DNA from: Candidatus Aenigmatarchaeota archaeon | GTDB lineage: Archaea; Aenigmatarchaeota; Aenigmatarchaeia; Aenigmatarchaeales; JAHLMR01 | DNA length: 64,000 nucleotides | Reading direction: 5' to 3' | Assembly (NCBI GenBank): GCA_018920255.1 | Contig: JAHLMR010000001.1 | Coordinates: forward strand, 1,058 to 65,057 | Shown here: positions 1-64,000 of the stretch, one piece after another | How the letters are laid out: each line of letters opens with the position of its first letter | How positions within the stretch are numbered: the first letter of the stretch is position 1 | The notes under the pieces: generated by a model | Told to the model about the DNA's origin: nothing | Databases searched by the model: none | The model's input: the letters and a program-made list of their open reading frames with translations, nothing else | Program-made: the position numbers and the translations under genes

Positions 1-2301
1 ATGGCTGATATGCAATTAAGAGGAATGGAATGGATAGAAGCAGACGGTAAACCTGCAAAAACTAATACTGTAAACTGTGATTGTTTTGAAATCAACAGTA
101 TTAAAAAAATAGATATACAAGAAAATGCACCATTAAAATATTTATCTTTAGATATAGAATGTATAACAGATGCAACAGATAGGATGCCTGATCCTTCTAA
201 AGATCCTATAATAATTATTTCATTATGTTTTTATCCTGAATATAAAAATAAAAAACAAATTATTTTAATATCAAAAAGGTCTGGAATAAAAAATGAAAAT
301 ATTATTGAAAATGATTCTGAAGAAAAAATGTTAGAAGAGTTTATTAATATAATAAAAGATTATGATCCAGATATTATAATAGGTTATAACATAAATAACT
401 TTGACATGCCATATTTAATACAAAGAATGGAAACGCTAAATATACCTAGAATGTTAGGAAGGGCAAATAAAGCTGCATTTTTAAAAAAACTTCAGCAAGG
501 TTATAGCACAAGTATTATTGGAAGAGTAATAGTTGATCCATATGAAATAATAAGAAGAGATCCTTGGCTAAAGTTTAAAAGATATGATTTAAATACAGTT
601 GCAAAAGAAATGCTAAACGATACTAAAATTGATATTGGTGGTATTAGAGAAATTAAACATTTATGGGAAAATGATATTAATAAACTTCTTGAATATGCAG
701 GAAAGGATGCTGAACTTGCATTAAAGCTTATAATACAAAAAGGTTTATTAGATAAATTTTTTGAATTATCTAAAATTTCTGGCTTATTACTTCAAGATAT
801 ATTTGGTGGCCAATCCCAAAGACATGAATTTAATATACTTTCAGAATTTGTAAAAGAAAATATATTAATGCCATGCAAACCTACTTTAAAAAGAAAATCT
901 CTTTCAGAAGATGAACTTAAAGGTGCTATAGTTTTTGAACCTGAAATTGGTTTACATAATAATGGAAATATTTTAGTACTTGATTTTACTTCACTATATC
1001 CATCTTTAATAAGAACTTATAATATTTGCCCGACAACCCTTCTATTAACAGATGAAAATGTACCATTCTATGAAAGTCCAATCGGTGTTAAATTTGTAAA
1101 AGAAACTGTAAAAGAAGGAGTTTTACCAAGAATTTTGAAAAAATTAATGGAATCTAGAAAGGCAGTAAGACAACAAATGAAAAATACAACTGATCCTGAA
1201 CTTTTAAGAATTTTAGATGCAAAACAACTTGCATTAAAAGATATGGCAAATAGTTTATATGGTTATACAGGATATTCTAGATCTAGACTTTTTGTTATGT
1301 CTATTGCAAATTCTATTACAGCATATGGAAGAGAGAATATTAAATTTTCTAAAGAATTAGTTGAAAAAAATTTTCCTGTAAAAGTTATTTATGGTGATAC
1401 AGATTCAATTTTTGTTAAAACTAATATAACAGATTTAGAAGCTTCAAATGAATTAGGTAATAAAATTTCTGAATTTGTCTCTGAAAGTCTTCCTGGTGTG
1501 CTTGAATTAAAGTTCGAAAAGATCTTTAAATCGTTCTTAATACTTTCTAAAAAAAGATATGCTGGTTGGTCTTTTGAAAAGGATGGAGATAAGTGGAAGG
1601 AAAAAATTGTTATGAAGGGTATAGAAACTGTTAGAAGAGATTGGTGTGAGCTAGTTGGTAAAACAATGAAAAATATTTTAAAGATAATTTTAAAGGATGG
1701 GGATATTAAGAAAGCTGCAAAAATATTTAGAGATGTTGCAAAAGATCTTGCTGAAGGAAAAATACCTTTAGAAGATTTAGTTGTTATTAAAAGCATAACA
1801 AAATCACTTGATTCTTATGATGGTGTGCAACCTCATGTTGAACTTGCAAAAAAAATGCTTGAAAGAAATCCTGCACTTGAAAATATTGTTGGTGAAAGAA
1901 TAGGTTATGTAATAATAAAAGGTACTGCATTACTTTCAAAAAGAGCTGAAGATCCAAAATATGTAAAAGAACATGGATTAGAAATTGATTCTAATTATTA
2001 CATTCAAAATCAACTTCTCCCTCCAATAGAAAGAATTTTTGAAGTTTGTGGTGTTACTACAACCGAACTTCTTGAAGGAAGTAAGCAAAAAAGTCTTATA
2101 GAGTTAATTAAAAAATCTTCTAGTAAAAGCGAAAGCAAAAATATTGAATTTCTTGAAAATTTTGATTCTGTTGTATGTAGAGGGTGTGGATGGTCTCATC
2201 ATAGACCTACTTTAAATGGAAAATGTTATTTATGCGGTGGACAACTAGCTTTTAGTTTTAATGGAAACATTAGCGATAAAATAAAAATTTTAGAAAATTA
2301 A
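1..2301 (+). CDS. polB: Family-B DNA polymerase, probably 5'-truncated by the window edge
   Basis: Exo I motif LSLDIECIT lies only ~50 aa from the first residue. The polymerase motif A region is DFTSLYPS and motif C is YGDTDS. The C terminus carries CRGCGW...CYLCGG Cys pairs (zinc finger). The ORF begins at nt 1, so the N-terminal domain is probably outside the window. Confidence 0.85.
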   Translation: MADMQLRGMEWIEADGKPAKTNTVNCDCFEINSIKKIDIQENAPLKYLSLDIECITDATDRMPDPSKDPIIIISLCFYPEYKNKKQIILISKRSGIKNENIIENDSEEKMLEEFINIIKDYDPDIIIGYNINNFDMPYLIQRMETLNIPRMLGRANKAAFLKKLQQGYSTSIIGRVIVDPYEIIRRDPWLKFKRYDLNTVAKEMLNDTKIDIGGIREIKHLWENDINKLLEYAGKDAELALKLIIQKGLLDKFFELSKISGLLLQDIFGGQSQRHEFNILSEFVKENILMPCKPTLKRKSLSEDELKGAIVFEPEIGLHNNGNILVLDFTSLYPSLIRTYNICPTTLLLTDENVPFYESPIGVKFVKETVKEGVLPRILKKLMESRKAVRQQMKNTTDPELLRILDAKQLALKDMANSLYGYTGYSRSRLFVMSIANSITAYGRENIKFSKELVEKNFPVKVIYGDTDSIFVKTNITDLEASNELGNKISEFVSESLPGVLELKFEKIFKSFLILSKKRYAGWSFEKDGDKWKEKIVMKGIETVRRDWCELVGKTMKNILKIILKDGDIKKAAKIFRDVAKDLAEGKIPLEDLVVIKSITKSLDSYDGVQPHVELAKKMLERNPALENIVGERIGYVIIKGTALLSKRAEDPKYVKEHGLEIDSNYYIQNQLLPPIERIFEVCGVTTTELLEGSKQKSLIELIKKSSSKSESKNIEFLENFDSVVCRGCGWSHHRPTLNGKCYLCGGQLAFSFNGNISDKIKILEN

Positions 2302-3497
2302 TGATATAAATAAAAAATAACTGTTGGTAAAATAAGACAACCTAAAGTGTGCGTTCTATTTACTCCAAATTTTATTGGAAGCATTCCTATTATTGTAGCA
2401 CAAATAAGTATTAAAATTCCTAAGAAATTGGAAAATAAATATACAACAAAAATTAAATAAATAAGTACTAAAAATAAAAGTTTTGAATAATTTATTTTTG
2501 TTATAGTTTTAATTAATTTTTTTGCTAAAAAATATGTAATAATTGCAGAAAAAATTCCAATGAAAATAAAAATTAAAATAAAAACTATTAAAGTTTCATA
2601 GTTTAAATTTATTAATTTTTGAATTGCTATAGCAATTCCAGATCTTGGATTTGAAATTAATAATATTGCTAATATAGAATAAAAAATATCAGAGGAATTT
2701 GCTGCTCCTAAAGAAATAAGAAATTTTTTTATATTTAAAATATTGTTTTCTATTTTTGTTTTTAAAAAACTTTGAACTAATATTATACTTTGAGTTATAC
2801 CAAATCCTGGTAAAATTCCTGCAATCAACCCTGATAAAACTCCCTGTCCAGAAGAAGTTAGTATTTGATTCATATTTACACCAATTTCTTTATTTTCAAT
2901 TTGTTCTTGTAAATTATTTTTTCTTTTAAGTGACTCAAAAATTATTGGTAACCCAAAAAATCCAGATAATAGTGGTAATAAAGCAGAATCTCCTATTTCA
3001 TTTAATGAAAAGTATCCTAAAATTCCAGATAAATTAAAAACAACAAGCGCTATTAATGGCTTTTCTTCTTTCCAAATCATGAAAAATACTGACAATAAAA
3101 GTAAAATATGAATAAAAGGACGAATTGAAAAATAAATACTTGGTAAAAATAGAAATAATAATGGTAAAGAAAAAATAGAAATAAATAAACCAATAACTCC
3201 ACCTAAAATAATTAATTTTATTGCAGTATATCCTTCGCCTAAAATAAATAGTTTATGACCTGGTAAAATACTAAGAGTTGAAGATTCTTCAGGTATACCA
3301 AAATAAATAGATGGTATAAATGAAATAAAGCAGTTTACAATACCGCATATAAAAATTAAAATAGCCGAATTATAACTTCCTAAATATGAAGATATTATAA
3401 AAATAAATGGTATAATATTATTTGGATGAAATCCTGGAATTAGCCCAGAAAAAATTCCTAAAATAATACCAAGTAAAATTATTAAAAATATTTCCAT
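2298..3497 (-). CDS. Polytopic membrane protein, TctA/DUF112-like (two internal repeats)
   Basis: Very hydrophobic 399-aa protein. Each half starts with a GxxPGF motif (GLIPGFHP, GILPGFG), as in the TctA/DUF112 transporter family. Assigned by pattern memory only. Confidence 0.4.
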   Translation of the reverse strand: MEIFLIILLGIILGIFSGLIPGFHPNNIIPFIFIISSYLGSYNSAILIFICGIVNCFISFIPSIYFGIPEESSTLSILPGHKLFILGEGYTAIKLIILGGVIGLFISIFSLPLLFLFLPSIYFSIRPFIHILLLLSVFFMIWKEEKPLIALVVFNLSGILGYFSLNEIGDSALLPLLSGFFGLPIIFESLKRKNNLQEQIENKEIGVNMNQILTSSGQGVLSGLIAGILPGFGITQSIILVQSFLKTKIENNILNIKKFLISLGAANSSDIFYSILAILLISNPRSGIAIAIQKLINLNYETLIVFILIFIFIGIFSAIITYFLAKKLIKTITKINYSKLLFLVLIYLIFVVYLFSNFLGILILICATIIGMLPIKFGVNRTHTLGCLILPTVIFYLYH

Positions 3498-3554
3498 ATA
3501 AAATTTATTTTCAAAATTTTAAATTAAATAAAATTACAACAAAAGTAGTTAGAT

Positions 3555-5234
3555 TTACTTTAAAATTTTTTCTGCAATTAATGCAAATGCCGGTCTTGTT
3601 ATAAATAATCCTATAATTATACCTATAATTGTTATTATAGCAAATCCACGCATAACACCCATTCCTATAAATGCCAATGGTATCATAGCAGCAATTACTG
3701 TAGATGCACTTCCAAATACCATAAATAATGCTTTTTTTATTCTTTGTTTAATTGTGTAAACTTCTTTGCTTGTATTACCATGAAGTATTTCATCTACAAT
3801 CATTATTTGAACGTCTATTCCTGTACCTAAAATTGTTATTATACCAACGATTGTTGGAAGATCTAATGTCCATTTTATTAATGCTGCTGCACCTAAAATT
3901 ATTATAAGTTCAAAAAATGTCCATAACGTCATAATTGAAGAAAGTTTTAAGTTTCTATATCTAACTGATAAAAAGATAAAAATCATTATTAATGCTATTA
4001 TAACAGCAGTTCCACTTGACTGTATAAATTCTGAACCTAAAGATGCAGAAATATGATCTATTTTTACTATATTAACGCTAACTGGTAATGCACCTGATTG
4101 TAAAATACTTTTTAACTTTAGCATTTCCTGAGATGCTTCTGCTTTTGTTATACCTCCTCCTGTTATAACTGGGTTTGTAATAATCTTGCCAGCAAGGTCT
4201 CCTGAAATCGATAAGTCATTTAATAAAATATCATCTAAAAATAAATATAATTTTGATTCTAAGTAAGAGTGCCCTGTTCTGGGATCAATATATACATTCA
4301 TTCCTTTAGTTACATCAGCAAATTTTTTTGCACCGGCATCTGAAATTGACACAGAAAACATGAATTCCCATGAATTTTTTCCTGTTTGATAAATTCTAGA
4401 AGTACAAATATTTGGTTGTTCAACCAAACATACTGATTTTATGTCAGAACCAGAAAAAACTGTAAATAAAAATACAACAGAATCATTTGTAATATTTATA
4501 ACTTCTGTTTTTATACCTGAAATTTCTATTGATTTATTATATTCTAAAGTTTTTGAATCAATAAAAATTGAATTATTTATAATAAAAAATTCATATGATT
4601 TATTTCCTAAGTTTAGACTACCTTTATCTCCATTTATTTTTACTAATTTTGGTATTTTTGCTTCAAATTTTCCTTGCTTTTCTATTAATTCTCTCATTTC
4701 TTCTTTTGTTCCAGATGCAAATTCAATTTGTATATATTTTTTTCCTGTTACAATATCGTTTATTTGTTGAAACTTTGCTTCTTTAAGTCCATAAGTATTT
4801 ATTCTTGTTTCAAATGCAGCTATAATTTGTTGAATTACTATATCACTTACATTTTCAGTTGGTTCAATTAATGCTCTTGTTCCTCCTATTAAATCTATTC
4901 CAAAATTTAAGTTAAATGGTTGTCTCTGAAAAACAGTTATTCCTAATCCTGGTTTTTCAATAAATACTATATCTAATTTTCCATTATGAATAAATCTTAA
5001 ATTTCCTGTAAAATTTTGAAATTTATCAATATCATCTTGGTTTTTTATTTCAATTTCATTCATCCATGATAAACTTTCTCCTGGATTTAGTTTTCCATAG
5101 AATGGTGAGTTAGGAGAAACTGACTTTACAATTACACCTGTTCCCTCAAGGGGAATTAATAAATATATAGATATTGCTAAAGAGAAGAATAGTAATAAAA
5201 ATCTCCATTCCTTTAATAAATTTTTAATATTCAT
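3555..5234 (-). CDS. secD: Protein-export membrane protein SecD
   Basis: An N-terminal TM segment and a large periplasmic-type domain are followed by a C-terminal multi-TM region (GTAVIIALIMIFIFLSVRYR...GTGIDVQIMIVDE) typical of SecD. It lies immediately downstream of secF with a 1-nt overlap. Confidence 0.75.
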   Translation of the reverse strand: MNIKNLLKEWRFLLLFFSLAISIYLLIPLEGTGVIVKSVSPNSPFYGKLNPGESLSWMNEIEIKNQDDIDKFQNFTGNLRFIHNGKLDIVFIEKPGLGITVFQRQPFNLNFGIDLIGGTRALIEPTENVSDIVIQQIIAAFETRINTYGLKEAKFQQINDIVTGKKYIQIEFASGTKEEMRELIEKQGKFEAKIPKLVKINGDKGSLNLGNKSYEFFIINNSIFIDSKTLEYNKSIEISGIKTEVINITNDSVVFLFTVFSGSDIKSVCLVEQPNICTSRIYQTGKNSWEFMFSVSISDAGAKKFADVTKGMNVYIDPRTGHSYLESKLYLFLDDILLNDLSISGDLAGKIITNPVITGGGITKAEASQEMLKLKSILQSGALPVSVNIVKIDHISASLGSEFIQSSGTAVIIALIMIFIFLSVRYRNLKLSSIMTLWTFFELIIILGAAALIKWTLDLPTIVGIITILGTGIDVQIMIVDEILHGNTSKEVYTIKQRIKKALFMVFGSASTVIAAMIPLAFIGMGVMRGFAIITIIGIIIGLFITRPAFALIAEKILK

Positions 5235-6076
5235 TATATTCCCTTCTTTTCAGCATACCAATAAATTAATGAAGCATTTGTTATCCATGTGTTTAAAATA
5301 TCAAATAATAATCCTATCATTAAAATTGATGCTATCTGCACTATAACATTTGAATATGAAATTAAAAATAAAACTGAAACAGCACAAAAAGAAGTACCTG
5401 TCATTGTAAGTCCTGTTTTTAATGCGCTTTTTAACTTTTCCTCTCTTAAAGATTGTTCACCCTTAATCATTCTTGTTGTTAGAAGAATATCTGTATCAAC
5501 ACTATAACCTATGAGTAAAAGCAAACCAGTAAATGTTGCTAAAGATAAAGGTATTCCTAAAAGTTGAGATGCTACAAATGTTTCAATAATATCTGCAACA
5601 CCACATAACACAACATAAAAACTTGGAAGAGGATTTTTAAACAAAATAAAAATTGTTATAGACATAAAAATAAATGCTACAAACAATACAAATTCTGCCT
5701 GTTTAAGAAAAGAAGTTCCTAGTGAAGCAGAAAGTGTTTGTACAGACCAATTTGAAAAACTATATCCATTTTCTTTTAATTTTGAAATTATTTCATCATA
5801 ATTAACATTTTCGCTTGTTTGAATTATTAATGTGTAATCAGATATTCCTTCTGATATTCTTATTGTTGGTTTATAATCTTTTAAAATGTTTTCGATAAAG
5901 TGGATATCTGGTTTATTATTTAAAGAAATTAAAATTTGAAGTCCGCCCTTCATATCTATATCATAAATTATACTATTATTCATTAACATATTAACTAATA
6001 AAATTATAGAAAAAAGTAAAATTAAAATTGGAATAAGTATAATAATTCGCTTTTTTATTAAATTAATATATAGCAT
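5234..6076 (-). CDS. secF: Protein-export membrane protein SecF
   Basis: 280-aa protein with SecF-like TM core (SASLGTSFLKQAEF...GYSVDTDILLTTRMIKGE). Adjacent to secD on the same strand and translationally coupled to it. Confidence 0.75.
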   Translation of the reverse strand: MLYINLIKKRIIILIPILILLFSIILLVNMLMNNSIIYDIDMKGGLQILISLNNKPDIHFIENILKDYKPTIRISEGISDYTLIIQTSENVNYDEIISKLKENGYSFSNWSVQTLSASLGTSFLKQAEFVLFVAFIFMSITIFILFKNPLPSFYVVLCGVADIIETFVASQLLGIPLSLATFTGLLLLIGYSVDTDILLTTRMIKGEQSLREEKLKSALKTGLTMTGTSFCAVSVLFLISYSNVIVQIASILMIGLLFDILNTWITNASLIYWYAEKKGI

Positions 6077-6110
6077 TTTATCACTTTATTTCTTTTAACT
6101 TAATAAATAT

Positions 6111-7052
6111 TTAAAGTTGTAATTTTGTTTTTTCTCCTGTTTTTAAATTTATTTTATAGTTCAGTGGCAATATTGATACTCCCTTATAATTTATTGGTTC
6201 TTTAATTGCATTAGTTATTATAATATCTGGTACTATATCTAAAATAAAATCAAGTTTTTTAATTTGTATAAATCTCTTTTTCAAAATATTAATAGGATAT
6301 TCTGTTCCTAAATAATAAAGAAATTTTATTCCATTTATATCTATTAAAGATGGGTTTAAAATTTGTGTTTCAGAATTATCAAAAATTATTTTTGAATTAT
6401 CTTCAGAAAGTAAAAAAATTATATCTGTATTAAATTTTATATTATCTTGGAATGAAACCTCCATATCATATTCTAATAAGTTTAGTTTATGTATCGGAAC
6501 GTCTGGAAAGATTATTTCCTTTGCTTTTATTTTTTTATTTTTTCCTTCTTCAATACATATGCCTGAAACTGCTATAACATCATCTTCTGAAATTTTTGAT
6601 ATTAATTCTTGTTCTGCTTCAACTTTTATTATTCCTGTTGGATCTTCTAATTCAAAAAAATTTTCTTTTTTATTGAAAACAATTCCTATAATAATACATT
6701 CCTTTGATGCGTTAGATATAGAAACAGCATCTTTTAATTCAACTTTTTGAGATAATATTTTTTGTATTTGATCCCATCTTCTAAAATATTTTTCAGTATA
6801 TTTTGTTATTGATATTTTTTTATTTTCTTCGAATAAAAAGTTATTTTCTGTTTCAATATTTTTTATTATACTAATTTCTGGAAATAATTTATAAAGAAAA
6901 TTTTTAGAAATTAAATAGCTATTGTTTGATACTAGCCTTTCTTTCAAATAAATTAATTGATTTTCAGATAGAGACTTAATTTTTTCTTTAGCTTCTGGTT
7001 GTATTAAAAATCCTTCTTTTATAAGTTCTAAAATATTATCCATAAAAATCAA
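6111..7052 (-). CDS. DP1-like protein: DNA polymerase D small-subunit N-terminal/OB region without a phosphoesterase domain
   Basis: The N-terminus ILELIKEGFLIQPEAKEKI resembles the conserved DP1 N-terminal helical domain (GYLITPSAY pattern). A central OB-like segment is present. No calcineurin-type PDE motifs (GNHD etc.) are present. It lies directly downstream of orc1/cdc6, the position dp1 holds in many Euryarchaeota. Confidence 0.4.
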   Translation of the reverse strand: MIFMDNILELIKEGFLIQPEAKEKIKSLSENQLIYLKERLVSNNSYLISKNFLYKLFPEISIIKNIETENNFLFEENKKISITKYTEKYFRRWDQIQKILSQKVELKDAVSISNASKECIIIGIVFNKKENFFELEDPTGIIKVEAEQELISKISEDDVIAVSGICIEEGKNKKIKAKEIIFPDVPIHKLNLLEYDMEVSFQDNIKFNTDIIFLLSEDNSKIIFDNSETQILNPSLIDINGIKFLYYLGTEYPINILKKRFIQIKKLDFILDIVPDIIITNAIKEPINYKGVSILPLNYKINLKTGEKTKLQL

Positions 7053-7055
7053 CAG

Positions 7056-8300
7056 TTATTTATTAAAAATTTCTTCAAGAAATTTTTCTATTTTATTATA
7101 AATGTGATCAGGAATGTTTAATGTAATCGTTCTTGTCCTTCCATATCTTCCTTTTGATATTATTCTTGTGCTTATTATTCCAAATAAATCTAATTCTGCT
7201 ATAAGATCACTTATTCTTCTTGTTGTAAGCTGTTTTAATCTATGTTCTTTACAAATTTTAATATATTGTTCTATAACATCTGAAGTATATATTTCTTGTG
7301 AGTTTCCATTTAAAGATTTTTGCGGATTTGATTTTACAAGCCTACATATTGCATAAAGAATAGCTTGACTTTGCTTTGGTTGCAGTCTAACTATTTCTAA
7401 AATATTATCTGTATCAATTTTACTTTCTGCTAAATCAACGTGCTTTAATCTAACCTTTGAATCCCCTTCTCTTTCAGCTAATTCTGCTGCTACTCTTAAA
7501 AGATCTAACGCTTTTCTTGCATCTCCATTTTCTTGTGCTGCTAATGCAGCACATTTTTCAATCACTCCTTCTTCAATAGCATCATCAGAAAAAGCTATTT
7601 TTGCTCTTTGTTTTAATATGTCAATAAGCTCAATAGCATTATATGGTGGAAATATAATTTCTTCCTCATTTAAACTTGATTTAACTCTTGGATCTAATTT
7701 TGATATTAAATTTAAATCATTTGTTATACCTATTATAGAAATTTTTGCTTTCTTTAATTCTTGATTTATACGTGTTATGTTGTATAGTATTTCGTCACCT
7801 GTTCGGTATATCAATGCATCTATTTCATCTATTATTAAAATAATAATCCTTTCTTCTGTATCTATAACATCATAAAACATTTGATATATTTTTTGTGTTG
7901 GCAGTCCAGTAAACGGTACTTCGACATTAAATTCTTTTAATATTTGTGCTATAAGTCTATATTCTGTATCAGCAGAATGTTTTAATTTGCAATTTATGTA
8001 TATAACCTTTATTTTATGACCTGTACTTTCAGCTGCTTTTTCTAAATGATTACAAACAAACCTAGTAACACATGTTTTTCCTGTTCCTGTTCTTCCGTAA
8101 ATAAATATATTACTTGGTTTTGATCCTCTTAATGCTGGTGCTAATATTTTACTTATTGTATTAATTTGTTCTTCTCTGTGTGGTATTGTTTCAGGTGTAA
8201 AAGAAATAGTTAATGCATTCCTTTGTATAAAAATCGGTTTTGATTCTAAATACTTGTTAAAAATATTTGTTATATTGTTAGCATTATTATTAACATCCAT
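7056..8300 (-). CDS. cdc6: Orc1/Cdc6 replication initiator (full length: AAA+ plus C-terminal winged helix)
   Basis: N-terminal signature FTPETIPHREEQI, Walker A IYGRTGTGKT and Walker B IIILIIDEIDAL are present. The C-terminal winged helix is ~414 aa from the start. A GGAGG RBS lies upstream. Confidence 0.9.
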   Translation of the reverse strand: MDVNNNANNITNIFNKYLESKPIFIQRNALTISFTPETIPHREEQINTISKILAPALRGSKPSNIFIYGRTGTGKTCVTRFVCNHLEKAAESTGHKIKVIYINCKLKHSADTEYRLIAQILKEFNVEVPFTGLPTQKIYQMFYDVIDTEERIIILIIDEIDALIYRTGDEILYNITRINQELKKAKISIIGITNDLNLISKLDPRVKSSLNEEEIIFPPYNAIELIDILKQRAKIAFSDDAIEEGVIEKCAALAAQENGDARKALDLLRVAAELAEREGDSKVRLKHVDLAESKIDTDNILEIVRLQPKQSQAILYAICRLVKSNPQKSLNGNSQEIYTSDVIEQYIKICKEHRLKQLTTRRISDLIAELDLFGIISTRIISKGRYGRTRTITLNIPDHIYNKIEKFLEEIFNK

Positions 8301-8334
8301 AGGAAAAACCTCCTCTTCTTTTGTAAGAAGAGAT

Positions 8335-8465
8335 TATTGTCATGAACATATTTAAAGTTTATGTTCACTTTTTGGTTTACATAGGAAATGAAGGGGTGTG
8401 AATATCAATAAAATTATAATTATTCGTTTTGTGAAGATTTTATATTCACATGATTATTCATTTTC
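8335..8465. promoter_or_regulatory. Inverted repeats built from GTGAA/TTCAC half-sites upstream of orc1/cdc6
   Basis: TCATGAACATA...TATGTTCAC forms an inverted repeat with a 12-nt spacer. GTGTGAATAT...ATATTCACAT forms another with a ~35-nt spacer. The half-site matches the TTCACGTGAA palindrome at 19.4-20.0 kb. Confidence 0.4.
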
Positions 8466-8619
8466 ATTAGAAAATAATAACTCTCACCCTTAAATTTCCC
8501 ATAGAAATTGTTTATTCTTTTTAAGAATAAACCTTTATTTCTTATAACATTGTTATTTAATAATATATAATAATTGTATTTGTTCCTATTGAAATAATGG
8601 GGTATGGGTTATAATTAAT

Positions 8620-9363
8620 TTATAAAAAATTTTTTCTTAAACAGTCTATAATACTTTGTGTATCCTTTTTTATAATTGCAATAGGTATATTTTCTAATTC
8701 TGCTATTTTTCTTGCCAAATCATCAATATCCTCAGAACTTTGAAATATAACTAATCCAGGTTTAACATTACTAACCTTCAAAGCAACCATTGTACTTTTC
8801 CCTTTATGCGCACCTATAAAGATAATAGCCCTATTATTTGTTAAGCTATATAATTGAATAAATTGTATAGATGGTAGTTCTAATATAGCTTTCATTGTAT
8901 CTACAATTGTATAACCATAAATCTTATTTTCAATATTTTCATTACCAACAATAATAATAGCATCTAAAACTTTACAAAAATCTTTTATTGTAATACCTTT
9001 TCTAAAATCTGCAACATCAATAATAGATGAAAACTTATTTGTTTTATTAGGCATATTTATAAATTCTTTAATAACTTTTCCTCCATATTTTTCGTCAATT
9101 TCTATAAGAGCATTTACTATTTTACGAATCATTTTTATTCCAGGGCTTTGTCTTCTACCATTTTCATAATCACTTATTACAGAAGGCATAACACCTATTT
9201 TATCAGCAAGTTTTTTTTGTGAAACTTTAAAGATGTTTCTCCATTTTTGAATAGTTTTACCTGGTTCTGAACTTAAAACAATATCTCCTGCAATTCTTTT
9301 TGCTACAATTATTTTATCTAAATTATTAACATCATTATTTTCTTCTTCATTCATATCTTTCAT
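8620..9363 (-). CDS. XRE-type HTH transcriptional regulator with a C-terminal uncharacterised domain
   Basis: The HTH segment SQKKLADKIGVMPSVISDYENGRRQS is typical of XRE/Cro HTH. The C-terminal ~150 aa are of unknown function. Confidence 0.6.
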   Translation of the reverse strand: MKDMNEEENNDVNNLDKIIVAKRIAGDIVLSSEPGKTIQKWRNIFKVSQKKLADKIGVMPSVISDYENGRRQSPGIKMIRKIVNALIEIDEKYGGKVIKEFINMPNKTNKFSSIIDVADFRKGITIKDFCKVLDAIIIVGNENIENKIYGYTIVDTMKAILELPSIQFIQLYSLTNNRAIIFIGAHKGKSTMVALKVSNVKPGLVIFQSSEDIDDLARKIAELENIPIAIIKKDTQSIIDCLRKNFL

Positions 9364-9496
9364 CTCTTTGTGAAATACTTATATATAATTGTCGTATTGA
9401 TATTTAAATGTTTATCAAATGAAATTCTAAATAATTGATTTAAAATTTTTAACTTATCAGTAAATTATTTAAGCTTTTATATTTTAATTTATAAAT

Positions 9497-10702
9497 ATGA
9501 TAAAAAGAGCAGAAAAAGAATTTGAAAAGATTTCCCCAAAAGAATTAATAGAATTAGAGTTTAGAGATGATAATTCAATAAAAATACCAACTAATAAGTA
9601 TGGCAAAGTTTTAGATAATTATATTAGTCGTGTATCTACTGTCTTTAATGGGCATGATTTTAATACAATATTACTTGGTGATCCAGGTTCAGGAAAAACA
9701 TATTTTGTTCTTGGATTAACTAAATACTTTAACAGTGAATATTTTAAACAACCTCGCAATCCTGAAAATACAGTTAAATTTTATTATATTGATAAAAAGG
9801 AGGATTTTTCTTCTAGAGAAATGAATATAAAAGGATTTCCAATAGGTGTTGGTATAATAGATGATTTTGATTATAGATTTCATTTGGATTATTGTAAAGG
9901 AAAAGATTGTTCAAAACTTGCTAGCAATCTTATAGATTTATATAATAAATTAAAGGAAGAAGAGCGCAATGTAATAATTATATCAAATGAAGAAATTACT
10001 TCTTTAGCTAAAAGATTTATTACTGATGAAGAAATTAAAAAATCATTTATACAAACATTTGATAATTTTTTAGTGGCAGAAGAATTAAGTTATAATATAG
10101 TAGATGAAATATTATTAAAAAAACAATTACCAGAAAATATACCTTCAAAAGCTAGCGTCACAAGATTTGGTAATTTAACTTGTTCATCTTCAAACCCTAT
10201 ACGTTTATGGAATAATTTAAAAGAAAAAATTGGTAATATAAGTGATGAAATTCCTTTAATTTTTCCAGAAGTTAAGAGTAAAGATTTTAATAAAATTTAT
10301 TCTTCTCCTAAAGTTATAAAAGTTTTTATCGGATCACATCATATTTATTTAGATATGGATGACTATAGAATTGATGTATTTAGATTTAATTTCTTAACAC
10401 CAAGAATTTTATCTTCAGTTAAAGAAGAATTAGGCGGGGAGATAAGTTTAGGAAGCTTATCAAATTACTTTAAAATAAAAATAAACCCCAGAATTATAAC
10501 AAATAAAATTTGTTCGGAACCTTTTAGTATCTATAATTTTAAGTATGGAGAAACTATTAAAAATTTATTAGAAAAATTTTATGTAAATAATTGTATGAAA
10601 GAAGATAATTTTTCAAATTTTATTAAAAATGCTTCAAAAACAGAGACAGATGAAGATTTTAAAAATTTATATAGGAAATATGAATTAAAATTACAGGCAT
10701 AG
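9497..10702 (+). CDS. P-loop NTPase of unknown function
   Basis: The Walker A motif LLGDPGSGKTYFVLGL is present, followed by a hhhhD-type Walker B candidate (VIIISNEE). No other recognisable domain. Confidence 0.4.
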   Translation: MIKRAEKEFEKISPKELIELEFRDDNSIKIPTNKYGKVLDNYISRVSTVFNGHDFNTILLGDPGSGKTYFVLGLTKYFNSEYFKQPRNPENTVKFYYIDKKEDFSSREMNIKGFPIGVGIIDDFDYRFHLDYCKGKDCSKLASNLIDLYNKLKEEERNVIIISNEEITSLAKRFITDEEIKKSFIQTFDNFLVAEELSYNIVDEILLKKQLPENIPSKASVTRFGNLTCSSSNPIRLWNNLKEKIGNISDEIPLIFPEVKSKDFNKIYSSPKVIKVFIGSHHIYLDMDDYRIDVFRFNFLTPRILSSVKEELGGEISLGSLSNYFKIKINPRIITNKICSEPFSIYNFKYGETIKNLLEKFYVNNCMKEDNFSNFIKNASKTETDEDFKNLYRKYELKLQA

Positions 10703-10745
10703 TTTTTCAGAAATCTTTATTAAGTTTAAAACTTTTAAATTTTAT

Positions 10746-11066
10746 ATGTTTAATATATCAACTCGCCAGATGGAAAAAATGATGGCACAATTAGGAATAA
10801 AGTCTGAAAATATAGATGCTAAAAGAGTAATAATAGAAAGAGATGAAGGAAACATAATAATAGAAAACCCACAAATAACAAAAATGGTAATTCAAGGAAA
10901 TGAGACGTTTCAAATTGTCGGAGAAAGTAAAATAGAAAAAATAAAATTTTCTGAAGATGATATAAAACTTGTTATGGAACAAACAGGAGCATCAAGAGAA
11001 GTTGTGGAAAAAACACTAAATGAAACAAATGATATTGCAGAAGCTATTTTAAAGCTGAAAAAATGA
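10746..11066 (+). CDS. nac: Nascent polypeptide-associated complex protein (NAC alpha homologue)
   Basis: The NAC domain (ENIDAKRVIIERDEGNIIIENPQITKMVIQGNETFQIVG) is followed by a C-terminal UBA-like segment (EQTGASREVVEKTLNETNDIAEAILKL). Confidence 0.8.
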   Translation: MFNISTRQMEKMMAQLGIKSENIDAKRVIIERDEGNIIIENPQITKMVIQGNETFQIVGESKIEKIKFSEDDIKLVMEQTGASREVVEKTLNETNDIAEAILKLKK

Positions 11067-11126
11067 ATCTGAATAAATTACTACCAAAATATATATTCTC
11101 TTCTACAGAAAGATTTAAATAGACTA

Positions 11127-11690
11127 ATGTTGAAAAAATTATTTATGCCAACAGAAATAAGAGCAAGAGATATAATGGTTACGCGTGTTATAACTGCTAG
11201 ACCTAATCAGACTGTTTTAGAAGCAGCAAAATTAATGAGAGATGAAGATGTTGGATCAGTTATAGTATGTGAGGGTACTAGACCAATAGGTATAGCAACA
11301 CGCGAAGATATTGTATCAAAAGTTGTAGCTTTAGATAAAGATCCAAAGAAAGTTTTAATAAAAGATATTATGAATACACCTCTTGTAACATGTTCAGCTG
11401 ATGAAGATGTTATTAACATAGCAAGAACAATGTCAAAATATGGTTATGAAAGAATTCCTGTTGTAGATTTTGGAAAATTAGTAGGAATCGTATCTGTAAG
11501 AGAAATAGCAAAAGTTTCATCTGAAGCAGTAGAAATATTACGTGAAAGATTTTCAATAACAACAGAAGGTGCTATAGAAGAAATAAATTCAGGATATTGC
11601 GAATTATGTGGAAATTATAGTGAAATCTTACATTATGTAAATGATAGATGGGTTTGTGATAACTGTAAAGATGAAGCAGAAGAAATATAA
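11127..11690 (+). CDS. CBS-domain protein with C-terminal zinc ribbon
   Basis: Two CBS motifs (IMVTRVITARP...; IMNTPLVTCSADEDV...RIPVVD) are followed by CELCG...CDNC. Confidence 0.7.
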   Translation: MLKKLFMPTEIRARDIMVTRVITARPNQTVLEAAKLMRDEDVGSVIVCEGTRPIGIATREDIVSKVVALDKDPKKVLIKDIMNTPLVTCSADEDVINIARTMSKYGYERIPVVDFGKLVGIVSVREIAKVSSEAVEILRERFSITTEGAIEEINSGYCELCGNYSEILHYVNDRWVCDNCKDEAEEI

Positions 11691-11728
11691 CCATTACTCT
11701 TAATTCTCTTATTTCTGTTGGCAAATAA

Positions 11729-13021
11729 ATGATTAAAGGTGATTATTATATGGCAAAATTAGCACAAGCTACTATAAAATATAATATTTATGCAAAATTT
11801 GAAGCAGAAGGTATGGTTGAAAAACCAGATGTAATAGGTGCATTATTCGGTCAAACAGAAGGACTATTAGGTCCAGAAATGGATTTAAGAGAACTTCAAA
11901 AATCTGGAAGAATTGGAAGAATAGAAGCAATAATTGAAGTACATAATGGAAAAGCTAGCGGAACAATTATAATACCATCATCTTTAGATTCAACAGAAAC
12001 AGCGCTTATTGCTGCATGTATAGAAACAATAGAAAGAGTAGGGCCATGTAATGCTAAAATAAAAATTGAAAAAATAGAAGACGTAAGAAACATAAAAAGA
12101 AAATATATTATTGATAGAGCAAAAGATCTTTTAAATAAAATATATGAAGAAGGAATTTCTGATATACAAGAGCTTTCTGAGCAATTAAAGGAGTCTGTAA
12201 GAATTTCAGAAATTACAACATGGAATGGATTACCTTCAGGCCCAAACATAGAAAGTTTTGATGAAATAATAGTTGTTGAAGGAAGAGCAGATGTATTAAA
12301 TCTCTTAAGAGCAGGTATAAAAAATGTTGTAGCAATAGAAGGAACATCTATACCAGAAGCTATTATAAAATTATCACAAGAAAAGACAATAACAGTGTTT
12401 TTAGATGGAGATAGAGGCGGAGATTTAATTTTAAAAGAAATTATGTCTGTTGCTGATATTGATTTTGTGGCAAGAGCACCAAGAGGAAAGGAAGTAGAGG
12501 AGTTAACTAAAAAAGAAATATACAAGTCATTAAGAGATAAAATTTCTGCAAGTCAAATAAAAATAGATTATAAAGTACAAAAAGAAGATAAAAAAATAAT
12601 TCAAGAAAAACCAAAAGTAACAGTTTCTACGGTTACAACAAGAAAAACAGAAGAAGAACAAATACCAATTAATATTTTAGAAACAGCAATAGAATCAGCT
12701 AAAAAAATAGAAAGAGATATAAAAAAACATGAGGAAGATATACATCTTAAAAAATTTAAAGAAATATTAGAAAGCTTAATAGGAACTAGAGCAGCATGTT
12801 TCATTAATGCAAATGGAGATGTTTTAGGAAAAGTTCCGGTTAGAGAAATTTTTGATGCAATAAAAGAAATTGAAGCAAGTGGAATAATATTTGATGGAGA
12901 AATTGATCAAAAACTTTTAAGTATAGCAGAAAAGAAGGGAATAAAATATTTAATTGGAATGAAATCAAAAAAATTAAGACCATCTTCAAAGGTTAAAATA
13001 TTAACTATAAATGATTTATAA
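11729..13021 (+). CDS. dnaG: Archaeal DnaG-type primase (Toprim domain)
   Basis: Conserved archaeal DnaG N-terminus (AKFEAEGMVEKPDVIGALFGQTEGLLG) and Toprim core (IIVVEGRADVLNLLRAGIKNVVAIEGT...VFLDGDRGGD). Confidence 0.85.
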   Translation: MIKGDYYMAKLAQATIKYNIYAKFEAEGMVEKPDVIGALFGQTEGLLGPEMDLRELQKSGRIGRIEAIIEVHNGKASGTIIIPSSLDSTETALIAACIETIERVGPCNAKIKIEKIEDVRNIKRKYIIDRAKDLLNKIYEEGISDIQELSEQLKESVRISEITTWNGLPSGPNIESFDEIIVVEGRADVLNLLRAGIKNVVAIEGTSIPEAIIKLSQEKTITVFLDGDRGGDLILKEIMSVADIDFVARAPRGKEVEELTKKEIYKSLRDKISASQIKIDYKVQKEDKKIIQEKPKVTVSTVTTRKTEEEQIPINILETAIESAKKIERDIKKHEEDIHLKKFKEILESLIGTRAACFINANGDVLGKVPVREIFDAIKEIEASGIIFDGEIDQKLLSIAEKKGIKYLIGMKSKKLRPSSKVKILTINDL

Positions 13022-13044
13022 ATTAAACAAATAATTTATTTTTT

Positions 13045-14040
13045 ATGTTATTATATGAAAAAATTTTAAATAAAATTAGAAATAAATTTCAAAATAAAAA
13101 TATAATTATTACAAATTCAAAAAATATACAGTGGCTATCAGGAAAAGTAGATAATTTTGGTATAATTGTAATTACAAAAGATAATCAATATGTTTTTACA
13201 ACCGAAGGTTTTGCTCCAAGGTTTAATAATAAAATTTATGAAATAATAACGTTTGAAAAATTAAATTCTGAAAAAATAAAAGAAAAACCTCTTAAAATGA
13301 TATTAAATTATCTTAAAATAAAGAATGTTGTGTCAGATATTAAATATAAAAATATAAAGAATGTTTCACAAGAAATTTTAAAATTAAGATCTATAAAGTT
13401 TAAAGAAGAAATAAAATTATTAAAGAAAGCAAGGGAGATAACAGAAAAATCAATTAATTATGTAATAAAAAATATTTATGAAGGAATAAAAGAAATAGAA
13501 ATAGCAGGCTTACTTGAAATGAAAATGAGAAAATTGGGTGCAGAATGTTTTTCATTTAATACTATTGTTGCATCAGGAAAAAACTCCTTTTTAACTCATA
13601 CAACACCAACTAATAAAAAATTAAATAAAAATGATATAATTCTAATAGATGCTGGTGCAGTGTATTCTGGATATTCTGCAGATATAACAAGAACAATATG
13701 TTTCGGTGAAAATAAAGAATTTGAAAGAATAAATCAAACACTTCAAGAAATAAATAAAAATATTTTAGAAAAAATAAAAGTTGGAGTTAAAATAAAATAT
13801 ATCGATAATTTTTATAAAAACTCATTGTTAAAATTAAATTTTAAATATCTTCATGGAGTTTGTCACGGAATTGGTGTTGATGTTCATGAACATCCAAGTA
13901 TTTTTTCAAACGATAAATTTGAAGAGGGAAATGTTTTTACTATAGAACCAGGAATTTATATTCAAAATAAATTCGGAGTAAGATTTGAAGATATGTATTA
14001 TATAAATAAAAGAGGTGAATGTACATGCTTAAACAAATAG
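13045..14040 (+). CDS. M24-family Xaa-Pro aminopeptidase/prolidase
   Basis: Pita-bread fold motifs: DAGAVYSGYSADITRT, HGVCHGIGVDVHEHP, FTIEPGIY, VRFEDM. Confidence 0.75.
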   Translation: MLLYEKILNKIRNKFQNKNIIITNSKNIQWLSGKVDNFGIIVITKDNQYVFTTEGFAPRFNNKIYEIITFEKLNSEKIKEKPLKMILNYLKIKNVVSDIKYKNIKNVSQEILKLRSIKFKEEIKLLKKAREITEKSINYVIKNIYEGIKEIEIAGLLEMKMRKLGAECFSFNTIVASGKNSFLTHTTPTNKKLNKNDIILIDAGAVYSGYSADITRTICFGENKEFERINQTLQEINKNILEKIKVGVKIKYIDNFYKNSLLKLNFKYLHGVCHGIGVDVHEHPSIFSNDKFEEGNVFTIEPGIYIQNKFGVRFEDMYYINKRGECTCLNK

Positions 14041-15317
14041 CAAAAGAATTTGTTAAAAGTTTTCCATGCGGAAGAAAGGAAAATAAAAAAATAGAATATT
14101 TTAAGAAAAAGTATGGTAAAAATTTTGAAGAAATTTTAGAAATGAAAACTTTTTTTGAAAGTAATTTAAATCAGGAACAAAGAAAAATTCTATCAGAATT
14201 AATGAAACCTATAAATGGTCCAATTGTTTATAAAAAAGATAATAAATATTATGTAAATGATAAAATTGGAGAATGTTTAAGAATTGTTTATTCTGATTTT
14301 GAAGAACCAAGAAATTTAGCTTTATTAATAGCAGAAGAATACTGGAAAAGAGGAGTACACGTTTCTTTAATACCAACCCTATCATCTATTTCAAGAAAAC
14401 ATTTACAGGTTATTCCAGAATATACAGCTGCAGAACTTCCAGAGCCATCAAAAATCTTTGCAGAAAAATTTGATGCAAGAATTTTTATAGGTGGAGATGA
14501 AGATGATAACTGGATAAGAGGTTTAGAAAGTAAACAATTACTATCTGCTCCATCAACACAATATTTAAGACAAATTATGGATAAAAGAAAAGTCAGATGG
14601 TGTGTCTTTGGTTGGCCGATAAAAAAGAAAAAATATTATGTTAAACCAGAATTTTATAGAAAAGTATTTATAGAATCAATAAAAAGTACTTTTTCGAAAG
14701 AGGTAAAAGAATATTGTAATTATTATAAAAAAGCACTTGAAGGTTGTAGTGAAATTAAAATTACTGCAAATGATGGAACAGAATTAACCTTTAACATAAA
14801 AAATAGACCAATTTTAGTTGCAGACGGAATAATCGATGAGAATGATATGAAAAATGGGGATGTTGGTTTAAATATTCCTGATGGAGAAGTATTTTTAGCA
14901 CCTCATGAATATTCTGCTAACGGAAAAATAAAATTTGATTTTGTTGCAACACATGGATTTGGTCTTATTAAAAATCTTTGGATAGAATTTAAAGATGGAA
15001 AAGTTATTAATTTTAAGGCAGATGGATCAGGAACAAAAAGATTTAAAAAATTTTTAGACTCTAACACAGGAGATAAAGATAGAATAGCAGAGTTTGGAAT
15101 TGGAACAAACCCATCAGCAAAATTTATAGGTGAAACTATTGTTGATGAAAAAATTTTAGGAAGTATTCATATTGCAATAGGAAGTAATCAAGGAGCATAT
15201 CATGGAAAAAATGTTGCATCAAGCCATTTAGATATGATAAAAATTATGAAAGGAAAACAAGGAAATTGTTGGGCAGATGGAAAATTAATTATGAAAGATG
15301 GTATGCCAAATTTATAG
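14019..15317 (+). CDS. Aminopeptidase, M29 (AmpS/PepS)-like
   Basis: C-terminal block EFGIGTNP...GSIHIAIGSNQGAYHGKNVASSHLDMI resembles M29 aminopeptidase T. It overlaps the preceding M24 peptidase gene by about 20 nt. Confidence 0.5.
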   Translation: MYMLKQIAKEFVKSFPCGRKENKKIEYFKKKYGKNFEEILEMKTFFESNLNQEQRKILSELMKPINGPIVYKKDNKYYVNDKIGECLRIVYSDFEEPRNLALLIAEEYWKRGVHVSLIPTLSSISRKHLQVIPEYTAAELPEPSKIFAEKFDARIFIGGDEDDNWIRGLESKQLLSAPSTQYLRQIMDKRKVRWCVFGWPIKKKKYYVKPEFYRKVFIESIKSTFSKEVKEYCNYYKKALEGCSEIKITANDGTELTFNIKNRPILVADGIIDENDMKNGDVGLNIPDGEVFLAPHEYSANGKIKFDFVATHGFGLIKNLWIEFKDGKVINFKADGSGTKRFKKFLDSNTGDKDRIAEFGIGTNPSAKFIGETIVDEKILGSIHIAIGSNQGAYHGKNVASSHLDMIKIMKGKQGNCWADGKLIMKDGMPNL

Positions 15318-16619
15318 TTTTTCTAAATATTCCTTTAAATCATTTGTTGCTATTTTAAGCGATAAAGGATTCTTTTCATTTTTTATTTTCTCATATGTTT
15401 CTTTTTTAAGACAATTTTCAATTTTTATATTTAATTTAGATTCAACATTTTTTATTGCTTGATAAGTTTCTGAATCATATTTAAAATAACAAATTATTTT
15501 TTCATAATTTTCAATATGAGCTTTTAAAAATTTCAATATTCTTTCTGTTGTAACTTTTATATAAAGCTCTTTTATTTCTTTTGTTTCTTCCCATTCAGGC
15601 CAATCATAACTATTAAATGGATAATAGTTTACAAATTCATAAGGAATAACCCCAGGACTACTAATAACTACTAAATGTATTTTTTCATAATTTTTTAAGC
15701 TTTTTATAGAAGATTTTATTGCATTATGAAGTTTAGAAAGATAGTATGGTTTTTTGTATGAACAAGGAATAAATAAAAGAATAGTTTTATCTTTAGGAGG
15801 TTTATAAAACCTTTGAAAATAATCTTGCCAAACTTCATAATATGGATGTATTAATTGTTCTTTTCCAGCACCAATTATTTTTATCATTTTTTCTTTATGA
15901 AACTTGGGTATAAATGAAAAGTTATTAAACTCTTTTTCACATTCTGGATAATCTTTAACAATTTCATTAAACTGCTTTTCATCAAGTGGCTTCCATTTCC
16001 CAGAAATAAATAAATCAAAAATAGGAGCGTTTGAATGAGGAAATGTATTAATTAATACGATTGTGTCAGAATATTTTTTTGCAAACTCAACAGATTTTTT
16101 AACCTCTTCTTTTAAATCTTTAACAAAAGGAAGTCCAACCATAAGATAAGTACGTACTTTAAAGCCATTTTTTCTAATTATTTCTGAAGCTTTAATAAAA
16201 TCTTCTACAGTAAACCCCTTTTTATATAATTTTAAAATTTCGTTGTTTGCTATTTCAAGCCCAATTGCAACAGATAAATCTAAACCCTTAAAATCAGATA
16301 AATTCTCATCATTAATAAATTCTGGTCTAGATTCAATTATTAATTTTTTAATATTATTAGATATACATTTTTTAACAAAATATTGTCTAATTACCTTCGG
16401 AAATTGCTTATCATCTAAAAAACTTCCGGAGGTAAAAAGTTTTATTTCTTCTATTTTTTCCTTTACATTTTCTTTTTCAATATCTCTAAAAATATTATCT
16501 ATCTTTTCTTTTAATTTTCTAATACTTGGTTTTGGCCCTATTATTCTTCCCCATCCACATCCAAAACATTCTCCCCAAGCACATTTTCCAGAGGTTAGTA
16601 TAATTGTTTTTGATTTCAT
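15312..16619 (-). CDS. Radical-SAM-like domain fused to an ArcS-type catalytic domain (archaeosine synthesis)
   Basis: Start trimmed to the MKSKTIIL Met (CAT at 16617-16619), because the longer ORF overlaps tgtA. The N-terminal Cys cluster is GKCAWGECFGCGWG (CX4CX2C). A radical-SAM barrel-like segment follows (IIESRPEF..., VAIGLEIANNEIL...YLMVGLPF). The C-terminal half carries IPCSYKKPYYLSKLH, matching the ArcS signature PCX3KPYX2SX2H. Confidence 0.6.
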   Translation of the reverse strand: MKSKTIILTSGKCAWGECFGCGWGRIIGPKPSIRKLKEKIDNIFRDIEKENVKEKIEEIKLFTSGSFLDDKQFPKVIRQYFVKKCISNNIKKLIIESRPEFINDENLSDFKGLDLSVAIGLEIANNEILKLYKKGFTVEDFIKASEIIRKNGFKVRTYLMVGLPFVKDLKEEVKKSVEFAKKYSDTIVLINTFPHSNAPIFDLFISGKWKPLDEKQFNEIVKDYPECEKEFNNFSFIPKFHKEKMIKIIGAGKEQLIHPYYEVWQDYFQRFYKPPKDKTILLFIPCSYKKPYYLSKLHNAIKSSIKSLKNYEKIHLVVISSPGVIPYEFVNYYPFNSYDWPEWEETKEIKELYIKVTTERILKFLKAHIENYEKIICYFKYDSETYQAIKNVESKLNIKIENCLKKETYEKIKNEKNPLSLKIATNDLKEYLEKL

Positions 16620-16671
16620 ATTTTTTAATTTAAAATTAAAATATTTAAAAACTGAATATGAAATTATTTTT

Positions 16672-18399
16672 ATGAATTTTGAGATAATAGATAGAGATGC
16701 TGCAGGTAGAATAACAAAATTAGAAAATAATGGTAAAAAATTAATTCTTCCAGATGTTGCAATAGTTATAGATCCAAATAAAAACCTAATAGCACCAAAA
16801 GAACTATCTTCTAATTTCAAAACAAAACTAATAATTACAAATTCATATTTAATAAAGAAACATAATATTGATGTTAAAATAAATGAGTCTGGGGGTTTGC
16901 ATAATTTCTTTAATTTTAATGATTTTATAATGACTGATAGTGGCGCATATCAAACAATGTTTGGCGGGAAAATAAAAACATCAAATAAAGAGATTATTAA
17001 TTTACAAAAAATTCTTAAGCCAGATATTGCTGTTTTTTTAGATGTTCCTAGTGCAGATTTAGAATTTAAGGAAGCTAAAAAAACTGTTAAAGAAACATTA
17101 AAAAGAGCTAAAGAATGCAAAGAATTAGTTATAAAGGATATTGAACTGCAAAAAATTCTTTGGGCCGGACCAATTCAAGGAGGAAGTCATTTAAACCTTC
17201 TTAAAAAATCTGCAACTGAAATGAATAAGCTTGATTTTGATATTTATCCTGTTGGTTCTATTGTTCCAAAGCTTATAAGATATGATTTTTTAACTGTTGC
17301 AGAAATGATATTAACATGTAAACAGAATATTGATTTAAATAAACCTATTCATGCATTTGGATTAGGTCTGCCACAAGCATTATCTTTTTTTACTGCTTTA
17401 GGTGTAGATATGTTTGATTGCGCGGCATATGCACTTTTTGCATATGATGATAGGTATATGTCTTTAGAAGGTACACACTATTTAAGAGATTTGAAAGAAT
17501 TTCCTTGTAACTGTCCTTTATGCTCAAAATCAGAACCAAAGGATATTTTAGAAATGGAAAAGTCTGAAAGAGAAAAATGGCTTGCAAAACATAATTTATA
17601 TGTAACATACGGAGAATTAAAAACAATAAGAACGGCAATTAGAGAAAATTGGCTTTGGGAATTAGTACAACAGCGTGCACGTGCACATCCAAATCTTCTT
17701 TTTGCTTTATATCATATTTTGAAAAAATATTCTAAATGGCTTATGTGTTTTGAACCAATAACAAAAAAATCAGCAATTATGTGGTCTGGTGAAGAAACTG
17801 CTTATAGACCGGAAATTTTAAGAGCGATTAAAATATTAAGAAAAATAAAATCTTCTAAAAAAATAAACATATCACCATTTGGAAAAGTTCCAGCAGGACT
17901 TTATGGAGTTTACCCGTTTTATCAAAGTATTTTTCCGTACAATAAAAAAATAAGAAAAATAAACCCAAAAACAGTTATAAAAGATACTCTTAATTTTCAA
18001 TTTAAATCTGGAGCAGGTAGCATAATTAAAAATTTTAAAATAGAATTTTCAAAAAATACAGGAAAAATAAGAAGAATATATGATAAAAATAATAACCTTT
18101 TAGGAACTATAAGAGCATATGATGGTTTATTTTTACCGACAAAAGAAGGAGTAAAATTATTAAAAAATTATATGAAAAAAGTAATTGTAGAAGATGATGA
18201 TGCAATAAAATTTATAAAACAAGGAAAATCTATTTTTGTGAAATTTATAAAACCAAAAGATGAAATATATCCAGGAGAAGAAGTTTTAGTAATTGATAAA
18301 AAAAATAATATTATAGCAGAAGGTAAAGCACTTTTAAATACTATAGAAATGAATCAATTTAAAAGAGGTGTCGCTATAATTACAAGATTAATATTCTAA
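16672..18399 (+). CDS. tgtA: Archaeosine tRNA-guanine transglycosylase with C-terminal PUA domain
   Basis: Start set at MNFEIIDRD (ATG 16672), because the upstream part of the listed ORF overlaps the divergent gene. Contains the TGT catalytic region (IMTDSGAYQ..., zinc site CNCPLCS) and a C-terminal PUA-like segment (GEEVLVIDKKNNIIAEGKAL). Confidence 0.8.
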   Translation: MNFEIIDRDAAGRITKLENNGKKLILPDVAIVIDPNKNLIAPKELSSNFKTKLIITNSYLIKKHNIDVKINESGGLHNFFNFNDFIMTDSGAYQTMFGGKIKTSNKEIINLQKILKPDIAVFLDVPSADLEFKEAKKTVKETLKRAKECKELVIKDIELQKILWAGPIQGGSHLNLLKKSATEMNKLDFDIYPVGSIVPKLIRYDFLTVAEMILTCKQNIDLNKPIHAFGLGLPQALSFFTALGVDMFDCAAYALFAYDDRYMSLEGTHYLRDLKEFPCNCPLCSKSEPKDILEMEKSEREKWLAKHNLYVTYGELKTIRTAIRENWLWELVQQRARAHPNLLFALYHILKKYSKWLMCFEPITKKSAIMWSGEETAYRPEILRAIKILRKIKSSKKINISPFGKVPAGLYGVYPFYQSIFPYNKKIRKINPKTVIKDTLNFQFKSGAGSIIKNFKIEFSKNTGKIRRIYDKNNNLLGTIRAYDGLFLPTKEGVKLLKNYMKKVIVEDDDAIKFIKQGKSIFVKFIKPKDEIYPGEEVLVIDKKNNIIAEGKALLNTIEMNQFKRGVAIITRLIF

Positions 18400-18506
18400 T
18401 TTTGTGAGAGTATTTAAAAATTTAAGAGTTTTGGCTTATATTTTATATTTTTTAATGAATTGAAATTTTAAAAATCTTTAAATAGAACAATGTTCAAAAA
18501 AATATT

Positions 18507-18809
18507 ATGAAGAGAGGAAGACCTTTAGGTCCAGACATTAAAAAAATACAATTAATTTTAGATGTTTTATATCAATACCCTTCTGGGGTATGGTTAAGAC
18601 AAATTTCTAAAATTTCAAAACTTCCAGTATCTACAGTGCATTTTTATCTTTCTCATTATTTTGAACCTTTTATAGAAAATATAGGATTTAAAACCGAATC
18701 AGGAAGATATTTAGGATTTAGATTAATAAAATTAAAAAGAATGGTAAACGCGGCAGATATTTTTGCATATATAAATTTAAAAAGAAGTATAAAAAGTATA
18801 ACATCATAA
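18507..18809 (+). CDS. Small winged-helix DNA-binding protein (hypothetical)
   Basis: 100-aa basic protein with an HTH-like segment (GVWLRQISKISKLPVSTVHFYLSHY). Confidence 0.35.
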   Translation: MKRGRPLGPDIKKIQLILDVLYQYPSGVWLRQISKISKLPVSTVHFYLSHYFEPFIENIGFKTESGRYLGFRLIKLKRMVNAADIFAYINLKRSIKSITS

Positions 18810-19346
18810 TAATTTTTTACTATAAATAATAGAATAAATAGGGCCTTTTTGTGTTAATTTTGAAGAAAACAACTTTATTTCGTTAATATTAATTATTTCA
18901 TTTATTTTAATATTTTTAGTGATTTTTAAAAAATTTTCTTTATTTTTAATATTTTTTACTCTTCCTAAAGTTATATGTGGTATGTAGTCTCTTTTTTCTT
19001 TTTCAAATCCATATTTATTAAGTTCAGTATCAAGTAATTCCATCATAGATTTAATGATCCAAGGATTTTCTAATTCAATAAAAACAACTCTTATAAAATT
19101 CTCATTTGGAAAAAAATTTAATTTATTTAAACGAATTTCAAATGATTTATAATTATTACAAACATTATCTATACTTTTTTTAATGTTTTCTATTTGATTT
19201 TCATCTACTTCACCTAAAAATTTAAGACATATATGTAAATTTTCTGGTTCAACTAATTTTATATCAGCATCTTTAAGTTTTTCTTGAATTTCTAATATTT
19301 TTTTCTTTATATTTTCAGGAATATTTATTCCTATAAAAAGACGCAT
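18804..19346 (-). CDS. thpR: RNA 2',3'-cyclic phosphodiesterase (2H phosphoesterase, LigT/ThpR family)
   Basis: Two H-x-T/S-x motifs are present (HICLKF and HITLGR) in a ~180-aa protein. Start trimmed to MRLFIGINIP (CAT 19344-19346). Confidence 0.75.
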   Translation of the reverse strand: MRLFIGINIPENIKKKILEIQEKLKDADIKLVEPENLHICLKFLGEVDENQIENIKKSIDNVCNNYKSFEIRLNKLNFFPNENFIRVVFIELENPWIIKSMMELLDTELNKYGFEKEKRDYIPHITLGRVKNIKNKENFLKITKNIKINEIININEIKLFSSKLTQKGPIYSIIYSKKLL

Positions 19347-19463
19347 AAATATATATTTTAAATTATAAAATTTAAATATTTCTAATTTATATAACATAGA
19401 AATATTACATAGTTATATTTATAAATTTTATAGCATAAAAATTTAAAAAATTTATTAAAATTG

Positions 19464-20015
19464 TTCACGTGAATATTTCGTGAATGTTCACGTGTAAGAC
19501 TTGATATTCACGTGAACATTAAAAAGTAAGACTTTTATACTATAACAAAAACTAACTTTTCATAAAATCTTCACGTGAAATTAATTTTAAAATTATAACA
19601 TTTAATTATCTTCACGTGAATATTCACATGAAGATAACATCATTATAAAAATATTCACGTGAACTTCACGTGAAGATAAAATGAACATCCAATTAAAATT
19701 ACAAATTATTGAATATTCTTTTTTAAAATCTCTCACAAATAACTATAAAAATAAATAACAAATTTTTAATTATTAATAGAATCTCTCACAAATTTAATTA
19801 AATCTAATTTTTATAATTTAATAATTATAAAATATTCTTTTTAAAATATATAACATAAAATATTTAATATTAAATATATTTTCATATTCATTATTTTTAA
19901 TTTCATAATAAAAATAATGAGAAAAATCTTTAAATAACTTATTTAACTAATAAAAATAAGTGTTTACAACACAAAAATGAATATTTTGTGAATATTCATA
20001 TGAAGTTCACGTGAA
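19464..20015. repeat. Array of the 10-bp perfect palindrome TTCACGTGAA flanking an AT-rich stretch; candidate ORB/mini-ORB elements
   Basis: Seven exact copies start at 19464, 19507, 19570, 19611, 19654, 19665 and 20006. One-mismatch copies start at 19487 (TTCACGTGTA) and 19623 (TTCACATGAA), and TTCATATGAA lies at 19996. They bracket a ~300-bp nearly pure A/T segment (19681-19985). Confidence 0.8.
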
Positions 20016-20020
20016 TAAAG

Positions 20021-21121
20021 GTGAAATGTTTGGAAGAAGAAAAATATTATAGAAAATTTAATTGGTCTGCAAATCCATTTGTTTTAAAAGTAGACCCAAA
20101 ATTATTTATAGGATATGAACAACAGGTTCGTGCACTTTGTAGACATATAGAAGATATGCATAAAATAGCACTTCTTACAGGTGCAACTGGTGCAGGAAAA
20201 ACAACAACATTAAAATGGTTAGAAATGAATTATCCAGAAGCAAAATATATTTCAAAGCCACCTTCAAATCCTGAAGACTTAGTTAATATTTTTTTAGAAT
20301 TCTTTCCACTTTCATTTTTTGAAAGATTATTTAAAAGAAAACCAACATTAAATTCTCTTCCTTCATATATTAATAAAAAAATGAAATCAAAGTTAATTTT
20401 ACTTATAGATGAAGCACATGAAGCTTCAAGAGATGTTTTTGAGTGGCTTAGAGTGTTAACAGATCAAATAGATAATATTTCTATTGTTTTAGCAGGTTTA
20501 CCAATTATTGAAGAAAAAATAAAGCACGAATTAGAATCATTAAATCAAAGAATAACAACAAGAGTAACGCTTACAGCATTAAGTCAAACAGAAACAGGAC
20601 TTTTAATTCAAAAAAGAATAGAATCTGTTGGAGGAAAAGGTACAGAGCCATTTACACAGGCGGCAATTCATGAAATTTATAAAAGAACAGGAGGATTCCC
20701 AAGAGAAGTTTTGAAGTTTTGTGATAGATTAATTTTAAGTGCATCAGAAAAACAATTAGATAAAATAGATGCAGGTGATGTTATAAATCATAAAGATGTT
20801 AATTTTCCATCAGAACAAAAAATATTAGAACCATCAGTAACATATGTTGATAGACCACTTCCGACACAAGATATAAATTCATTACCTTCAAAGCAAAGAA
20901 AAATATTAGAAATTCTTTCAAAGCAAGATTGGTTAAGTCCATCGGCTATAATTGAACAGCTTGATATGTCAAATTATAAAAGTAGAGGTCATGCAGTAAG
21001 GTCAATAAATAATATTCTTAAAAGATTAATGATTGATGGTTTTGTACAAAGAGAATCGCATGGGAAAGCATTTTTATATGCATTAACACCAAAAGTAAAG
21101 GTTATTTTAGCTAAACATTAA
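20021..21121 (+). CDS. Divergent Orc1/Cdc6-like AAA+ ATPase with C-terminal winged helix
   Basis: A GTG start is inferred from the ORF track. Walker A is LLTGATGAGKTT, Walker B is LILLIDEAHE, and sensor-like T/R residues follow. The C-terminal wH-like segment is KQRKILEILSKQDWLSPSAIIEQL. It lies immediately downstream of the palindrome array. Confidence 0.5.
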   Translation: MKCLEEEKYYRKFNWSANPFVLKVDPKLFIGYEQQVRALCRHIEDMHKIALLTGATGAGKTTTLKWLEMNYPEAKYISKPPSNPEDLVNIFLEFFPLSFFERLFKRKPTLNSLPSYINKKMKSKLILLIDEAHEASRDVFEWLRVLTDQIDNISIVLAGLPIIEEKIKHELESLNQRITTRVTLTALSQTETGLLIQKRIESVGGKGTEPFTQAAIHEIYKRTGGFPREVLKFCDRLILSASEKQLDKIDAGDVINHKDVNFPSEQKILEPSVTYVDRPLPTQDINSLPSKQRKILEILSKQDWLSPSAIIEQLDMSNYKSRGHAVRSINNILKRLMIDGFVQRESHGKAFLYALTPKVKVILAKH

Positions 21122-21169
21122 ATTTAAATATTTAATAATTTATTTTCTATAAAGAGAGAGGTGAGAAAA

Positions 21170-21433
21170 ATGCCAGCAGACAAAATAAGAGGAAAAGAAT
21201 TTTTAGGTAAAGTAATAGTTTCAAAAGATACAGGAAAAAGATTTGGAGTAGTTTCTGATATAGCATTTATAACTGAAAGTGGAGAATTAATGAATTTAAT
21301 AGTAACGGATCCAACAATATCTGCAGCAGAATTAGGTTTACAAGAGGATGAAAAAGGAAGGCTTTTAATTCCATTTTCAGCTGTAAGAAGTGCTGGAGAT
21401 TTTGTAATAATAGACGAAAAAGATATTATTTAA
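21170..21433 (+). CDS. PRC-barrel domain protein
   Basis: ATG at 21170 is preceded by an AGAGAGGTGAG RBS. The motif FLGKVIVSKDTGKRFGVVSDIAF is typical of PRC barrels. Confidence 0.6.
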   Translation: MPADKIRGKEFLGKVIVSKDTGKRFGVVSDIAFITESGELMNLIVTDPTISAAELGLQEDEKGRLLIPFSAVRSAGDFVIIDEKDII

Positions 21434-21451
21434 AAAATAAAGGAATTTTAT

Positions 21452-21598
21452 ATGAATATAAAATTATTGCTCTGTAAATTTGGTTTTCATAATTGGAGTA
21501 AAGTACAAAGTATACATAATTTTTCTTCAAATGTTATAGATTATAAAAAATTTTGTAGAAGATGTGGAATACAAAAAACATGGACAGAACCAATTTAA
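21452..21598 (+). CDS. Small Cys-containing protein (48 aa), hypothetical
   Basis: [18 protein letters not shown]...CRRCG. It is below the ORF-track size cutoff, and its 3' end overlaps the radA stop by 4 nt. Confidence 0.2.
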
Positions 21599-22569
21599 TT
21601 TTCTTCCACATCTTCTATACCTCTTGAGGTAACTCTAAACACACATTCAGCTTCAGGTAAGTTTGGGCTATCAATTATTCTTGCGATTCTTGTATCACCT
21701 TTACTTTTTCTAACATATACTCTATACGTACTAAAATGCCCTAAAATATGTCCACCTATTGGTGCAGTTGGATCTCCAAATAAAATATCTGGTCTTGCCA
21801 TTACTTGATTTGTAATATAAACAGCAACATTATACACATCTGCAAGTCTTTGCAGAGAATGTAAATGTTTATTTAATTTTTGCTGTCTATTTGCAAGTTC
21901 GCCTCTTCCAGTGAATTCTGCTCTAAATAGTGCTGTTACAGAATCCACTACTATTAATTTTATATTTTTTTCTTTAACAATTTCTCCAGCTTTTTCTACA
22001 AGTAAACATTGATGATCAGAATTGTATGCTCTCGCAACATAAATATTTTTTAATACTTCATTGGGGTCTAAATTTAAAGCTTCAGCCATTTGCTTTATTC
22101 TTTCTGGTCTAAATGTACCTTCTGTATCAATAAATAAGCATGCACCTTCTAACCCACCCTTATCTTTTGGAAGCTGAACATTAACAGAAAGCTGATGTGC
22201 TATTTGTGATTTAGATGAACCAAATGCACCATGAAATTCTGTTATAGCGCCAGTTTCAATACCGCCGCCTAGAATTTCATTTAAACTTTTACTTCCTGTA
22301 GTAATTTTTCCAATTTTCTCTCTTTTTTCAAAAACTTTTAATGCTGTTTCATATCCCATTTCAAGAGCATCACGTGCAGCTATTATTATTTTTGCAGCTG
22401 TTTGTTCTCCTATTTCAGCTATTTCTGATAATTCCTTTGGTGATGCGGCTGCAATTGACATAAGATCAGTATATCCAGCATCCATTAGCTTTTCAGCAGT
22501 TTTTTCCCCAACACCAGGAAGATCTGAAATAGATTTAATTTTTTCCTTTTCTTTTCCCATTTTTCTCAC
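21595..22569 (-). CDS. radA: RadA recombinase
   Basis: N-terminal HhH ([18 protein letters not shown]) and a RecA core with Walker A ([12 protein letters not shown]) and Walker B ([12 protein letters not shown]). It overlaps the upstream rpa gene by 4 nt. Confidence 0.9.
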
Positions 22570-23546
22570 CCTTTAATTATATTATTTAATAATTCCTCTA
22601 TTTCCTTTTGAACATTAACTTCTTCAACATTTGTTACAATAAATTCCATTCTATCATAAAACTTATTTTTTCTTACCCTACCTTGAATAATAAATTCTTT
22701 TCCAAGAATATTTTTCACTATTTTTAAAATACCTTCTGCACCTTTTATATAAGCATCTTCTACGCTATTTAAATTAATAATTTTAAGTGCAGGTTTTGTA
22801 AAGAAAATAGCTCTCATATTATCAGTTCCATCATCTATAACTCCAGATATAAAAATTGATTTTTCAGGAATAACTTCTCCATGAATTTTACAAATATATT
22901 TTTCATTAGATACCCTAACTCTACTTCTACAGTTTGGACACGCATAATAAAAAGGTTCTATTTCAAACATTTGAACAAGCGCAGCCCTAACTTTTACAAG
23001 CTCATTTTCCTTTATTTGACATAATTTAATTTTTGGTACTTCTAACTTAATTTCAGGAATTTCTTCATCAGTGTGTTCTATTATTGTGTTTTTTGTTATT
23101 CTTATTTCAACCCTTCCTTTTCCATCATCTTTTGTAAATGCTTTTTCTATTTTTATTTTGTCGCCAACTTTAATTCCATTTAAAATCTCTATTTGATCAT
23201 TCCATGCAACAAGCCTTATTTTTCCAGTTTTATCTCCTAAAATCATATATTGCACTTTACCAACCTTACCATTTTTATTATATTCTTTAGGTTCGCTTAT
23301 AGATAAAACTCTTGCAACTAAATTTAAGTTATTTATTCCAGAAATAATATTTTTAATTTCTATTTTTGATTTTGGTTGTTCTTTTATATTAAGCCCCAAT
23401 TCATTTGCAACAATATATGCAGCACCTTCCCTGGTAACCATAAAAGAAAGTTTCTCTTGTGTTTCAGAAATTTTTTTATCAATTTCTTCTTCAGAAAGTC
23501 CAGTTTTTTCTTTAATATTTTGTATAATTTCATCTATTTTTGACAT
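22566..23546 (-). CDS. rpa: Replication protein A-like ssDNA-binding protein (OB folds plus zinc ribbon)
   Basis: OB-fold segments and a CPNCRSRV...CKIHG zinc motif. Operon partner of radA. Confidence 0.7.
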
Positions 23547-23600
23547 AAAATTTATTATAATATTAAACTTTATATTATTTGCTTATGACATTAGTTGTAA

Positions 23601-23807
23601 CTATTCTAGAATTTTTTTTCTAACATTAATAATATCTTCTTTTTTTACTATTTTTCTATTATTTTTAAGAGCGTTTGCATATGCTTCGCAAGATATATCA
23701 AAAATAATCTTTTCAAGCAATTCTGCAAATTTTAAGGTAGCACTATTACTTACACGCATACCTGTCTTTGAAAGTATTTTTTTTGAAATATTTGTACTAA
23801 TTATCAT
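23601..23807 (-). CDS. Archaeal histone (HMf-like histone fold)
   Basis: 68-aa protein whose pattern ISKKILSKTGMRVSNSATLKFAELLEKIIFDISCEAYANALKNNRKIVKKEDI aligns with the HMfB histone fold. Confidence 0.7.
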   Translation of the reverse strand: MIISTNISKKILSKTGMRVSNSATLKFAELLEKIIFDISCEAYANALKNNRKIVKKEDIINVRKKILE

Positions 23808-24069
23808 AATTAATTCTTTAAACCTTATTAAATATAAAACTTTGTGAAAAAATACTTTTGTTATACTTTAAAAAATATATTTTTTAAAAAATATTACAAA
23901 AAAAATTTATTTTATAAAAACTATTATAAAATATTTTTTTTATTATATATATTATTAAAGATATGTTTTTTTAAGTTATTCGTGAGACATATACTTTAAA
24001 ATATATTTTATAGAATATATAAATATGCTTAAATATAGGTTATTACAAAATTTTTATAGGTGAAATAGC

Positions 24070-24411
24070 GTGAAAGAAGAAGAAAAAGCAAAAAAAATTT
24101 TAGAATCAATTTTTTTACATCCAAAACCTGTTAAAATGTTAATTGTAATGAGAAATAATAATTTAAAATATGCAACTCAAATTATGAAGGCCGTGGATTG
24201 TACATATTCTCATACTGTTAAAACATTAGAACTTTTTAGAAAATTTGGGTTAGTAGAATTTAATAAAAAAGGTAGAATAAAATATCTTAAACTAACTTCA
24301 GATGGAGAAGAATTAGCACTAAGTTTTGAAGGTATTGTTAATAAATTAGGAAAAATTTCAAACAATTTTAAAGAGATTCAAGTAAAAGAACAAAGGGCAG
24401 CAAAAAAGTAA
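24070..24411 (+). CDS. Winged-helix transcriptional regulator (hypothetical)
   Basis: GTG start. HTH-like segment LKYATQIMKAVDCTYSHTVKTLELFRKFGLVEF. Confidence 0.45.
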   Translation: MKEEEKAKKILESIFLHPKPVKMLIVMRNNNLKYATQIMKAVDCTYSHTVKTLELFRKFGLVEFNKKGRIKYLKLTSDGEELALSFEGIVNKLGKISNNFKEIQVKEQRAAKK

Positions 24412-24565
24412 GGACACTTAATATTAATCTTTAACTTCTTAAAAAATTGTTTATCATATAATGAAGATCATTTTCAGAGAGAAGTAAATACTGTACATAT
24501 CTGTAAAATTAAGTTTTTGCATAAATTTAAATATGGACACTTAATAATTATCTTATAGGATAAGT

Positions 24566-24904
24566 ATGAAAGAACTTATAACTTGGCTTTATGGAAAAAG
24601 TTCAAAGAATGCTCATATTAGACAAATGGCAGAAAAATTAATTTTATTACTTCATCAAAATGGTTCCATGGAATATAAAATGCTCTGTTCTGAGTTAGGT
24701 ATAGGTTTTGATAAATATAAAAAGCCAAAGAGAACATTTTATTTTGTTGTAAATCCATTAAAAAAAATACAATTAGTAAAAGAAAAAAGAGTTTATACAG
24801 AAGCTGACAGAAAAAGTTATCAAACAATTTATTTTCTTGATCCAAAAGCATTTCAAGGATACATGACAAGAATAATAGAAGAAATTTTAGAAGAATTATC
24901 TTAA
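24566..24904 (+). CDS. Hypothetical protein
   Basis: 112-aa ORF flanked by long AT-rich intergenic regions. No recognisable motifs. Confidence 0.3.
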   Translation: MKELITWLYGKSSKNAHIRQMAEKLILLLHQNGSMEYKMLCSELGIGFDKYKKPKRTFYFVVNPLKKIQLVKEKRVYTEADRKSYQTIYFLDPKAFQGYMTRIIEEILEELS

Positions 24905-25121
24905 TATATTTTATTGTAAAAATTATATTTTATAAAAAATTTTTTTAAAAATATTTTTAATTTAAAATATTATAATAAATATATTATAGAAAGAATAAAA
25001 AATTTTATATATATTAAAATTATTATATTTTATTATATTTTCTACAAAATATATTTTATAGAATATTTAAATAAAATTAACTTACAAAAAAATGTGAGAG
25101 TTCATAGGGCGCGTGAAGATT

Positions 25122-27023
25122 TTAAGACAATTTTTTAATATTAACAGCAACAATCTTTAAATTTGGAGTAAAACTTTCTTCATCAAATTGTAAAGGAAAC
25201 AACTTATTTATTAATAGTTTTTCAGAATGAAAATTTGCACCAATAAACCCTTTAGAAATTTTTTTATCAACTTTTATTTTTCCGCTAACAAACCCAACTT
25301 TACTAATAACTCTTATTTTATCATTATTTTTTAACTTTAATTTTTTAGCATCTTCTGGATTAATATGAAAAAAAGGACCATCATACATTTTATTTAATAT
25401 TTTTGATTTAGAAGTTGCTTCGCCTGTTAAAAATTGAAACTTTGATCTAAAACTAAATAAAATGAAAGGATATTTTTTATTCGAAACCTCTTCTATACCT
25501 TCAAAATCTTCTGGTATAAGTTTTTCATATTTTTTCTTTTTATTTGCATAACATTCTTTTCCATTATAAACTTCATTAGCATTTATATTCATATAATCTG
25601 GAATAATATTACAAATTTCGCTGAATATTTCCTTTTCATTCTTATAATTAAATTTTTCTGAACCAAATAGTTTAGCAAGATTACAATAAATTTTCCATTC
25701 TGGCCAAGATTTTCCTAAAGGTTCTCTAACCTTTCTAACTAATCTTACAAGTCTTTCACCATTTGTTATAGTTCCATTACGTTCTATAAGCAATGGGGTT
25801 GGTAAAATTATTTTTGCAAATCTAGATGTTAAATTAAAATAACTATCCATTTGAACTAAAAAAATTTTCTTAAGGTTTTTATGTACTTTATTTAAATCAG
25901 GTAAAGATTGAGCAGGATTAAAACCAGAAATTAAAGCAGTTTTTATTTCTCCAAAACATAAAGCTTCAATTAAATTTAATCCTCTTTCATTGCTTATCTT
26001 ACATTTCCATTTTTTGCATAAATCCGGAATACTAAAACTTTGGATAGATGGGCTCACTAACATATCTCCTACGCCCTGTACATTAATTTCACCTCTAGAA
26101 GTAAAAATTTTTCCATTTTTTATTATACAAAGATTATTTATTGTATGTACATTTTCAATTCCATTTACATGTTGTGTAACACCCATACCATGCATTATAC
26201 CAAAATTTTTAGATTCTCCAATAATTTTTGCTGCTTCTTCAATTTTTTCTTTTTTAATTTTGCATATTTCAGAAGTAGTTTTAATATCATATTTTCTTGT
26301 AATCTCTTTTAAAGCTTCTATATTTATATCCTTTCTTATTTTTCCACTATCAATTAAAATATTCATTAAACAGTTAAGAATTACAATTTCAGTTCCAGGG
26401 AATATTGATAAATGTATATCAGAATATTCGGCTGTTTCAGAAAATAATGGTGCTATAGTTATTATTTTTCCTCCTTTTTTTTTCATTTCTAAAATTCTAT
26501 TAAAAATAACAGGATAATTAGATGCAGGATTTGAACCAATTATTAATAAAACATCAGAATTTACTATTTCATTTATAAAATTGGGTATAGCAGATATACC
26601 AAAATTATCTTTTAATGCCATTGTTGTTGGTGCATGACAAAGTCTTGTGCAACAAGAATCAATATTATTTGTTTGAAGTACAACTCTTCCAAATTTTTGA
26701 ATAATATAATTATCTTCATTTGTTATTTTTCCAGAACCAGATAAAAATATTTCATTAGATGAAAGATTTTTTATATTGTTATAAATAAGTTTTAATGCAT
26801 TTTCCCAAGTAACTTTTTTAACTTTTCCATTTTTGTTTAAAATTGGTTCTTTTATTCTACCCTCGTCGACAACTTCATTTATAGTTAAACCCTTTATACA
26901 AGGTTTACCTTTGCTTACAATATCATTATTATCTGGAGAAACTTTTATAATCTTATTTTTTTCCACAAAATATTTTAATCTACAACCAACTCCACAATAA
27001 ATACAAATACTATTAATTTCCAT
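25122..27023 (-). CDS. Molybdopterin oxidoreductase, formate dehydrogenase alpha-like
   Basis: N-terminal 4Fe-4S motif CIYCGVGCRL...KPCIKG, a molybdopterin-binding middle region, and a C-terminal MoCo dinucleotide-binding beta-barrel (DKIRVISKVGFVSGKIKVD). No partner subunit genes are adjacent. Confidence 0.65.
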   Translation of the reverse strand: MEINSICIYCGVGCRLKYFVEKNKIIKVSPDNNDIVSKGKPCIKGLTINEVVDEGRIKEPILNKNGKVKKVTWENALKLIYNNIKNLSSNEIFLSGSGKITNEDNYIIQKFGRVVLQTNNIDSCCTRLCHAPTTMALKDNFGISAIPNFINEIVNSDVLLIIGSNPASNYPVIFNRILEMKKKGGKIITIAPLFSETAEYSDIHLSIFPGTEIVILNCLMNILIDSGKIRKDINIEALKEITRKYDIKTTSEICKIKKEKIEEAAKIIGESKNFGIMHGMGVTQHVNGIENVHTINNLCIIKNGKIFTSRGEINVQGVGDMLVSPSIQSFSIPDLCKKWKCKISNERGLNLIEALCFGEIKTALISGFNPAQSLPDLNKVHKNLKKIFLVQMDSYFNLTSRFAKIILPTPLLIERNGTITNGERLVRLVRKVREPLGKSWPEWKIYCNLAKLFGSEKFNYKNEKEIFSEICNIIPDYMNINANEVYNGKECYANKKKKYEKLIPEDFEGIEEVSNKKYPFILFSFRSKFQFLTGEATSKSKILNKMYDGPFFHINPEDAKKLKLKNNDKIRVISKVGFVSGKIKVDKKISKGFIGANFHSEKLLINKLFPLQFDEESFTPNLKIVAVNIKKLS

Positions 27024-27031
27024 AAACTCCC

Positions 27032-27832
27032 CTATTTATGATAAATATCTTTTATTCTTTCTATTGCCTTTAATACGTCGCACATTTCAATTTTTTCAGA
27101 ATTTCTATTTTCTGCATTTTCAGCAGAATTTTTTAATAAGAAAAGCCCAACTCTTAAATCACCTATTTCATATGTTTTTCTTACAATTTCTTCAAATGCT
27201 TCATATTCAAAACTATTTGGTTTAAATGCCATAAATTCTCTTTCTCTTAAAATACCTCTAATTTCTTCAAAATTATATTTTTTAAATTCTATTCTTTCTA
27301 GAAGTAATCTTGATAAAAGTCTTTCATCTAATCTGATAATATTTTCAGATGTATTTGTTATTAAAATTATTGATTTATATTTTATATCTTCAAGTATTCT
27401 ATAAATAAAATTCCAATCATGAAGTCTATCAACTTCATCAAAAGCAAAAACAACACCTTCATAAGTATTTAATTTTTTTATGATAATATCTATAAGTTCC
27501 TCAGGATATCTTTCATTCGTTCTTATACCAATTTGTTCAGCAACATAATAGATTATTTTATTATTTGTATCATGTTTCCAACAATTTATATAAATAGTTA
27601 GATAATTCCCAACATTTTCTTCAATCATTTTTCTGAAAATAAATTTTACGCATGCAGTTTTTCCTATTCCAGGACTTCCTGTTATAAGTATATTTCTTCC
27701 ATTTCTTTTCAATAAAAGAGGTTTAATACATTCTGCAATATATTTATGTTCTTCTTCTCTGTATGGAAGTAGTCTTGGAAGGAAACTTGATTCCAAAACC
27801 CCAGGATTTATTAAAAGGTTCATTAATATCAC
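27032..27832 (-). CDS. Orc1/Cdc6-type AAA+ domain protein lacking the C-terminal winged helix
   Basis: Classic N-terminus FLPRLLPYREEEHKYIAECIKPLL, Walker A ILITGSPGIGKTA and Walker B VVFAFDEVD are present. The protein ends at 266 aa with no wH domain. Confidence 0.65.
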   Translation of the reverse strand: MILMNLLINPGVLESSFLPRLLPYREEEHKYIAECIKPLLLKRNGRNILITGSPGIGKTACVKFIFRKMIEENVGNYLTIYINCWKHDTNNKIIYYVAEQIGIRTNERYPEELIDIIIKKLNTYEGVVFAFDEVDRLHDWNFIYRILEDIKYKSIILITNTSENIIRLDERLLSRLLLERIEFKKYNFEEIRGILREREFMAFKPNSFEYEAFEEIVRKTYEIGDLRVGLFLLKNSAENAENRNSEKIEMCDVLKAIERIKDIYHK

Positions 27833-27922
27833 ATTTTATTCTAAAACAGGAATATTTTTATAGATTGTCTTTAACCTTTATATTTATAATTTAAAAACTA
27901 AAAATTAATAAAAGTGATGTAA

Positions 27923-29401
27923 ATGACAGTAATAGAAGAAGTTGAATCAATGGCAAAAAGACGAGGGTTTTTTTGGCCAGCAGCACAAATATATAATCCA
28001 GTTTCTGGTTTTTGGAATTATGGGCCGCTAGGAACAAAACTATTTAACTCTTTAATCTCATTATGGAAAAAATATTGGATTAAAGATGAAGATGCATATG
28101 AAATAAATACAACAAATGTTTTACCTGAAATAGTTTGGATAGCTTCTGGCCATACAGAAGGTTTTAATGACAAACAAACTTTATGTGAAAAGTGTAAAAT
28201 GAGATGGAGAGCAGATCATTTAATAGAAGAAAAAATAAAAAATCATCAAAAACTTGAAGGTAAATCTACAGATGAGTTAACAAAAATTATAAGGGAAAAT
28301 AATATTATTTGTCCAAATTGCGGAGGAAAACTTTCAGATGTTTTTGTTTTTAACTTAATGTATGATATTAAAGTTAGTCCAACAGGAGATATAAAATGTT
28401 ATTTAAGACCAGAAACAACTCAATCATCAGTAATAGATTTTCAGTATGTATATAAATCACAAAGAGCAAAACTTCCGGTTAAAATAGCGCAAATTGGAAA
28501 AAGTTTTAGAAATGAGATTTCACCAAGACAGTGCCTAATTAGATTAAGAGAATTTTGGATGGCAGAATTTCAAATATTTTTTAATCCAGAAAATACAGAA
28601 ATAGAAAATTATGAAAAAATAAAAAATAAAAAAATAAATATTCTTCCAGCAGAGTTTAGAAAAGAAGGTAAAGAAAAAGAAGTTGAAATAGAAATAGATG
28701 AAGCATTAAGAAAAGGTTGGATACCAAACAAACTTATAGCGTATTATCTTGTAAAGGTAAATGATTTCTTTTTAGATTTAGGATTTGATAAAAAAAGAAT
28801 AAGGTTTAAAGAATTATTAGATGAAGAAAAAGCCCATTATTCTAAAAAACATTGGGATTTTGAAGTTTATAGCGAAGATTTTGGTTGGATTGAATGTGTA
28901 AATAATGCATGGAGAACAGATTATGATTTATCAAGGCATGAAAAATTTTCAAAACAAAAGCTTTCAGTTTTTGAAGATAATAAGCACATTCTTCCACATC
29001 TCTATGAGCCCTCTTTCGGTATAGATAGAATAATTTTAAATCTACTATTAAATAATTGGCATAATGATGGAAAAAGATGCTGGTTATCTCTTAAACCAAA
29101 ACTAGCTCCATATATAGCAGCAGTTTTTCCGCTTGTTAAAAAAGATGGATTAGATACATTTGCAAGAAAAATTTATGAAAATCTTAAGAAAAAATATGAT
29201 GTAATTTATGATGAATCAGATTCAATAGGAAGAAGATATGCAAGAGTTGATGAAATAGGTGTTCCAATTGCAATAACTATAGATTATGATTCATTAAAAA
29301 ATAATACAGTTACTATAAGAGATAGAGATACTACAAAACAAGAAAGAATAAAAATTTCTGATATAGAAACTTATATTGAAAAAATTTTAGAAAAAAATTA
29401 A
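27923..29401 (+). CDS. glyS: Glycyl-tRNA synthetase (archaeal/eukaryotic alpha2 type)
   Basis: N-terminus RRGFFWPAAQIYNPVSGFWNYGPLGT, class II motifs and a C-terminal anticodon-binding domain. Confidence 0.9.
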   Translation: MTVIEEVESMAKRRGFFWPAAQIYNPVSGFWNYGPLGTKLFNSLISLWKKYWIKDEDAYEINTTNVLPEIVWIASGHTEGFNDKQTLCEKCKMRWRADHLIEEKIKNHQKLEGKSTDELTKIIRENNIICPNCGGKLSDVFVFNLMYDIKVSPTGDIKCYLRPETTQSSVIDFQYVYKSQRAKLPVKIAQIGKSFRNEISPRQCLIRLREFWMAEFQIFFNPENTEIENYEKIKNKKINILPAEFRKEGKEKEVEIEIDEALRKGWIPNKLIAYYLVKVNDFFLDLGFDKKRIRFKELLDEEKAHYSKKHWDFEVYSEDFGWIECVNNAWRTDYDLSRHEKFSKQKLSVFEDNKHILPHLYEPSFGIDRIILNLLLNNWHNDGKRCWLSLKPKLAPYIAAVFPLVKKDGLDTFARKIYENLKKKYDVIYDESDSIGRRYARVDEIGVPIAITIDYDSLKNNTVTIRDRDTTKQERIKISDIETYIEKILEKN

Positions 29402-29420
29402 AAGGGGATAAACCCCCAAA

Positions 29421-29553
29421 ATTATCTAAATCTCATTCTAATTTTTCTTCTACAACTGCTACAAATATGTTGTGTTGCCCCATCAAATCTAACTTTTACT
29501 AATCTCCCAACTGACTTTACAGATTCACCACATATATCACATACAGTTTGCAT
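29421..29553 (-). CDS. Mini zinc-ribbon protein (~43 aa), translationally coupled to the upstream CBS gene
   Basis: Read on the minus strand as MQTVCDICGESVKSVGRLVKVRFDGATQHICSSCRRK... Its ATG (CAT 29551-29553) overlaps the TAA stop of the CBS ORF (TAATG). The 3' boundary is approximate to within 1-2 nt. Confidence 0.3.
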
Positions 29554-30710
29554 TATTCTATTCCTCCTCTTTTTATTTTTATCTGATTTTTTCTCTGTTC
29601 ATCAGATAAAAGTTTTTTATATTCTATTATAATTTTTTCTATTTTATCTAATACTGCTCCAACAGCATCCCTAATATCCCATCCAATATCATGAGCAGAA
29701 AACATACCAACTTTAGTCTTTACTTTTAATCTTATAGAATACTTTATTCTCTTTGGTAACGGTTCTATTTCTCCATATTTTTTAACATGCATATGTACGT
29801 ACTGTATTTCAAATATTTTATTTAATTTAGCTACAGTATCCTCAAGCATTCTGTCAATGGTTGACCGTATAAACTCATCTTCTTCTCCAAGACCAGTTAT
29901 TTGTAAGTATACTCCCTTCTTTTCAAACTGAGAAATATACAATTCAAAGATATCTTTCATTGTTACAATTCCAGAAATTTTTTTATCCTTTTCTAGAATT
30001 ACATAACTAACATTTTTATTAAACATTTCAGATATAGCTTCAGATACAGAAATATTTTCATCTACTATTAATGGATTAGTATTCATTATAGTTGATACTG
30101 GTATAGACATAAGTCTTTCCATTTCAGCAGCCATTTCCCAAAAACTCATTTTTTCATGCGATTTAAGGGATTTTAAAAAATCAAAGGATGTTACTATGCC
30201 AACTATTTTTTCATTAGAATCTAAAACAGGTAAATGAGAAACATCATTTTCTTTCATTATCATTCTTGTTTTTCCTATGCTTGTATCAATAGTTATTGTA
30301 ATAGGTTTAACAGCAATTTCTGATATTTTAGTTTGTCTAAATAATTTTGATCCAGAGATATAATTTATTATTTCTTTCATAGAAATCTTTCCTATAATTT
30401 TAGAATTATCAATTACTGGAATGCTTCTTACACCACTTTTAAATAATATTTTTGCCGCATCCTCTATTTTATCATCAGGTTTTGTATACATCGGTTTTGT
30501 TAATATAAATTTAGCTACTGTTGCTTTATTCGGATCACTAACACCCTTTCTTATTATATCTTTATAAGTTATAATTCCAAAAAATTTTTTATTTTTAATA
30601 ACAAATGCTTCGTGAATATGATATTTTTCCATTAATGAAAAAAAGTTTGTAAGTTTATCATCAAAGTTTAGAATAGGCAAGTCTTTTGACATAATATCTT
30701 TTACAAGCAT
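29553..30710 (-). CDS. Multi-CBS-domain protein
   Basis: Four CBS repeats (IMSKDLPIL, ...VIDNSKIIGKISMKEI, ...HLPVLDSNEKIVGIVTSFD, ...ILEKDKKISGIVTMKDI) plus a ~110-aa C-terminal tail of unknown function. Confidence 0.7.
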   Translation of the reverse strand: MLVKDIMSKDLPILNFDDKLTNFFSLMEKYHIHEAFVIKNKKFFGIITYKDIIRKGVSDPNKATVAKFILTKPMYTKPDDKIEDAAKILFKSGVRSIPVIDNSKIIGKISMKEIINYISGSKLFRQTKISEIAVKPITITIDTSIGKTRMIMKENDVSHLPVLDSNEKIVGIVTSFDFLKSLKSHEKMSFWEMAAEMERLMSIPVSTIMNTNPLIVDENISVSEAISEMFNKNVSYVILEKDKKISGIVTMKDIFELYISQFEKKGVYLQITGLGEEDEFIRSTIDRMLEDTVAKLNKIFEIQYVHMHVKKYGEIEPLPKRIKYSIRLKVKTKVGMFSAHDIGWDIRDAVGAVLDKIEKIIIEYKKLLSDEQRKNQIKIKRGGIE

Positions 30711-30818
30711 TATATCCTCCCCTTTCAGAAATTTATGTGGTTTCTAAGTATTTAAAATATATATTTCATAATATTTAAAAATAAACTTTTAAATAAAAAT
30801 AAATTTTAATTATTTTTT

Positions 30819-31622
30819 ATGAAATTATTATACGGCTTACTAGTAATAATAACATTGTTTATTTTAATTTTATTAATAAATCAGCAAACTAATTATGAAA
30901 AACTATTATCTTATTCTATTTCTGGATGTTTTGAAAAAACTGAAAGAGAATATGAAAAAACAAAAAATATAGATAATGTTTTTACTGAAATTAGAAATAA
31001 CTCAATTTATTTTATACATAAATTAAATTATGTATGTTGTGCTAAAATAAAAGTTTATTTAGAACCGTTTGAAAAAAATTCAAATTATACTATAATTAAA
31101 ATTAAAGAAGTAAATGAAGGAGAAATGTGTAGATGCGTTTGTGATTATGAAATAAATGGTTCTATAGGCCCGCTGGAAAATGGAAATTATTTACTTCAAA
31201 TTTATGGAGTAGAATTTCAAAATGTTCCAGGAGAAATTATTTTTGAAAAAGAAATAAATATTAATAAAATTATTGGAGTTCCAAATCCAGCCTCAAAATA
31301 TTGTATAGAAAATAATGGAAGTTTATTTATAGAAAAAGATAAAAATAATGGCGAATATGGTGTTTGTATATTTCAAAATAATGCAAAATGTGAAGAATGG
31401 GCCTTTTTTAAAGGAGAATGTTCTAAAGAAAAACCAAACTTTTGTATTTCTAAAGAAGATTGTGCATGTGGTACTCATATAAATACAGGAGAATGTTTTG
31501 TGGGCTCTAAAGAGTTTGTGAATATAGAAAAACAATGTCCAGATTATTGCACAGGAATAGCAGGAAATTTTAAAATTGATTGTATAAATCATCAATGTAA
31601 ACTTGTAAAAGCATATCATTAA
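30819..31622 (+). CDS. Secreted/membrane-anchored Cys-rich protein with a DUF333 (putative hemolysin)-like domain
   Basis: N-terminal hydrophobic anchor. The motif NPASKYCIENNGSLF...GEYGVCIFQNNAKCEEWAFFKGEC matches the DUF333 pattern. Additional Cys-rich modules are present. Confidence 0.45.
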   Translation: MKLLYGLLVIITLFILILLINQQTNYEKLLSYSISGCFEKTEREYEKTKNIDNVFTEIRNNSIYFIHKLNYVCCAKIKVYLEPFEKNSNYTIIKIKEVNEGEMCRCVCDYEINGSIGPLENGNYLLQIYGVEFQNVPGEIIFEKEININKIIGVPNPASKYCIENNGSLFIEKDKNNGEYGVCIFQNNAKCEEWAFFKGECSKEKPNFCISKEDCACGTHINTGECFVGSKEFVNIEKQCPDYCTGIAGNFKIDCINHQCKLVKAYH

Positions 31623-31648
31623 AATATTAACAAATTTATATTATTATT

Positions 31649-32200
31649 ATGTATATTCGTATTATACCAATTGGAAACATTCCACGAAAAATATTAGAAG
31701 CACTTTCCACAGAACTTTCTGAAATTTTAAATTCAAGAGTAAAAATACTAGATTCTGTAAAAGTTCCTCATGATGCTTATAATCATTGGAGAAAACAGTA
31801 TGATGCAAAGAAAATAATACAAAATTTATCAGAACTATCTCAAACAAAATTTATAGATAAATCAATGCCTCTACTATATGTTATAGATGAAGATATATAT
31901 TTTAGCGGCCTGAATTTTATTTTTGGTTTAGAAGATCCTATTCAAGGAGCATGTATTATATCAATAACTAGATTAAGAAATGAGTTTTATGACTTAAAAC
32001 CAAATCTTTCAATTTTAATTGAAAGGTCTGTTAAAGAGGCAATTCATGAATTAGGACATTTTATGGGTCTTGAACATTGTTCTCATCCTTTTTGTGTAAT
32101 GTGTTTTTCGCCGTCAGTGGGAGATATAGATAGAAAACAAAAAGACTTTTGTAGAGATTGTAAATATAAACTATCTTTAAAGGGTTATAAAATTGAATAA
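31649..32200 (+). CDS. amzA: Archaemetzincin (zinc metalloprotease)
   Basis: HELGHFMGLEH zinc-binding motif followed by the CSHPFCVMCF Cys motif, both characteristic of archaemetzincins. Confidence 0.8.
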   Translation: MYIRIIPIGNIPRKILEALSTELSEILNSRVKILDSVKVPHDAYNHWRKQYDAKKIIQNLSELSQTKFIDKSMPLLYVIDEDIYFSGLNFIFGLEDPIQGACIISITRLRNEFYDLKPNLSILIERSVKEAIHELGHFMGLEHCSHPFCVMCFSPSVGDIDRKQKDFCRDCKYKLSLKGYKIE

Positions 32201-32248
32201 AACATAGTTTTTTAAACTTTAAATTCAATTTTTTGAAAAGGTGATAAT

Positions 32249-32659
32249 ATGCCAATAGTTGGTTTTTTATTAAATGAAGTAAGTGGAAAAAAAATAACAG
32301 AAATTCAAGGAGGAGTTTCTGTTGCAAATAATGCAGACATTAAAAGCGTTAAAAAAGAACAAATTAAAAAATTTAACCAAGATGCTATTTCTATAGGTTT
32401 TGAATTTTCTTCTACATATACAAGTGAAGATGAAGAAATTGCAAAAATTATTATGAAAGGAAATTTAATAGCAATAGATGAGGATACAGATAAAATTTTG
32501 GAATTTTGGAAAAAGAATAAAGAACTTCCTGAGAATCTTCACATTGAAGCTATAAATATTATTTTAAGAAAATGTTTAACAAAAATAATGTTAATTTCAG
32601 ATGAACTTCAATTACCGCCACCAATTGGATTACCATTTGCAACAAAGAAAGAAAAATAG
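32249..32659 (+). CDS. Hypothetical protein
   Basis: 136-aa ORF with a GGTGA RBS upstream. No recognised motifs. Confidence 0.3.
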   Translation: MPIVGFLLNEVSGKKITEIQGGVSVANNADIKSVKKEQIKKFNQDAISIGFEFSSTYTSEDEEIAKIIMKGNLIAIDEDTDKILEFWKKNKELPENLHIEAINIILRKCLTKIMLISDELQLPPPIGLPFATKKEK

Positions 32660-32671
32660 TTTTAGATTAAT

Positions 32672-33784
32672 ATGAAAGAAATATTTATTCAAGAAAAAGA
32701 AAAGAGAATATCTCCATTTGATGTTGATGGAGAAGAAATAGATTATGAAAAACTTATAAAAGAATTTGGAGTAGAACCAATTGAAAATTTAAAAAATAAA
32801 AAAGAAATAGAAAATATTGATTTTTATAAAAGAGGAAGAATAATATCCCATAGAGATTTTGATAAATTTTTAGATGCAATTAAATCAGGAAAAAAAGTTA
32901 GTATAGTTTCTGGTTTAAATGCATCAGGAAGTATGCATTTTGGGCATAGGGGAGCATTTGATTTATGCTTGGAACTTCAGAAAAAATATAAAATACCCGT
33001 ATTTATTCCAATAAGCGATGATGAAGCATACGTCTGTAAAAAAATAAAAAATCAAGAAGAAGGATTAAAAAATGCAGAACTAATAGCTAAACAAGTTGCC
33101 GCATTGGGTTTTGACCCAAAACTAACTAAAATATTTATACATCAAAAATATACAAAAATATATAATTTGGCTATTAAATTATCAACAAAATATACGCTTT
33201 CTACAATAAAAGCTATTTATGGTTTTAAAGACGAAACAAACCCAGGATTAATGTTTTATCCTGTAATTCAAGCAGCAGATATCTTACTTCCTCAAGAACT
33301 GTATGGTCCACATCTAACATTAGTTCCAGTTGCAATAGATCAAGATCCTCATATAAGACTTGCAAGAGATATAGCAGAAAAATTTGGATATGTAAAACCA
33401 GCAGCATTACATATAAAATTTCTTCATGGATTAAGAGGAGGAAAAATGAGTAAAAGTAGAGAAGGTTCTGCATTATTTTTAAATGAAGATTTATTAAAAG
33501 TTAAAAAGCTTTGTATGAACACACTGACAGGCGGGCAAGAAACAATAGAACTTCAAAGAAAATTTGGCGGAAAACCAAATTTATGTATTGTTCATGAATA
33601 TTTATCATGTTTGTTTGATGATAATTTAGAGATAACTAAAGAAAGAGAAAAACTTTGCTTAGAAGGTAAAATTTTATGTGGTGATGATAAAAAAGTTCTT
33701 TGTGAAAAATTTCTAAAGTATCTTAAAGAATTTCAAGAAAAAGTAAAAAATATAAAAATAGAAGAATTCCTACTAAAGGAGTAA
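32672..33784 (+). CDS. trpS: Tryptophanyl-tRNA synthetase (archaeal/eukaryotic type)
   Basis: HIGH-like motif MHFGH and KMSKS motif are present. The TrpRS-specific blocks YPVIQAADIL and VAIDQDPHIRLARD are also present. Confidence 0.8.
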   Translation: MKEIFIQEKEKRISPFDVDGEEIDYEKLIKEFGVEPIENLKNKKEIENIDFYKRGRIISHRDFDKFLDAIKSGKKVSIVSGLNASGSMHFGHRGAFDLCLELQKKYKIPVFIPISDDEAYVCKKIKNQEEGLKNAELIAKQVAALGFDPKLTKIFIHQKYTKIYNLAIKLSTKYTLSTIKAIYGFKDETNPGLMFYPVIQAADILLPQELYGPHLTLVPVAIDQDPHIRLARDIAEKFGYVKPAALHIKFLHGLRGGKMSKSREGSALFLNEDLLKVKKLCMNTLTGGQETIELQRKFGGKPNLCIVHEYLSCLFDDNLEITKEREKLCLEGKILCGDDKKVLCEKFLKYLKEFQEKVKNIKIEEFLLKE

Positions 33785-33829
33785 AATATATTTATAAATT
33801 TATATTCTTAACAAATTTAAGGTGATAAA

Positions 33830-34063
33830 ATGCAAAATATAAAATTTGAAATTTTAAATTCAGAAATAGTTGAAATAAACGAAAGAAATTTTATAGAAAT
33901 TGCAAAGAAAAAAGCTATTTCTTCAGATATTGAAAGAGAGTTTTTTTCAATTTCTAGAGGATATTTAAATCAAAAAGGAGAAAGAAAATTTAAAAATTCT
34001 GTTAGTATTCCACCAGAAGCAATAGAAAAAGTATTATTAGCATTGGATAGAATAAAATCTTAA
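33830..34063 (+). CDS. Hypothetical small protein
   Basis: 77-aa ORF between trpS and pheS. No motifs recognised. Confidence 0.25.
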   Translation: MQNIKFEILNSEIVEINERNFIEIAKKKAISSDIEREFFSISRGYLNQKGERKFKNSVSIPPEAIEKVLLALDRIKS

Positions 34064-34105
34064 ATTAGATAAACTTAAAAATATCTCTTTCAATAATTCA
34101 AGAAT

Positions 34106-35386
34106 ATGTGGAAGCTAACTAAAGAAGGAGAAGATTATTTAATTAATGGATTTCCAGAAATAAATTTAATAAAACAAATAAAGGAAGAAGAAAAACTGTT
34201 GAATGAAATAAAAATAGATAATCTTGCTATTGCTCTAAATTGGGCAAAAAAGAACGAATGGATTAAAATAGAAAATAAAAAAATAATTCTCACAGAAGCA
34301 GGAAAAAAAGCATTAAAAGAAAAATATAAATTAAATGATGCTTTAGAATTAATATCAAAAACAGGAAGATGTCCAGAAGGATATTTAGAAATTCTTTTAA
34401 ATAGAAATTTAATTTATGAAGTAAAGGAAATAGAAAAACAAAGAAAATTTAAATTTAATTTTATTGAATTCATAAAAAATATTTTTTATAAAAAGCAAGA
34501 AAATGAAATAACCCAACTTCTTCCTAAACACATTATTCATGGAAACTGGAAAAAAATGAAATTTAAGGCATATGATGTTAATGCTCCAGCACCAAAAATT
34601 TGGCCTGGAAAATATCAAGCATATTTAGATTTTTTAGATGAAATAAAAGAAAGGCTTATTTCAATGGGTTTTGTTGAAGTAGATGGACCTCTCGTAGAAT
34701 CCACGTTTTGGAATTGTGATGCTTTATTTATGCCTCAAGATCATCCAGCAAGAGGATTACATGATATTTTTGAAATAGAAAACAACATATCAGCTAAACT
34801 TCCAGATTCTTCTGTTTTAGAAAAGGTTAAAGAAGAGCATTTGAAAAATTGGGGTGGAACCTGGAATAAAGATGACGCTTCAAAATTAATATTAAGATCT
34901 CAAACAACAGCAGTTTCAGCAAGAGTTTTATATGAACATGGAGATAAACCAGGAAAATATTTTTGCATTGGAAGAAATTTTAGACCTGATGTTATTGATG
35001 CAAAACATTTAATAGAGTTTCAGCAATGTGAAGGAATTGTAATAGGAGAAAATTTAACATTTAAACATTTACTTGGTTATTTAAAGGATTTTGCTCACGC
35101 TATTGGTATGAAAGAAATAAAATTTATGCCTTCATATTTTCCGTTTACTGAACCATCTGTTGAAGGTTATGTAAAACATCCAAAATTAGGGTGGATGGAA
35201 GTATTACCAGCAGGAATATTAAGACCAGAAGTTTTAAAGCCACTAGGAATAGAAAAATGTAGAGTATTGGCATGGGGTATAGGAATAACAAGGCTTGCAA
35301 TGATAAAACTTGAAATAGATGATATAAGACATTTATTTTCAAATGATATAGGATTCCTAAGAGATAAAGAACAAGTAATTATGTGA
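34106..35386 (+). CDS. pheS: Phenylalanyl-tRNA synthetase alpha subunit
   Basis: Class II core with FMPQDHPARGLHDIF (motif 2 region) and the C-terminal motif 3 GWGIGITRLAM. Confidence 0.85.
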   Translation: MWKLTKEGEDYLINGFPEINLIKQIKEEEKLLNEIKIDNLAIALNWAKKNEWIKIENKKIILTEAGKKALKEKYKLNDALELISKTGRCPEGYLEILLNRNLIYEVKEIEKQRKFKFNFIEFIKNIFYKKQENEITQLLPKHIIHGNWKKMKFKAYDVNAPAPKIWPGKYQAYLDFLDEIKERLISMGFVEVDGPLVESTFWNCDALFMPQDHPARGLHDIFEIENNISAKLPDSSVLEKVKEEHLKNWGGTWNKDDASKLILRSQTTAVSARVLYEHGDKPGKYFCIGRNFRPDVIDAKHLIEFQQCEGIVIGENLTFKHLLGYLKDFAHAIGMKEIKFMPSYFPFTEPSVEGYVKHPKLGWMEVLPAGILRPEVLKPLGIEKCRVLAWGIGITRLAMIKLEIDDIRHLFSNDIGFLRDKEQVIM

Positions 35387-37032
35387 TAAATATGGTATCT
35401 CTTGAAATAAATAAAACTACTTTATTAAAATTAATAGGAAAGGAATTAACCGATGAAGAATTAATTGATATTTTATTTAATTTTAAATGTGAAGCAACAA
35501 TTGTTGGAGATAGTATTAATTGTGAAATAACTCCAGATAGGTTAGATTTATTTTCTGTTGAAGGTATTGCAAGAGCAATTAAGCAGTTTTTAGAAATTGA
35601 ACCAGGATTACAAAAAATACCTATTATGCCATCCACAGAAACAATTTATGTTAAAAATGTTAAAGCAAGACCACATATAAGAGCAGCAATTATAAGAAAT
35701 ATGATTTTTGATGAAGCATTTATATTAGATTTAATGCAAATTCAAGAAAAATTACATGCAACCATTGGAAGAGATAGAAAAAAAGTTGCTATAGGAATTC
35801 ACGATATTTCTAAAGTTCAAGGACCTTTTACATATAAAGAAGTTTTTCCAAATGAAATAAGATTTATGCCTCTTGATATGAAAAAAGAAATGAATTTAAA
35901 AGAAATATTAGAAGAACATCCTAAGGGAAAAAAATATGCAAATTTACTAAAAGATTTTGATATATATCCAATACTTTTAGATGCAAAAGAAAGAGTATTA
36001 AGCTTCCCCCCAATAATAAATGGAGAATTAACAAGAGTTTCTTTAGAAACAAAAGATATTCTTATAGATGTTACTGGAACAGATGAAAAGGCAGTTGAAA
36101 ACACATTAAATATTATTGTTTCAATGCTTTCTTTTAGAGGAGGAATAGTTGAGGCTGTAAAAATTTCAAGTGATGATTTTACTAAAGAGTTTCCAAGCTT
36201 TGAACCAAAATTAATAAAAATTAAAAAAGAACTTCCTGAAATGATTTTAGGAACAAAACTTAATTTAGACGATATTCCAATCTTTTTAGAAAGAATGGGA
36301 TATGATGCTGCTATTGTTGGAGATTCGATAGAAATTTTTATTCCAGCATATAGAGTTGACGTTTTTTCTGAAATGGATATTATAGAAGATATAGCAATAG
36401 CTTATGGATATAATAATATTATACCAGAACTTCCAAAATTAGCAACAAAAGGAGAATTTTCTAAAAAAGAAAAAATTTCTAAAAAAATAAGAACAGTTAT
36501 GATTGGTTTTGGTGCACAAGAAACACTTAACTTTATTTTAACAAATGAAAATGATTGTTATACAAAAATGCACGTTGTTCCAGAAAATTATATTAAAATT
36601 AAAAATCCAGTTTCTTCAGAATTTAATATTTGTAGAACATGGATATTACCTTCTTTAATGAAAATTTTATCATTAAATAAACATAGATCATATCCTCAAA
36701 AAATATTTGAGGTTTCAGATTGTATCGTTCCAGATAATACACAAGAAACAAAAGCAAGAAATTCCAGAAAATTAGGTTTTGTTGTATGTCATGAAACAGC
36801 AAATTTAACAGAAATGAAATCTTATGTTGAAGCATTTCTTTCTGCGTTTAAAATAAAATATGAAATAATTAAATTTGAACATCCAAGTTTTATACCCACA
36901 AGAGTCGGAGCAATTATTTGTAATGGAGAAAATGTAGGATTTTTTGGAGAAATTCATCCTAAAGTTTTAGAAAAATGGGAATTAGATAAACCTGTAATAG
37001 CAATGGAAATTGATTTAGATAAAATTTTTTAA
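35383..37032 (+). CDS. pheT: Phenylalanyl-tRNA synthetase beta subunit (archaeal type)
   Basis: 549-aa protein that overlaps the pheS stop. It has B3/4 and B5-like domains and the archaeal PheT length. Confidence 0.8.
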   Translation: MINMVSLEINKTTLLKLIGKELTDEELIDILFNFKCEATIVGDSINCEITPDRLDLFSVEGIARAIKQFLEIEPGLQKIPIMPSTETIYVKNVKARPHIRAAIIRNMIFDEAFILDLMQIQEKLHATIGRDRKKVAIGIHDISKVQGPFTYKEVFPNEIRFMPLDMKKEMNLKEILEEHPKGKKYANLLKDFDIYPILLDAKERVLSFPPIINGELTRVSLETKDILIDVTGTDEKAVENTLNIIVSMLSFRGGIVEAVKISSDDFTKEFPSFEPKLIKIKKELPEMILGTKLNLDDIPIFLERMGYDAAIVGDSIEIFIPAYRVDVFSEMDIIEDIAIAYGYNNIIPELPKLATKGEFSKKEKISKKIRTVMIGFGAQETLNFILTNENDCYTKMHVVPENYIKIKNPVSSEFNICRTWILPSLMKILSLNKHRSYPQKIFEVSDCIVPDNTQETKARNSRKLGFVVCHETANLTEMKSYVEAFLSAFKIKYEIIKFEHPSFIPTRVGAIICNGENVGFFGEIHPKVLEKWELDKPVIAMEIDLDKIF

Positions 37033-37085
37033 TTTTTAAATAGTTTTATATCCATAAATTTATTATTAATAAATGATAAATATTT

Positions 37086-37757
37086 GTGGTGTTTATGGAA
37101 AAGCATATTTTTGAAATTCAAGTGGATGATAAAAAATATGAAGTAGTAAATATATTTCTTGAAGGACGCGAATATCTTATAAAAGGTGAAAATAGTTTCT
37201 ATATTGCATTAAACGAGATGTTAAATTATAATACAAAACCTCTTACTATAGATGAAATAATTAAATTAAGATTAAAAACTTATTCAAGAGACTTTGATTT
37301 TAATAAACTTACTATTGATACAGGAATTTTTTATAAAAAGGAAGAAGAAAATATTGTTTTGTTTAAATCAAAAGATGAAGATTCATATAAAAAGATAATA
37401 AATAATAAATTCAATGAAATTCAAGAAAAGGAAATTAAAAGAATAATGAATATTAAAATTAATGATTTATTAGATATGATTAATAAACAATTTTCAAAAA
37501 AGGAAGCTTTAAATAATAAAATATGGAGAAGTCTAGTTTCAAAAAGGGATTTAAAAAAATATGCTATTTTATTGTTTGATAAGCAAAAAGATAATCGTAA
37601 AAAAATGGGTATAGGGCATAGCGAACCTCTTGAAAATGAAAATATAAAAGCAGGCTATCTAACACTATTAAGATCTTTTGATGGAACAGGTGATATATCA
37701 TTTAACGAATTTTCATTTAAAAAACCATATTCTATAATGATTGGAGAAATTATCTAA
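37086..37757 (+). CDS. Hypothetical protein
   Basis: 223-aa Lys/Asn-rich ORF. No motifs recognised. Confidence 0.3.
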   Translation: MVFMEKHIFEIQVDDKKYEVVNIFLEGREYLIKGENSFYIALNEMLNYNTKPLTIDEIIKLRLKTYSRDFDFNKLTIDTGIFYKKEEENIVLFKSKDEDSYKKIINNKFNEIQEKEIKRIMNIKINDLLDMINKQFSKKEALNNKIWRSLVSKRDLKKYAILLFDKQKDNRKKMGIGHSEPLENENIKAGYLTLLRSFDGTGDISFNEFSFKKPYSIMIGEII

Positions 37758-38517
37758 TAATTTCAAGTAATCTTTCTAAAAACCCTTTTTCATAAGCAGG
37801 TTTTGAAAATTCACCAGTTATAATTGATTTAGCAAGCCTTTTAAATTCCTTAGCAGCCTTACTTTTGGGTCTATGAGAAATAATAGATTTTTTCATATAA
37901 ATTGATTCTGGAATAGCATCATCTTCAGGAATAATAGAAATAATAGGTAATTCTAAAATCTCTTCAATTTCTTCATCTTTAATTTCATAATGCTTACCCC
38001 TTTTTCTATTAACAACAACTCCAAGAATCTTTTTTCCATATGCTTCAGCAATTTTTATAGCCCTAAGGGCATCTGTAATAGAAGTTAATTCTGGATTTAC
38101 AACAACAATAATTTCATCTGCAATTTCAATAGCAGTTCTGGCTTCCCTTCCTAAACCAGCAGCACCATCAACAATAATTATTTCAGCTTTTCCTAAAAGA
38201 TTAAGCATAGCAGAATTAAGTTTTTCTAAATTAAGATTTTTTAATTCATGTACAGAAAGAGAAGCAGGAATAACTCTAAAGCCATCTGGATGTTTATATA
38301 TAACATCAGAAATTTTTGCTTTCTTTTTTAAGAAATCATTTAAAGTTAATGGATAAAAAGGCATACCTAAATGAAGATTTATATTTGGTGTTGTTACATT
38401 TCCATCTAACAAAATAACATCTTTTTCAAGTTCAGCTAAAGCAGCGGTTAAAGATACTGCTGTTGTAGTTTTTCCAACGCCACCCTTTCCTGAGATAATA
38501 CTTATTATTCGAGTCAT
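37750..38517 (-). CDS. minD: MinD/ParA-family P-loop ATPase
   Basis: Deviant Walker A GKGGVGKTT, switch regions and a C-terminal amphipathic tail. Confidence 0.8.
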   Translation of the reverse strand: MTRIISIISGKGGVGKTTTAVSLTAALAELEKDVILLDGNVTTPNINLHLGMPFYPLTLNDFLKKKAKISDVIYKHPDGFRVIPASLSVHELKNLNLEKLNSAMLNLLGKAEIIIVDGAAGLGREARTAIEIADEIIVVVNPELTSITDALRAIKIAEAYGKKILGVVVNRKRGKHYEIKDEEIEEILELPIISIIPEDDAIPESIYMKKSIISHRPKSKAAKEFKRLAKSIITGEFSKPAYEKGFLERLLEIIR

Positions 38518-38557
38518 TAATATATAAATAGAAAATTAAGAATAAAAAGATTTTTAT

Positions 38558-38784
38558 TGGCGCCCCTGACGGGATTTTCTCTGAAACTTCTTTACAACTT
38601 CTTTAAAAAAGAAGTTGCATCAAGAAAATTTATCTTTCTTGCTGAAGCTTCTTTCTTAAAGAAAGAAGCTTCTTTGAACCCGTGACCTCTTGCTTTCTTC
38701 TTTAGAGCGCTTCTCATAGCACAGCTCAAACCTTCTATATTAAAATAGAAGGCAAGCGCTCTGTCCAAACTGAGCTACAGGGGC
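38558..38784 (-). tRNA. tRNA-Arg(TCT) with two introns: a canonical 37/38 intron (~51 nt) and a ~100-nt T-loop (59/60) intron. CCA is encoded.
   Basis: Hand-folded. Acceptor GCCCCTG/CAGGGGC, D stem GCTC/GAGC, anticodon stem CTTGC/GCAAG with loop CTTCTA|intron|A, and T stem ACGGG/CCCGT with TTCAAA|intron|T. Confidence 0.7.
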
Positions 38785-38842
38785 ATTTATATAATTATTG
38801 ATAGATAAACTTTTATAAAATAAACACATAATTAATTTTTGT

Positions 38843-41575
38843 GTGATTTTTATGAATTGGTATGAAAAGGGAGTTTTTGAAGCAGAACCATCTAATAATA
38901 AAAAATTTTATATGTTATTTGCATATCCAACGACATCTGGCATATTACATATTGGTCATGCAAGATCATATACTATTCCAGATGTAATAGCAAGATATAA
39001 AAGATTAAGAGGTTTTAATGTTTTATTCCCTCTAGGTTTTCATGCTACAGGAATAGATTGTATAAAAATTTTTGATAAAATAAAAGAAAATTTAGAAAAT
39101 GCTAAAATATATGGTATTCCAATAGAAGATGCAAAAAAAATATTTTCACCAGAAGAATTAGAAAAATATTTTGAAAAAAGAATGGAAGAATCCATGAAAA
39201 AATTAGGAATTTCTTTAGACTTTAGAGAAAAAGTATCAACAATAGACCCACAATATAAAAAATTTATTCAATGGCAATTTAAAAAACTAAAAGAAAAAGG
39301 TTATTTAATTCAAAGAGACTATCGTCTTGCTTGGTGTCCAAAATGTAATAATCCTGTGAGTTTAGATCCAGCGGAAGCAGATATTTCAGAATGGAAAGGA
39401 GCCCAAATAAAAGAATATTTTATAATAAAATTTAAAATTGAAAATGAAGATGTCTATCTTCCTGCTGCAACAATGCGTCCAGAAACTATTTTTGGAGTAA
39501 CTAATATTTGGATAAATCCAAATGGAAAATATGTTAAAGCAAAAGTTGATAATGAAATATGGGTAGTTTCAAATGATGCAATTAAAAAACTTGAAAATTT
39601 AGATAAAAAAATAGAAATAATTAAAGAAATTTCTAAAAACGATATTTTAGGAAAAAATGTAATAAATTCAATAACAAAAAATAAGGTCCCAATTTTAGAA
39701 GGAGAATTTGTTGATATTTCAGAGGCCACAGGAGTTGTAATGTCAGTTCCAGCACACGATCCGTTTGATTATATTTATCTTAAGAAAAAAGCACCAAATA
39801 TAAAAACAATTCAAGTAATAGAAGTTTTAGGTTTTGGAAAAGAACCAGCAGGAGAAATTTTAAGAAAAATGAATATTAAAGATGAAAAAGATCCAAAAAT
39901 TGAAGAAGCTGTAAAAGAATTATATAAATTAGAATTTCAAGGAAAAATGTTAAATTCTATAGAAAAATTTGGAGGTATGTTAGTTTCAGAAGCAAAAGAA
40001 AAAATAGTAAAATATATAGATTCTATTGGAGCAGGAGATAGAATTTATGAATTTTCTGTAAAACCAATACACTGTAGATGCGGGACAGAAATAATTATTA
40101 AAAAAGTATCTAATCAATGGTTTATAGATTATGGAAATAAACAATGGAAAGAAATAACTAAAAAAGCAATAGAAAAAATGAATTTTTATCCTGAAGAATA
40201 TAAAAAAGAATTACCAGGAATTATTGATTGGTTAGAAGCAAGGCCATGTGTTAGAAAAAGAGGTTTTGGAACAGATTTTCCTTTTGAAAAAGATTGGAAA
40301 ATAGAAGCTTTAAGCGATAGTACAATATACATGGCATTCTTCATTATAAGTAAATATATAAATAATGGAGAAATAAAAATAGATGATTTAACAGATGAAT
40401 TTTTTGATTATGTTTTTCTTAATAAAAAAATTAAAATAAAAAATAAAATTTATGAGAAAATAAAAAAAGAATTTGAATATTGGTATCCACTTGATTTAAA
40501 TGCTGGTGGTAAGGAACATAAGGCAGTTCATTTTCCATTTTTTATTTTTCATCATACTGCAATATTTCCAGAAAAATATTGGCCAAAAGGAATATTTTTA
40601 AATTGGCATTTAATTGTAGAAGGTAAAAAAATGTCAAAACATTTAGGGAATGTTATATACATAGATGATGCAATTAAAGATTTTGGAGCAGATGCAGTTC
40701 GTTTATACGTAATAAATGGTTGTAATCAATGGCAAGATTTTGATTGGTCAAATAAAATAGCTGAAAATTATAAAAAAATAATTTCTGAATTTAAAGAAAT
40801 TTTCTTAGAATTAATAAAATCAGAATCAAAAGAAATAAAGAGAATTGATAAATGGTTTGCATCAAGGTTTAATCATAATTTAGAATTAGCAACAGCACTT
40901 TTAGAAAAAAATGAAATTAAAAAAGCATCAGATATTTTATTTTTTAATGTTTTATCTGATATAAAATGGTATAAGAATAGAACTAAAAATTATAATATAA
41001 AAAATATACTTCTCAATTGGTTGAAATCTATTTCAATTTTTATACCATTTACAGCAGAAGAGTTATGGAATGCTACAGGTAATACTGGTTTTATTTCAAA
41101 TGAATCATGGCCAAAAATAGATTCAAATGCAATAAACTTAAAAATAGAAGCAGAAGAAGAAGTAGTAAAAAAAATTATTGAAGATATAAATGAAATTAAA
41201 AAAATAACAAATATAGAAAAACCACAAAAAATTTCAATTATAGTTTCTGAAAAATGGAAATATGAAGTGTATAATTATGTTGTACAAGGAAAAGACATAA
41301 AAGATATTATGAGTGATGAAAAATACAAAAAAATAGGAAAAAGAGTTATAGATTATATATTAAAATTAAAGAAAAAATTCATCAAAGATGAATTATTTTT
41401 ATCAGAAACATCTGAATTTTCTGCAATATGTGATGCAAAAGAATTTCTTGAAAATATTTTTAAATGTGATATTGAAATATACAGAGCAAATAAAATTCCA
41501 AACGATGCAGCAGAAGAAATTAAGAAAAAAGCATTGTCTGCTGAACCAGGAAAACCAGGAATAATTTTATATTAA
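38843..41575 (+). CDS. leuS: Leucyl-tRNA synthetase (archaeal type)
   Basis: HIGH motif (LHIGHARSYTIPDVIARYKR), KMSKS motif (KKMSKHLGN), a CP1 editing insertion, and 910 aa length. Confidence 0.9.
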   Translation: MIFMNWYEKGVFEAEPSNNKKFYMLFAYPTTSGILHIGHARSYTIPDVIARYKRLRGFNVLFPLGFHATGIDCIKIFDKIKENLENAKIYGIPIEDAKKIFSPEELEKYFEKRMEESMKKLGISLDFREKVSTIDPQYKKFIQWQFKKLKEKGYLIQRDYRLAWCPKCNNPVSLDPAEADISEWKGAQIKEYFIIKFKIENEDVYLPAATMRPETIFGVTNIWINPNGKYVKAKVDNEIWVVSNDAIKKLENLDKKIEIIKEISKNDILGKNVINSITKNKVPILEGEFVDISEATGVVMSVPAHDPFDYIYLKKKAPNIKTIQVIEVLGFGKEPAGEILRKMNIKDEKDPKIEEAVKELYKLEFQGKMLNSIEKFGGMLVSEAKEKIVKYIDSIGAGDRIYEFSVKPIHCRCGTEIIIKKVSNQWFIDYGNKQWKEITKKAIEKMNFYPEEYKKELPGIIDWLEARPCVRKRGFGTDFPFEKDWKIEALSDSTIYMAFFIISKYINNGEIKIDDLTDEFFDYVFLNKKIKIKNKIYEKIKKEFEYWYPLDLNAGGKEHKAVHFPFFIFHHTAIFPEKYWPKGIFLNWHLIVEGKKMSKHLGNVIYIDDAIKDFGADAVRLYVINGCNQWQDFDWSNKIAENYKKIISEFKEIFLELIKSESKEIKRIDKWFASRFNHNLELATALLEKNEIKKASDILFFNVLSDIKWYKNRTKNYNIKNILLNWLKSISIFIPFTAEELWNATGNTGFISNESWPKIDSNAINLKIEAEEEVVKKIIEDINEIKKITNIEKPQKISIIVSEKWKYEVYNYVVQGKDIKDIMSDEKYKKIGKRVIDYILKLKKKFIKDELFLSETSEFSAICDAKEFLENIFKCDIEIYRANKIPNDAAEEIKKKALSAEPGKPGIILY

Positions 41576-42336
41576 ATTTCTTGTGAGTTTTTCCAAAATT
41601 CTTCAAACTTTTCATAAAAATTTACAGGATAGTTAAAAAAATAAACTCCAGATTTTGTTACAGGATCATATGTTATTCCATGCATTTTATCTGAAATTAT
41701 AACATATGGCCAAACTTTTCCAAGTCTTAATTCTATACCAATTTTTCTTAAAGATTCACTTTGATCTGGATGTATTTGTTCTAAAATTGCTCTTATATGT
41801 ACATTTCTATTTACTGCTCTTCCTAATGCATCTAAAATATTAATATTATCAAAAAATTTATCAAAAGTTATAATTATATCTTTTTTTGCTATATCAATAA
41901 TTAATGCAGCTTTATCTATAAAACCATTTTCATATTTTTCATAAACCTTTTGATCATTCCAAATTTTTTCTTGCGGAACAAACCAATTCCACAATTTTTC
42001 ACATACTGCACAATTTTTCTTTTTTTCAATATACTCTGCAGTTATTTTACTTAAAATTCTTGGAATTGGATTGCAAGATTGAGTTATCCAAAATTTTTTA
42101 TTACTCCCTATATTACCTTTACTACTTTCTATTATTCCTTTTTCTTGTAATGAATAAAGATATTTATATGTATTTGTAACAGACATTCCACAAAGTTTTG
42201 CAATTTCATTAGCATCAAAAATTTTCTTTTTCTCTTTATAAAATTTTTCTAACATTATTGAAAGAATCTTAATTTCAAGCTTGTTAAAAAACCTTATTTT
42301 TTCAAGATAATTAATAAGCTCTTCAATTTTTGGCAT
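41572..42336 (-). CDS. Putative TrmB-like winged-helix regulator with an uncharacterised C-terminal domain
   Basis: The N-terminal wHTH (LEIKILSIMLEKFYKEKKKIFDANEIAKLCGMSVTNTYKYLYSLQEKGII) resembles TrmB/ArsR-type HTH. Confidence 0.4.
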   Translation of the reverse strand: MPKIEELINYLEKIRFFNKLEIKILSIMLEKFYKEKKKIFDANEIAKLCGMSVTNTYKYLYSLQEKGIIESSKGNIGSNKKFWITQSCNPIPRILSKITAEYIEKKKNCAVCEKLWNWFVPQEKIWNDQKVYEKYENGFIDKAALIIDIAKKDIIITFDKFFDNINILDALGRAVNRNVHIRAILEQIHPDQSESLRKIGIELRLGKVWPYVIISDKMHGITYDPVTKSGVYFFNYPVNFYEKFEEFWKNSQEI

Positions 42337-42424
42337 AATAAAATTTTATATAAATAACTTTTTATAATTATATGTTTATTTATAATTTAAAAAAATAAAA
42401 TAAAAAATTATAAAAGGTGATATA

Positions 42425-43033
42425 ATGCAAAAGGGAGATTTCATAGAAATTTCATATACAGGAAAAATAAAAGAAAACGGATCTATTTTTGATAAAGGAG
42501 ATGTAATAATAGCTTTGGGTAGAAATATGATTCTTCCTCCTTTAGAAAAATATCTTTTAGAAATGAATGTAGGTGAAAGAAAAAATGTAAATGTTTCTCC
42601 TGAAGAAGCCTTTGGAAAAAGAAACGAAAATCTTATAAAAACTATACCCTTATCAGAATTTAAAAAACATAATACAAATCCATATCCAGGTATGATAATT
42701 TCTGCAGATAATATGCAAGGAAGAGTTCTTTCTATAAATGGTGGAAGAGTTACTGTAGATTTTAATCATCCTCTTGCAGGAAAATATTTGAATTATGATA
42801 TAGAAATAAAAAGAAAAATAGAAGATAAAGAAGAAAAAATAAGAGCTATTTTAGAATATTTTTCTAAATCAAAATTAGGAAAAATTGAAATAAAAGAAAT
42901 AGATAAGAAAATTGAAATTATTGTTCCGCCTATTTTAAATCCGTTAGTTAAGAAACTTGTTTCTAATGAAATATTTGAAATATTTGATTTTGATGAAGTA
43001 AAATTTTCTGAAGTTTTTGAACGTAAAAAATAA
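42425..43033 (+). CDS. FKBP-type peptidyl-prolyl cis-trans isomerase (SlyD-like, with IF insert)
   Basis: N-terminal FKBP signature KGDFIEISYTGKIKENGSIFD plus an insert-in-flap region. Confidence 0.75.
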   Translation: MQKGDFIEISYTGKIKENGSIFDKGDVIIALGRNMILPPLEKYLLEMNVGERKNVNVSPEEAFGKRNENLIKTIPLSEFKKHNTNPYPGMIISADNMQGRVLSINGGRVTVDFNHPLAGKYLNYDIEIKRKIEDKEEKIRAILEYFSKSKLGKIEIKEIDKKIEIIVPPILNPLVKKLVSNEIFEIFDFDEVKFSEVFERKK

Positions 43034-43124
43034 ATTATATTTTAATTTATAATTTTTTAATTATCTTTAAATATCTTTCTAACTTTTTAAATAAATAATT
43101 TTATTATAAAAGGAGGTTATTTTT

Positions 43125-44213
43125 ATGGCAGTAAAAGCTATAGATGCGAAGAAACAAGGTTCTGCAGATAATTCTGTTGATGAAGAATTAAGAAGACTTT
43201 TAGAAGCAAAAAAAGCAGTTATAAAAGTTGTTGGTATTGGTGGTGCAGGAAATAATACTGTGTCAAGAATGATGCAAGTAGGAATAGTTGGAACAGAAAT
43301 AATTGCAATAAATACTGATGCACAAGATTTACTTTATACTGATGCAGATACAAAAATTTTAATAGGAAAGGAATTAACAAGAGGACTTGGAGCAGGAGCA
43401 GATCCCCATATTGGAATGGAAGCAGCAAAGGAATCAAAGGATGAAATTAAAGATGCACTTCGTGGAGCAGATATGGTTTTTATAACATGCGGACTTGGTG
43501 GAGGAACAGGAACTGGAGGGGCACCAATAGTTGCTGATGTTGCTAAAAAATTAGGAGCTCTTACAGTAGCTGTTGTAACTCTTCCATTTACAATGGAAGG
43601 AAATCAAAGATATGATAATGCTAGATACGGATTAGAACAATTAGAGGGAGTTGTAGATACATTAATAGTAATTCCAAATGATAAATTGTTAGAAATTGTA
43701 CCTGATGTAAGTATAATGACAGCATTTAAAGTAGCAGATGAAATTTTAGTAAATTCTGTTAAAGGAATAGCCGAATTGGTAACAAAACCAGGTCTTGTTA
43801 ACTTAGATTTTGCAGATATAAGAGCAATTATGGGAAGTGGTGGAATAGCAATGATTGGAATGGGCGAAAGTGACACAGAAAACAGAGCAATAGAAGCAGT
43901 AGAAAAAGCTATTAACAACCCATTACTTGATGTTGATATTGAAGGAGCAACAGGTGCTTTAATAAATGTAAGTGGTGGTCCAGATATAACTATGAGAGAA
44001 TGTCAAGAGATTGTTGAGGCAATAAGAACAAAACTTTCACCAGATGCTAAAATTATTTGGGGTGCACAAATAAATAAAGAAATGGGAGATACAATAAGAG
44101 CAATGATGATAGTAACTGGTGTAAAAAGTAATCAAATTTTTGGACAAACAAAGACTACAACAAAAGAAAGAACAAAGGAAATTGAAAAAGTTCTTGGAAT
44201 AGAATTTGTATAA
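43125..44213 (+). CDS. ftsZ: Cell division GTPase FtsZ
   Basis: GIGGAGNN, the tubulin signature GGGTGTG, and the T7 loop NLDFAD. Confidence 0.95.
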
Positions 44214-44240
44214 AAGCTGTGTTAAAACACGGCTTTTTAA
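44214..44240 (+). terminator. Hairpin followed by a T-tract after ftsZ
   Basis: AGCTGTGTTaaAACACGGCT followed by TTTTTAAA. Archaeal terminators are mainly oligo-T. Confidence 0.4.
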
Positions 44241-44295
44241 ATATTTATTTTAATATTTAAATATTCTTCTATTTTATTAATTTCAAGGTGAAAAT

Positions 44296-44526
44296 ATGGA
44301 GAATATACAAAAAATACAAAATCAAGAAAAAAGAAAATTTTTACAGGAAATAAAAATAGTTAAAAAAATTAAAGAAAAAATTGAAATGTATAAAAGAACA
44401 ATAGAAATAGCAAAAAAACCAGATAAAGAAGAATTTATTTATTCAGCAAAAGTAACTGTTATTGGAATAGGAATAATAGGAATAATAGGTTTTATATTAT
44501 TTGTATTATATAATTTATTTATGTGA
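44296..44526 (+). CDS. secE: Protein translocase subunit SecE/Sec61-gamma
   Basis: 76-aa protein with a single C-terminal TM segment (VIGIGIIGIIGFILFVLY) in the conserved position upstream of nusG. Confidence 0.55.
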   Translation: MENIQKIQNQEKRKFLQEIKIVKKIKEKIEMYKRTIEIAKKPDKEEFIYSAKVTVIGIGIIGIIGFILFVLYNLFM

Positions 44527-44987
44527 TAAATATGGCAATATATACTGTAAGAACAACTGCTGGAAGAGAAAATATTGTAATAAATGCAATATTAAATAGA
44601 ATTAAAACTTCAGGATTAGATATCAAAGCAATGTTTCATCCATCTGAAATTAAGGGTTACATTTTTATAGAAGGAACTTATGATGTAATAGAAAAAGCAA
44701 TAACAGGTGTACCACATATTCGAGGATTAATAAAAAAAGAAATACCAATTTCTGAGATTAAAAAATTTATGGAAATAAAGAAAACAGAAATAAAATTAAA
44801 TCGTGGAGATATTATAGAAGTTATAAGTGGACCATTTAAGGGAGAAAAAGGAAAAGTAACAAGATTTGATGAAGCTAAAAGAGAAGTAACAATAGAACTT
44901 CTTGAAGCTGTTGTGCCAATTCCAATTACTGTATCTACAGATGTCGTTAAAATTATAGAACATGCTGAAAAGAAAGCAGGTGAATAA
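44523..44987 (+). CDS. nusG: Transcription elongation factor Spt5/NusG
   Basis: NGN domain (IYTVRTTAGREN) and KOW motif (GDIIEVISGPFKGEKGKV). Confidence 0.8.
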   Translation: MINMAIYTVRTTAGRENIVINAILNRIKTSGLDIKAMFHPSEIKGYIFIEGTYDVIEKAITGVPHIRGLIKKEIPISEIKKFMEIKKTEIKLNRGDIIEVISGPFKGEKGKVTRFDEAKREVTIELLEAVVPIPITVSTDVVKIIEHAEKKAGE

Positions 44988-44988
44988 T

Positions 44989-45474
44989 ATGGGAAAGCAA
45001 AGTCTAAAATTACTTGTTGAAGGTGGAAAAGCAACACCAGCACCACCATTAGGTCCAGCATTATCTCAAGCAAAATTAAACGTTGGACAGGTTATAGCTA
45101 AAATAAATGAGAAAACAAAATCATTTGCAGGAATGCAAGTTCCAGTAGAAGTTATATATGACCCTTCAGATAAAACCTTTGATATAAAGGTAGGTACACC
45201 ACCTGTTAGTGCTTTAATTAAAAAAGAATTAAAAAAAGAAAAGCTTGCAAAAACACCATGGAAAGAGCCACCTGTAGCTGATTTAACTATTAAACAAGCA
45301 TTAGAAATAGCAAAAGCAAAGCGCGATAAGCTAAATACTGATAATGTTAAGAAAGCAGTAAAACAAATCATAGCATCATGTGTAAGTCTTGGAGTTACAG
45401 TTGAAGGAAAAAATCCCAAAGATGTTTTAAAGGAAATAGATGAAGGAAAATATGATAAAGAATTAAATTGGTAG
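44989..45474 (+). CDS. rpl11: 50S ribosomal protein L11
   Basis: Start trimmed to MGKQSLKLLVEGGKATPAPPLGPALSQ, the conserved L11 N-terminus. Confidence 0.9.
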   Translation: MGKQSLKLLVEGGKATPAPPLGPALSQAKLNVGQVIAKINEKTKSFAGMQVPVEVIYDPSDKTFDIKVGTPPVSALIKKELKKEKLAKTPWKEPPVADLTIKQALEIAKAKRDKLNTDNVKKAVKQIIASCVSLGVTVEGKNPKDVLKEIDEGKYDKELNW

Positions 45475-45558
45475 TTAACTAAAGAAATCTTTAAATATTT
45501 TTATAATTATCCTATTTATAACTGCCTTGAGCAGTAGCATTGTGCGAAGGAGTTATTT

Positions 45559-46203
45559 ATGGAAATTAAAAATTTAGAAAAGAGTTTAGAAGAACTTAAA
45601 AAAACATCAATTAAAAGAAATTTTGTTCAATCTATTGATTTAATAATTTCTTTAAAAAATTTAGATTTAAAAAAACCAGAAAACAGAATAAAAGCTGAAA
45701 TATCTATTCCAGTACAATTTAAACCAAATAAAATAGGAATTTTTGCTGATACATTAATACCAAAAGTTAAAGAGCTTGGAGATTCTGTGATCTTAATAAG
45801 AAAAGAAGAAATAGAAAGTTATGGAAAAAATAAAAAACTTGCAAAAAAACTTGCAAAGCAGTGTAATTCATTTATCGCTGAGCCAAATCTTATGGCAAGT
45901 ATAGGAAAAAATTTAGGTCCTATTTTAGCACCAAGAAATAAAATGCCAAAACCTATCCCCCCAAATATAACTGATTTAAAACCAATTGTAGAAAGAGAGA
46001 AATCACTCATTAAAATTTTTGTAAAAGATTCTCCTGTAATTCAATGTTCAGTTGGAAAAGAAAACATGAAAAATGAAGATATAATTCAAAATATAAAAGC
46101 AATAATAGATAATATAGAAGCAATTCTTCCAAACGGAAAAGAAAATATAAAAAATATTTATTTAAAATTAACAATGGGTGGAAAACCAATAAAGTTGATA
46201 TAA
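45559..46203 (+). CDS. rpl1: 50S ribosomal protein L1
   Basis: 214-aa protein in the conserved cluster position, with L1-like blocks (FVQSIDLIISL, IFVKDSPV). Confidence 0.85.
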   Translation: MEIKNLEKSLEELKKTSIKRNFVQSIDLIISLKNLDLKKPENRIKAEISIPVQFKPNKIGIFADTLIPKVKELGDSVILIRKEEIESYGKNKKLAKKLAKQCNSFIAEPNLMASIGKNLGPILAPRNKMPKPIPPNITDLKPIVEREKSLIKIFVKDSPVIQCSVGKENMKNEDIIQNIKAIIDNIEAILPNGKENIKNIYLKLTMGGKPIKLI

Positions 46204-47055
46204 ATGTTAAAAGAAAATTATAAACCAAAAGTAACAGAAGAAAAGAAAAAAATAGTATCTGAATTAGTCGATTTGATAAATAAAAATAAAGTTTTAGGAA
46301 TTGTTGATCTATATAAACTTCCATCTGCTCAATATCAAAAAATAAAAAATAGTTTAAAGGGAAAAGCTTCTATTAAAGTAGTAAAAAAATCATTATTAGA
46401 ACGAGCATTAGAAAACTCAAATAAAAAAGAATTAATAAAATATATTCCGCTTCACCCAGCATTATTAATTTCAAATGAAAATCCATTCAAATTATATTTA
46501 TTTATAGAAAAAAATAAATCATCCGCACCAGCAAGAACTGGAGATATTGCAACAAATGATATTATAGTTCCAGCAGGTCCAACAGATATTCCACCAGGAC
46601 CAGCTATTTCAACATTACAAAAAGTAAAAATACCTACAAAAGTAGAAGCAGGAAAAATATCTATAATTAAAGATACTATTGTTTGTAAAGCAGGAGAAAA
46701 AATATCACAAGACCTTGTTTCAGCTTTAAACTTATTAAAACTTGAACCAATGCAAATAGGATTGAATGTAAAAGCAATCTATGAAGACGGGATACTTTAT
46801 ACAAAAGAAATACTTTCAGTTGACGAGCAAAAAATAATATCAGATTTTAGTAGTGCAGTATTATCAGCAATTAACTTTTCAGTAAATATATCATGGCCCG
46901 AAAAACAAACAATAAATATTTTACTTACAAAAGCTTATTTAAACGCAAAGAATTTAGGAATAGAAGCTTGTATATTAGAAAAAAATATTATTGAAAGCAT
47001 TTTACAAAAAGCAAATGCAAATGCTTTTGTTATATCAAAAAAATTAAGTTTATGA
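46204..47055 (+). CDS. rplP0: 50S ribosomal protein L10 (acidic protein P0)
   Basis: 283-aa protein in the conserved position between L1 and L12. Archaeal P0 length. Confidence 0.85.
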
Positions 47056-47074
47056 AATAAAAGAAGGTGATAAA

Positions 47075-47374
47075 ATGGAGCTTATATATGCAGCACTTTT
47101 GCTTCATAGTGCAAAAAAAACTATAAATGAAGAAAGTATATCAAAAATACTTTCAGCAGCTGGTATAGAAACAGATGCAGCAAAAATAAAAGCATTAGTA
47201 GCAGCATTAGAAGGAGTAAATATTGATGAAATTATTTCAAAAGCTGCAATGCCAGTAGTTCCAGCAGCACCAGTTGCAGCAACACAATCTGAAAAGAAAG
47301 AAGAAGTAAAAGAAGAATCAAAAGAAAAGAAAGCAGAAGAAGCTGCAGCAGGTTTAAGCGCACTCTTTGGATGA
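47075..47374 (+). CDS. rpl12: 50S ribosomal protein L12 (P1 stalk protein)
   Basis: N-terminal [15 protein letters not shown]..., an Ala/Pro hinge, and an acidic C-terminus ending GLSALFG. Confidence 0.85.
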
Positions 47375-47406
47375 AAGCATATTTTATAAAATTTTATTTA
47401 TTTTTA

Positions 47407-47889
47407 TTAGTAGAAAGAACATTCATCTATATCTTCAAAATAAAGACTACAAATCAATTCAAATAATTCATTTTCATTAATTTTTCCTTGAATAAACTTT
47501 TCTGTTTTACCTCTTAATAAAATATATGGTAACCCTAAAGATTCATTAAAATCATTTCTATCAGTTATCATTTTTGTTTCATTTAAATACTTATTTATTT
47601 CTATTTTTTCTATTATCATTTTTCTCCCAACATTTTCAAAAACATTTTCTATTTTTTTAAAATCTTCTAAACAACAATTTTCAGAATAATAAAATCTTAA
47701 AATAACAAAATTACTTCTAAGATATGTTGCTTCTTCTGATTCGGATAATGGTTTATCATAAATTAATTGTAAGCTTTTTTCTTTTGGAAAAATAAAAGAA
47801 ATAGCATACGCTATTGTACTCCCAATAAATGCTAATAATATGAAAACAGCAAAAATTTTATTTCTTGTTTCCTTTCGCATTTCTTTCAC
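47407..47889 (-). CDS. Hypothetical membrane-anchored protein
   Basis: N-terminal TM segment (IFAVFILLAFIGSTIAYAISFIF). The remainder is unassigned. Its 5' end overlaps trxB. Confidence 0.3.
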   Translation of the reverse strand: MKEMRKETRNKIFAVFILLAFIGSTIAYAISFIFPKEKSLQLIYDKPLSESEEATYLRSNFVILRFYYSENCCLEDFKKIENVFENVGRKMIIEKIEINKYLNETKMITDRNDFNESLGLPYILLRGKTEKFIQGKINENELFELICSLYFEDIDECSFY

Positions 47890-48793
47890 CTTGTAATTTT
47901 AAATATTGAGAAGCAGAGATTGCAGCAATTGCTCCATCTGCAGCTGCTGTAACTATTTGCTTTAGCGGTGATGATCTAACATCTCCAGCAGCATAAATTC
48001 CAGGAATATTTGTTTCACATTTTTCATTTACTTTTATATATCCTCTTTCATCTAATTCTAATTTTATTTTTTTAGCCAATGAATTTAAAGGAATTTCGCC
48101 AATAGCTATAAATACAGCAGAAGTTTTAATTTCCTTTCCATCATCTAAAATTACTTTTTCTACAAATTTATTTCCTTTTATTTCTTTAATTGACTTATTA
48201 AAAATAAATTTTACATTATTTTTTTCTGCTGATTCTAAAAGATTTGAAAAAGTTTTCATTTCAGATTTATCCTTATAATATATTAAAGTCGTTTTACATC
48301 CTATATTAGATAAATATAATGCATATGTTAATGCAGTATTCCCACCACCAAATACAATTACATCTTTTCCTTTAAAAAATGCACCATCACATGTTGCACA
48401 ATAACTCACACCTTTTCCTAAAAATTCTTCTTCGCCAGGAATATTAGCTTTTCTATGTTTTGTGCCTGTTGCAATTATTATTGTTTTTCCTTTATATTTT
48501 TTTCCAGAAGAAGTTATAACATCAAAATTATTTTTATTTATTGAAATATCTATAACTGTTTCTTGAGTTATTTTTCCACCTAAACTTTCTAAATGTTTTT
48601 TCATTTTTTCTAATAATTCTTGTCCTGAAATTAAAGGAAAACCAGGAAAATTATTTATATTATGAGCTAACGTTAGAAGAGAGGGTTGTTCAATACTTTC
48701 AAAAATAATTGTTTTTAAACTAGCATTAATAGCATAAATTCCTGCAGTTATTCCTGCAGGTCCACTACCAATTATTATTAAATCATAAATCAT
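47858..48793 (-). CDS. trxB: Thioredoxin-disulfide reductase
   Basis: FAD motif GSGPAGITAG, redox-active CATCDG and an NAD(P) Rossmann motif GGGNTA. Confidence 0.85.
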   Translation of the reverse strand: MIYDLIIIGSGPAGITAGIYAINASLKTIIFESIEQPSLLTLAHNINNFPGFPLISGQELLEKMKKHLESLGGKITQETVIDISINKNNFDVITSSGKKYKGKTIIIATGTKHRKANIPGEEEFLGKGVSYCATCDGAFFKGKDVIVFGGGNTALTYALYLSNIGCKTTLIYYKDKSEMKTFSNLLESAEKNNVKFIFNKSIKEIKGNKFVEKVILDDGKEIKTSAVFIAIGEIPLNSLAKKIKLELDERGYIKVNEKCETNIPGIYAAGDVRSSPLKQIVTAAADGAIAAISASQYLKLQGERNAKGNKK

Positions 48794-48795
48794 AA

Positions 48796-49662
48796 TTACA
48801 CCATTATTTTTTTAGCTTCTTGTATTAACTCAATAATTTTTCTTTTATTAATACCAGTTTTAGATTCTATTTCTTCGGGTTTAAATTTAAATAAATCTTT
48901 TAATAACATAAATCTTGCGTTTGAAAACGCATTTAAAGTTTCTTTATCTAAATTTCTTAACAAGGTTATTGGATATAAGTTTCTTTTTTCTATCATAACT
49001 TCAAGCCCATATCCAGCAGGAAATCTCCAACCAAGAAGTTTCATTGACTTACAATTTGCATATTGAATAGCATCTAAAGAAAATTTAGTATTACATACAA
49101 GCCATGGTTTATCAAATTTCTCACATTTTCCAGCCTTCCAACCGTCTATTAAATCAAGAAACCTTGCGTATGTATATAACACTTCCTTTAAACCTGTATA
49201 TATTCCTGAAATATTATGATATTTTAACTCAATCATATATCTTATAGGAGAAGGCCTTTCAAAAATTCTTGATTTAGGAAATTCTTCAGCTATTATATCT
49301 ATTTCATGATTTACACATCCACCAGAAACAATTTGTCTTAGTCTTGTTTTATAATTATATTCATTAAGAATTTCAGCAAAATAATTTTCAAAAGTATAAC
49401 CAGCAGGTCCTAATGCCATAATAGCATATTTTAAGTTATATTTTGCTGCGGCTTCAGGCTTTTTTTCTTCTAATATTTTTGTTGCTATTTCAAGTATTTC
49501 CCTTGTGCTTATTCCATCATAAAGTCTTGATTTAATTTCACGAAGTACTAAATTTGCAAGTTCTTTTGATGCTCCAGAACGTATTATAGTTTTATATATT
49601 TTATTTTCGTTAAATAATTCCCTATCTCCAGAAGCTTTTGTTACATAAATTTCTTTTTTCAT
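48796..49662 (-). CDS. ATP-cone domain protein fused to a PD-(D/E)xK (Mrr-like) restriction-endonuclease-fold domain
   Basis: N-terminal ATP-cone (IYVTKASGDRELFNENKIYKTIIRSGAS...). The Mrr_cat-like block is GYTFENYFAEILNEYNYK...EIDIIAEEF...YMIELKYH, arranged as D...ExK. It is oriented divergently from nrdD. Confidence 0.55.
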   Translation of the reverse strand: MKKEIYVTKASGDRELFNENKIYKTIIRSGASKELANLVLREIKSRLYDGISTREILEIATKILEEKKPEAAAKYNLKYAIMALGPAGYTFENYFAEILNEYNYKTRLRQIVSGGCVNHEIDIIAEEFPKSRIFERPSPIRYMIELKYHNISGIYTGLKEVLYTYARFLDLIDGWKAGKCEKFDKPWLVCNTKFSLDAIQYANCKSMKLLGWRFPAGYGLEVMIEKRNLYPITLLRNLDKETLNAFSNARFMLLKDLFKFKPEEIESKTGINKRKIIELIQEAKKIMV

Positions 49663-49843
49663 AAAAAATTTATTGATTATCTATTTAATAAAGTTTTAGC
49701 TTTGAAATATTTCAATCTATATTTTTGAGTATACAAATTTATTTAAATATAAAAAAAAATTAATATTTAATTTTACAATATTTCAAAACTCATTTTATTA
49801 GTATCAGAGACTATCAGTGCCGAGAAAAAATAATAACAGGTGA

Positions 49844-52183
49844 TTGTTTATGAAAAAAGAAATATTAAATCAAAATTTAGTTGAAAATTTTTATTATGAA
49901 GATAAAAATAAAATTAATTTCTGGATTGCAAGAATGGAAAAATATAGCAAAGATGCTGTTATTCAATCATGTTTAAATTCTGGAGCAACAGAAGAAGTTG
50001 CAAAAAAAGTTGCTGAACAAGTAGATAAATTTGTTGATAGTAGAATGAAAATGTCTGAAGTTCGCCCACTTATTTTTACATTTTTAGAGAAATATGATCC
50101 AATTTCTGCAAAAAAATTTAAAGGCCATGAATTATATGTTAGGACATCAAAATTTACATATGAAAAATTTGATAGAGAAAAAATTAAGCAATCTTTATTA
50201 AGAGAAACAGAAATATCTGAAGACGCAGCAGAAATTATAACTAATGAAGTTGAAAATTTTATAAGAAATGCAAAATATGAAATAGTTTCATCATCTCTTA
50301 TTAGAGAATTAGTTAACTCTAGACTTCTCGTTCATGGGCTTGAAAAAATTAGAGCAGAATATACAAGAATAGGAATGCCTGTTTGGGATGTAACAACTCT
50401 TATTAATCAAGGTTCAAATGAAAACGCTAACCTTCAATATAACCCAGAAACAATTCATAAACTTATTGCTGATAGCATACTAAAAGAATATACTCTTATA
50501 AAATTACTTCCAAAACACATAGCAGATTCTCATTTAAGAGGAGAAATTCATATTCATGATTTAGATTATTTTGCATTAAGACCGTTTTGCTTTAGTCATG
50601 ATATGAGATTTTTCTTAAAAAGAGGTTATATTTCAGATGGTCAGGGAATTCATACAGCAACAGCAGGACCAGCAAAACATCCAGAAGTAGCAGTTTTACA
50701 TGCAGCTAAATTTCTTGCAAGTTCTCAAACTAATTGTGCAGGAGGACAAGGTTATAATTGGTTTAACGTTTTATTATCACCATACCTACAAGGTCTTTCT
50801 TATGAAAGAATAAAACAATTAGCACAAATGTTTTTATTTGAAATGTCTCAGATGTATGTTGCAAGAGGCGGGCAAACAGTATTTTCAAGTATAGATATAG
50901 AACCAGAAGTTCCTAGTGTTTTAAAAAATGTTCCAGCAGTCCTTCCTGGAGGAATAGTTAAAGAAAATGTTACTTATGAAAATTTTCAAGATGAAACAAA
51001 TAAATTCTTTAAAGCAATAATTGAAGTTTATACTCAGGGAGATGCAAAGAAAAAACCATTTAACTTCCCAAAATGTGAAGTAAAGGTTTCTAAAGATATT
51101 ATAGAAAAATATAAAGAAGAAATGTTTGCTGTTGCAGAATTAGCAGCAAAGTTCGGAACTCCATATTTTTTTGTACAACAAGATTATATGCCAGAGTATA
51201 GTTGTTATCAATGTTGTAGCTATTTAATGGATTTAAGCAACCAGAATTCTGAATCAGATTTATATAATGGTACAGTTCGTGGCGGAGCACTACAAGTTGC
51301 AACTTTAAATCTTCCAAGAATTGCTTATGAGTCAAGAGGAGATGATACTAAATTATTTGAATTAATTAGAGAAAGATTAGAAATTATAAGAGAACTAATG
51401 TTTATAAAATATCATATTATTAAAAAAAGATTAAAACAAGGAATTTTACCATTTCTTTCTCAACCAGTTAATGAAAAGGGAGATACATATTTAAATCCAG
51501 ATAAAATGAGTTTTGAAATAGGAATGATAGGTTTAAATGAAATGCTTAAAGCACATCTTGGATATGAACTTCATGAGAGTAAAGATGCATGGACATTTGG
51601 ACTTAGAGTTATAAAAGAAATGTGTGATATTGCAAAGGAGTTTAATAAAACAAATGAAATAGGAGGACATTTTGCTATATCAAGAACTCCTGCAGAAAGT
51701 TGTTCGCACAGATTAGCTAAAATAGATTTTAAAGAATTTAATGGAAGAGCAATAGTACAAGGTGATAAAAATTCCGGGGCAATCTATTATACAAATAGTA
51801 CTCATATAAGACCATCTGCTGAAATATCTATTTGGGATAGGATAAAAATTGAATCATCATTTCATCCACTTTTAGTTGGGGGTGCTATGCTTCATATTTG
51901 GTTAGGTGAGGCATTTCCAAATCCACAAGCAATTTTTGAATTAAATAAAAAAATTATAAATAATACCCTTACTGCATATTATGCATATACAAAAGATTTA
52001 ACTGTTTGTAGAAAATGTAATTTTGTATATGGACAGGCAACAAAATCTTGTATAAATTGCGGTTCTCAAGAAGTTGATATTTATTCAAGAATAACAGGTT
52101 ATTATCAAAATCTAGGAAGTTGGAATGAAGGAAAAAAAGCAGAGTTTTTTGAAAGAAAAAGATATGTAATAAAGGAGGTATAA
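49844..52183 (+). CDS. nrdD: Anaerobic ribonucleoside-triphosphate reductase (class III)
   Basis: N-terminal ATP-cone, large barrel, C-terminal zinc ribbon CRKCN...CINCG and glycyl-radical motif SRITGYY. Confidence 0.9.
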   Translation: MFMKKEILNQNLVENFYYEDKNKINFWIARMEKYSKDAVIQSCLNSGATEEVAKKVAEQVDKFVDSRMKMSEVRPLIFTFLEKYDPISAKKFKGHELYVRTSKFTYEKFDREKIKQSLLRETEISEDAAEIITNEVENFIRNAKYEIVSSSLIRELVNSRLLVHGLEKIRAEYTRIGMPVWDVTTLINQGSNENANLQYNPETIHKLIADSILKEYTLIKLLPKHIADSHLRGEIHIHDLDYFALRPFCFSHDMRFFLKRGYISDGQGIHTATAGPAKHPEVAVLHAAKFLASSQTNCAGGQGYNWFNVLLSPYLQGLSYERIKQLAQMFLFEMSQMYVARGGQTVFSSIDIEPEVPSVLKNVPAVLPGGIVKENVTYENFQDETNKFFKAIIEVYTQGDAKKKPFNFPKCEVKVSKDIIEKYKEEMFAVAELAAKFGTPYFFVQQDYMPEYSCYQCCSYLMDLSNQNSESDLYNGTVRGGALQVATLNLPRIAYESRGDDTKLFELIRERLEIIRELMFIKYHIIKKRLKQGILPFLSQPVNEKGDTYLNPDKMSFEIGMIGLNEMLKAHLGYELHESKDAWTFGLRVIKEMCDIAKEFNKTNEIGGHFAISRTPAESCSHRLAKIDFKEFNGRAIVQGDKNSGAIYYTNSTHIRPSAEISIWDRIKIESSFHPLLVGGAMLHIWLGEAFPNPQAIFELNKKIINNTLTAYYAYTKDLTVCRKCNFVYGQATKSCINCGSQEVDIYSRITGYYQNLGSWNEGKKAEFFERKRYVIKEV

Positions 52184-52185
52184 AT

Positions 52186-52362
52186 ATGTCAGATTTAGAA
52201 TTTTATAAAAACGGTTTTGAAAATAGAAAAAGAACTTGTATATACTGTGGTGAAAAATTTTGTACAGGAACACGTATAACTGGAACATTAGATGGTTCAG
52301 ATCCAGAATATCCTTTTGTTGAAAGAAAAAGTTGTGGATGGTGCAAAGAACTTGAAGATTGA
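52186..52362 (+). CDS. 58-aa mini-protein homologous to the NrdD C-terminal zinc-ribbon/glycyl-radical module
   Basis: Sequence MSDLEFYKNGFENRKRTCIYCGEKFCTGTRITGTLDGSDPEYPFVERKSCGWCKELED. A strong AGGAGGT RBS lies 6 nt upstream, and the start is 2 nt after the nrdD stop. Confidence 0.4.
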   Translation: MSDLEFYKNGFENRKRTCIYCGEKFCTGTRITGTLDGSDPEYPFVERKSCGWCKELED

Positions 52363-52603
52363 AGTTTATTATACGAAAAACTGTCCAAAATGTCCTGCAG
52401 CAAAACAAATTTGTAAAGAATTAGCAAAAGAATTTAATTTAGAGTATTCAGAAATAGATATAGAAGAAAATTTAATAGATGCTCTTCAAAAAGGAATAGC
52501 ATCAGCACCAACAGTTTTAATTGATGGAAAAATTGTATCAAGATCTTCAGTACCAGAAAAAGAAAAATTAATAAAGATTATCAAGGGAACTTCAAATGGA
52601 TGA
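52292..52603 (+). CDS. Glutaredoxin/NrdH-like redoxin
   Basis: CPKCP active site in KIEVYYTKNCPKCPAAK. The real start is probably internal (TTG 52352, LKIEVYY), because the upstream part overlaps the 58-aa ORF in another frame. Confidence 0.55.
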   Translation: MVQIQNILLLKEKVVDGAKNLKIEVYYTKNCPKCPAAKQICKELAKEFNLEYSEIDIEENLIDALQKGIASAPTVLIDGKIVSRSSVPEKEKLIKIIKGTSNG

Positions 52604-53330
52604 AATAATTAAACTAGGGGGTATTTTAGATTTTACAACAGTTGATTGGCCAGGAAAAATAGCATCTATTGTTTTTCTTTATGGTTGTAATTTTAAATGT
52701 CCATATTGTTTTAATTCTGATTTAGTTATTGGAAATAATTTTAAGGAAATTGAAATTTCAAAAATAGTTGCTTTATTAAAATCAAATAAAGATTTTGTAG
52801 ATTCTGTTGTTATTTGTGGAGGTGAGCCAACAATTCATGGAGAAAAGTTAGTTAAGTTATGCTCTTTATTAAAAGAATCAGGATTTAAAATAAAATTAGA
52901 TACAAACGGAAGTAATCCAGAATTAGTTGAAAAATTAATTAAAAACAAACTTATAGATTTTGTCGCATTAGATATAAAATCAGACTTTCAAGAAAAAAAT
53001 TATGAAAGGGCTTCTGGTGGATTTACTGACATGCAAAAAATTAAAAATACACTTAATATTCTTATTAATTCAAATATAGAATATGAATGTAGAATACCAG
53101 TAATACCAAATTTAAATCAACATTTGATTAAAAACATAGCAAAGGAAATAACTCAAGCAAAAACTGTAGTTTTAGAACAATATATTTCTTCTGATAAAAC
53201 AATAGATAAAAATTTTAAAATTATAAATTCACCAAGTAGAGAAGAGTTAATAAATTTAGCAAAATTCTTTAAGAATGAAATTGTAAAAATAAGAACTAAA
53301 GAAATGGGAGAAGAAATTTTAACAAGTTAA
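52596..53330 (+). CDS. nrdG: Anaerobic ribonucleotide reductase activating protein (radical SAM)
   Basis: CNFKCPYC cluster motif near the N-terminus and a GGEP SAM-binding motif. Confidence 0.85.
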   Translation: MDEIIKLGGILDFTTVDWPGKIASIVFLYGCNFKCPYCFNSDLVIGNNFKEIEISKIVALLKSNKDFVDSVVICGGEPTIHGEKLVKLCSLLKESGFKIKLDTNGSNPELVEKLIKNKLIDFVALDIKSDFQEKNYERASGGFTDMQKIKNTLNILINSNIEYECRIPVIPNLNQHLIKNIAKEITQAKTVVLEQYISSDKTIDKNFKIINSPSREELINLAKFFKNEIVKIRTKEMGEEILTS

Positions 53331-53651
53331 ATGAAAGATAGCACCAACTTTTTTACCTCTAATTTTATTAAATTCTTGAACCGCTTGAGGTGTTGGCTTA
53401 ATTATTAATTCAATACCAGAAACTTGAGCAGCAACATGCACAGATGGATCTATTTTAACAGCACCAGCAGTTCCATTTCCTATTATAATAATTTCAACAT
53501 TTTCCATTAAAAAATCATCAACATCAAATTTTGTTATTTCATGAGATTTTTCTTTTTCAACAATTTTCCCATCTGGATAAATTTTTATATCTGTAGTAAA
53601 TTTTTTACCTCCTATAATTATTGTACCAAAATAAAAACTATCTATTTTCAT
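53319..53651 (-). CDS. Mth938-like domain protein (DUF498)
   Basis: Pattern ...FGTIIIGGKKF...IIIIGNGTAG...IKPTPQAVQEFN...AIFHLTC. Confidence 0.5.
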   Translation of the reverse strand: MKIDSFYFGTIIIGGKKFTTDIKIYPDGKIVEKEKSHEITKFDVDDFLMENVEIIIIGNGTAGAVKIDPSVHVAAQVSGIELIIKPTPQAVQEFNKIRGKKVGAIFHLTC

Positions 53652-53785
53652 AATTTTTAATGTGTGTTATTAATATTTAAAATTTTAGTAAATCAAGGAT
53701 CTATCATCTGTAACTATTATTATTTCCACATAAAATTCAAAGGAAATTCCAAAAATTTAAATATTTTTAAGTACATTTTATAATT

Positions 53786-53953
53786 ATGAAAAAATTTAAT
53801 TTATTTAGTATCTTGTTCATTCTTCTTTTTTCTTTAAATACCTTTGCTGCATGTTTTTCACCAAGTAATGGAACATTAACTTATGAAAATGAATCATTTT
53901 CTTTTGTTTCGAGAAATGTATCAATAAAAAATTCAATAATTCGATTTAGGTAA
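53786..53953 (+). CDS. Small putative secreted peptide (55 aa)
   Basis: ORF MKKFNLFSILFILLFSLNTFAAC... with a signal-peptide-like N-terminus. Below the ORF-track cutoff. Confidence 0.2.
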   Translation: MKKFNLFSILFILLFSLNTFAACFSPSNGTLTYENESFSFVSRNVSIKNSIIRFR

Positions 53954-53958
53954 TAAAA

Positions 53959-54741
53959 ATGGGAATTTTTGATTTTCTTTTCAAAAAGAAAAAAATTGAC
54001 CCAGAATCAATAAATTATTTTAAATACTTCATTTATGATGATTATTTAATTTTTGACTTATCATTTCTTAATGAAAGAATTTTAAAATGCTATACAGATT
54101 TAATTAAAAAATATACAAAATTAAGTATTTCAAAGGAAAAAATTAAAAATCTAATTTTAGAACATTCTCGCGCAATTTTTCTCGAAAAAGGAAAAATATC
54201 TTTTATTAAATTTAATTTTAGTTACCTTTCTTTTCTTCAATATTTTATAATTCCATTACCAAATGATATAAAATCATTATTTGAATTTATTCAAAATTAT
54301 AAACTCATTCCAATAAATGTTAATTTTACAGGTGTTAATTTCATAGATTTTTTTCGTAGACGTTCATTTGAAGAAGGACCAGAAGAGGGTCCTAATAAAT
54401 TTTTGTTCGTTCCTTTATCTAAAATGAATAAAATATGTACTGGAGGTTTAGATATTGCTAACAATGTTAATAAAATTTTTGATTGTTATTCTGAACTTAT
54501 AATAAATTCAATAAATCTTAAAGACAAGAAACAAAAGAATAATATAAGAAATTTAATAAGTCTTGTTTGTGGAATCTCAACAGACTTTTACTCTAGTTCA
54601 GGAGAACTACTAGCAAAATGCTATTATGATGGTCATGAGAAAGGTCTTGTTTTATATACAAAGTTAAATAAAGAAAAAATCAATGAAATTTTAAGGAAAT
54701 ATAACTTTTCTTTAACAACAAATAAAATATATTTTAGATGA
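53959..54741 (+). CDS. Hypothetical protein
   Basis: 260-aa ORF with no recognisable motif. Confidence 0.3.
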   Translation: MGIFDFLFKKKKIDPESINYFKYFIYDDYLIFDLSFLNERILKCYTDLIKKYTKLSISKEKIKNLILEHSRAIFLEKGKISFIKFNFSYLSFLQYFIIPLPNDIKSLFEFIQNYKLIPINVNFTGVNFIDFFRRRSFEEGPEEGPNKFLFVPLSKMNKICTGGLDIANNVNKIFDCYSELIINSINLKDKKQKNNIRNLISLVCGISTDFYSSSGELLAKCYYDGHEKGLVLYTKLNKEKINEILRKYNFSLTTNKIYFR

Positions 54742-54804
54742 AGCTTCTATAGATAGATTGCACTTTCAATTGTTACTTTAAAAAATAAGCATTAATTATA
54801 AAAA

Positions 54805-54893
54805 TGGTAGCCCCGGTAGGATTCGAACCTACGTCTCAAGGTTTCTTCCAATTGACCAGAGCCTTGCATGCTTGACCGCTACACCACGGGGCT
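54805..54893 (-). tRNA. tRNA-Gln(CTG) with a 13-nt canonical anticodon-loop intron; CCA encoded
   Basis: Minus-strand sequence AGCCCCGTGGTGTAGCGGTCAAGCATGCAAGGCTCTGG[TCAATTGGAAGAA]ACCTTGAGACGTAGGTTCGAATCCTACCGGGGCTACCA. It has an A1-U72 pair, a CAAGG/CCTTG anticodon stem and a GTAGG/CCTAC T stem. Confidence 0.6.
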
Positions 54894-54993
54894 ATGCTAA
54901 TTTATTTTTCTTTAAGCTTTTAAATTTTTTAAAGCATTAATTTTAAATTTTACTAATTTATAATTCTTTTAATTAAAATTAAAGGGTGATTTT

Positions 54994-55209
54994 ATGATAG
55001 AAGAAAAACAATTTATACTTATATTAAATGGAGAAGAATTTATAAGTCCAGATAAATATGTTGTAGACTTTTATGGGAATAGATATATGATTTTTGAAAG
55101 TAAATCTAGAGCATTTAAAATAAAAGTTTATAGAGATGATCTAGAGATAGATATGGTTACAGGAAAATGCAAACTTAAACCAGGAAAAAGGGTTATTCCT
55201 TTAAATTAG
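54994..55209 (+). CDS. Hypothetical small protein
   Basis: 71-aa ORF with a GGGTGA RBS. No motifs. Confidence 0.25.
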   Translation: MIEEKQFILILNGEEFISPDKYVVDFYGNRYMIFESKSRAFKIKVYRDDLEIDMVTGKCKLKPGKRVIPLN

Positions 55210-55441
55210 AATTTTCTAAAGATTTTAAATATCTTTCTCCATTTTGTGTTATAGCATACGATACTTCTCCCAATGGATGAACGATAGTTATATATCCTTT
55301 TTCAGCAAGAGATTTTACAGCACCAATTGTACCGTTAACAGTTCCAATTTTTGAAAGAAGTTCACTTTTAGTTATAAATGAAAATTCTTTTAATATTTTT
55401 AATATTTTTATTTCTGTTTCACTTAATGTCAAATGAATCAC
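55193..55441 (-). CDS. Small winged-helix (MarR/TrmB-like) DNA-binding protein
   Basis: SETEIKILKILKEFSFITKSELLSKIG...GYITIV is a wHTH pattern. Confidence 0.45.
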   Translation of the reverse strand: MIHLTLSETEIKILKILKEFSFITKSELLSKIGTVNGTIGAVKSLAEKGYITIVHPLGEVSYAITQNGERYLKSLENSNLKE

Positions 55442-55444
55442 CGA

Positions 55445-56002
55445 TTATGCTAAAATTTCAGATTTAACTTTTATCATTTTTTCTTTACCAAGCATAATTT
55501 CTACTATTTTTAATGCAAATTGTATTGCTGTTCCCGGACCTCTTGATGTTATAAAGTTTTCATCTACAACCACAGGATCATCTCTCGGTCTATCAAAATT
55601 TTTTTCAAAACCAGGATATGCAGTTGCTTTTTTATCTTTTAATAATCCTAATTTTGCAAGTATTAATGGAGCTCCACAAATTGCAGCAACAATTTTTCCA
55701 GATTTTCCATATTTTTCAACTATTTTTAATACAGAAGGTGTTTTCATAAGATTTTCATAGCCAGGATATCCTCCAGGCAAAATTATAGCATCAAAATTAT
55801 CTATGTCAGATTCTATATCTACTAAACGCTTATCAACTTGAACTTTTAATCCATGAGCACCAGTTATAAAATTTCCAGTTGTGCCAACAACTAGCAAATT
55901 TATACCAGCTCTTCTAAGTATATCAATTACAGAAATAGCTTCTATTTCCTCAAACCCATCTGCTAAAGTTATAATAGCTTTTGGCATATCTATCTCCTCC
56001 AT
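55445..56002 (-). CDS. DJ-1/PfpI-family protein (intracellular protease/ThiJ-like)
   Basis: Nucleophile elbow AAICGAP, DAIILPGG, and ~185 aa length. Confidence 0.8.
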   Translation of the reverse strand: MEEIDMPKAIITLADGFEEIEAISVIDILRRAGINLLVVGTTGNFITGAHGLKVQVDKRLVDIESDIDNFDAIILPGGYPGYENLMKTPSVLKIVEKYGKSGKIVAAICGAPLILAKLGLLKDKKATAYPGFEKNFDRPRDDPVVVDENFITSRGPGTAIQFALKIVEIMLGKEKMIKVKSEILA

Positions 56003-56096
56003 TTTTATTATAAATTTTAAGTATTTAATAATTTTAAAGTTTATTTTTATATTATTAAGTGATATTTTTAAACTTCATAATTTTTAATATTTATTT

Positions 56097-56609
56097 ATGT
56101 TAAATGGAACTTTTGAAAAAAATAAAGTTATTGTTGAAGGAGAAGGAATAAAAAATTTATTTAATAATGGTTGGTATGGAAATATTGAAAATAATAAACT
56201 TATTTTAGACTTATTTGAAGCAGCATTTCTTTTAGAACGTGGAAAAATAGAAATTTTTAAGGATAATGAAAAAATTAAAATAGATGAATTTTTTGGCATA
56301 TGTTGTAATCTCGATAAAAGTTTTATGTATAAATATTCAGTATATTCTGATTTAAGAAATAGAGGTTTAATAGTAAGAGCTGGATATATTGGTACAGATT
56401 TTAAAGTTTATGAAAGAGGAGCAAAGCCAAATAAAAATGAAAAAATTAAATGGATTGTTTTTGTTTCATCAGAAGAATATCCTTGTATTTTAGAACAACT
56501 TGGAAAAGCAATAAAACTTTCTCAAAATATAAGAGCAACAGCTGTTTGGGCTGTAGTTGATACTGATTTAGATGTTACATATTATATTATAAATTCAATA
56601 ATTCCGTGA
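56097..56609 (+). CDS. endA: tRNA-splicing endonuclease, probable structural (beta-type) subunit
   Basis: EndA fold motif YSVYSDLRNRGLIVRAGYIGTDFKVYERG. The position of the catalytic His reads NEK, so the His is absent. It overlaps the next gene by 4 nt. Confidence 0.6.
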   Translation: MLNGTFEKNKVIVEGEGIKNLFNNGWYGNIENNKLILDLFEAAFLLERGKIEIFKDNEKIKIDEFFGICCNLDKSFMYKYSVYSDLRNRGLIVRAGYIGTDFKVYERGAKPNKNEKIKWIVFVSSEEYPCILEQLGKAIKLSQNIRATAVWAVVDTDLDVTYYIINSIIP

Positions 56610-57157
56610 GAGTTATGAAAATAAAAGGAATTTTGCTAAATAATAGAGTAAGAATATATGATTTTAATAAAGCAAAAAGTATTTATGAGGAAGGATATTA
56701 TGGAAAACTTAAGGAAGATTGTTTAGATTTATCATTAATAGAAGCATGTTATTTATTAGAAAAAGAAAAAATTATTATAGAAGATAGTAATAAAAACCAA
56801 TTAAATTTTGAAGAATTTTATAAAAAGTGTCAAGAAATAGATGAAAGATTTCATATAAAATATATTGTATATTCAGATCTAAGGAATAGAGATTTGCCAA
56901 CTAGAACAGGGTTTAAATTTGGTTGTGATTTTAGAGTTTATAACAGGGGAGTAAAACCAATAAAAAGAGGTCCAAAAGCTCCACATGAACACACGAAATG
57001 GATAGTTTTTGTAATTCCTTATAATTATAAATTTACATTTCCAGAATTTTCTAGAGCAGTAAGACTTGCACATAATATTAGAGCACACATGCTTTGGGCT
57101 GTTGTTGATGAAAATAAAGAAGTTAAATATTTTGAAATAACATTCTTCAAACCATAA
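56606..57157 (+). CDS. endA: tRNA-splicing endonuclease, probable catalytic (alpha-type) subunit
   Basis: YIVYSDLRNRDLPTRTGFKFGCDFRVYNRG, followed by PHEHTKWIVFV with the catalytic Tyr and His candidates. It is a paralogue of the upstream gene. Confidence 0.65.
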   Translation: MRVMKIKGILLNNRVRIYDFNKAKSIYEEGYYGKLKEDCLDLSLIEACYLLEKEKIIIEDSNKNQLNFEEFYKKCQEIDERFHIKYIVYSDLRNRDLPTRTGFKFGCDFRVYNRGVKPIKRGPKAPHEHTKWIVFVIPYNYKFTFPEFSRAVRLAHNIRAHMLWAVVDENKEVKYFEITFFKP

Positions 57158-57296
57158 TGGTGGGGTGGGCGCGACTCCCAGCAACTTCTTTTAAGAAAAG
57201 AAGTTGCGAACCTTCTTTCTTAAAGAAAGGAGGTTTTTTGAACGCGCGACACCACGGTCTTCAGCCGTGTGCTCTCCCGGGCTGAGCTACCACCCC
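57158..57296 (-). tRNA. tRNA-Phe(GAA) with a 63-nt T-loop (59/60) intron; CCA encoded
   Basis: Minus-strand sequence GGGGTGGTAGCTCAGCCCGGGAGAGCACACGGCTGAAGACCGTGGTGTCGCGCGTTCAAA[AAACCTCC...GCTGGGAG]TCGCGCCCACCCCACCA. All four stems pair canonically. Confidence 0.7.
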
Positions 57297-57333
57297 GGCT
57301 TTTAAAATTATAATTTCAAAAGAATTTAAAAGT

Positions 57334-57588
57334 TTATTTTTTAATTTTAATAGAATATATCCAAAAATCTTTTGCAAATTTTTCATTTAAAATATTAATC
57401 AACTTTCCTTTTTCTTTCAAATGATTTTCACAAATTTTAACTTCCGCAAGATCTTTTTTTATTTGTTTTTTTATATTAGTTTTTGTAATAATAAAAGAAT
57501 CAAAATATTTATTCTTACAATTTTTAAAACTACATATATTTACATCTTTTCTAAAATCAAAAATTTTTAATAAAAATTCAATGTCTTC
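57334..57588 (-). CDS. Hypothetical small protein (start trimmed to avoid tRNA-Asn)
   Basis: The listed ORF 57334..57672 runs into the tRNA-Asn gene. The internal Met (MEDIEFLLK...) gives an 84-aa Cys/Lys-rich product. Weak. Confidence 0.2.
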   Translation of the reverse strand, partial: EDIEFLLKIFDFRKDVNICSFKNCKNKYFDSFIITKTNIKKQIKKDLAEVKICENHLKEKGKLINILNEKFAKDFWIYSIKIKK

Positions 57589-57604
57589 CATTATTTCACC
57601 AAAA

Positions 57605-57793
57605 TGGCGCCTGGGACAGGATTTTCTTCGAAACTTCTTCGAAACTTCTTTTAGAAAAAGAAGTTTCATCAAGAAAATTTGTCTTTCTTGATGAACCTTC
57701 TTTCTTAAAGAAAGAAGGTTTTTTGAACCTGTGACCTAGTGGTTAACAGCCACTCGCTCTTTGTTGTTGAAATTCCAACTGAGCTACCCAGGC
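57605..57793 (-). tRNA. tRNA-Asn(GTT) with a ~100-nt T-loop (59/60) intron and a ~13-nt extra insertion in the D-loop; CCA encoded
   Basis: Minus-strand sequence GCCTGGGTAGCTCAGTTGG[AATTTCAACAACA]AAGAGCGAGTGGCTGTTAACCACTAGGTCACAGGTTCAAA[intron]TCCTGTCCCAGGCGCCA. Confidence 0.65.
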
Positions 57794-57850
57794 ATTAAAA
57801 TATTTTATTAATTACAAATATTTATAAATGCTTACTTTTAATTAATTTAT

Positions 57851-58594
57851 ATGGTAGAAATTGAAAAGGTTATTGCTGATAGTTGGAATGCATATAAAAA
57901 AGGATGGAAAAAAATAGGAACATATACTTTTTTTATATTTATTATTATTGGAATTTTATATTTATTAACGCTTTTAAGTTTTACAATTTCATTTTATTTA
58001 GGTGGAATTATATGTTTAATATATTTGTTTATTAGTTTAACTTTACCAGCAGGATTATTACATTTATATAATTTATCTTTTACTAAAAAGAAAATTAAAT
58101 TAAAATTATTATTTGATTTTATTTCTAAGAACTGGATTAAAATTTTAAAAGTTTCAATATTGCAATTTTTAATAATTGCATGTATTTTTTCACCAATATT
58201 TATTTCATTAGCATTTTATTATTCCACTGAATCTTTAATATATCTTTTTTTAGTTATTCTTTTCTCTTTTATTTCATTTTTAATTTCTTTATTTTTTGTC
58301 TTTCCAATATACTCTTTTGTTATAGAAAAATTAAGTACTATTAATTGTATAAAGAGAAGTGTTTATATTGTTAAAAACAATTATTTCAGTTTAATTGTAT
58401 TATATTTTGCTATAACACTATTAGCCTTATTTTCATCAATAATAGTATTGCCATTATTTTTATTATTTGTTATTTCAATTATTTTAATACCTTTTGCTAT
58501 AATTTTAATTATTCTTTATTTATTTTATTTTATTATACCATTGACATATTTTATTTTTATTTCATTTTATAGAAACGCAATTAAACGTCATTAA
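57851..58594 (+). CDS. Polytopic membrane protein of unknown function
   Basis: Six or more hydrophobic helices with low-complexity I/L/F composition. No motifs. Confidence 0.35.
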   Translation: MVEIEKVIADSWNAYKKGWKKIGTYTFFIFIIIGILYLLTLLSFTISFYLGGIICLIYLFISLTLPAGLLHLYNLSFTKKKIKLKLLFDFISKNWIKILKVSILQFLIIACIFSPIFISLAFYYSTESLIYLFLVILFSFISFLISLFFVFPIYSFVIEKLSTINCIKRSVYIVKNNYFSLIVLYFAITLLALFSSIIVLPLFLLFVISIILIPFAIILIILYLFYFIIPLTYFIFISFYRNAIKRH

Positions 58595-59256
58595 ATTTTA
58601 ATACAAAAACCTTCAAGTTTTTTCTGCTTATTTTCTCCAGATAATTCTATAAAAGTAGCCCATGATTTTCTAATAAATTCTAAATGCTTTTTATTTTTTA
58701 TACATTCTTTAACAAATTTGATTGTTTTTTCATCATGAGGATAACCAACTCCAAAATTATAATTAACTTTTTCTTTTATTTTTTCTATTTCTTTATCTCT
58801 TTCAACTTTAGCAATTATTGATGCCGCACTAACAATTGGATATTTTCTGTCAGCAAAATTTTCTGATATTATTTCAGTATCAATTTTTACAAGAGCTTTA
58901 AGATACATTTTAAATTTTTCAGTTGTAACTTGTGGAGCATCAACGTAAACTTTATCTGGTTTTAATGCTCTTATTATTTCTGCCATTCTTTCAGCTTCTA
59001 TTTTGTTTAAATTCTTTCTTTCTCTTAATTTATCTATTTCAGAAGCAGAAATTTTTATTATAATCCAATCATTTAAAATTTTTTTAATTTCTTCATATAA
59101 CATTATTCTTTGATTATATGTTAAAAGTTTACTATCCTTTACACCAATTTCTTTTAATTTTTCCATTTTTTCTTCATCTGCATATGCTCCAACAATTACT
59201 AATGGTCCTATCAACGCTCCACGTCCAGCTTCATCAATACCTAATATTTTTTTCAT
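58591..59256 (-). CDS. rnhB: Ribonuclease HII
   Basis: N-terminal ILGIDEAGRGALIGPLVIVG with the DEAGRG catalytic motif, and ~220 aa length. Confidence 0.85.
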   Translation of the reverse strand: MKKILGIDEAGRGALIGPLVIVGAYADEEKMEKLKEIGVKDSKLLTYNQRIMLYEEIKKILNDWIIIKISASEIDKLRERKNLNKIEAERMAEIIRALKPDKVYVDAPQVTTEKFKMYLKALVKIDTEIISENFADRKYPIVSAASIIAKVERDKEIEKIKEKVNYNFGVGYPHDEKTIKFVKECIKNKKHLEFIRKSWATFIELSGENKQKKLEGFCIKI

Positions 59257-59309
59257 ATTAAGAATTATAATTAAATATTTTAAATACTTTCAATTTTTAT
59301 ATTTTTAAT

Positions 59310-59396
59310 AGCGGGATGGGGCAGCCAGGAGTGCCCGTCGGGCTCATAATTTTTTAAGAAACCCGAAGGTCGGACGTTCAAATCGTCCTCCCGCTA
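59310..59396 (+). tRNA. Initiator tRNA-Met(CAT) with a 12-nt anticodon-loop intron; CCA not encoded
   Basis: Sequence AGCGGGATGGGGCAGCCAGGAGTGCCCGTCGGGCTCATA[ATTTTTTAAGAA]ACCCGAAGGTCGGACGTTCAAATCGTCCTCCCGCTA. It has an A1-U72 pair and three G-C pairs at the base of the anticodon stem, both initiator hallmarks. Confidence 0.7.
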
Positions 59397-59431
59397 CTAT
59401 TTTTAAAAAAGTATTAATTGATATTATTTTT

Positions 59432-60016
59432 ATGAAATCTCAAGTAGAGCCGATTGTTTTTATCCTATTATTATTAATAGTTTTAATTTTAATTTTAACT
59501 GCAATGCTTTGGGGAAGAGATATAATTCAAAATAATATAGATGCCGGAAGATTATCTAGAGCAGAACAATTTATTGTAAATTTAGATAATTTAATTCAAA
59601 ATATCGCACAAAATGGCGGTTCAGAAAAAATTGAATATCCATTAGATGCAGATATATATATTACCGATGAATGTACTGGTATTACTCCTTTAGAATTAGA
59701 TAAATGCATTCAAATAGAACAAAAAAATTCATTATCTTTACAAGAAAAATGGACTTATATAAACACAGAAAATCCAAATAAATATGGAAGTTTTAATGAT
59801 TCAATAAGTATTATAAGAGAAAAAAAAGAAGGAGATAAAGTAATAATTCAATTATATTATAGAATTCGTGGAGATTATAATTATACAATTGAATTAGAAA
59901 AAATGAGTTATTCATTTAAACCTTCATATATTTTAATAGAAAGTGGTGGCACAGAAGTACAAAAAATTATTCAAGGAAATTATATTATTTCTAAAATAAA
60001 ACTATCATTCATATAA
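59432..60016 (+). CDS. Hypothetical protein with an N-terminal TM anchor
   Basis: N-terminus MKSQVEPIVFILLLLIVLILILTAMLW, then a soluble domain without recognised motifs. Confidence 0.3.
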   Translation: MKSQVEPIVFILLLLIVLILILTAMLWGRDIIQNNIDAGRLSRAEQFIVNLDNLIQNIAQNGGSEKIEYPLDADIYITDECTGITPLELDKCIQIEQKNSLSLQEKWTYINTENPNKYGSFNDSISIIREKKEGDKVIIQLYYRIRGDYNYTIELEKMSYSFKPSYILIESGGTEVQKIIQGNYIISKIKLSFI

Positions 60017-60047
60017 ACTTTTTATTTTAATTAATATTATTAATTTT

Positions 60048-60620
60048 ATGATATCTGAAGCATCTGGACAGTTTTTGTTAAGATTTTCAAGACAGGCTAT
60101 TATAGAATATTTAAAAAATAAAAGAAAAATAGACATTCCAAAAAATTATCCAAAAGAACTTAATGAGAAAAAAGGAATTTTTGTTACACTACATAAAGAA
60201 ATTAGGAACGGAATTTATGAACTAAGAGGTTGTATGGGAATACCATATCCAATTATGCCAATAATAGAAGCAGTTATTGAAGCATCTATTTCTGCTGCAA
60301 ATGATCCAAGATTTATTAAACTAAAGGAAGACGAATTAAAAAAAATTAAAATTGAAATTTCAATTTTAACAGAACCAGAATTAATTAAAGTAAAAAAACC
60401 AGAAGATTATTTGAAAAATATAAGATCAAAAATTGATGGTTTAATTATTAAAAAAGGAATAATGTCTGGATTACTCTTACCTCAAGTTTGGAATGAAGTG
60501 AAGGATAAAGAGGAGTTTCTTAACATTCTTTGTTATAAAGCAGGCTTATTAAGAGATTCATGGAAAGATCCATCAGTAGAAATATATAAATTTCAAGTTC
60601 AAATTTTTAAGGAAAAATAA
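60048..60620 (+). CDS. AMMECR1-domain protein
   Basis: GIFVTLHKE...LRGCMGIPYP matches the AMMECR1 signature LRGC[IM]G. Confidence 0.75.
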   Translation: MISEASGQFLLRFSRQAIIEYLKNKRKIDIPKNYPKELNEKKGIFVTLHKEIRNGIYELRGCMGIPYPIMPIIEAVIEASISAANDPRFIKLKEDELKKIKIEISILTEPELIKVKKPEDYLKNIRSKIDGLIIKKGIMSGLLLPQVWNEVKDKEEFLNILCYKAGLLRDSWKDPSVEIYKFQVQIFKEK

Positions 60621-60621
60621 T

Positions 60622-60694
60622 CCGTCCGAGAAGAAAAAAGACTCGGACGGTGAGGAGGCAACGGGATTCTAGGTATTTTTAAACCTAGAATCCA
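60622..60694 (+). terminator. Two consecutive GC-rich hairpins downstream of the AMMECR1 gene
   Basis: Hairpin 1 is CCGTCCGAG-aagaaaaaaga-CTCGGACGG and hairpin 2 is GGATTCTAGGT-atttttaa-ACCTAGAATCC. They stand out in ~25% GC DNA. Confidence 0.35.
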
Positions 60695-60937
60695 TATTAA
60701 CTATTTATAAGTAAAGATATTTAAAGTTTTCTATTATTATGTTAATAGTTAAACTATAAGTTCAGGTTTTAACTATTATTAAACTTTTTTAAATAAATCT
60801 TTCAATATCATTTTTATGCATTGGCCTACAATTAGCGTAATTCTGCTTGATAAAATTAACAAAGAAATTATTTACTTATTCTTTTGTTAAAAATATTTAT
60901 ATTAATAGTTAAAATATAATTTTTAACTAAAATTTAT

Positions 60938-61077
60938 GCCCCTGTAGCTCAGTTTGGACAGAGCGCTTGCCTCCTAAGCAAGATGTCGCGCGTTCAAAGA
61001 ACCTTCTTTCTTTAAGAAAGAAGGTTCGCAACTTCTTTTCTTAAAAGAAGTTGCTGGGAGTCGCGCCAGGGGCGCCA
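60938..61077 (+). tRNA. tRNA-Arg(CCT) with a 62-nt T-loop (59/60) intron; CCA encoded
   Basis: Sequence GCCCCTGTAGCTCAGTTTGGACAGAGCGCTTGCCTCCTAAGCAAGATGTCGCGCGTTCAAA[GAACCTTC...GCTGGGAG]TCGCGCCAGGGGCGCCA. Its exons are almost identical to tRNA-Arg(TCT) at 38558-38784. Confidence 0.7.
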
Positions 61078-61112
61078 TAATTTTATAAATTCTGAATTTA
61101 TTTATTTAGATT

Positions 61113-61616
61113 ATGAAAAGAAAACAAAATTATAATTTTCTATATATTCTATTTTTTATTATTTTGTTTTTAGGAGTTTTTTCATTTGCATTATTGATTC
61201 AAAATAAACCATCAAATGAATTAATAAAGGTTTGGCCCGGCGGAATTTTAGAAGTAGATGGAAATAAAATAATTTTAGGAATTAATTGTACTGCAATAGT
61301 AGCTGAAACATCTTCTGAAAGAGCAGAAAACATACAACTAGGATTAAATAAAATTATATCAAAAAGACCATCAACATATGATACGTTTTATGAAGTTCTT
61401 AAAAGTTTTAATATAACATTAGAAAGAGTAGAGCTTTTGTATTTTGATGGAAAGTATTATTATGCTGATGCTGTTTTTAAAAGTAAAGATAAACAATTAA
61501 GAATTGATTTAATGCCTTCTGATGCAATAGGCCTTGCAGTAAGGGCAGATGCAGAAATTTATGTAAACAAATCTTTATTATATGAAATAGGTAAGGATAT
61601 CTGTGAAGAAGAATAA
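61113..61616 (+). CDS. Bifunctional-nuclease (BFN/DUF151) domain protein with N-terminal membrane anchor
   Basis: DLMPSDAIGLAVRADAEIYV matches the DUF151 hallmark (D.RPSDAIALA.R...PI.V). Confidence 0.55.
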   Translation: MKRKQNYNFLYILFFIILFLGVFSFALLIQNKPSNELIKVWPGGILEVDGNKIILGINCTAIVAETSSERAENIQLGLNKIISKRPSTYDTFYEVLKSFNITLERVELLYFDGKYYYADAVFKSKDKQLRIDLMPSDAIGLAVRADAEIYVNKSLLYEIGKDICEEE

Positions 61617-62151
61617 TTTTTTATTATTTTTTAAAAAAAGAAGAAGTATAAGATGCTTTATAGAAAAGGAGATTGAAAAAGAAAAAATATTAAAAATTAT
61701 AAAGATTTTTAAATATTTACCTTCTTCACTAAATTCTCAACCTTGGAAAATATTTATTATAAATAATAAAGAAAAAATAAAAGAAGTAGGTGAAAAATTA
61801 TCTAAAATACATAAATACTCATATCCAATTTTAAACGCACCTTTAATTGCTATTGTTACTGTAGATCAAGATTTATCTAAAAAGCATTTTGTTGAAGATG
61901 GTTCAATAGCAGCATTTTCATTATGGCTTGCAGCATCATATTTAGGTCTTGGTTCTGTTTGGATTGCAATATATGATCCTAATTCTGAAGAAAGAGAAAA
62001 CATTGTAAGAAAAGTTTTTTCAATTCCAAAAAAATATAGAATAATTTGTATACTTCCTATTGGTTATCCTAAAGAAAAGCCAAAGAAAAAACAAATAAGA
62101 AATATAAATGAAATTATAAATTTTTATAACAAAAGAAATCTTTTTATATAA
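61603..62151 (+). CDS. Nitroreductase-family protein
   Basis: N-terminal RRSIRCF motif and ~180 aa length. Confidence 0.7.
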   Translation: MKKNNFLLFFKKRRSIRCFIEKEIEKEKILKIIKIFKYLPSSLNSQPWKIFIINNKEKIKEVGEKLSKIHKYSYPILNAPLIAIVTVDQDLSKKHFVEDGSIAAFSLWLAASYLGLGSVWIAIYDPNSEERENIVRKVFSIPKKYRIICILPIGYPKEKPKKKQIRNINEIINFYNKRNLFI

Positions 62152-62182
62152 CACCAAAATAATTTAATAAAGAGGTGAGAAG

Positions 62183-64000
62183 ATGAAAAATAAGATTTTT
62201 TTGTTATTAATATTATTAAGTTTAACTTTAATTGTTTTTGCAGACACACCAACAGATTTTAGCGTATCTCCAACTTCTATTATAATGAATATAACAAATC
62301 CAACAGCAAATATAATAATTTCTAATCTTACAACAGAACCATCTAATTTAACAATAGATAACACAACAGTATTATTGGATTCTTTAAATCGTGAAATGAA
62401 TATTATAGTTTATAATTCTACACACAATTCTACATTTCTAAATCTTACACAAGAAACTACTATAACTTTATATTCAAATATGTCAAAACCCGCAGGAAGA
62501 TATTTAGGAAGTATAGTGATTTATAATCAAACAACACCTTCAAATAATATTTCTATACCTATAACAGTAGACGTTCCAATAACTTTTATAAATAATATTG
62601 GAAATTTTTCAGGAAACACATCAAACACAACTGAAAATATTTTCTATTTTAATGCAAGTAAAAATATTATAGAACTTAATATAACTTTTATAGATTTATC
62701 AGATAATGTAAGTATAACTTTAAAGGATTCTGAAAATTCAATTATAAAAAATATAACAACTCCAGGAGATCTCTATTATTCATTTATAAAAAACGAAACA
62801 AATTTCGGTGGAGATAATAAATTTTGGATAATAGAAATTAAAGGATTAACAGATACATATGCTCAATATAATGGAAGTATAATTATTAGCAATCCTAATT
62901 TTATTTTTAATAATATGTTACTTAATATAACACAATTTAATTTTATTAAAAATTTAGGACAAGCAAAAAACTTTACTTTTCAAATTAATATATCAAATAA
63001 TGCAAATTATAATTTAACAATTATAAATATAACAAATTCTTCTGGAAAAGTTATACTATCTTCAGATTCTTCAAAATATTTTAATTTATATTTTGATTCT
63101 TTAACATTTCCATATAACATAACACCTAATTCAGAATTAAATTTAAATGTTTCAATAAATACAACAGATACAAGTAATACTAAAGGAGAATATTATGGCT
63201 GGATTTTCATAAATACATCAAACGGCTATCCCTATAATACAGTTAATGCAACATTAAAGGTATTAGTAACAGATGAGTTAAACTTAACAATTTTAAATTT
63301 TACAAAAAAAGATACAGATGAAAATCCTACACCAAGTGATAATATAACAATAAAAGTAAATGTAACATATAAAGATGGAGAATGGACAGGTTATACAGAT
63401 AATGGTCAAAGAACATTTATTGCATGGCTTGAACATAAAGAAAATTCAAATTATAAAAGAAATTGTACTATTTATTCTCAAGATACTTCAGATCATTATA
63501 AATTTTATTGTAATATATCAAATACTACAGCTGGAGGAAACTATATACTTTATGTAAGAGTTAATGATACAAATAATAATGTTGGAATAGGAAGTAAAGA
63601 AGTTATAATAAATGAAACAGGAATTTCTATTAATGCAGATCCAATAGAAATAGCAAATAATAAAGATGAAACAGAAAGTATTGATATAATTGTTAAAAAT
63701 ATTGGATATAAAAATGCTACAAAAATCGTATTATCATCAAGTATAGGGTCATGTGCACAAATAGTTTCAACAAACTCAACATATATAAATTCAAATGGTT
63801 TTAATTTAACTCCAGGAGAAGAAATTAGAATAAAAAATGCATATAAAATAAAATTAAAAAATCCAGGAGATTGTGTATTTACAGTTTATGGATATAAATT
63901 AAATAATTCTGAATCTAACACATTTTATTTTGTTAAAAATGCATCTGTTGCAATAATTGTAAATGAAGTTTCTGAAGAAGAACAAGATCAGAGCAGTGGA
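62183..64000 (+). CDS. Large secreted surface protein rich in N-glycosylation sequons (S-layer/adhesin-like). 3' end beyond the window.
   Basis: ATG at 62183 with a GAGGTGAGAAG RBS and signal peptide MKNKIFLLLILLSLTLIVFA. The frame stays open to the window end (606 codons). Dozens of N-x-T/S sequons (NIT, NLT, NTT, NST, NQT). Absent from the ORF track, presumably because no stop lies within the window. Confidence 0.5.
   Translation, partial: MKNKIFLLLILLSLTLIVFADTPTDFSVSPTSIIMNITNPTANIIISNLTTEPSNLTIDNTTVLLDSLNREMNIIVYNSTHNSTFLNLTQETTITLYSNMSKPAGRYLGSIVIYNQTTPSNNISIPITVDVPITFINNIGNFSGNTSNTTENIFYFNASKNIIELNITFIDLSDNVSITLKDSENSIIKNITTPGDLYYSFIKNETNFGGDNKFWIIEIKGLTDTYAQYNGSIIISNPNFIFNNMLLNITQFNFIKNLGQAKNFTFQINISNNANYNLTIINITNSSGKVILSSDSSKYFNLYFDSLTFPYNITPNSELNLNVSINTTDTSNTKGEYYGWIFINTSNGYPYNTVNATLKVLVTDELNLTILNFTKKDTDENPTPSDNITIKVNVTYKDGEWTGYTDNGQRTFIAWLEHKENSNYKRNCTIYSQDTSDHYKFYCNISNTTAGGNYILYVRVNDTNNNVGIGSKEVIINETGISINADPIEIANNKDETESIDIIVKNIGYKNATKIVLSSSIGSCAQIVSTNSTYINSNGFNLTPGEEIRIKNAYKIKLKNPGDCVFTVYGYKLNNSESNTFYFVKNASVAIIVNEVSEEEQDQSSG

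What the first reader, a model, noticed from the sequence alone, without database searches (positions are those of the whole stretch)
56097..57157. Adjacent alpha/beta tRNA-splicing endonuclease genes located immediately upstream of two of the intron-bearing tRNAs
Two paralogous EndA-fold ORFs overlap by 4 nt. The downstream copy keeps a His in the catalytic position (PHEHTKW). The upstream copy has NEK there and so looks like a structural subunit. This is the heterotetrameric (alpha2beta2) architecture, which is known to cut relaxed bulge-helix-bulge motifs and to correlate with non-canonical intron positions. The genes sit within 150 bp of tRNA-Phe and tRNA-Asn, which carry T-loop introns, so enzyme and substrates are linked at one locus. 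The catalytic Lys could not be placed by eye.
Basis: partly seen in the sequence, partly recalled or inferred. Interest (0 to 1): 0.55.

Follow-up and report, generated by a model that had tools for sequence, protein, structure and literature searches.

The report
Two-subunit tRNA-splicing endonuclease lacking canonical lysine
Two adjacent genes in this Aenigmatarchaeota genome encode a structural and a catalytic subunit of the enzyme that cuts introns out of tRNAs, a known kind of enzyme, but the catalytic subunit, like its whole lineage, has alanine where every studied relative has an essential lysine.

Summary
ORFs 56097-56609 and 56606/56615-57157 are full-length EndA (tRNA-intron endonuclease) paralogs, 40% identical, from a Candidatus Aenigmatarchaeota MAG. 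The downstream copy keeps Tyr112 and His129. The upstream copy has Lys at the His site.

Comparison with 80 related species supports a heterotetramer through complementary degeneration:
- Single-copy relatives and the His-less copies keep the acidic L10 assembly loop.
- Catalytic copies that have a partner have lost it.
- The partner has lost His and most of the basic "L3" loop.

The pair most likely arose by a duplication inside Aenigmatarchaeota, separately from the crenarchaeal and Nanoarchaeum beta subunits.

- The catalytic Lys could not be placed because it is absent. The position is Ala or Ser in all 200 close relatives examined, but Lys in 132 of 146 broader EndA representatives.
- According to the literature, broad specificity tracks the L3 loop, which is present here, not the subunit type.
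- The tRNA-Asn/tRNA-Phe/endA linkage is old synteny that also holds where tRNA-Phe has no intron. The tRNAs lie on the opposite strand, and tRNA-Asn is about 450 nt away.

The T-loop (59/60) introns are real. Verdict: a new variant of a known enzyme type, of moderate interest.

The parts
56097..56609 (+). Gene for the structural (beta-like) EndA subunit, 170 aa. It has full-length N- and C-terminal domains.
   Evidence: Pfam PF02778 at 4e-18 and PF01974 at 8e-16. The AlphaFold model has pLDDT 92 and TM 0.91 to 1a79. An adjacent orthologue is found in 16 other species loci.
56442..56444 (+). Lys116 codon of the structural subunit, at the position of the catalytic His (NEKIKW).
   Evidence: Alignment to M. 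jannaschii EndA. In the orthologues this column holds K, N, E, S, G, T, A, V or R, never His.
56559..56585 (+). Acidic L10 loop of the structural subunit (D155-T-D157-L-D159-V-T161-Y-Y163), aligned to Mj DADGDIVYY.
   Evidence: D155, D157, T161 and Y163 are invariant in 25 orthologues. The same motif is kept in single-copy relatives.
56606..57157 (+). Gene for the catalytic (alpha) EndA subunit. It is 183 aa from the GTG at 56606 or 180 aa from the ATG at 56615.
   Evidence: Pfam PF01974 at 3e-24 and PF02778 at 3e-17. It is 100% identical to the NCBI 'tRNA-intron lyase' of a Ca. Aenigmatarchaeota MAG. The model has pLDDT 91 and TM 0.83-0.88 to 1a79.
56939..56992 (+). Active-site stretch from Tyr112 to His129, including the basic L3 loop G115-VKPIKRGPKAPHE-H129 (183-aa numbering).
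   Evidence: Tyr112 and His129 align to Mj Y115/H125 and NEQ Y86/H102. The loop is homologous to the N. equitans loop GVIPKKGKRSEREH. G115, G122, K124, E128, H129, T130 and K131 are invariant in 34 relatives.
57083..57088 (+). Ala160-His161 codons. Ala160 occupies the position of the canonical catalytic Lys (Mj K156, NEQ K133, MKA K334).
   Evidence: Gapless alignments RLAHNIRAHMLWAVVD versus RVAHSVRKKLLIAIVD, RVAHSTRKKMLMGIV and RLAHSVRKDFVLAVV. The position is Ala or Ser in 120 of 120 clusters and 80 of 80 species loci.
57107..57133 (+). Degenerate L10 loop of the catalytic subunit (D168-ENKEVKYF176).
   Evidence: In all 17 paired catalytic subunits and in L013 the D-x-[DE]-x-D-V-T-Y-Y motif is lost. 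It is kept in the other 63 single-copy relatives.
57158..57296 (-). tRNA-Phe(GAA) gene, convergent with endA and abutting its stop codon. It carries a 62-nt intron at T-loop position 59/60 (57175-57236).
   Evidence: In-silico removal of the 62 nt gives an ARAGORN tRNA-Phe(GAA). A BHB-like fold with T-stem, bulge AG|U, helix UUCA:UGGG and AA|A lies within 2.2 kcal/mol of the MFE.
57605..57793 (-). tRNA-Asn(GTT) gene with a 100-nt T-loop (59/60) insert (57622-57721) and a D-loop insert of about 12 nt.
   Evidence: ARAGORN calls tRNA-Asn(GTT) only after both inserts are removed. It shares the hairpin module found in three other tRNA introns of the window.

Best explanation
The two genes form a small operon for an (alpha-beta)2 heterotetrameric tRNA-splicing endonuclease (EndA).

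Roles of the subunits:
- The upstream product is the structural subunit. It has lost the general-acid His and most of the basic L3 loop. It keeps the acidic L10 loop that, in solved EndAs, plugs into a basic pocket of a catalytic subunit in the opposite dimer.
- The downstream product is the catalytic subunit. It keeps Tyr112, His129, the bulge-recognition Arg153 and the basic L3 loop next to the active site. Its own L10 loop has decayed, so it depends on the partner to assemble.
- Two alpha-beta dimers would place two active sites at the spacing needed to cut both bulges of a bulge-helix-bulge motif.

Origin: the pair arose by duplication of an L3-bearing, single-gene (alpha4-type) EndA within Aenigmatarchaeota, followed by complementary loss of functions.

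Chemistry: it is presumably the RNase A-like 2'-O-transesterification of other EndAs. The canonical transition-state Lys is Ala here and throughout the clade, so another residue must contact the scissile phosphate. Candidates are the residue one position later (His161 here; Asn, Lys or Arg in relatives), the invariant Lys124 or Lys120/Arg121 of the L3 loop, and Lys131.

What is shown and what is inferred:
- Shown: family membership, fold, residue pattern, conservation and the complementary degeneration.
- Inferred: heterotetramer assembly, activity, which residue replaces Lys, and that the L3 loop lets the enzyme accept the relaxed T-loop motifs.
For: - Family and fold of both proteins.
- His is present in the downstream copy only.
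- Among 81 loci, 17 have the adjacent His-less paralog. Their catalytic partners, plus L013 whose contig begins inside the gene, all have a degenerate L10. The other 63 single-copy genes and all 17 structural copies keep VD-x-[DE]-x-D-[VC]-T-Y-Y.
- The literature states that L10 decides heterotetramer assembly (PMC2761253).
- The structural family is under constraint: 26 invariant columns across 25 orthologues, including D155, D157, T161 and Y163.
- The genes are tightly coupled, with gaps of -4 to +31 nt in 14 of 17 pairs and longer spacers in the other three.
- Apart from two representatives of their own family (P0225, P0286), structural subunits are most similar to Aenigmatarchaeota catalytic EndAs, at up to 57% identity. 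They sit among them in NJ trees. They share that clade's NIRA..LWAVVD motif, including the Ala.
- The L3 loop is homologous to the N. equitans loop, which is reported to lie next to the triad and to carry residues expected to widen specificity (PMC3488258; PMC5829648).
- Substrates exist: all five tRNA genes recognised in the window carry introns, four of them at position 59/60.
Against: - The canonical Lys is missing, and K282A abolishes cleavage in ARMAN-2 EndA (PMC3488258). Activity therefore cannot be taken for granted.
- No biochemical or structural data exist for any member of this clade.
- Bootstrap support from simple NJ is weak: monophyly of the structural subunits 55%, of the paired catalytic subunits 80%, and nesting of the structural clade within Aenigmatarchaeota 33%.
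- The pocket residues that should receive L10 were not mapped.
- The rest of the genome was not searched for further EndA genes. There are none in the 64-kb window.
Confidence: 0.8

Rival explanations
1. The pair is a split alpha'2 enzyme. A fused two-unit EndA gene, with a structural N-terminal unit and a catalytic C-terminal unit, broke into two ORFs.
For: The gene order (structural, then catalytic) mirrors alpha'2 domain order. NCBIfam NF006795, a 350-aa fused EndA model, matches the upstream protein over profile positions 2-162 and the downstream protein over 178-349. Fused relatives carrying an L3 loop exist, for example P0181.
Against: Both scores are far below the model cut-off (140 and 166 bits against 501). 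The structural subunit is closest to single-unit Aenigmatarchaeota catalytic EndAs, at up to 57% identity, not to N-terminal units of fused enzymes. In NJ trees the alpha'2 N-units and both units of P0181 fall elsewhere. The sister lineages are single-copy alpha4-type genes with an intact L10.
Confidence: 0.07
2. The catalytic subunit works alone as a homotetramer. The upstream copy is then a decaying duplicate or has another role.
For: Most Aenigmatarchaeota relatives have a single EndA gene (63 of 80 loci). The catalytic copy has every unit needed except L10.
Against: Its L10 loop is degenerate exactly and only in lineages that have the partner. The upstream copy is conserved in 17 species with invariant L10 residues, an intact ORF and tight operon coupling.
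Confidence: 0.08
3. Because the catalytic Lys is absent, the enzyme is inactive or only binds RNA. Splicing would then be done by something else.
For: Ala sits at the Lys site. K282A kills ARMAN-2 EndA.
Against: Tyr, His, the Thr/Ser following His, Arg153 and the L3 loop are invariant across 200 relatives. This is the only EndA type recovered from 80 species of a phylum whose tRNA genes carry introns. No other enzyme family is known to cut BHB introns; this last point rests on established knowledge and was not tested here.
Confidence: 0.05

Closest known systems
Nanoarchaeum equitans (alpha-beta)2 EndA, NEQ205 and NEQ261 (PDB 3IEY)
   Same: It is also a DPANN enzyme with two subunits, one catalytic and one structural. 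The catalytic subunit carries the same basic loop between Tyr and His (GVIPKKGKRSEREH versus GVKPIKRGPKAPHEH). It has no CSL or ASL loop. It has an aromatic residue at the second bulge-recognition site (Trp versus Phe180). It serves a genome rich in disrupted tRNA genes.
   Different: NEQ205 keeps the canonical Lys133, whereas this enzyme has Ala160. NEQ261 gave no sequence match to the upstream protein at E below 0.01 and ranks only 29th by fold, so the structural subunits have separate origins. The NEQ genes are not adjacent (NEQ205 and NEQ261 by locus number); here the two genes form an operon.
Methanocaldococcus jannaschii alpha4 EndA (PDB 1A79)
   Same: It is the best sequence and fold match for both window proteins (E 1e-31 and 3e-26; TM 0.83-0.91). 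It has the same two-domain unit. The L10 loop DADGD resembles the structural subunit's DTDLD.
   Different: It is a single gene forming a homotetramer. It has no L3 loop and keeps Lys156. It is reported to cut only strict BHB motifs.
Crenarchaeal (alpha-beta)2 EndA (Aeropyrum pernix 3P1Z/3AJV, S. tokodaii 2CV8, P. aerophilum 2ZYZ)
   Same: It shows the same logic of complementary degeneration: the catalytic subunit carries the triad, and the structural subunit supplies L10.
   Different: Crenarchaeal alpha subunits carry the N-terminal CSL loop with its key Lys (absent here) and lack L3. Their beta subunits are far more diverged, and in P. aerophilum truncated to 93 aa. The canonical Lys is present.
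ARMAN-2 epsilon2 EndA (PDB 4FZ2, 9W2K)
   Same: It is a DPANN enzyme with a loop at the L3 position (GAKPIKENNEWIHSKH) and an H-S-K motif. It cleaves T-loop introns with relaxed motifs.
   Different: It is a three-unit single polypeptide. Broad specificity comes from the ASL loop (Lys161). The canonical Lys282 is present and essential.
Single-copy Aenigmatarchaeota EndA (63 of the 80 related loci)
   Same: It belongs to the same Lys-less, L3-bearing family and is 48-64% identical to the window's catalytic subunit.
   Different: It has one gene, an intact L10 loop and usually Lys or Arg one residue after the Ala (RAK or RAR). It is presumably an alpha4 homotetramer.

Membership tests
Archaeal EndA / tRNA-intron lyase (Pfam PF02778 + PF01974; TIGR00324) | N-terminal and C-terminal EndA domains detectable by profile | tested here: met
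   Both proteins score above the Pfam cut-offs (65/58 bits and 62/85 bits against cut-offs of 21/27) and above the TIGR00324 cut-off (78.8 and 104.4 bits against 59.6).
Archaeal EndA / tRNA-intron lyase (Pfam PF02778 + PF01974; TIGR00324) | EndA fold | tested here: met
   AlphaFold models have pLDDT 91 and 92. The top Foldseek hit for both is 1a79 (TM 0.83-0.91), followed by other EndA structures.
Archaeal EndA / tRNA-intron lyase (Pfam PF02778 + PF01974; TIGR00324) | Catalytic Tyr and His in the catalytic unit | tested here: met
   Tyr112 and His129 align to Mj Y115/H125 and NEQ Y86/H102. Both are invariant in relatives.
Archaeal EndA / tRNA-intron lyase (Pfam PF02778 + PF01974; TIGR00324) | Catalytic Lys (Mj K156, AFU K287, ARMAN-2 K282) in the catalytic unit | tested here: not met
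   Ala160 occupies the site in gapless alignments to three solved EndAs. The site is Ala or Ser in 120 of 120 clusters and 80 of 80 loci, against Lys in 132 of 146 broader representatives.
Archaeal EndA / tRNA-intron lyase (Pfam PF02778 + PF01974; TIGR00324) | Bulge-recognition pair (Arg seven residues before the Lys site, plus a C-terminal Arg or Trp) | tested here: inconclusive
   Arg153 is present and invariant. The C-terminal site, aligned to NEQ Trp151, is Phe180 in paired catalytic subunits and Arg in many single-copy relatives. Whether Phe can do the job is untested.
(alpha-beta)2 heterotetrameric EndA | Two distinct genes: one with the catalytic His, one without | tested here: met
   His129 in one copy against Lys116 in the other. 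The same split occurs in 16 other species.
(alpha-beta)2 heterotetrameric EndA | Acidic L10 loop conserved in the structural subunit and dispensable in the catalytic subunit | tested here: met
   All 17 structural subunits keep an acidic L10 of the D-x-D-x-D/S-[VIC]-T-Y/F-Y type, and D155, D157, T161 and Y163 are invariant in 25 orthologues. The loop is degenerate in all 17 partnered catalytic subunits and intact in unpartnered relatives.
(alpha-beta)2 heterotetrameric EndA | Physical alpha2-beta2 assembly with two active sites | not testable with these tools
   Only single-chain predictions without coordinates were available.
(alpha-beta)2 heterotetrameric EndA | Orthology to the crenarchaeal or Nanoarchaeum beta subunit | tested here: not met
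   No known beta subunit appeared among the sequence matches at E of 0.01 or below. Known beta subunits rank 28th to 38th by fold, behind the alpha subunits. The nearest relatives are Aenigmatarchaeota alpha subunits.
Broad-specificity EndA (loop-bearing) | Inserted specific loop near the active site: L1 (CSL), L2 (ASL) or L3 (Nanoarchaea/ARMAN-2 loop) | tested here: met
   L3 is present: 7 extra residues relative to Mj between Tyr and His, alignable with the NEQ loop. L1 and L2 are absent: the N-terminal domain aligns to Mj with a single one-residue gap. Loop definitions follow PMC5829648.
Broad-specificity EndA (loop-bearing) | Cleavage of relaxed BHB or BHL motifs at non-canonical positions | not testable with these tools
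   Only the substrates could be inspected. The 59/60 introns can form T-stem / 3-nt bulge / 3-4 bp helix / multiloop structures.

The most novel reading that the evidence does not exclude
Aenigmatarchaeota EndAs may be the first natural splicing endonucleases that work without the canonical Tyr-His-Lys triad. In this reading the transition-state Lys was lost from its helix-end position after the basic L3 loop had brought redundant positive charge into the active site. Its role would now be played by an L3 residue (invariant Lys124, or Lys120/Arg121) or by the polar residue one position downstream (Asn, His, Lys or Arg). That would be a case of catalytic-residue migration. Within this lineage, the alpha4 to (alpha-beta)2 transition was also replayed independently, with textbook complementary loss of L10 in one copy and of His and L3 in the other.
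Probability: 0.5. Interest if true: 0.6.

Novelty: new variant of a known kind. Interest (0 to 1): 0.45.

Why it matters
Reviews of EndA/TSEN enzymes treat Tyr-His-Lys as universally conserved (PMC6379350, PMC5829648, PMC12397907), and the Lys-to-Ala mutant of ARMAN-2 EndA is dead. A phylum-wide lineage with natural Ala at that site gives a direct way to ask how the transition state is stabilised and whether the DPANN L3 loop takes part in catalysis rather than only in substrate binding.

The pair also offers a young, clean example of how a homotetramer becomes an obligate heterotetramer. Ancestral-type single-copy relatives are still available for comparison. The two subunits are only about 40% identical, yet complementary losses are already fixed.

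For annotation, both genes are currently labelled 'tRNA-intron lyase', although one cannot be catalytic. Four of the window's five tRNA genes are invisible to standard tRNA finders because of their 59/60 introns.

Tried and rejected
- ARAGORN and Rfam at gathering score found only one tRNA in 64 kb. The Rfam E-value mode gave sub-threshold tRNA fragments at 57726-57793 and 60938-60994 and spurious PyrR and miRNA hits on the intron hairpins. The tRNAs had to be reconstructed by in-silico splicing.
- The identity of the doubly interrupted tRNA at 38559-38790 could not be settled by deletion scanning. Arg-TCT is only a guess based on its 5' half.
- The split-alpha'2 idea, prompted by NF006795, was rejected on similarity and tree placement.
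- P0181, the best hit in the representative library, was tested as a possible fusion of this operon. Its units fall elsewhere in the tree.
- The enzyme-next-to-substrate linkage was rejected, because the same synteny holds where tRNA-Phe has no intron and the intron sequence is absent from related loci.
- The first bootstrap run used a distance formula that produced NaN values and is void. The repeat gave only weak support, so the tree alone is not relied on.
- Literature searches found no mention of Lys-less EndAs or of an Aenigmatarchaeota alpha/beta pair. The library is incomplete, so this is absence of evidence only.
- The structure tools return no coordinates, so distances from candidate Lys residues to the active site could not be measured.
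Full report
**What is there.** The window has about 25% G+C. ORFs at 56097-56609 (170 aa) and 56606-57157 (183 aa) lie on the + strand. Each hits both Pfam EndA domains far above the curated cut-offs: tRNA_int_endo_N at 4e-18 and 3e-17, tRNA_int_endo at 8e-16 and 3e-24. Each also exceeds the TIGR00324 endA cut-off. The two proteins are 40% identical (E 3e-40). The downstream protein is 100% identical to an NCBI 'tRNA-intron lyase' of a Candidatus Aenigmatarchaeota MAG (P0001). The upstream protein is 99% identical to another protein from the same source (P0121). A Logan contig carries the same two genes side by side. AlphaFold models built from family alignments are confident (pLDDT 91.2 and 92.3). 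Their best PDB match is M. jannaschii EndA (TM 0.83-0.91), followed by the other archaeal and human EndA/TSEN structures. No further EndA gene is present in the window.

**Start codon.** The 4-nt overlap depends on the GTG at 56606. NCBI starts the protein at the ATG at 56615, giving 180 aa and a 5-nt gap. In 14 of 17 pairs (the window's and 16 related ones) the spacing is -4 to +31 nt, most often a stop codon, then 1-8 nt, then ATG. Operon-like coupling is solid. The overlap itself is not.

**Catalytic residues.** Alignments to solved EndAs are nearly gapless in the C-terminal domain.
- The downstream protein has Tyr112 (Mj Y115, NEQ Y86) and His129 (Mj H125, NEQ H102).
- At the Lys site it reads RLAHNIR-A-HMLWAVVD, against Mj RVAHSVR-K-KLLIAIVD, NEQ RVAHSTR-K-KMLMGIV and M. 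kandleri RLAHSVR-K-DFVLAVV. Ala160 therefore replaces the canonical Lys (Mj K156, NEQ K133, MKA K334).
- The upstream protein keeps the Tyr (Y105), has Lys116 in place of His (NEKIKW), and also has Ala at the Lys site.

**The missing Lys is a lineage trait, not an error.**
- In the 120 best protein clusters the site is Ala (116) or Ser (4).
- In 80 species-representative loci from GTDB genomes, nearly all labelled Aenigmatarchaeota, it is Ala or Ser in every catalytic gene.
- In an exhaustive HMMER search of 1.84 billion cluster representatives, 132 of 146 Tyr+His EndA units among the best 150 hits have Lys. Nine have Ala or Ser. Of the eight proteins these come from, seven have the long L3 loop typical of the query's lineage and one is a non-L3 fused enzyme. 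Four have Thr.
- Reviews and structural papers describe the triad as conserved in all EndA types (PMC6379350; PMC5829648; PMC12397907). K282A abolishes cleavage by ARMAN-2 EndA (PMC3488258). I found no paper describing a Lys-less EndA, but the searchable library is incomplete.

**What might replace the Lys (inference only).**
- In the model, Ala160 sits in the short turn between helix 145-157 and strand 161-167.
- The next residue is Lys or Arg in 47 single-copy relatives. In nearly all other catalytic subunits it is Asn, His, Gln, Ser or Thr. In structural subunits it is freely Leu, Val, Ile, Thr or Glu. This suggests a constraint tied to catalysis.
- Basic residues enriched in the Lys-less clade relative to Lys-bearing EndAs are Lys124 (99% versus 2%), Arg121 (89% versus 2%), Lys120 (99% versus 26%), Lys131, two residues after His (98% versus 48%), and Arg114 (100% versus 47%) (183-aa numbering).
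- Lys120, Arg121 and Lys124 lie in the loop GVKPIKRGPKAPHEH. This loop is homologous to the N. equitans loop GVIPKKGKRSEREH and is called L3 by Kaneta et al. It is reported to sit next to the triad and to carry charges expected to broaden specificity.

**Evidence for a heterotetramer.** Of 81 loci, counting the window's own contig, 17 have a His-less paralog next to the catalytic gene. In 16 it lies immediately upstream, and in L005 it is 1 kb upstream. The L10 loop separates three classes cleanly.
- The 63 unpartnered genes keep VD-x-[DE]-x-D-[VC]-T-Y-Y, like Mj DADGDIVYY.
- The 17 structural subunits keep the same motif (here VDTDLDVTYY). D155, D157, T161 and Y163 are invariant in 25 orthologues.
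- All 17 partnered catalytic subunits have a degenerate, often basic loop (here VDENKEVKYF). So does L013, whose contig starts inside the gene.
- In solved EndAs the acidic L10 of one subunit plugs into a basic pocket across the dimer-dimer interface. Swapping L10 is enough to change assembly (PMC2761253).
- The structural subunits, conversely, have lost His and 6-7 residues of L3.
- This reciprocal loss is the classical subfunctionalisation signature of (alpha-beta)2 EndAs. It argues that the catalytic subunit here cannot tetramerise alone. Assembly itself is inferred, not shown.

**Origin of the pair.**
- Apart from two representatives of its own family (P0225, P0286), the structural subunit's best hits are Aenigmatarchaeota catalytic EndAs, at up to 57% identity.
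- By sequence it matches alpha-type PDB chains (Mj 3e-26) and no known beta subunit at E of 0.01 or below.
- By fold, known beta subunits rank only 28th to 38th.
- It shares the clade's NIRA..LWAVVD motif, including the Ala.
- NJ trees place structural and partnered catalytic subunits as two roughly congruent clades inside the Aenigmatarchaeota radiation. NEQ205 and the N-terminal units of fused enzymes fall outside.
- Bootstrap support is weak (55%, 80% and 33%). The case therefore rests mainly on similarity and shared derived characters.
- The NCBIfam hit to halves of a 350-aa fused model suggested a split alpha'2 enzyme. The scores are far below the cut-off, and the tree and similarity data do not support that origin.
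- Kaneta et al. 2018 list N. equitans as the (alpha-beta)2 example in DPANN and note L3-bearing alpha4 enzymes in several DPANN lineages. An Aenigmatarchaeota alpha/beta pair is not mentioned there.

**The neighbouring tRNAs.**
- Directly after the stop codon, on the minus strand, lies tRNA-Phe(GAA) (57158-57296) with an encoded CCA. Removing 62 nt between A59 and U60 yields a sequence that ARAGORN calls tRNA-Phe.
- tRNA-Asn(GTT) (57605-57793, minus strand) needs removal of a 100-nt insert at the same position plus about 12 nt in the D-loop.
- tRNA-Arg(CCT) at 60938-61077 carries a 62-nt insert that differs from the Phe intron at 2 of 62 positions by direct comparison.
- A fourth interrupted tRNA lies at 38559-38790. 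The same hairpin module occurs in all four, with zero matches expected by chance.
- The junctions can adopt T-stem / 3-nt bulge (AG|U or AA|U) / 3-4 bp helix (UUCA:UGGG or UUC:GAA) / AA|N, leading into a multiloop of hairpins. This lies within 0.3-5.8 kcal/mol of the MFE.
- The geometry mirrors the canonical anticodon-loop BHB shifted to the T-arm, with a relaxed inner side.

**Is the enzyme-substrate linkage meaningful?** I think not.
- In 41 of the 80 related loci a tRNA-Phe-like sequence lies 80-3132 nt upstream of endA on the same strand. It is often preceded by tRNA-Asn. In 22 loci ARAGORN calls it without an intron.
- The window's intron sequences were found in none of those loci.
- The linkage is therefore inherited synteny that predates these introns. 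In the window the endA pair is simply inverted relative to the tRNAs.
- All five recognisable tRNA genes in the window carry introns, so any neighbouring tRNA would be an intron-bearing one.

**Verdict.**
- The core call holds: a structural plus a catalytic EndA subunit, probably forming an (alpha-beta)2 enzyme. It is strengthened by the comparative L10, His and L3 pattern.
- It is a known kind of enzyme. It is also an apparently independent, young instance, in a lineage whose catalytic subunit lacks the canonical Lys.
- I rate it as a new variant of a known kind, with moderate interest (0.45).
- The more novel reading is that the third catalytic residue has moved. It is open (about 0.5) and can be tested directly by mutagenesis.

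Noticed in passing
window 38559-38790(-), 57158-57296(-), 57605-57793(-), 60938-61077(+); hairpin module at 38645, 57209, 57694, 61000: Four tRNA genes carry homologous inserts at T-loop position 59/60, built from the same hairpin modules (62 nt in Phe and Arg-CCT, about 100 nt in Asn and the 38.6-kb tRNA). The Phe and Arg-CCT introns differ at 2 of 62 positions and their T-arms are identical. This looks like an intron family that has spread between tRNA genes. The sequence was not found in the flanks of 80 related loci.
   Followed up: partly
window 54805-54893 (-): ARAGORN reports a tRNA with a 4-base anticodon 'ctgg', and Rfam scores the region 55.8 bits. By eye it reads as tRNA-Gln(CTG) with a 13-nt intron at the canonical 37/38 position.
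   Followed up: partly
window 57605-57793 (-), D-loop region: tRNA-Asn has a second insert of about 12 nt in the D-loop (AGTTGG-AATTTCAACAAC-AAAGAGC). Its exact boundaries are ambiguous, because many deletions of 8-17 nt restore an ARAGORN call.
   Followed up: partly
window 38559-38790 (-): This doubly interrupted tRNA has a 5' part identical to that of tRNA-Arg(CCT) as far as the anticodon stem. It also has an insert of about 50 nt near the anticodon loop. Its identity was not resolved; Arg-TCT is a guess.
   Followed up: partly
L038, L046, L053, L057, L060, L064 and about 35 other related loci, 80-3132 nt upstream of endA: The order tRNA-Asn, tRNA-Phe, endA on one strand is conserved synteny across Aenigmatarchaeota. 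In the window the endA pair is inverted relative to the tRNAs.
   Followed up: yes
P0181 (representative library, 360 aa): This is a fused two-unit EndA with an L3 loop. It has Ser at the Lys site, followed by Lys. The N-terminal unit has an intact L10 and the C-terminal unit a degenerate one. It is an alpha'2-like enzyme in the Lys-less lineage, whereas Kaneta 2018 states that the alpha'2 type is missing from DPANN. Its source organism is unknown.
   Followed up: partly
P0244, P0274, P0282, P0310 (representative library): This is a second small group of single-unit EndAs. They have Tyr and His but Thr at the canonical Lys site, and no L3 loop. The Lys may have been lost more than once.
   Followed up: no
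catalytic subunit C-terminus, window 57143-57154 (TFFKP); related loci: The residue aligned to the N. equitans bulge-recognition Trp151 is Phe in catalytic subunits that have a partner, and Arg in most single-copy relatives (xxRxKP). This parallels the Arg-to-Trp difference reported between alpha4/alpha'2 enzymes and (alpha-beta)2/epsilon2 enzymes.
   Followed up: no
window 57334-57672 (-): A small ORF lies between tRNA-Phe and tRNA-Asn. As listed (112 aa from a TTG start) it overlaps the 3' end of tRNA-Asn. A start at the ATG at 57591 (85 aa) avoids the overlap. It was not characterised.
   Followed up: no

What the first reader, a model, noticed from the sequence alone, without database searches (positions are those of the whole stretch)
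57158..57793. A family of near-identical modular hairpin introns inserted at T-loop position 59/60 in four tRNAs
Four tRNAs are each interrupted between TTCAAA and the last T-loop nucleotide: tRNA-Phe (57158-57296), tRNA-Asn (57605-57793), tRNA-Arg-CCT (60938-61077) and tRNA-Arg-TCT (38558-38784). The inserts share the same hairpin modules. H1 is CCTTCTTTCTT-TAA-GAAAGAAGG and H3 is CAACTTCTTTT-CTTAA-AAGAAGTTG, ending in GCTGGGAG. The two long versions (~100 nt, in Asn and Arg-TCT) add an H2 hairpin (ATCAAGAAAG-ACAAATTT-TCTTGATG) and a GAAGTTTCGAAG tail. The Phe and Arg-CCT introns (62-63 nt) are about 95% identical to each other, although the tRNAs are unrelated isoacceptors. Non-canonical 59/60 introns are known in a few archaeal lineages, but one sequence family spread across different tRNAs at the same site suggests recent intron gain by transposition or gene conversion. 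All four of these genes, and tRNA-Gln, encode their 3' CCA.
Basis: seen in the sequence. Interest (0 to 1): 0.8.

Follow-up and report, generated by a model that had tools for sequence, protein, structure and literature searches.

The report
Hairpin introns in archaeal tRNA T-loops
Four tRNA genes of an uncultured Aenigmatarchaeota (DPANN) archaeon carry related hairpin-built introns at T-loop position 59/60, next to the genes of the enzyme that should cut them out; this kind of intron is known, but here closely related strains carry different versions of it.

Summary
tRNA-Phe, Asn, Arg(CCT) and Arg(TCT) carry inserts of 62, 100, 62 and 98 nt in the T-loop. The inserts are built from shared hairpin modules, and these occur nowhere else in about 80 kb examined.

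Removing the inserts in silico gives perfect cloverleafs. Each junction can form a relaxed bulge-helix-bulge motif that places the cuts at 59/60, the T-arm equivalent of the canonical 37/38 site. Two tandem splicing-endonuclease genes, one alpha-like and one beta-like, end exactly where tRNA-Phe ends.

The source is a Candidatus Aenigmatarchaeota population. Related species have unrelated introns of 10 to 52 nt at the same site with the same junction motif, and one relative has none. MAGs about 99.3% identical to the window carry different module mosaics in the same tRNA genes. Identity between Phe and Arg(CCT) extends into the T-arm exons. This points to gene conversion between tRNA genes.

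Introns at 59/60 (ARMAN-2, cleaved in vitro) and intron families shared between tRNAs (Thermoproteales) are already published. I therefore rate this a new member of a known kind, with the strain-level mosaicism as added value. Splicing itself is inferred, not shown.

The parts
57158..57296 (-). tRNA-Phe(GAA) gene with encoded CCA, interrupted by a 62-nt T-loop intron at 57175-57236 (hairpins H1 + H3, tail GCUGGGAG).
   Evidence: Sequence. The spliced form is a perfect tRNA-Phe by ARAGORN. Junction motif. The 5' part alone gives a sub-threshold Rfam tRNA hit of 24.3 bits.
57605..57793 (-). tRNA-Asn(GTT) gene with encoded CCA. It carries a 100-nt T-loop intron at 57622-57721 (H1 + H2 + H3 + duplicated GAAGUUUCGAAG tail) and a probable 13-nt D-loop intron at 20/21 (about 57761-57773).
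   Evidence: For this intron the minimum-free-energy fold of T-arm plus intron is itself the BHB-like fold. The allele is identical in all five assemblies compared.
60938..61077 (+). tRNA-Arg(CCT) gene with encoded CCA and a 62-nt T-loop intron at 60999-61060 (H1 + H3). Its T arm and part of its variable loop are identical to those of tRNA-Phe.
   Evidence: Other MAGs carry an 87-nt H1+H2+H3 allele at this site.
38558..38784 (-). tRNA-Arg(TCT) gene with encoded CCA. It has a canonical 51-nt intron at 37/38 with a strict 4-bp BHB, plus a 98-nt T-loop intron at 38575-38672 (H1 + H2 + H3 + tail).
56606..57157 (+). tRNA-splicing endonuclease, catalytic (alpha-like) subunit. Its stop codon abuts the 3' end of tRNA-Phe on the other strand.
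   Evidence: Pfam PF02778 + PF01974. Best PDB matches are M. jannaschii EndA 1a79 (E 1e-31) and N. equitans alpha 3iey_A (E 6e-30). The catalytic Tyr and His are kept, and a 7-aa insert precedes the His. The third catalytic residue, Lys, is Ala.
56097..56609 (+). tRNA-splicing endonuclease paralogue, structural (beta-like) subunit. It overlaps the alpha gene by 4 nt.
   Evidence: Pfam PF02778 + PF01974. The catalytic His is replaced by Lys and the catalytic Lys by Ala. The tandem pair is conserved in related contigs.
54805..54893 (-). tRNA-Gln(CTG) with a 13-nt canonical intron and no T-loop intron. It serves as an internal comparison.
   Evidence: The Gln gene of relative L017 does carry a 10-nt T-loop intron.
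59310..59396 (+). tRNA-Met(CAT), initiator-like, with a 12-nt canonical intron, no T-loop intron and no encoded CCA. It serves as an internal comparison.
   Evidence: The orthologue in relative L019 carries a 33-nt T-loop intron.

Best explanation
These are archaeal protein-spliced (endonuclease-dependent) tRNA introns at position 59/60.

In the precursor, the 5-bp T stem is the outer helix. T-loop bases U54-A57 pair with the four intron bases that lie three nucleotides before the 3' splice site (UGGG, CGAG or AGAA). This leaves two 3-nt bulges, A58 A59|N and A R|U60, four base pairs apart. Hairpin H1 starts directly after the 5' bulge and acts as the inner helix. H2 and H3 branch off opposite it.

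This is the same geometry as the canonical 37/38 intron, moved from the anticodon arm to the T arm. The alpha/beta splicing endonuclease encoded beside tRNA-Phe would cut in both bulges, and an RtcB-type ligase would join the exons to restore UUCAAAU. That ligase was not seen in the window, so its involvement is inferred.

The long inserts are self-folding hairpins with one pyrimidine-rich and one purine-rich arm. They sit in the part of the intron that carries no constraint. They spread and reshuffle between tRNA genes by DNA-level gene conversion that uses the similar T arms and the shared modules as homology.

Shown: the anatomy, the restoration of cloverleafs, the junction motif, the enzyme genes and the allele mosaics. 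Inferred: actual cleavage and ligation, and the recombination mechanism.
For: - Removing the inserts yields perfect 76-78-nt cloverleafs for all four tRNAs.
- With the register fixed in advance by the 37/38 analogy, 10 of 11 T-loop introns show 3-4 pairs in the central helix, always including C56-G, and 3-nt bulges on both sides. The 11 introns are six alleles of this species and five introns from other DPANN contigs.
- The BHB-like fold equals the minimum-free-energy fold for Asn and for L017 Gln, and lies within 0.7-5.8 kcal/mol of it for the others.
- The same register gives a strict 4/4 helix for the canonical intron of Arg-TCT (sequence).
- Two 10-nt mini-introns in relative L017 consist of nothing but this motif.
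- Tandem endonuclease genes, one with Tyr/His and one without His, lie next to tRNA-Phe and are conserved in relatives.
- A 13-nt intron at 59/60 with a relaxed hBH motif was cut in vitro by the endonuclease of another DPANN archaeon, ARMAN-2 (PMC3239211).
- For gene conversion: the Phe/Arg-CCT identity covers TGTCGCGCGTTCAAA...TCGCGCC, beyond the intron. Arg-CCT and Arg-TCT are nearly identical outside the anticodon, the variable loop and the T arm.
- In MAGs 99.1-99.4% identical to the window, Arg-CCT carries 79 nt that are 98.7% identical to the Asn intron, fused to its own tail. Phe carries 43 nt identical to the Asn intron.
Against: - No RNA data: excision, ligation and the exact cut sites are inferred.
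- The 5' cut lies in a multi-branch junction rather than a clean bulge. The central helix has a mismatch at A57 in the long forms and two G-U pairs in the short forms.
- For the short forms, the energy minimum prefers UUC/GAG with a 1-nt bulge.
- In the long forms, runs of A on both sides of the intron leave the splice position ambiguous by 1-3 nt from sequence alone.
- The alpha-like subunit lacks the canonical catalytic lysine.
- All genomes are metagenome assemblies, and contigs often break inside these hairpins, so some allele mosaics could be assembly chimeras. Against that, the variant alleles recur in two or three separate assemblies.
- Only about 80 kb of the genome could be searched for copies outside tRNAs.
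Confidence: 0.78

Rival explanations
1. The hairpin modules are a small mobile DNA element (a MITE-like palindromic repeat). It inserts into DNA on its own and is tolerated inside pre-existing mini-introns because splicing removes it.
For: - The modules are near-perfect palindromes, and their number differs between strains at the same site.
- Relatives have 10-nt mini-introns at the same position that could be the ancestral landing pad.
- The exact 21-nt H1 pattern also occurs in the D-loop intron of a tRNA-Ile in a different DPANN archaeon with 43% GC. Aligning it by hand with the L013 Arg-CCT allele extends the match to 23 nt.
Against: - There is no copy outside tRNA introns in the window or in the extra flanks fetched.
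- No terminal inverted repeats or target-site duplications flank the inserts, and no transposase is linked to them.
- Every variant allele can be composed from pieces present in the neighbouring tRNA introns, as expected for recombination rather than de novo insertion.
- The cross-lineage match is to a low-complexity hairpin with one pyrimidine-only arm, a form that could arise convergently.
- Scans of the species-representative genomes and of metagenomes otherwise gave only chance hits.
Confidence: 0.1
2. The introns spread at the RNA level. An excised intron is reverse-spliced by the endonuclease/ligase pair into the T loop of another tRNA, and is then reverse-transcribed and recombined into the genome. 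This would be true intron transposition.
For: - The insertion point is the same in unrelated tRNAs, and the BHB-forming tail is kept.
- Transposition is the model proposed in the literature for Thermoproteales, with the mechanism still unknown (PMC4090602).
Against: - Identity between Phe and Arg-CCT extends 15 nt upstream and 7 nt downstream into the exons. A pure intron transfer does not predict this.
- The two intron subtypes follow the two T-arm types: GCGCG goes with the UGGGAG tail, and ACRGG with the GAAAA tail.
- No reverse transcriptase was seen in the window, though only part of the window was screened.
Confidence: 0.08
3. The interrupted genes are decaying pseudogenes, or the inserts are retained in the mature RNA, and functional copies lie elsewhere.
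For: Standard tRNA finders reject them, and only part of the genome is available.
Against: - The exons are flawless, with compensated stems and an encoded CCA.
- The genes are conserved across at least five assemblies, and variation is confined to the intron core.
- DPANN genomes are small and usually have single-copy tRNAs.
- Four of the six tRNAs in 64 kb are affected.
- A 60-100-nt insert in the T loop is incompatible with the T-loop/D-loop interaction in a mature tRNA (established tRNA structural knowledge).
Confidence: 0.03

Closest known systems
[quoted passage not shown] 2011, PMC3239211)
   Same: It is in a DPANN archaeon and uses the same 59/60 T-loop site. The junction is a relaxed hBH (bulge-helix-loop) type. 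Its 13 nt is comparable to the 10-nt mini-introns of relative L017. Cleavage at this site by a broad-specificity endonuclease was demonstrated in vitro.
   Different: The ARMAN-2 enzyme is the three-unit epsilon2 type, whereas here there is a two-gene alpha/beta pair. The ARMAN-2 intron is short and single. Here the inserts are 55-100 nt, built from two to three hairpin modules, and shared between four tRNAs.
Thermoproteales tRNA intron families ('large-scale intron transposition', Fujishima et al. 2010, as summarised in PMC4090602 and PMC4033280)
   Same: [quoted passage not shown] This is read as recent intron gain at the DNA level, made possible by the BHB requirement and a broad-specificity (alpha-beta)2 endonuclease.
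   Different: The phylum is different (TACK versus DPANN), the genome has 25% GC, and the endonuclease insert is different. Here the exon T arm is co-transferred, and population-level mosaic alleles are seen.
Nanoarchaeum equitans heterotetrameric (alpha-beta)2 splicing endonuclease (PDB 3iey; Kaneta et al. 2018, PMC5829648)
   Same: There are two separate subunit genes. The alpha subunit has an insertion between the catalytic Tyr and His at the same place as in p2. The enzyme is associated with heavily disrupted tRNA genes.
   Different: N. equitans alpha keeps the catalytic Lys (RKK), while this family has R-A-N/H. N. equitans is known for split tRNAs rather than T-loop intron families.
Canonical archaeal 37/38 bulge-helix-bulge tRNA intron
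   Same: The geometry is the same: a 5-bp stem, a 4-bp helix formed by the first four loop bases with the 3' end of the intron, and 3-nt bulges cut after their second base. The Arg-TCT gene in this window shows both versions side by side.
   Different: The intron is located in the T arm. The inner helix is replaced by a multi-hairpin junction, and the central helix is weaker.

Membership tests
Archaeal endonuclease-spliced (BHB) tRNA intron | It interrupts a tRNA gene, and its precise removal restores a standard cloverleaf. | tested here: met
   The spliced sequences are called tRNA-Phe(gaa), Asn(gtt), Arg(cct) and Arg(tct) with perfect stems and 7-nt T loops. The unspliced genes are missed by ARAGORN and by Rfam at gathering threshold.
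Archaeal endonuclease-spliced (BHB) tRNA intron | The exon-intron junctions form a bulge-helix-bulge motif or a relaxed variant: 3-nt bulges separated by a 4-bp helix. | tested here: met
   The relaxed form is met. The helix U54-A57 with the intron 3' tetramer has 3-4 pairs, and the bulges are AA|N and AR|U, in all six alleles of this species and in four of five introns from other contigs. The fold lies 0-5.8 kcal/mol above the minimum free energy. The 5' bulge opens into a multi-hairpin junction, so this is not the strict hBHBh' form.
Archaeal endonuclease-spliced (BHB) tRNA intron | The genome encodes a splicing endonuclease able to cut relaxed motifs at non-canonical positions. | tested here: inconclusive
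   An alpha-like and beta-like gene pair is present, with an insert as in N. equitans alpha. However, the catalytic Lys is Ala in this whole protein family, and substrate range cannot be read from sequence.
Archaeal endonuclease-spliced (BHB) tRNA intron | The intron is excised and the exons ligated in vivo or in vitro. | not testable with these tools
   No transcriptome data or biochemistry was available. The closest experimental precedent is cleavage of the ARMAN-2 tRNA-Cys 59/60 intron (PMC3239211).
Shared ('transposed') intron family, Thermoproteales type | Introns in non-orthologous tRNAs at the same position have highly similar sequences. | tested here: met
   Phe versus Arg-CCT: 60 of 62 positions identical. 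Asn versus Arg-TCT: 63 nt at 93.7%. H1 is shared by all four.
Shared ('transposed') intron family, Thermoproteales type | The intron is absent or different in the orthologous tRNA of related species, implying recent gain. | tested here: met
   tRNA-Phe has no T-loop intron in L027, a 10-nt unrelated one in L017, and 55- to 62-nt ones here. tRNA-Arg(TCT) in L027 has only the canonical intron. Sampling of relatives is small.
MITE / palindromic mobile repeat | Copies are dispersed in non-tRNA DNA, with terminal inverted repeats and target-site duplications. | tested here: not met
   There are no significant copies outside the four tRNAs in 64 kb plus the extra flanks fetched. No target-site duplication is visible at the junctions. 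The whole genome was not available.
Self-splicing group I/II intron or other curated RNA family | It matches a curated covariance model. | tested here: not met
   Rfam with permissive thresholds gives only sub-threshold hairpin-type hits, none within 17 bits of its family's gathering score, plus the tRNA 5' parts. The inserts are far too short for a ribozyme intron.

The most novel reading that the evidence does not exclude
The hairpin modules, each with one pyrimidine-rich and one purine-rich arm, are a distinct self-propagating element class. They live only inside tRNA introns of DPANN archaea, at T-loop, D-loop and anticodon-loop sites. They move between tRNA genes, and possibly between lineages, using the splice motif as a safe harbour. 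If so, tRNA introns in these reduced genomes act as nurseries for a mobile RNA/DNA hairpin family, and the turnover can be followed at strain level.
Probability: 0.15. Interest if true: 0.7.

Novelty: new member of a known kind. Interest (0 to 1): 0.45.

Why it matters
1. Annotation. Standard tools found one of the six tRNAs in this window and none in seven related contigs. tRNA counts are used to judge the quality of metagenome-assembled genomes and to infer decoding capacity. They will therefore be badly underestimated for these archaea, as Kaneta et al. 2018 suspected for DPANN.

2. Intron evolution. The origin and spread of archaeal tRNA introns is still debated. Here the process is visible within one species: the same tRNA gene carries different module mosaics in genomes about 99.3% identical, and the exon T arm travels with the intron. 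This favours gene conversion and makes the question testable with long reads and population data.

3. Enzymology. The adjacent alpha/beta endonuclease lacks the textbook catalytic lysine yet must process most of the cell's tRNAs. That makes it a worthwhile target for biochemistry.

Tried and rejected
- ARAGORN and Rfam at gathering threshold on the raw window found only tRNA-Gln. I therefore located tRNAs by GC islands and with a custom scanner that anchors on the T arm and acceptor stem.
- An exact-pattern scan for H1 in the species-representative genomes gave three bacterial chance hits. The source species is evidently not matched there. That used the only genome scan.
- The same scan in metagenomes gave eight hits. 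Six are terminator or coding-sequence chance matches. Two are the same DPANN tRNA-Ile locus.
- Viral contigs gave chance hits only.
- A C/D-box guide RNA inside the intron was considered, because H2 ends in UGAUGA. I rejected it because no D box (CUGA) follows and Arg-TCT has UGAUGC instead (read by eye from the sequences).
- I first read the H1 loop difference (TAA versus AAA) as an inversion of the hairpin. It is equally a single substitution, so I make no claim.
- The LeuRS look-up with the longest ORF failed because the start codon was wrong. The MinD-like neighbour worked instead.
- One relative (P0023) returned no DNA.
- The original Thermoproteales transposition paper is not in the library, so the comparison rests on two reviews.
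- Rfam on the GC-rich hairpins at 60625-60700 found nothing.

Full report
**What is in the sequence**

The window has about 25% GC, and short GC-rich islands mark its structural RNAs. Reading these islands gives six tRNA genes:

- Arg(TCT), 38558-38784 (-)
- Gln(CTG), 54805-54893 (-)
- Phe(GAA), 57158-57296 (-)
- Asn(GTT), 57605-57793 (-)
- an initiator-like Met(CAT), 59310-59396 (+)
- Arg(CCT), 60938-61077 (+)

 ARAGORN and Rfam at gathering threshold see only Gln.

Phe, Asn, Arg(CCT) and Arg(TCT) are each interrupted after TTCAAA in the T loop, by 62, 100, 62 and 98 nt. H1 is CCTTCTTTCTT-TAA-GAAAGAAGG. H2 is ATCAAGAAAG-ACAAATT-TTCTTGAT. H3 is CAACTTCTTTT-CTT-AAAAGAAGTTG. There are two kinds of 3' tail.

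The H1 and H3 patterns are far above chance, at 8 and 4 matches against 0.03 and 0.00 expected. They occur only in these four genes. A sensitive BLAST of all intron alleles finds nothing significant elsewhere in the window. About 16 kb of extra flank from other assemblies holds no further copies. The Phe and Arg(CCT) introns differ at 2 of 62 positions, and the Asn and Arg(TCT) introns share 63 nt at 93.7%.

**Are they introns?**

If the inserts are removed between positions 59 and 60, all four genes become textbook cloverleafs of 76-78 nt with a 7-nt T loop UUCAAAU. For Asn this also needs removal of a 13-nt D-loop insert, and for Arg(TCT) removal of a 51-nt anticodon-loop intron.

I then asked whether the junctions can form the bulge-helix-bulge motif that archaeal splicing endonucleases need. 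That motif is two 3-nt bulges separated by a 4-bp helix, with relaxed forms accepted by some enzymes (PMC5829648, PMC3239211). The canonical intron of Arg(TCT) fixes the register. The anticodon stem is followed by C32-C35 paired 4/4 with GAAG of the intron, with bulges UA|U and AA|A (read from the sequence).

Moving the same register to the T arm predicts four things:

- U54-A57 pairs with the four intron bases that lie three nucleotides before the 3' exon.
- The 5' bulge is A58 A59|N.
- The 3' bulge is N N|U60.
- An intron helix starts right after the 5' bulge.

All six alleles of this species meet this prediction. The intron tetramer is UGGG, CGAG or AGAA, giving 3-4 pairs that always include C56-G. 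The bulges are AA|R and AR|U. H1 begins immediately after the 5' bulge.

The constrained fold is the minimum-free-energy fold for Asn. For the other alleles it costs 2.2-5.8 kcal/mol more. Position 59/60 is therefore the exact T-arm counterpart of the canonical 37/38 site. The motif is relaxed rather than strict, for three reasons. H2 and H3 branch off opposite the 5' bulge. A57 is mismatched in the long forms. The short forms use two G-U pairs.

**The enzyme next door**

Two overlapping genes at 56097-56609 and 56606-57157 each have the N-terminal and catalytic domains of tRNA-intron endonuclease. The stop codon of the second gene abuts the 3' end of tRNA-Phe.

The downstream protein aligns end to end with M. 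jannaschii EndA and with the N. equitans alpha subunit. It keeps the catalytic Tyr and His. Before the His it has a 7-residue basic insert, at the place where N. equitans alpha also has one. This is plausibly the DPANN 'L3' loop of Kaneta et al. 2018, which they link to broad specificity, but I could not verify that equivalence.

The upstream protein has lost the His. The pair thus looks like an (alpha-beta)2 enzyme. That is one of the two known types that cut non-canonical introns (PMC5829648).

One oddity remains. The third catalytic residue, Lys156 of M. jannaschii, is Ala in the alpha-like protein. It is Ala or Ser in all 40 sampled homologues.

**Source and relatives**

The alpha-like protein is identical to one annotated as 'tRNA-intron lyase [Candidatus Aenigmatarchaeota archaeon]'. 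The locus occurs in several NCBI MAGs. These are 99.1-100% identical to the window.

Contigs from related species, found through endonuclease homologues of 63-72% identity, show that 59/60 introns are common in this lineage but not universal:

- L017 has 10-nt introns in tRNA-Phe and tRNA-Gln. They consist only of the motif: UUCA AA|N NNN UGAA AA|N.
- L019 has a 33-nt intron in the initiator tRNA.
- L026 has a 52-nt intron in a multi-intron tRNA.
- L027 has none in Phe or Arg(TCT).
- An unrelated DPANN contig (L011, 43% GC; taxon) has a 147-nt T-loop intron in a three-intron tRNA-Ile. This is the one case that needs a 5-nt bulge to fit the motif.

These introns share no sequence with the window's family beyond the motif and a taste for hairpins with one pyrimidine-rich and one purine-rich arm. 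The same junction solution recurs with different intron bodies. This is comparative support for splicing at 59/60.

**How the family spreads**

Three observations point to DNA-level gene conversion rather than independent insertion.

- *Shared exons.* Identity between Phe and Arg(CCT) does not stop at the splice sites. It covers TGTCGCGCGTTCAAA upstream and TCGCGCC downstream, which is the whole T arm and part of the variable loop. Arg(CCT) and Arg(TCT) are nearly identical outside the anticodon, the variable loop and the T arm.
- *Subtype follows T arm.* The intron subtype tracks the T-arm type. GCGCG goes with the UGGGAG tail, and ACRGG with the GAAAA tail.
- *Mosaic alleles.* Other MAGs of the same species carry different alleles in otherwise near-identical DNA. 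Arg(CCT) has an 87-nt intron whose first 79 nt are 98.7% identical to the Asn intron, joined to its own tail (three assemblies). Phe has a 55-nt intron with 43 nt identical to the Asn intron and a new tail CCGAGAG that still fits the motif (two assemblies). One assembly has a 1-nt deletion in H1. The Asn and Arg(TCT) introns are invariant.

Every variant can be assembled from pieces present in the neighbouring genes.

There is a caveat. These are short-read metagenome assemblies, and contigs often end inside the hairpins, so chimeric joins are conceivable. Recurrence of the variant alleles in separate assemblies argues that they are real.

**Comparison with what is known**

Non-canonical positions, including 20/21 and 59/60, are listed for archaeal tRNA introns (PMC4090602). 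In the DPANN archaeon ARMAN-2, a 13-nt intron at 59/60 with a relaxed hBH motif was cleaved in vitro by its endonuclease. Another ARMAN-2 tRNA has two T-loop introns (PMC3239211). Very similar introns in tRNAs of different specificity are known from Thermoproteales and were interpreted as large-scale intron transposition (PMC4090602, PMC4033280).

The present case is therefore a new member of a known kind. What I did not find described in the texts I could read is threefold: the modular multi-hairpin build, the co-transfer of the T arm, and the strain-level mosaics.

**Rivals**

- *MITE-like element.* This is not supported. There are no copies outside tRNAs and no target-site duplications. It cannot be excluded without a full genome. 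The exact 21-nt H1 pattern in a tRNA-Ile D-loop intron of a distant DPANN archaeon extends to 23 nt when aligned by hand with the L013 Arg-CCT allele. It is intriguing, but it could be convergence on a low-complexity hairpin.
- *RNA-level reverse splicing.* This does not predict the shared exon tract.
- *Pseudogenes.* This is unlikely, given flawless exons, conservation across assemblies and the number of tRNAs affected.

**Verdict**

The interest is moderate rather than high, because both the site and the family phenomenon are already published. The unproven step is splicing itself.

Noticed in passing
window 57761-57773 (-), inside tRNA-Asn 57605-57793: The D loop of tRNA-Asn is 13 nt too long (AGUUGGA[AUUUCAACAACAA]AGAGC). 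G15-G18 can pair 4/4 with CAAC of the insert, leaving bulges GA|A and AA|A. This is a relaxed bulge-helix-loop intron at 20/21. Removing it gives a normal D loop with G18 G19 and A21.
   Followed up: partly
window 56606-57157 (+) and homologues P0001-P0120: The catalytic-type endonuclease subunit keeps the Tyr and His of the catalytic triad. It has Ala where M. jannaschii EndA has Lys156 (motif NIRAH/NIRAN instead of SVRKK). All 40 sampled homologues have Ala or Ser there. The beta-like partner also lacks it. How this large DPANN enzyme family does without the textbook lysine is unexplained.
   Followed up: partly
window 56097-57296: The two endonuclease genes overlap by 4 nt. The stop codon of the second is immediately followed by the 3' end (CCA) of the convergent tRNA-Phe gene. 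In relative L017, tRNA-Phe lies just upstream of the same gene pair and tRNA-Gln just downstream. The enzyme and some of its substrates thus stay linked.
   Followed up: partly
whole window; loci L011, L017-L020, L026, L027: ARAGORN and Rfam (gathering threshold) detect one of six tRNAs in the window. ARAGORN detects none in seven related contigs, which hold at least seven interrupted tRNAs between them. tRNA counts for such genomes from standard pipelines will be far too low.
   Followed up: yes
window 60625-60700 (+): Two strong GC-rich hairpins (CCGTCCGAG...CTCGGACGG and GGATTCTAGGT...ACCTAGAATCC) lie just after the AMMECR1-like gene, in a 320-nt AT-rich spacer before tRNA-Arg(CCT). There is no Rfam match. 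They could be a small RNA or a terminator-like element.
   Followed up: partly
window 59310-59396 (+): The initiator-like tRNA-Met is the only one of the six tRNAs without an encoded CCA (it ends ...TCCCGCTACTA). It has no T-loop intron here, but its orthologue in L019 (5202-5346) has a 33-nt T-loop intron and does encode CCA.
   Followed up: no
L012, L023, L025, L033; GCA_038999735.1 contigs on either side of window about 60620-61140: Independent assemblies break inside or next to the intron hairpins of Phe, Arg(TCT) and Arg(CCT). The palindromic modules fragment short-read assemblies, which also means that allele calls need read-level confirmation.
   Followed up: partly
L011 5496-5896 (also L006) and L026 13464-13766 (-): Other DPANN contigs carry tRNAs of 300-400 nt with introns at two or three sites: D loop, 37/38 and 59/60 in L011; at least D loop and 59/60 in L026. 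Most of these introns start with a hairpin that has one pyrimidine-run arm and one purine-run arm. The D-loop intron of the L011 tRNA-Ile contains the exact H1 pattern.
   Followed up: partly
L011 76-3051: The methionine adenosyltransferase gene next to that tRNA-Ile is interrupted by intein domains (PF14528, PF14890). Its homologues come in forms of about 830 and about 1240 residues.
   Followed up: no
window 9570-10180: One MAG of the same species (L035) lacks about 610 bp here, relative to the window, or has it rearranged.
   Followed up: no
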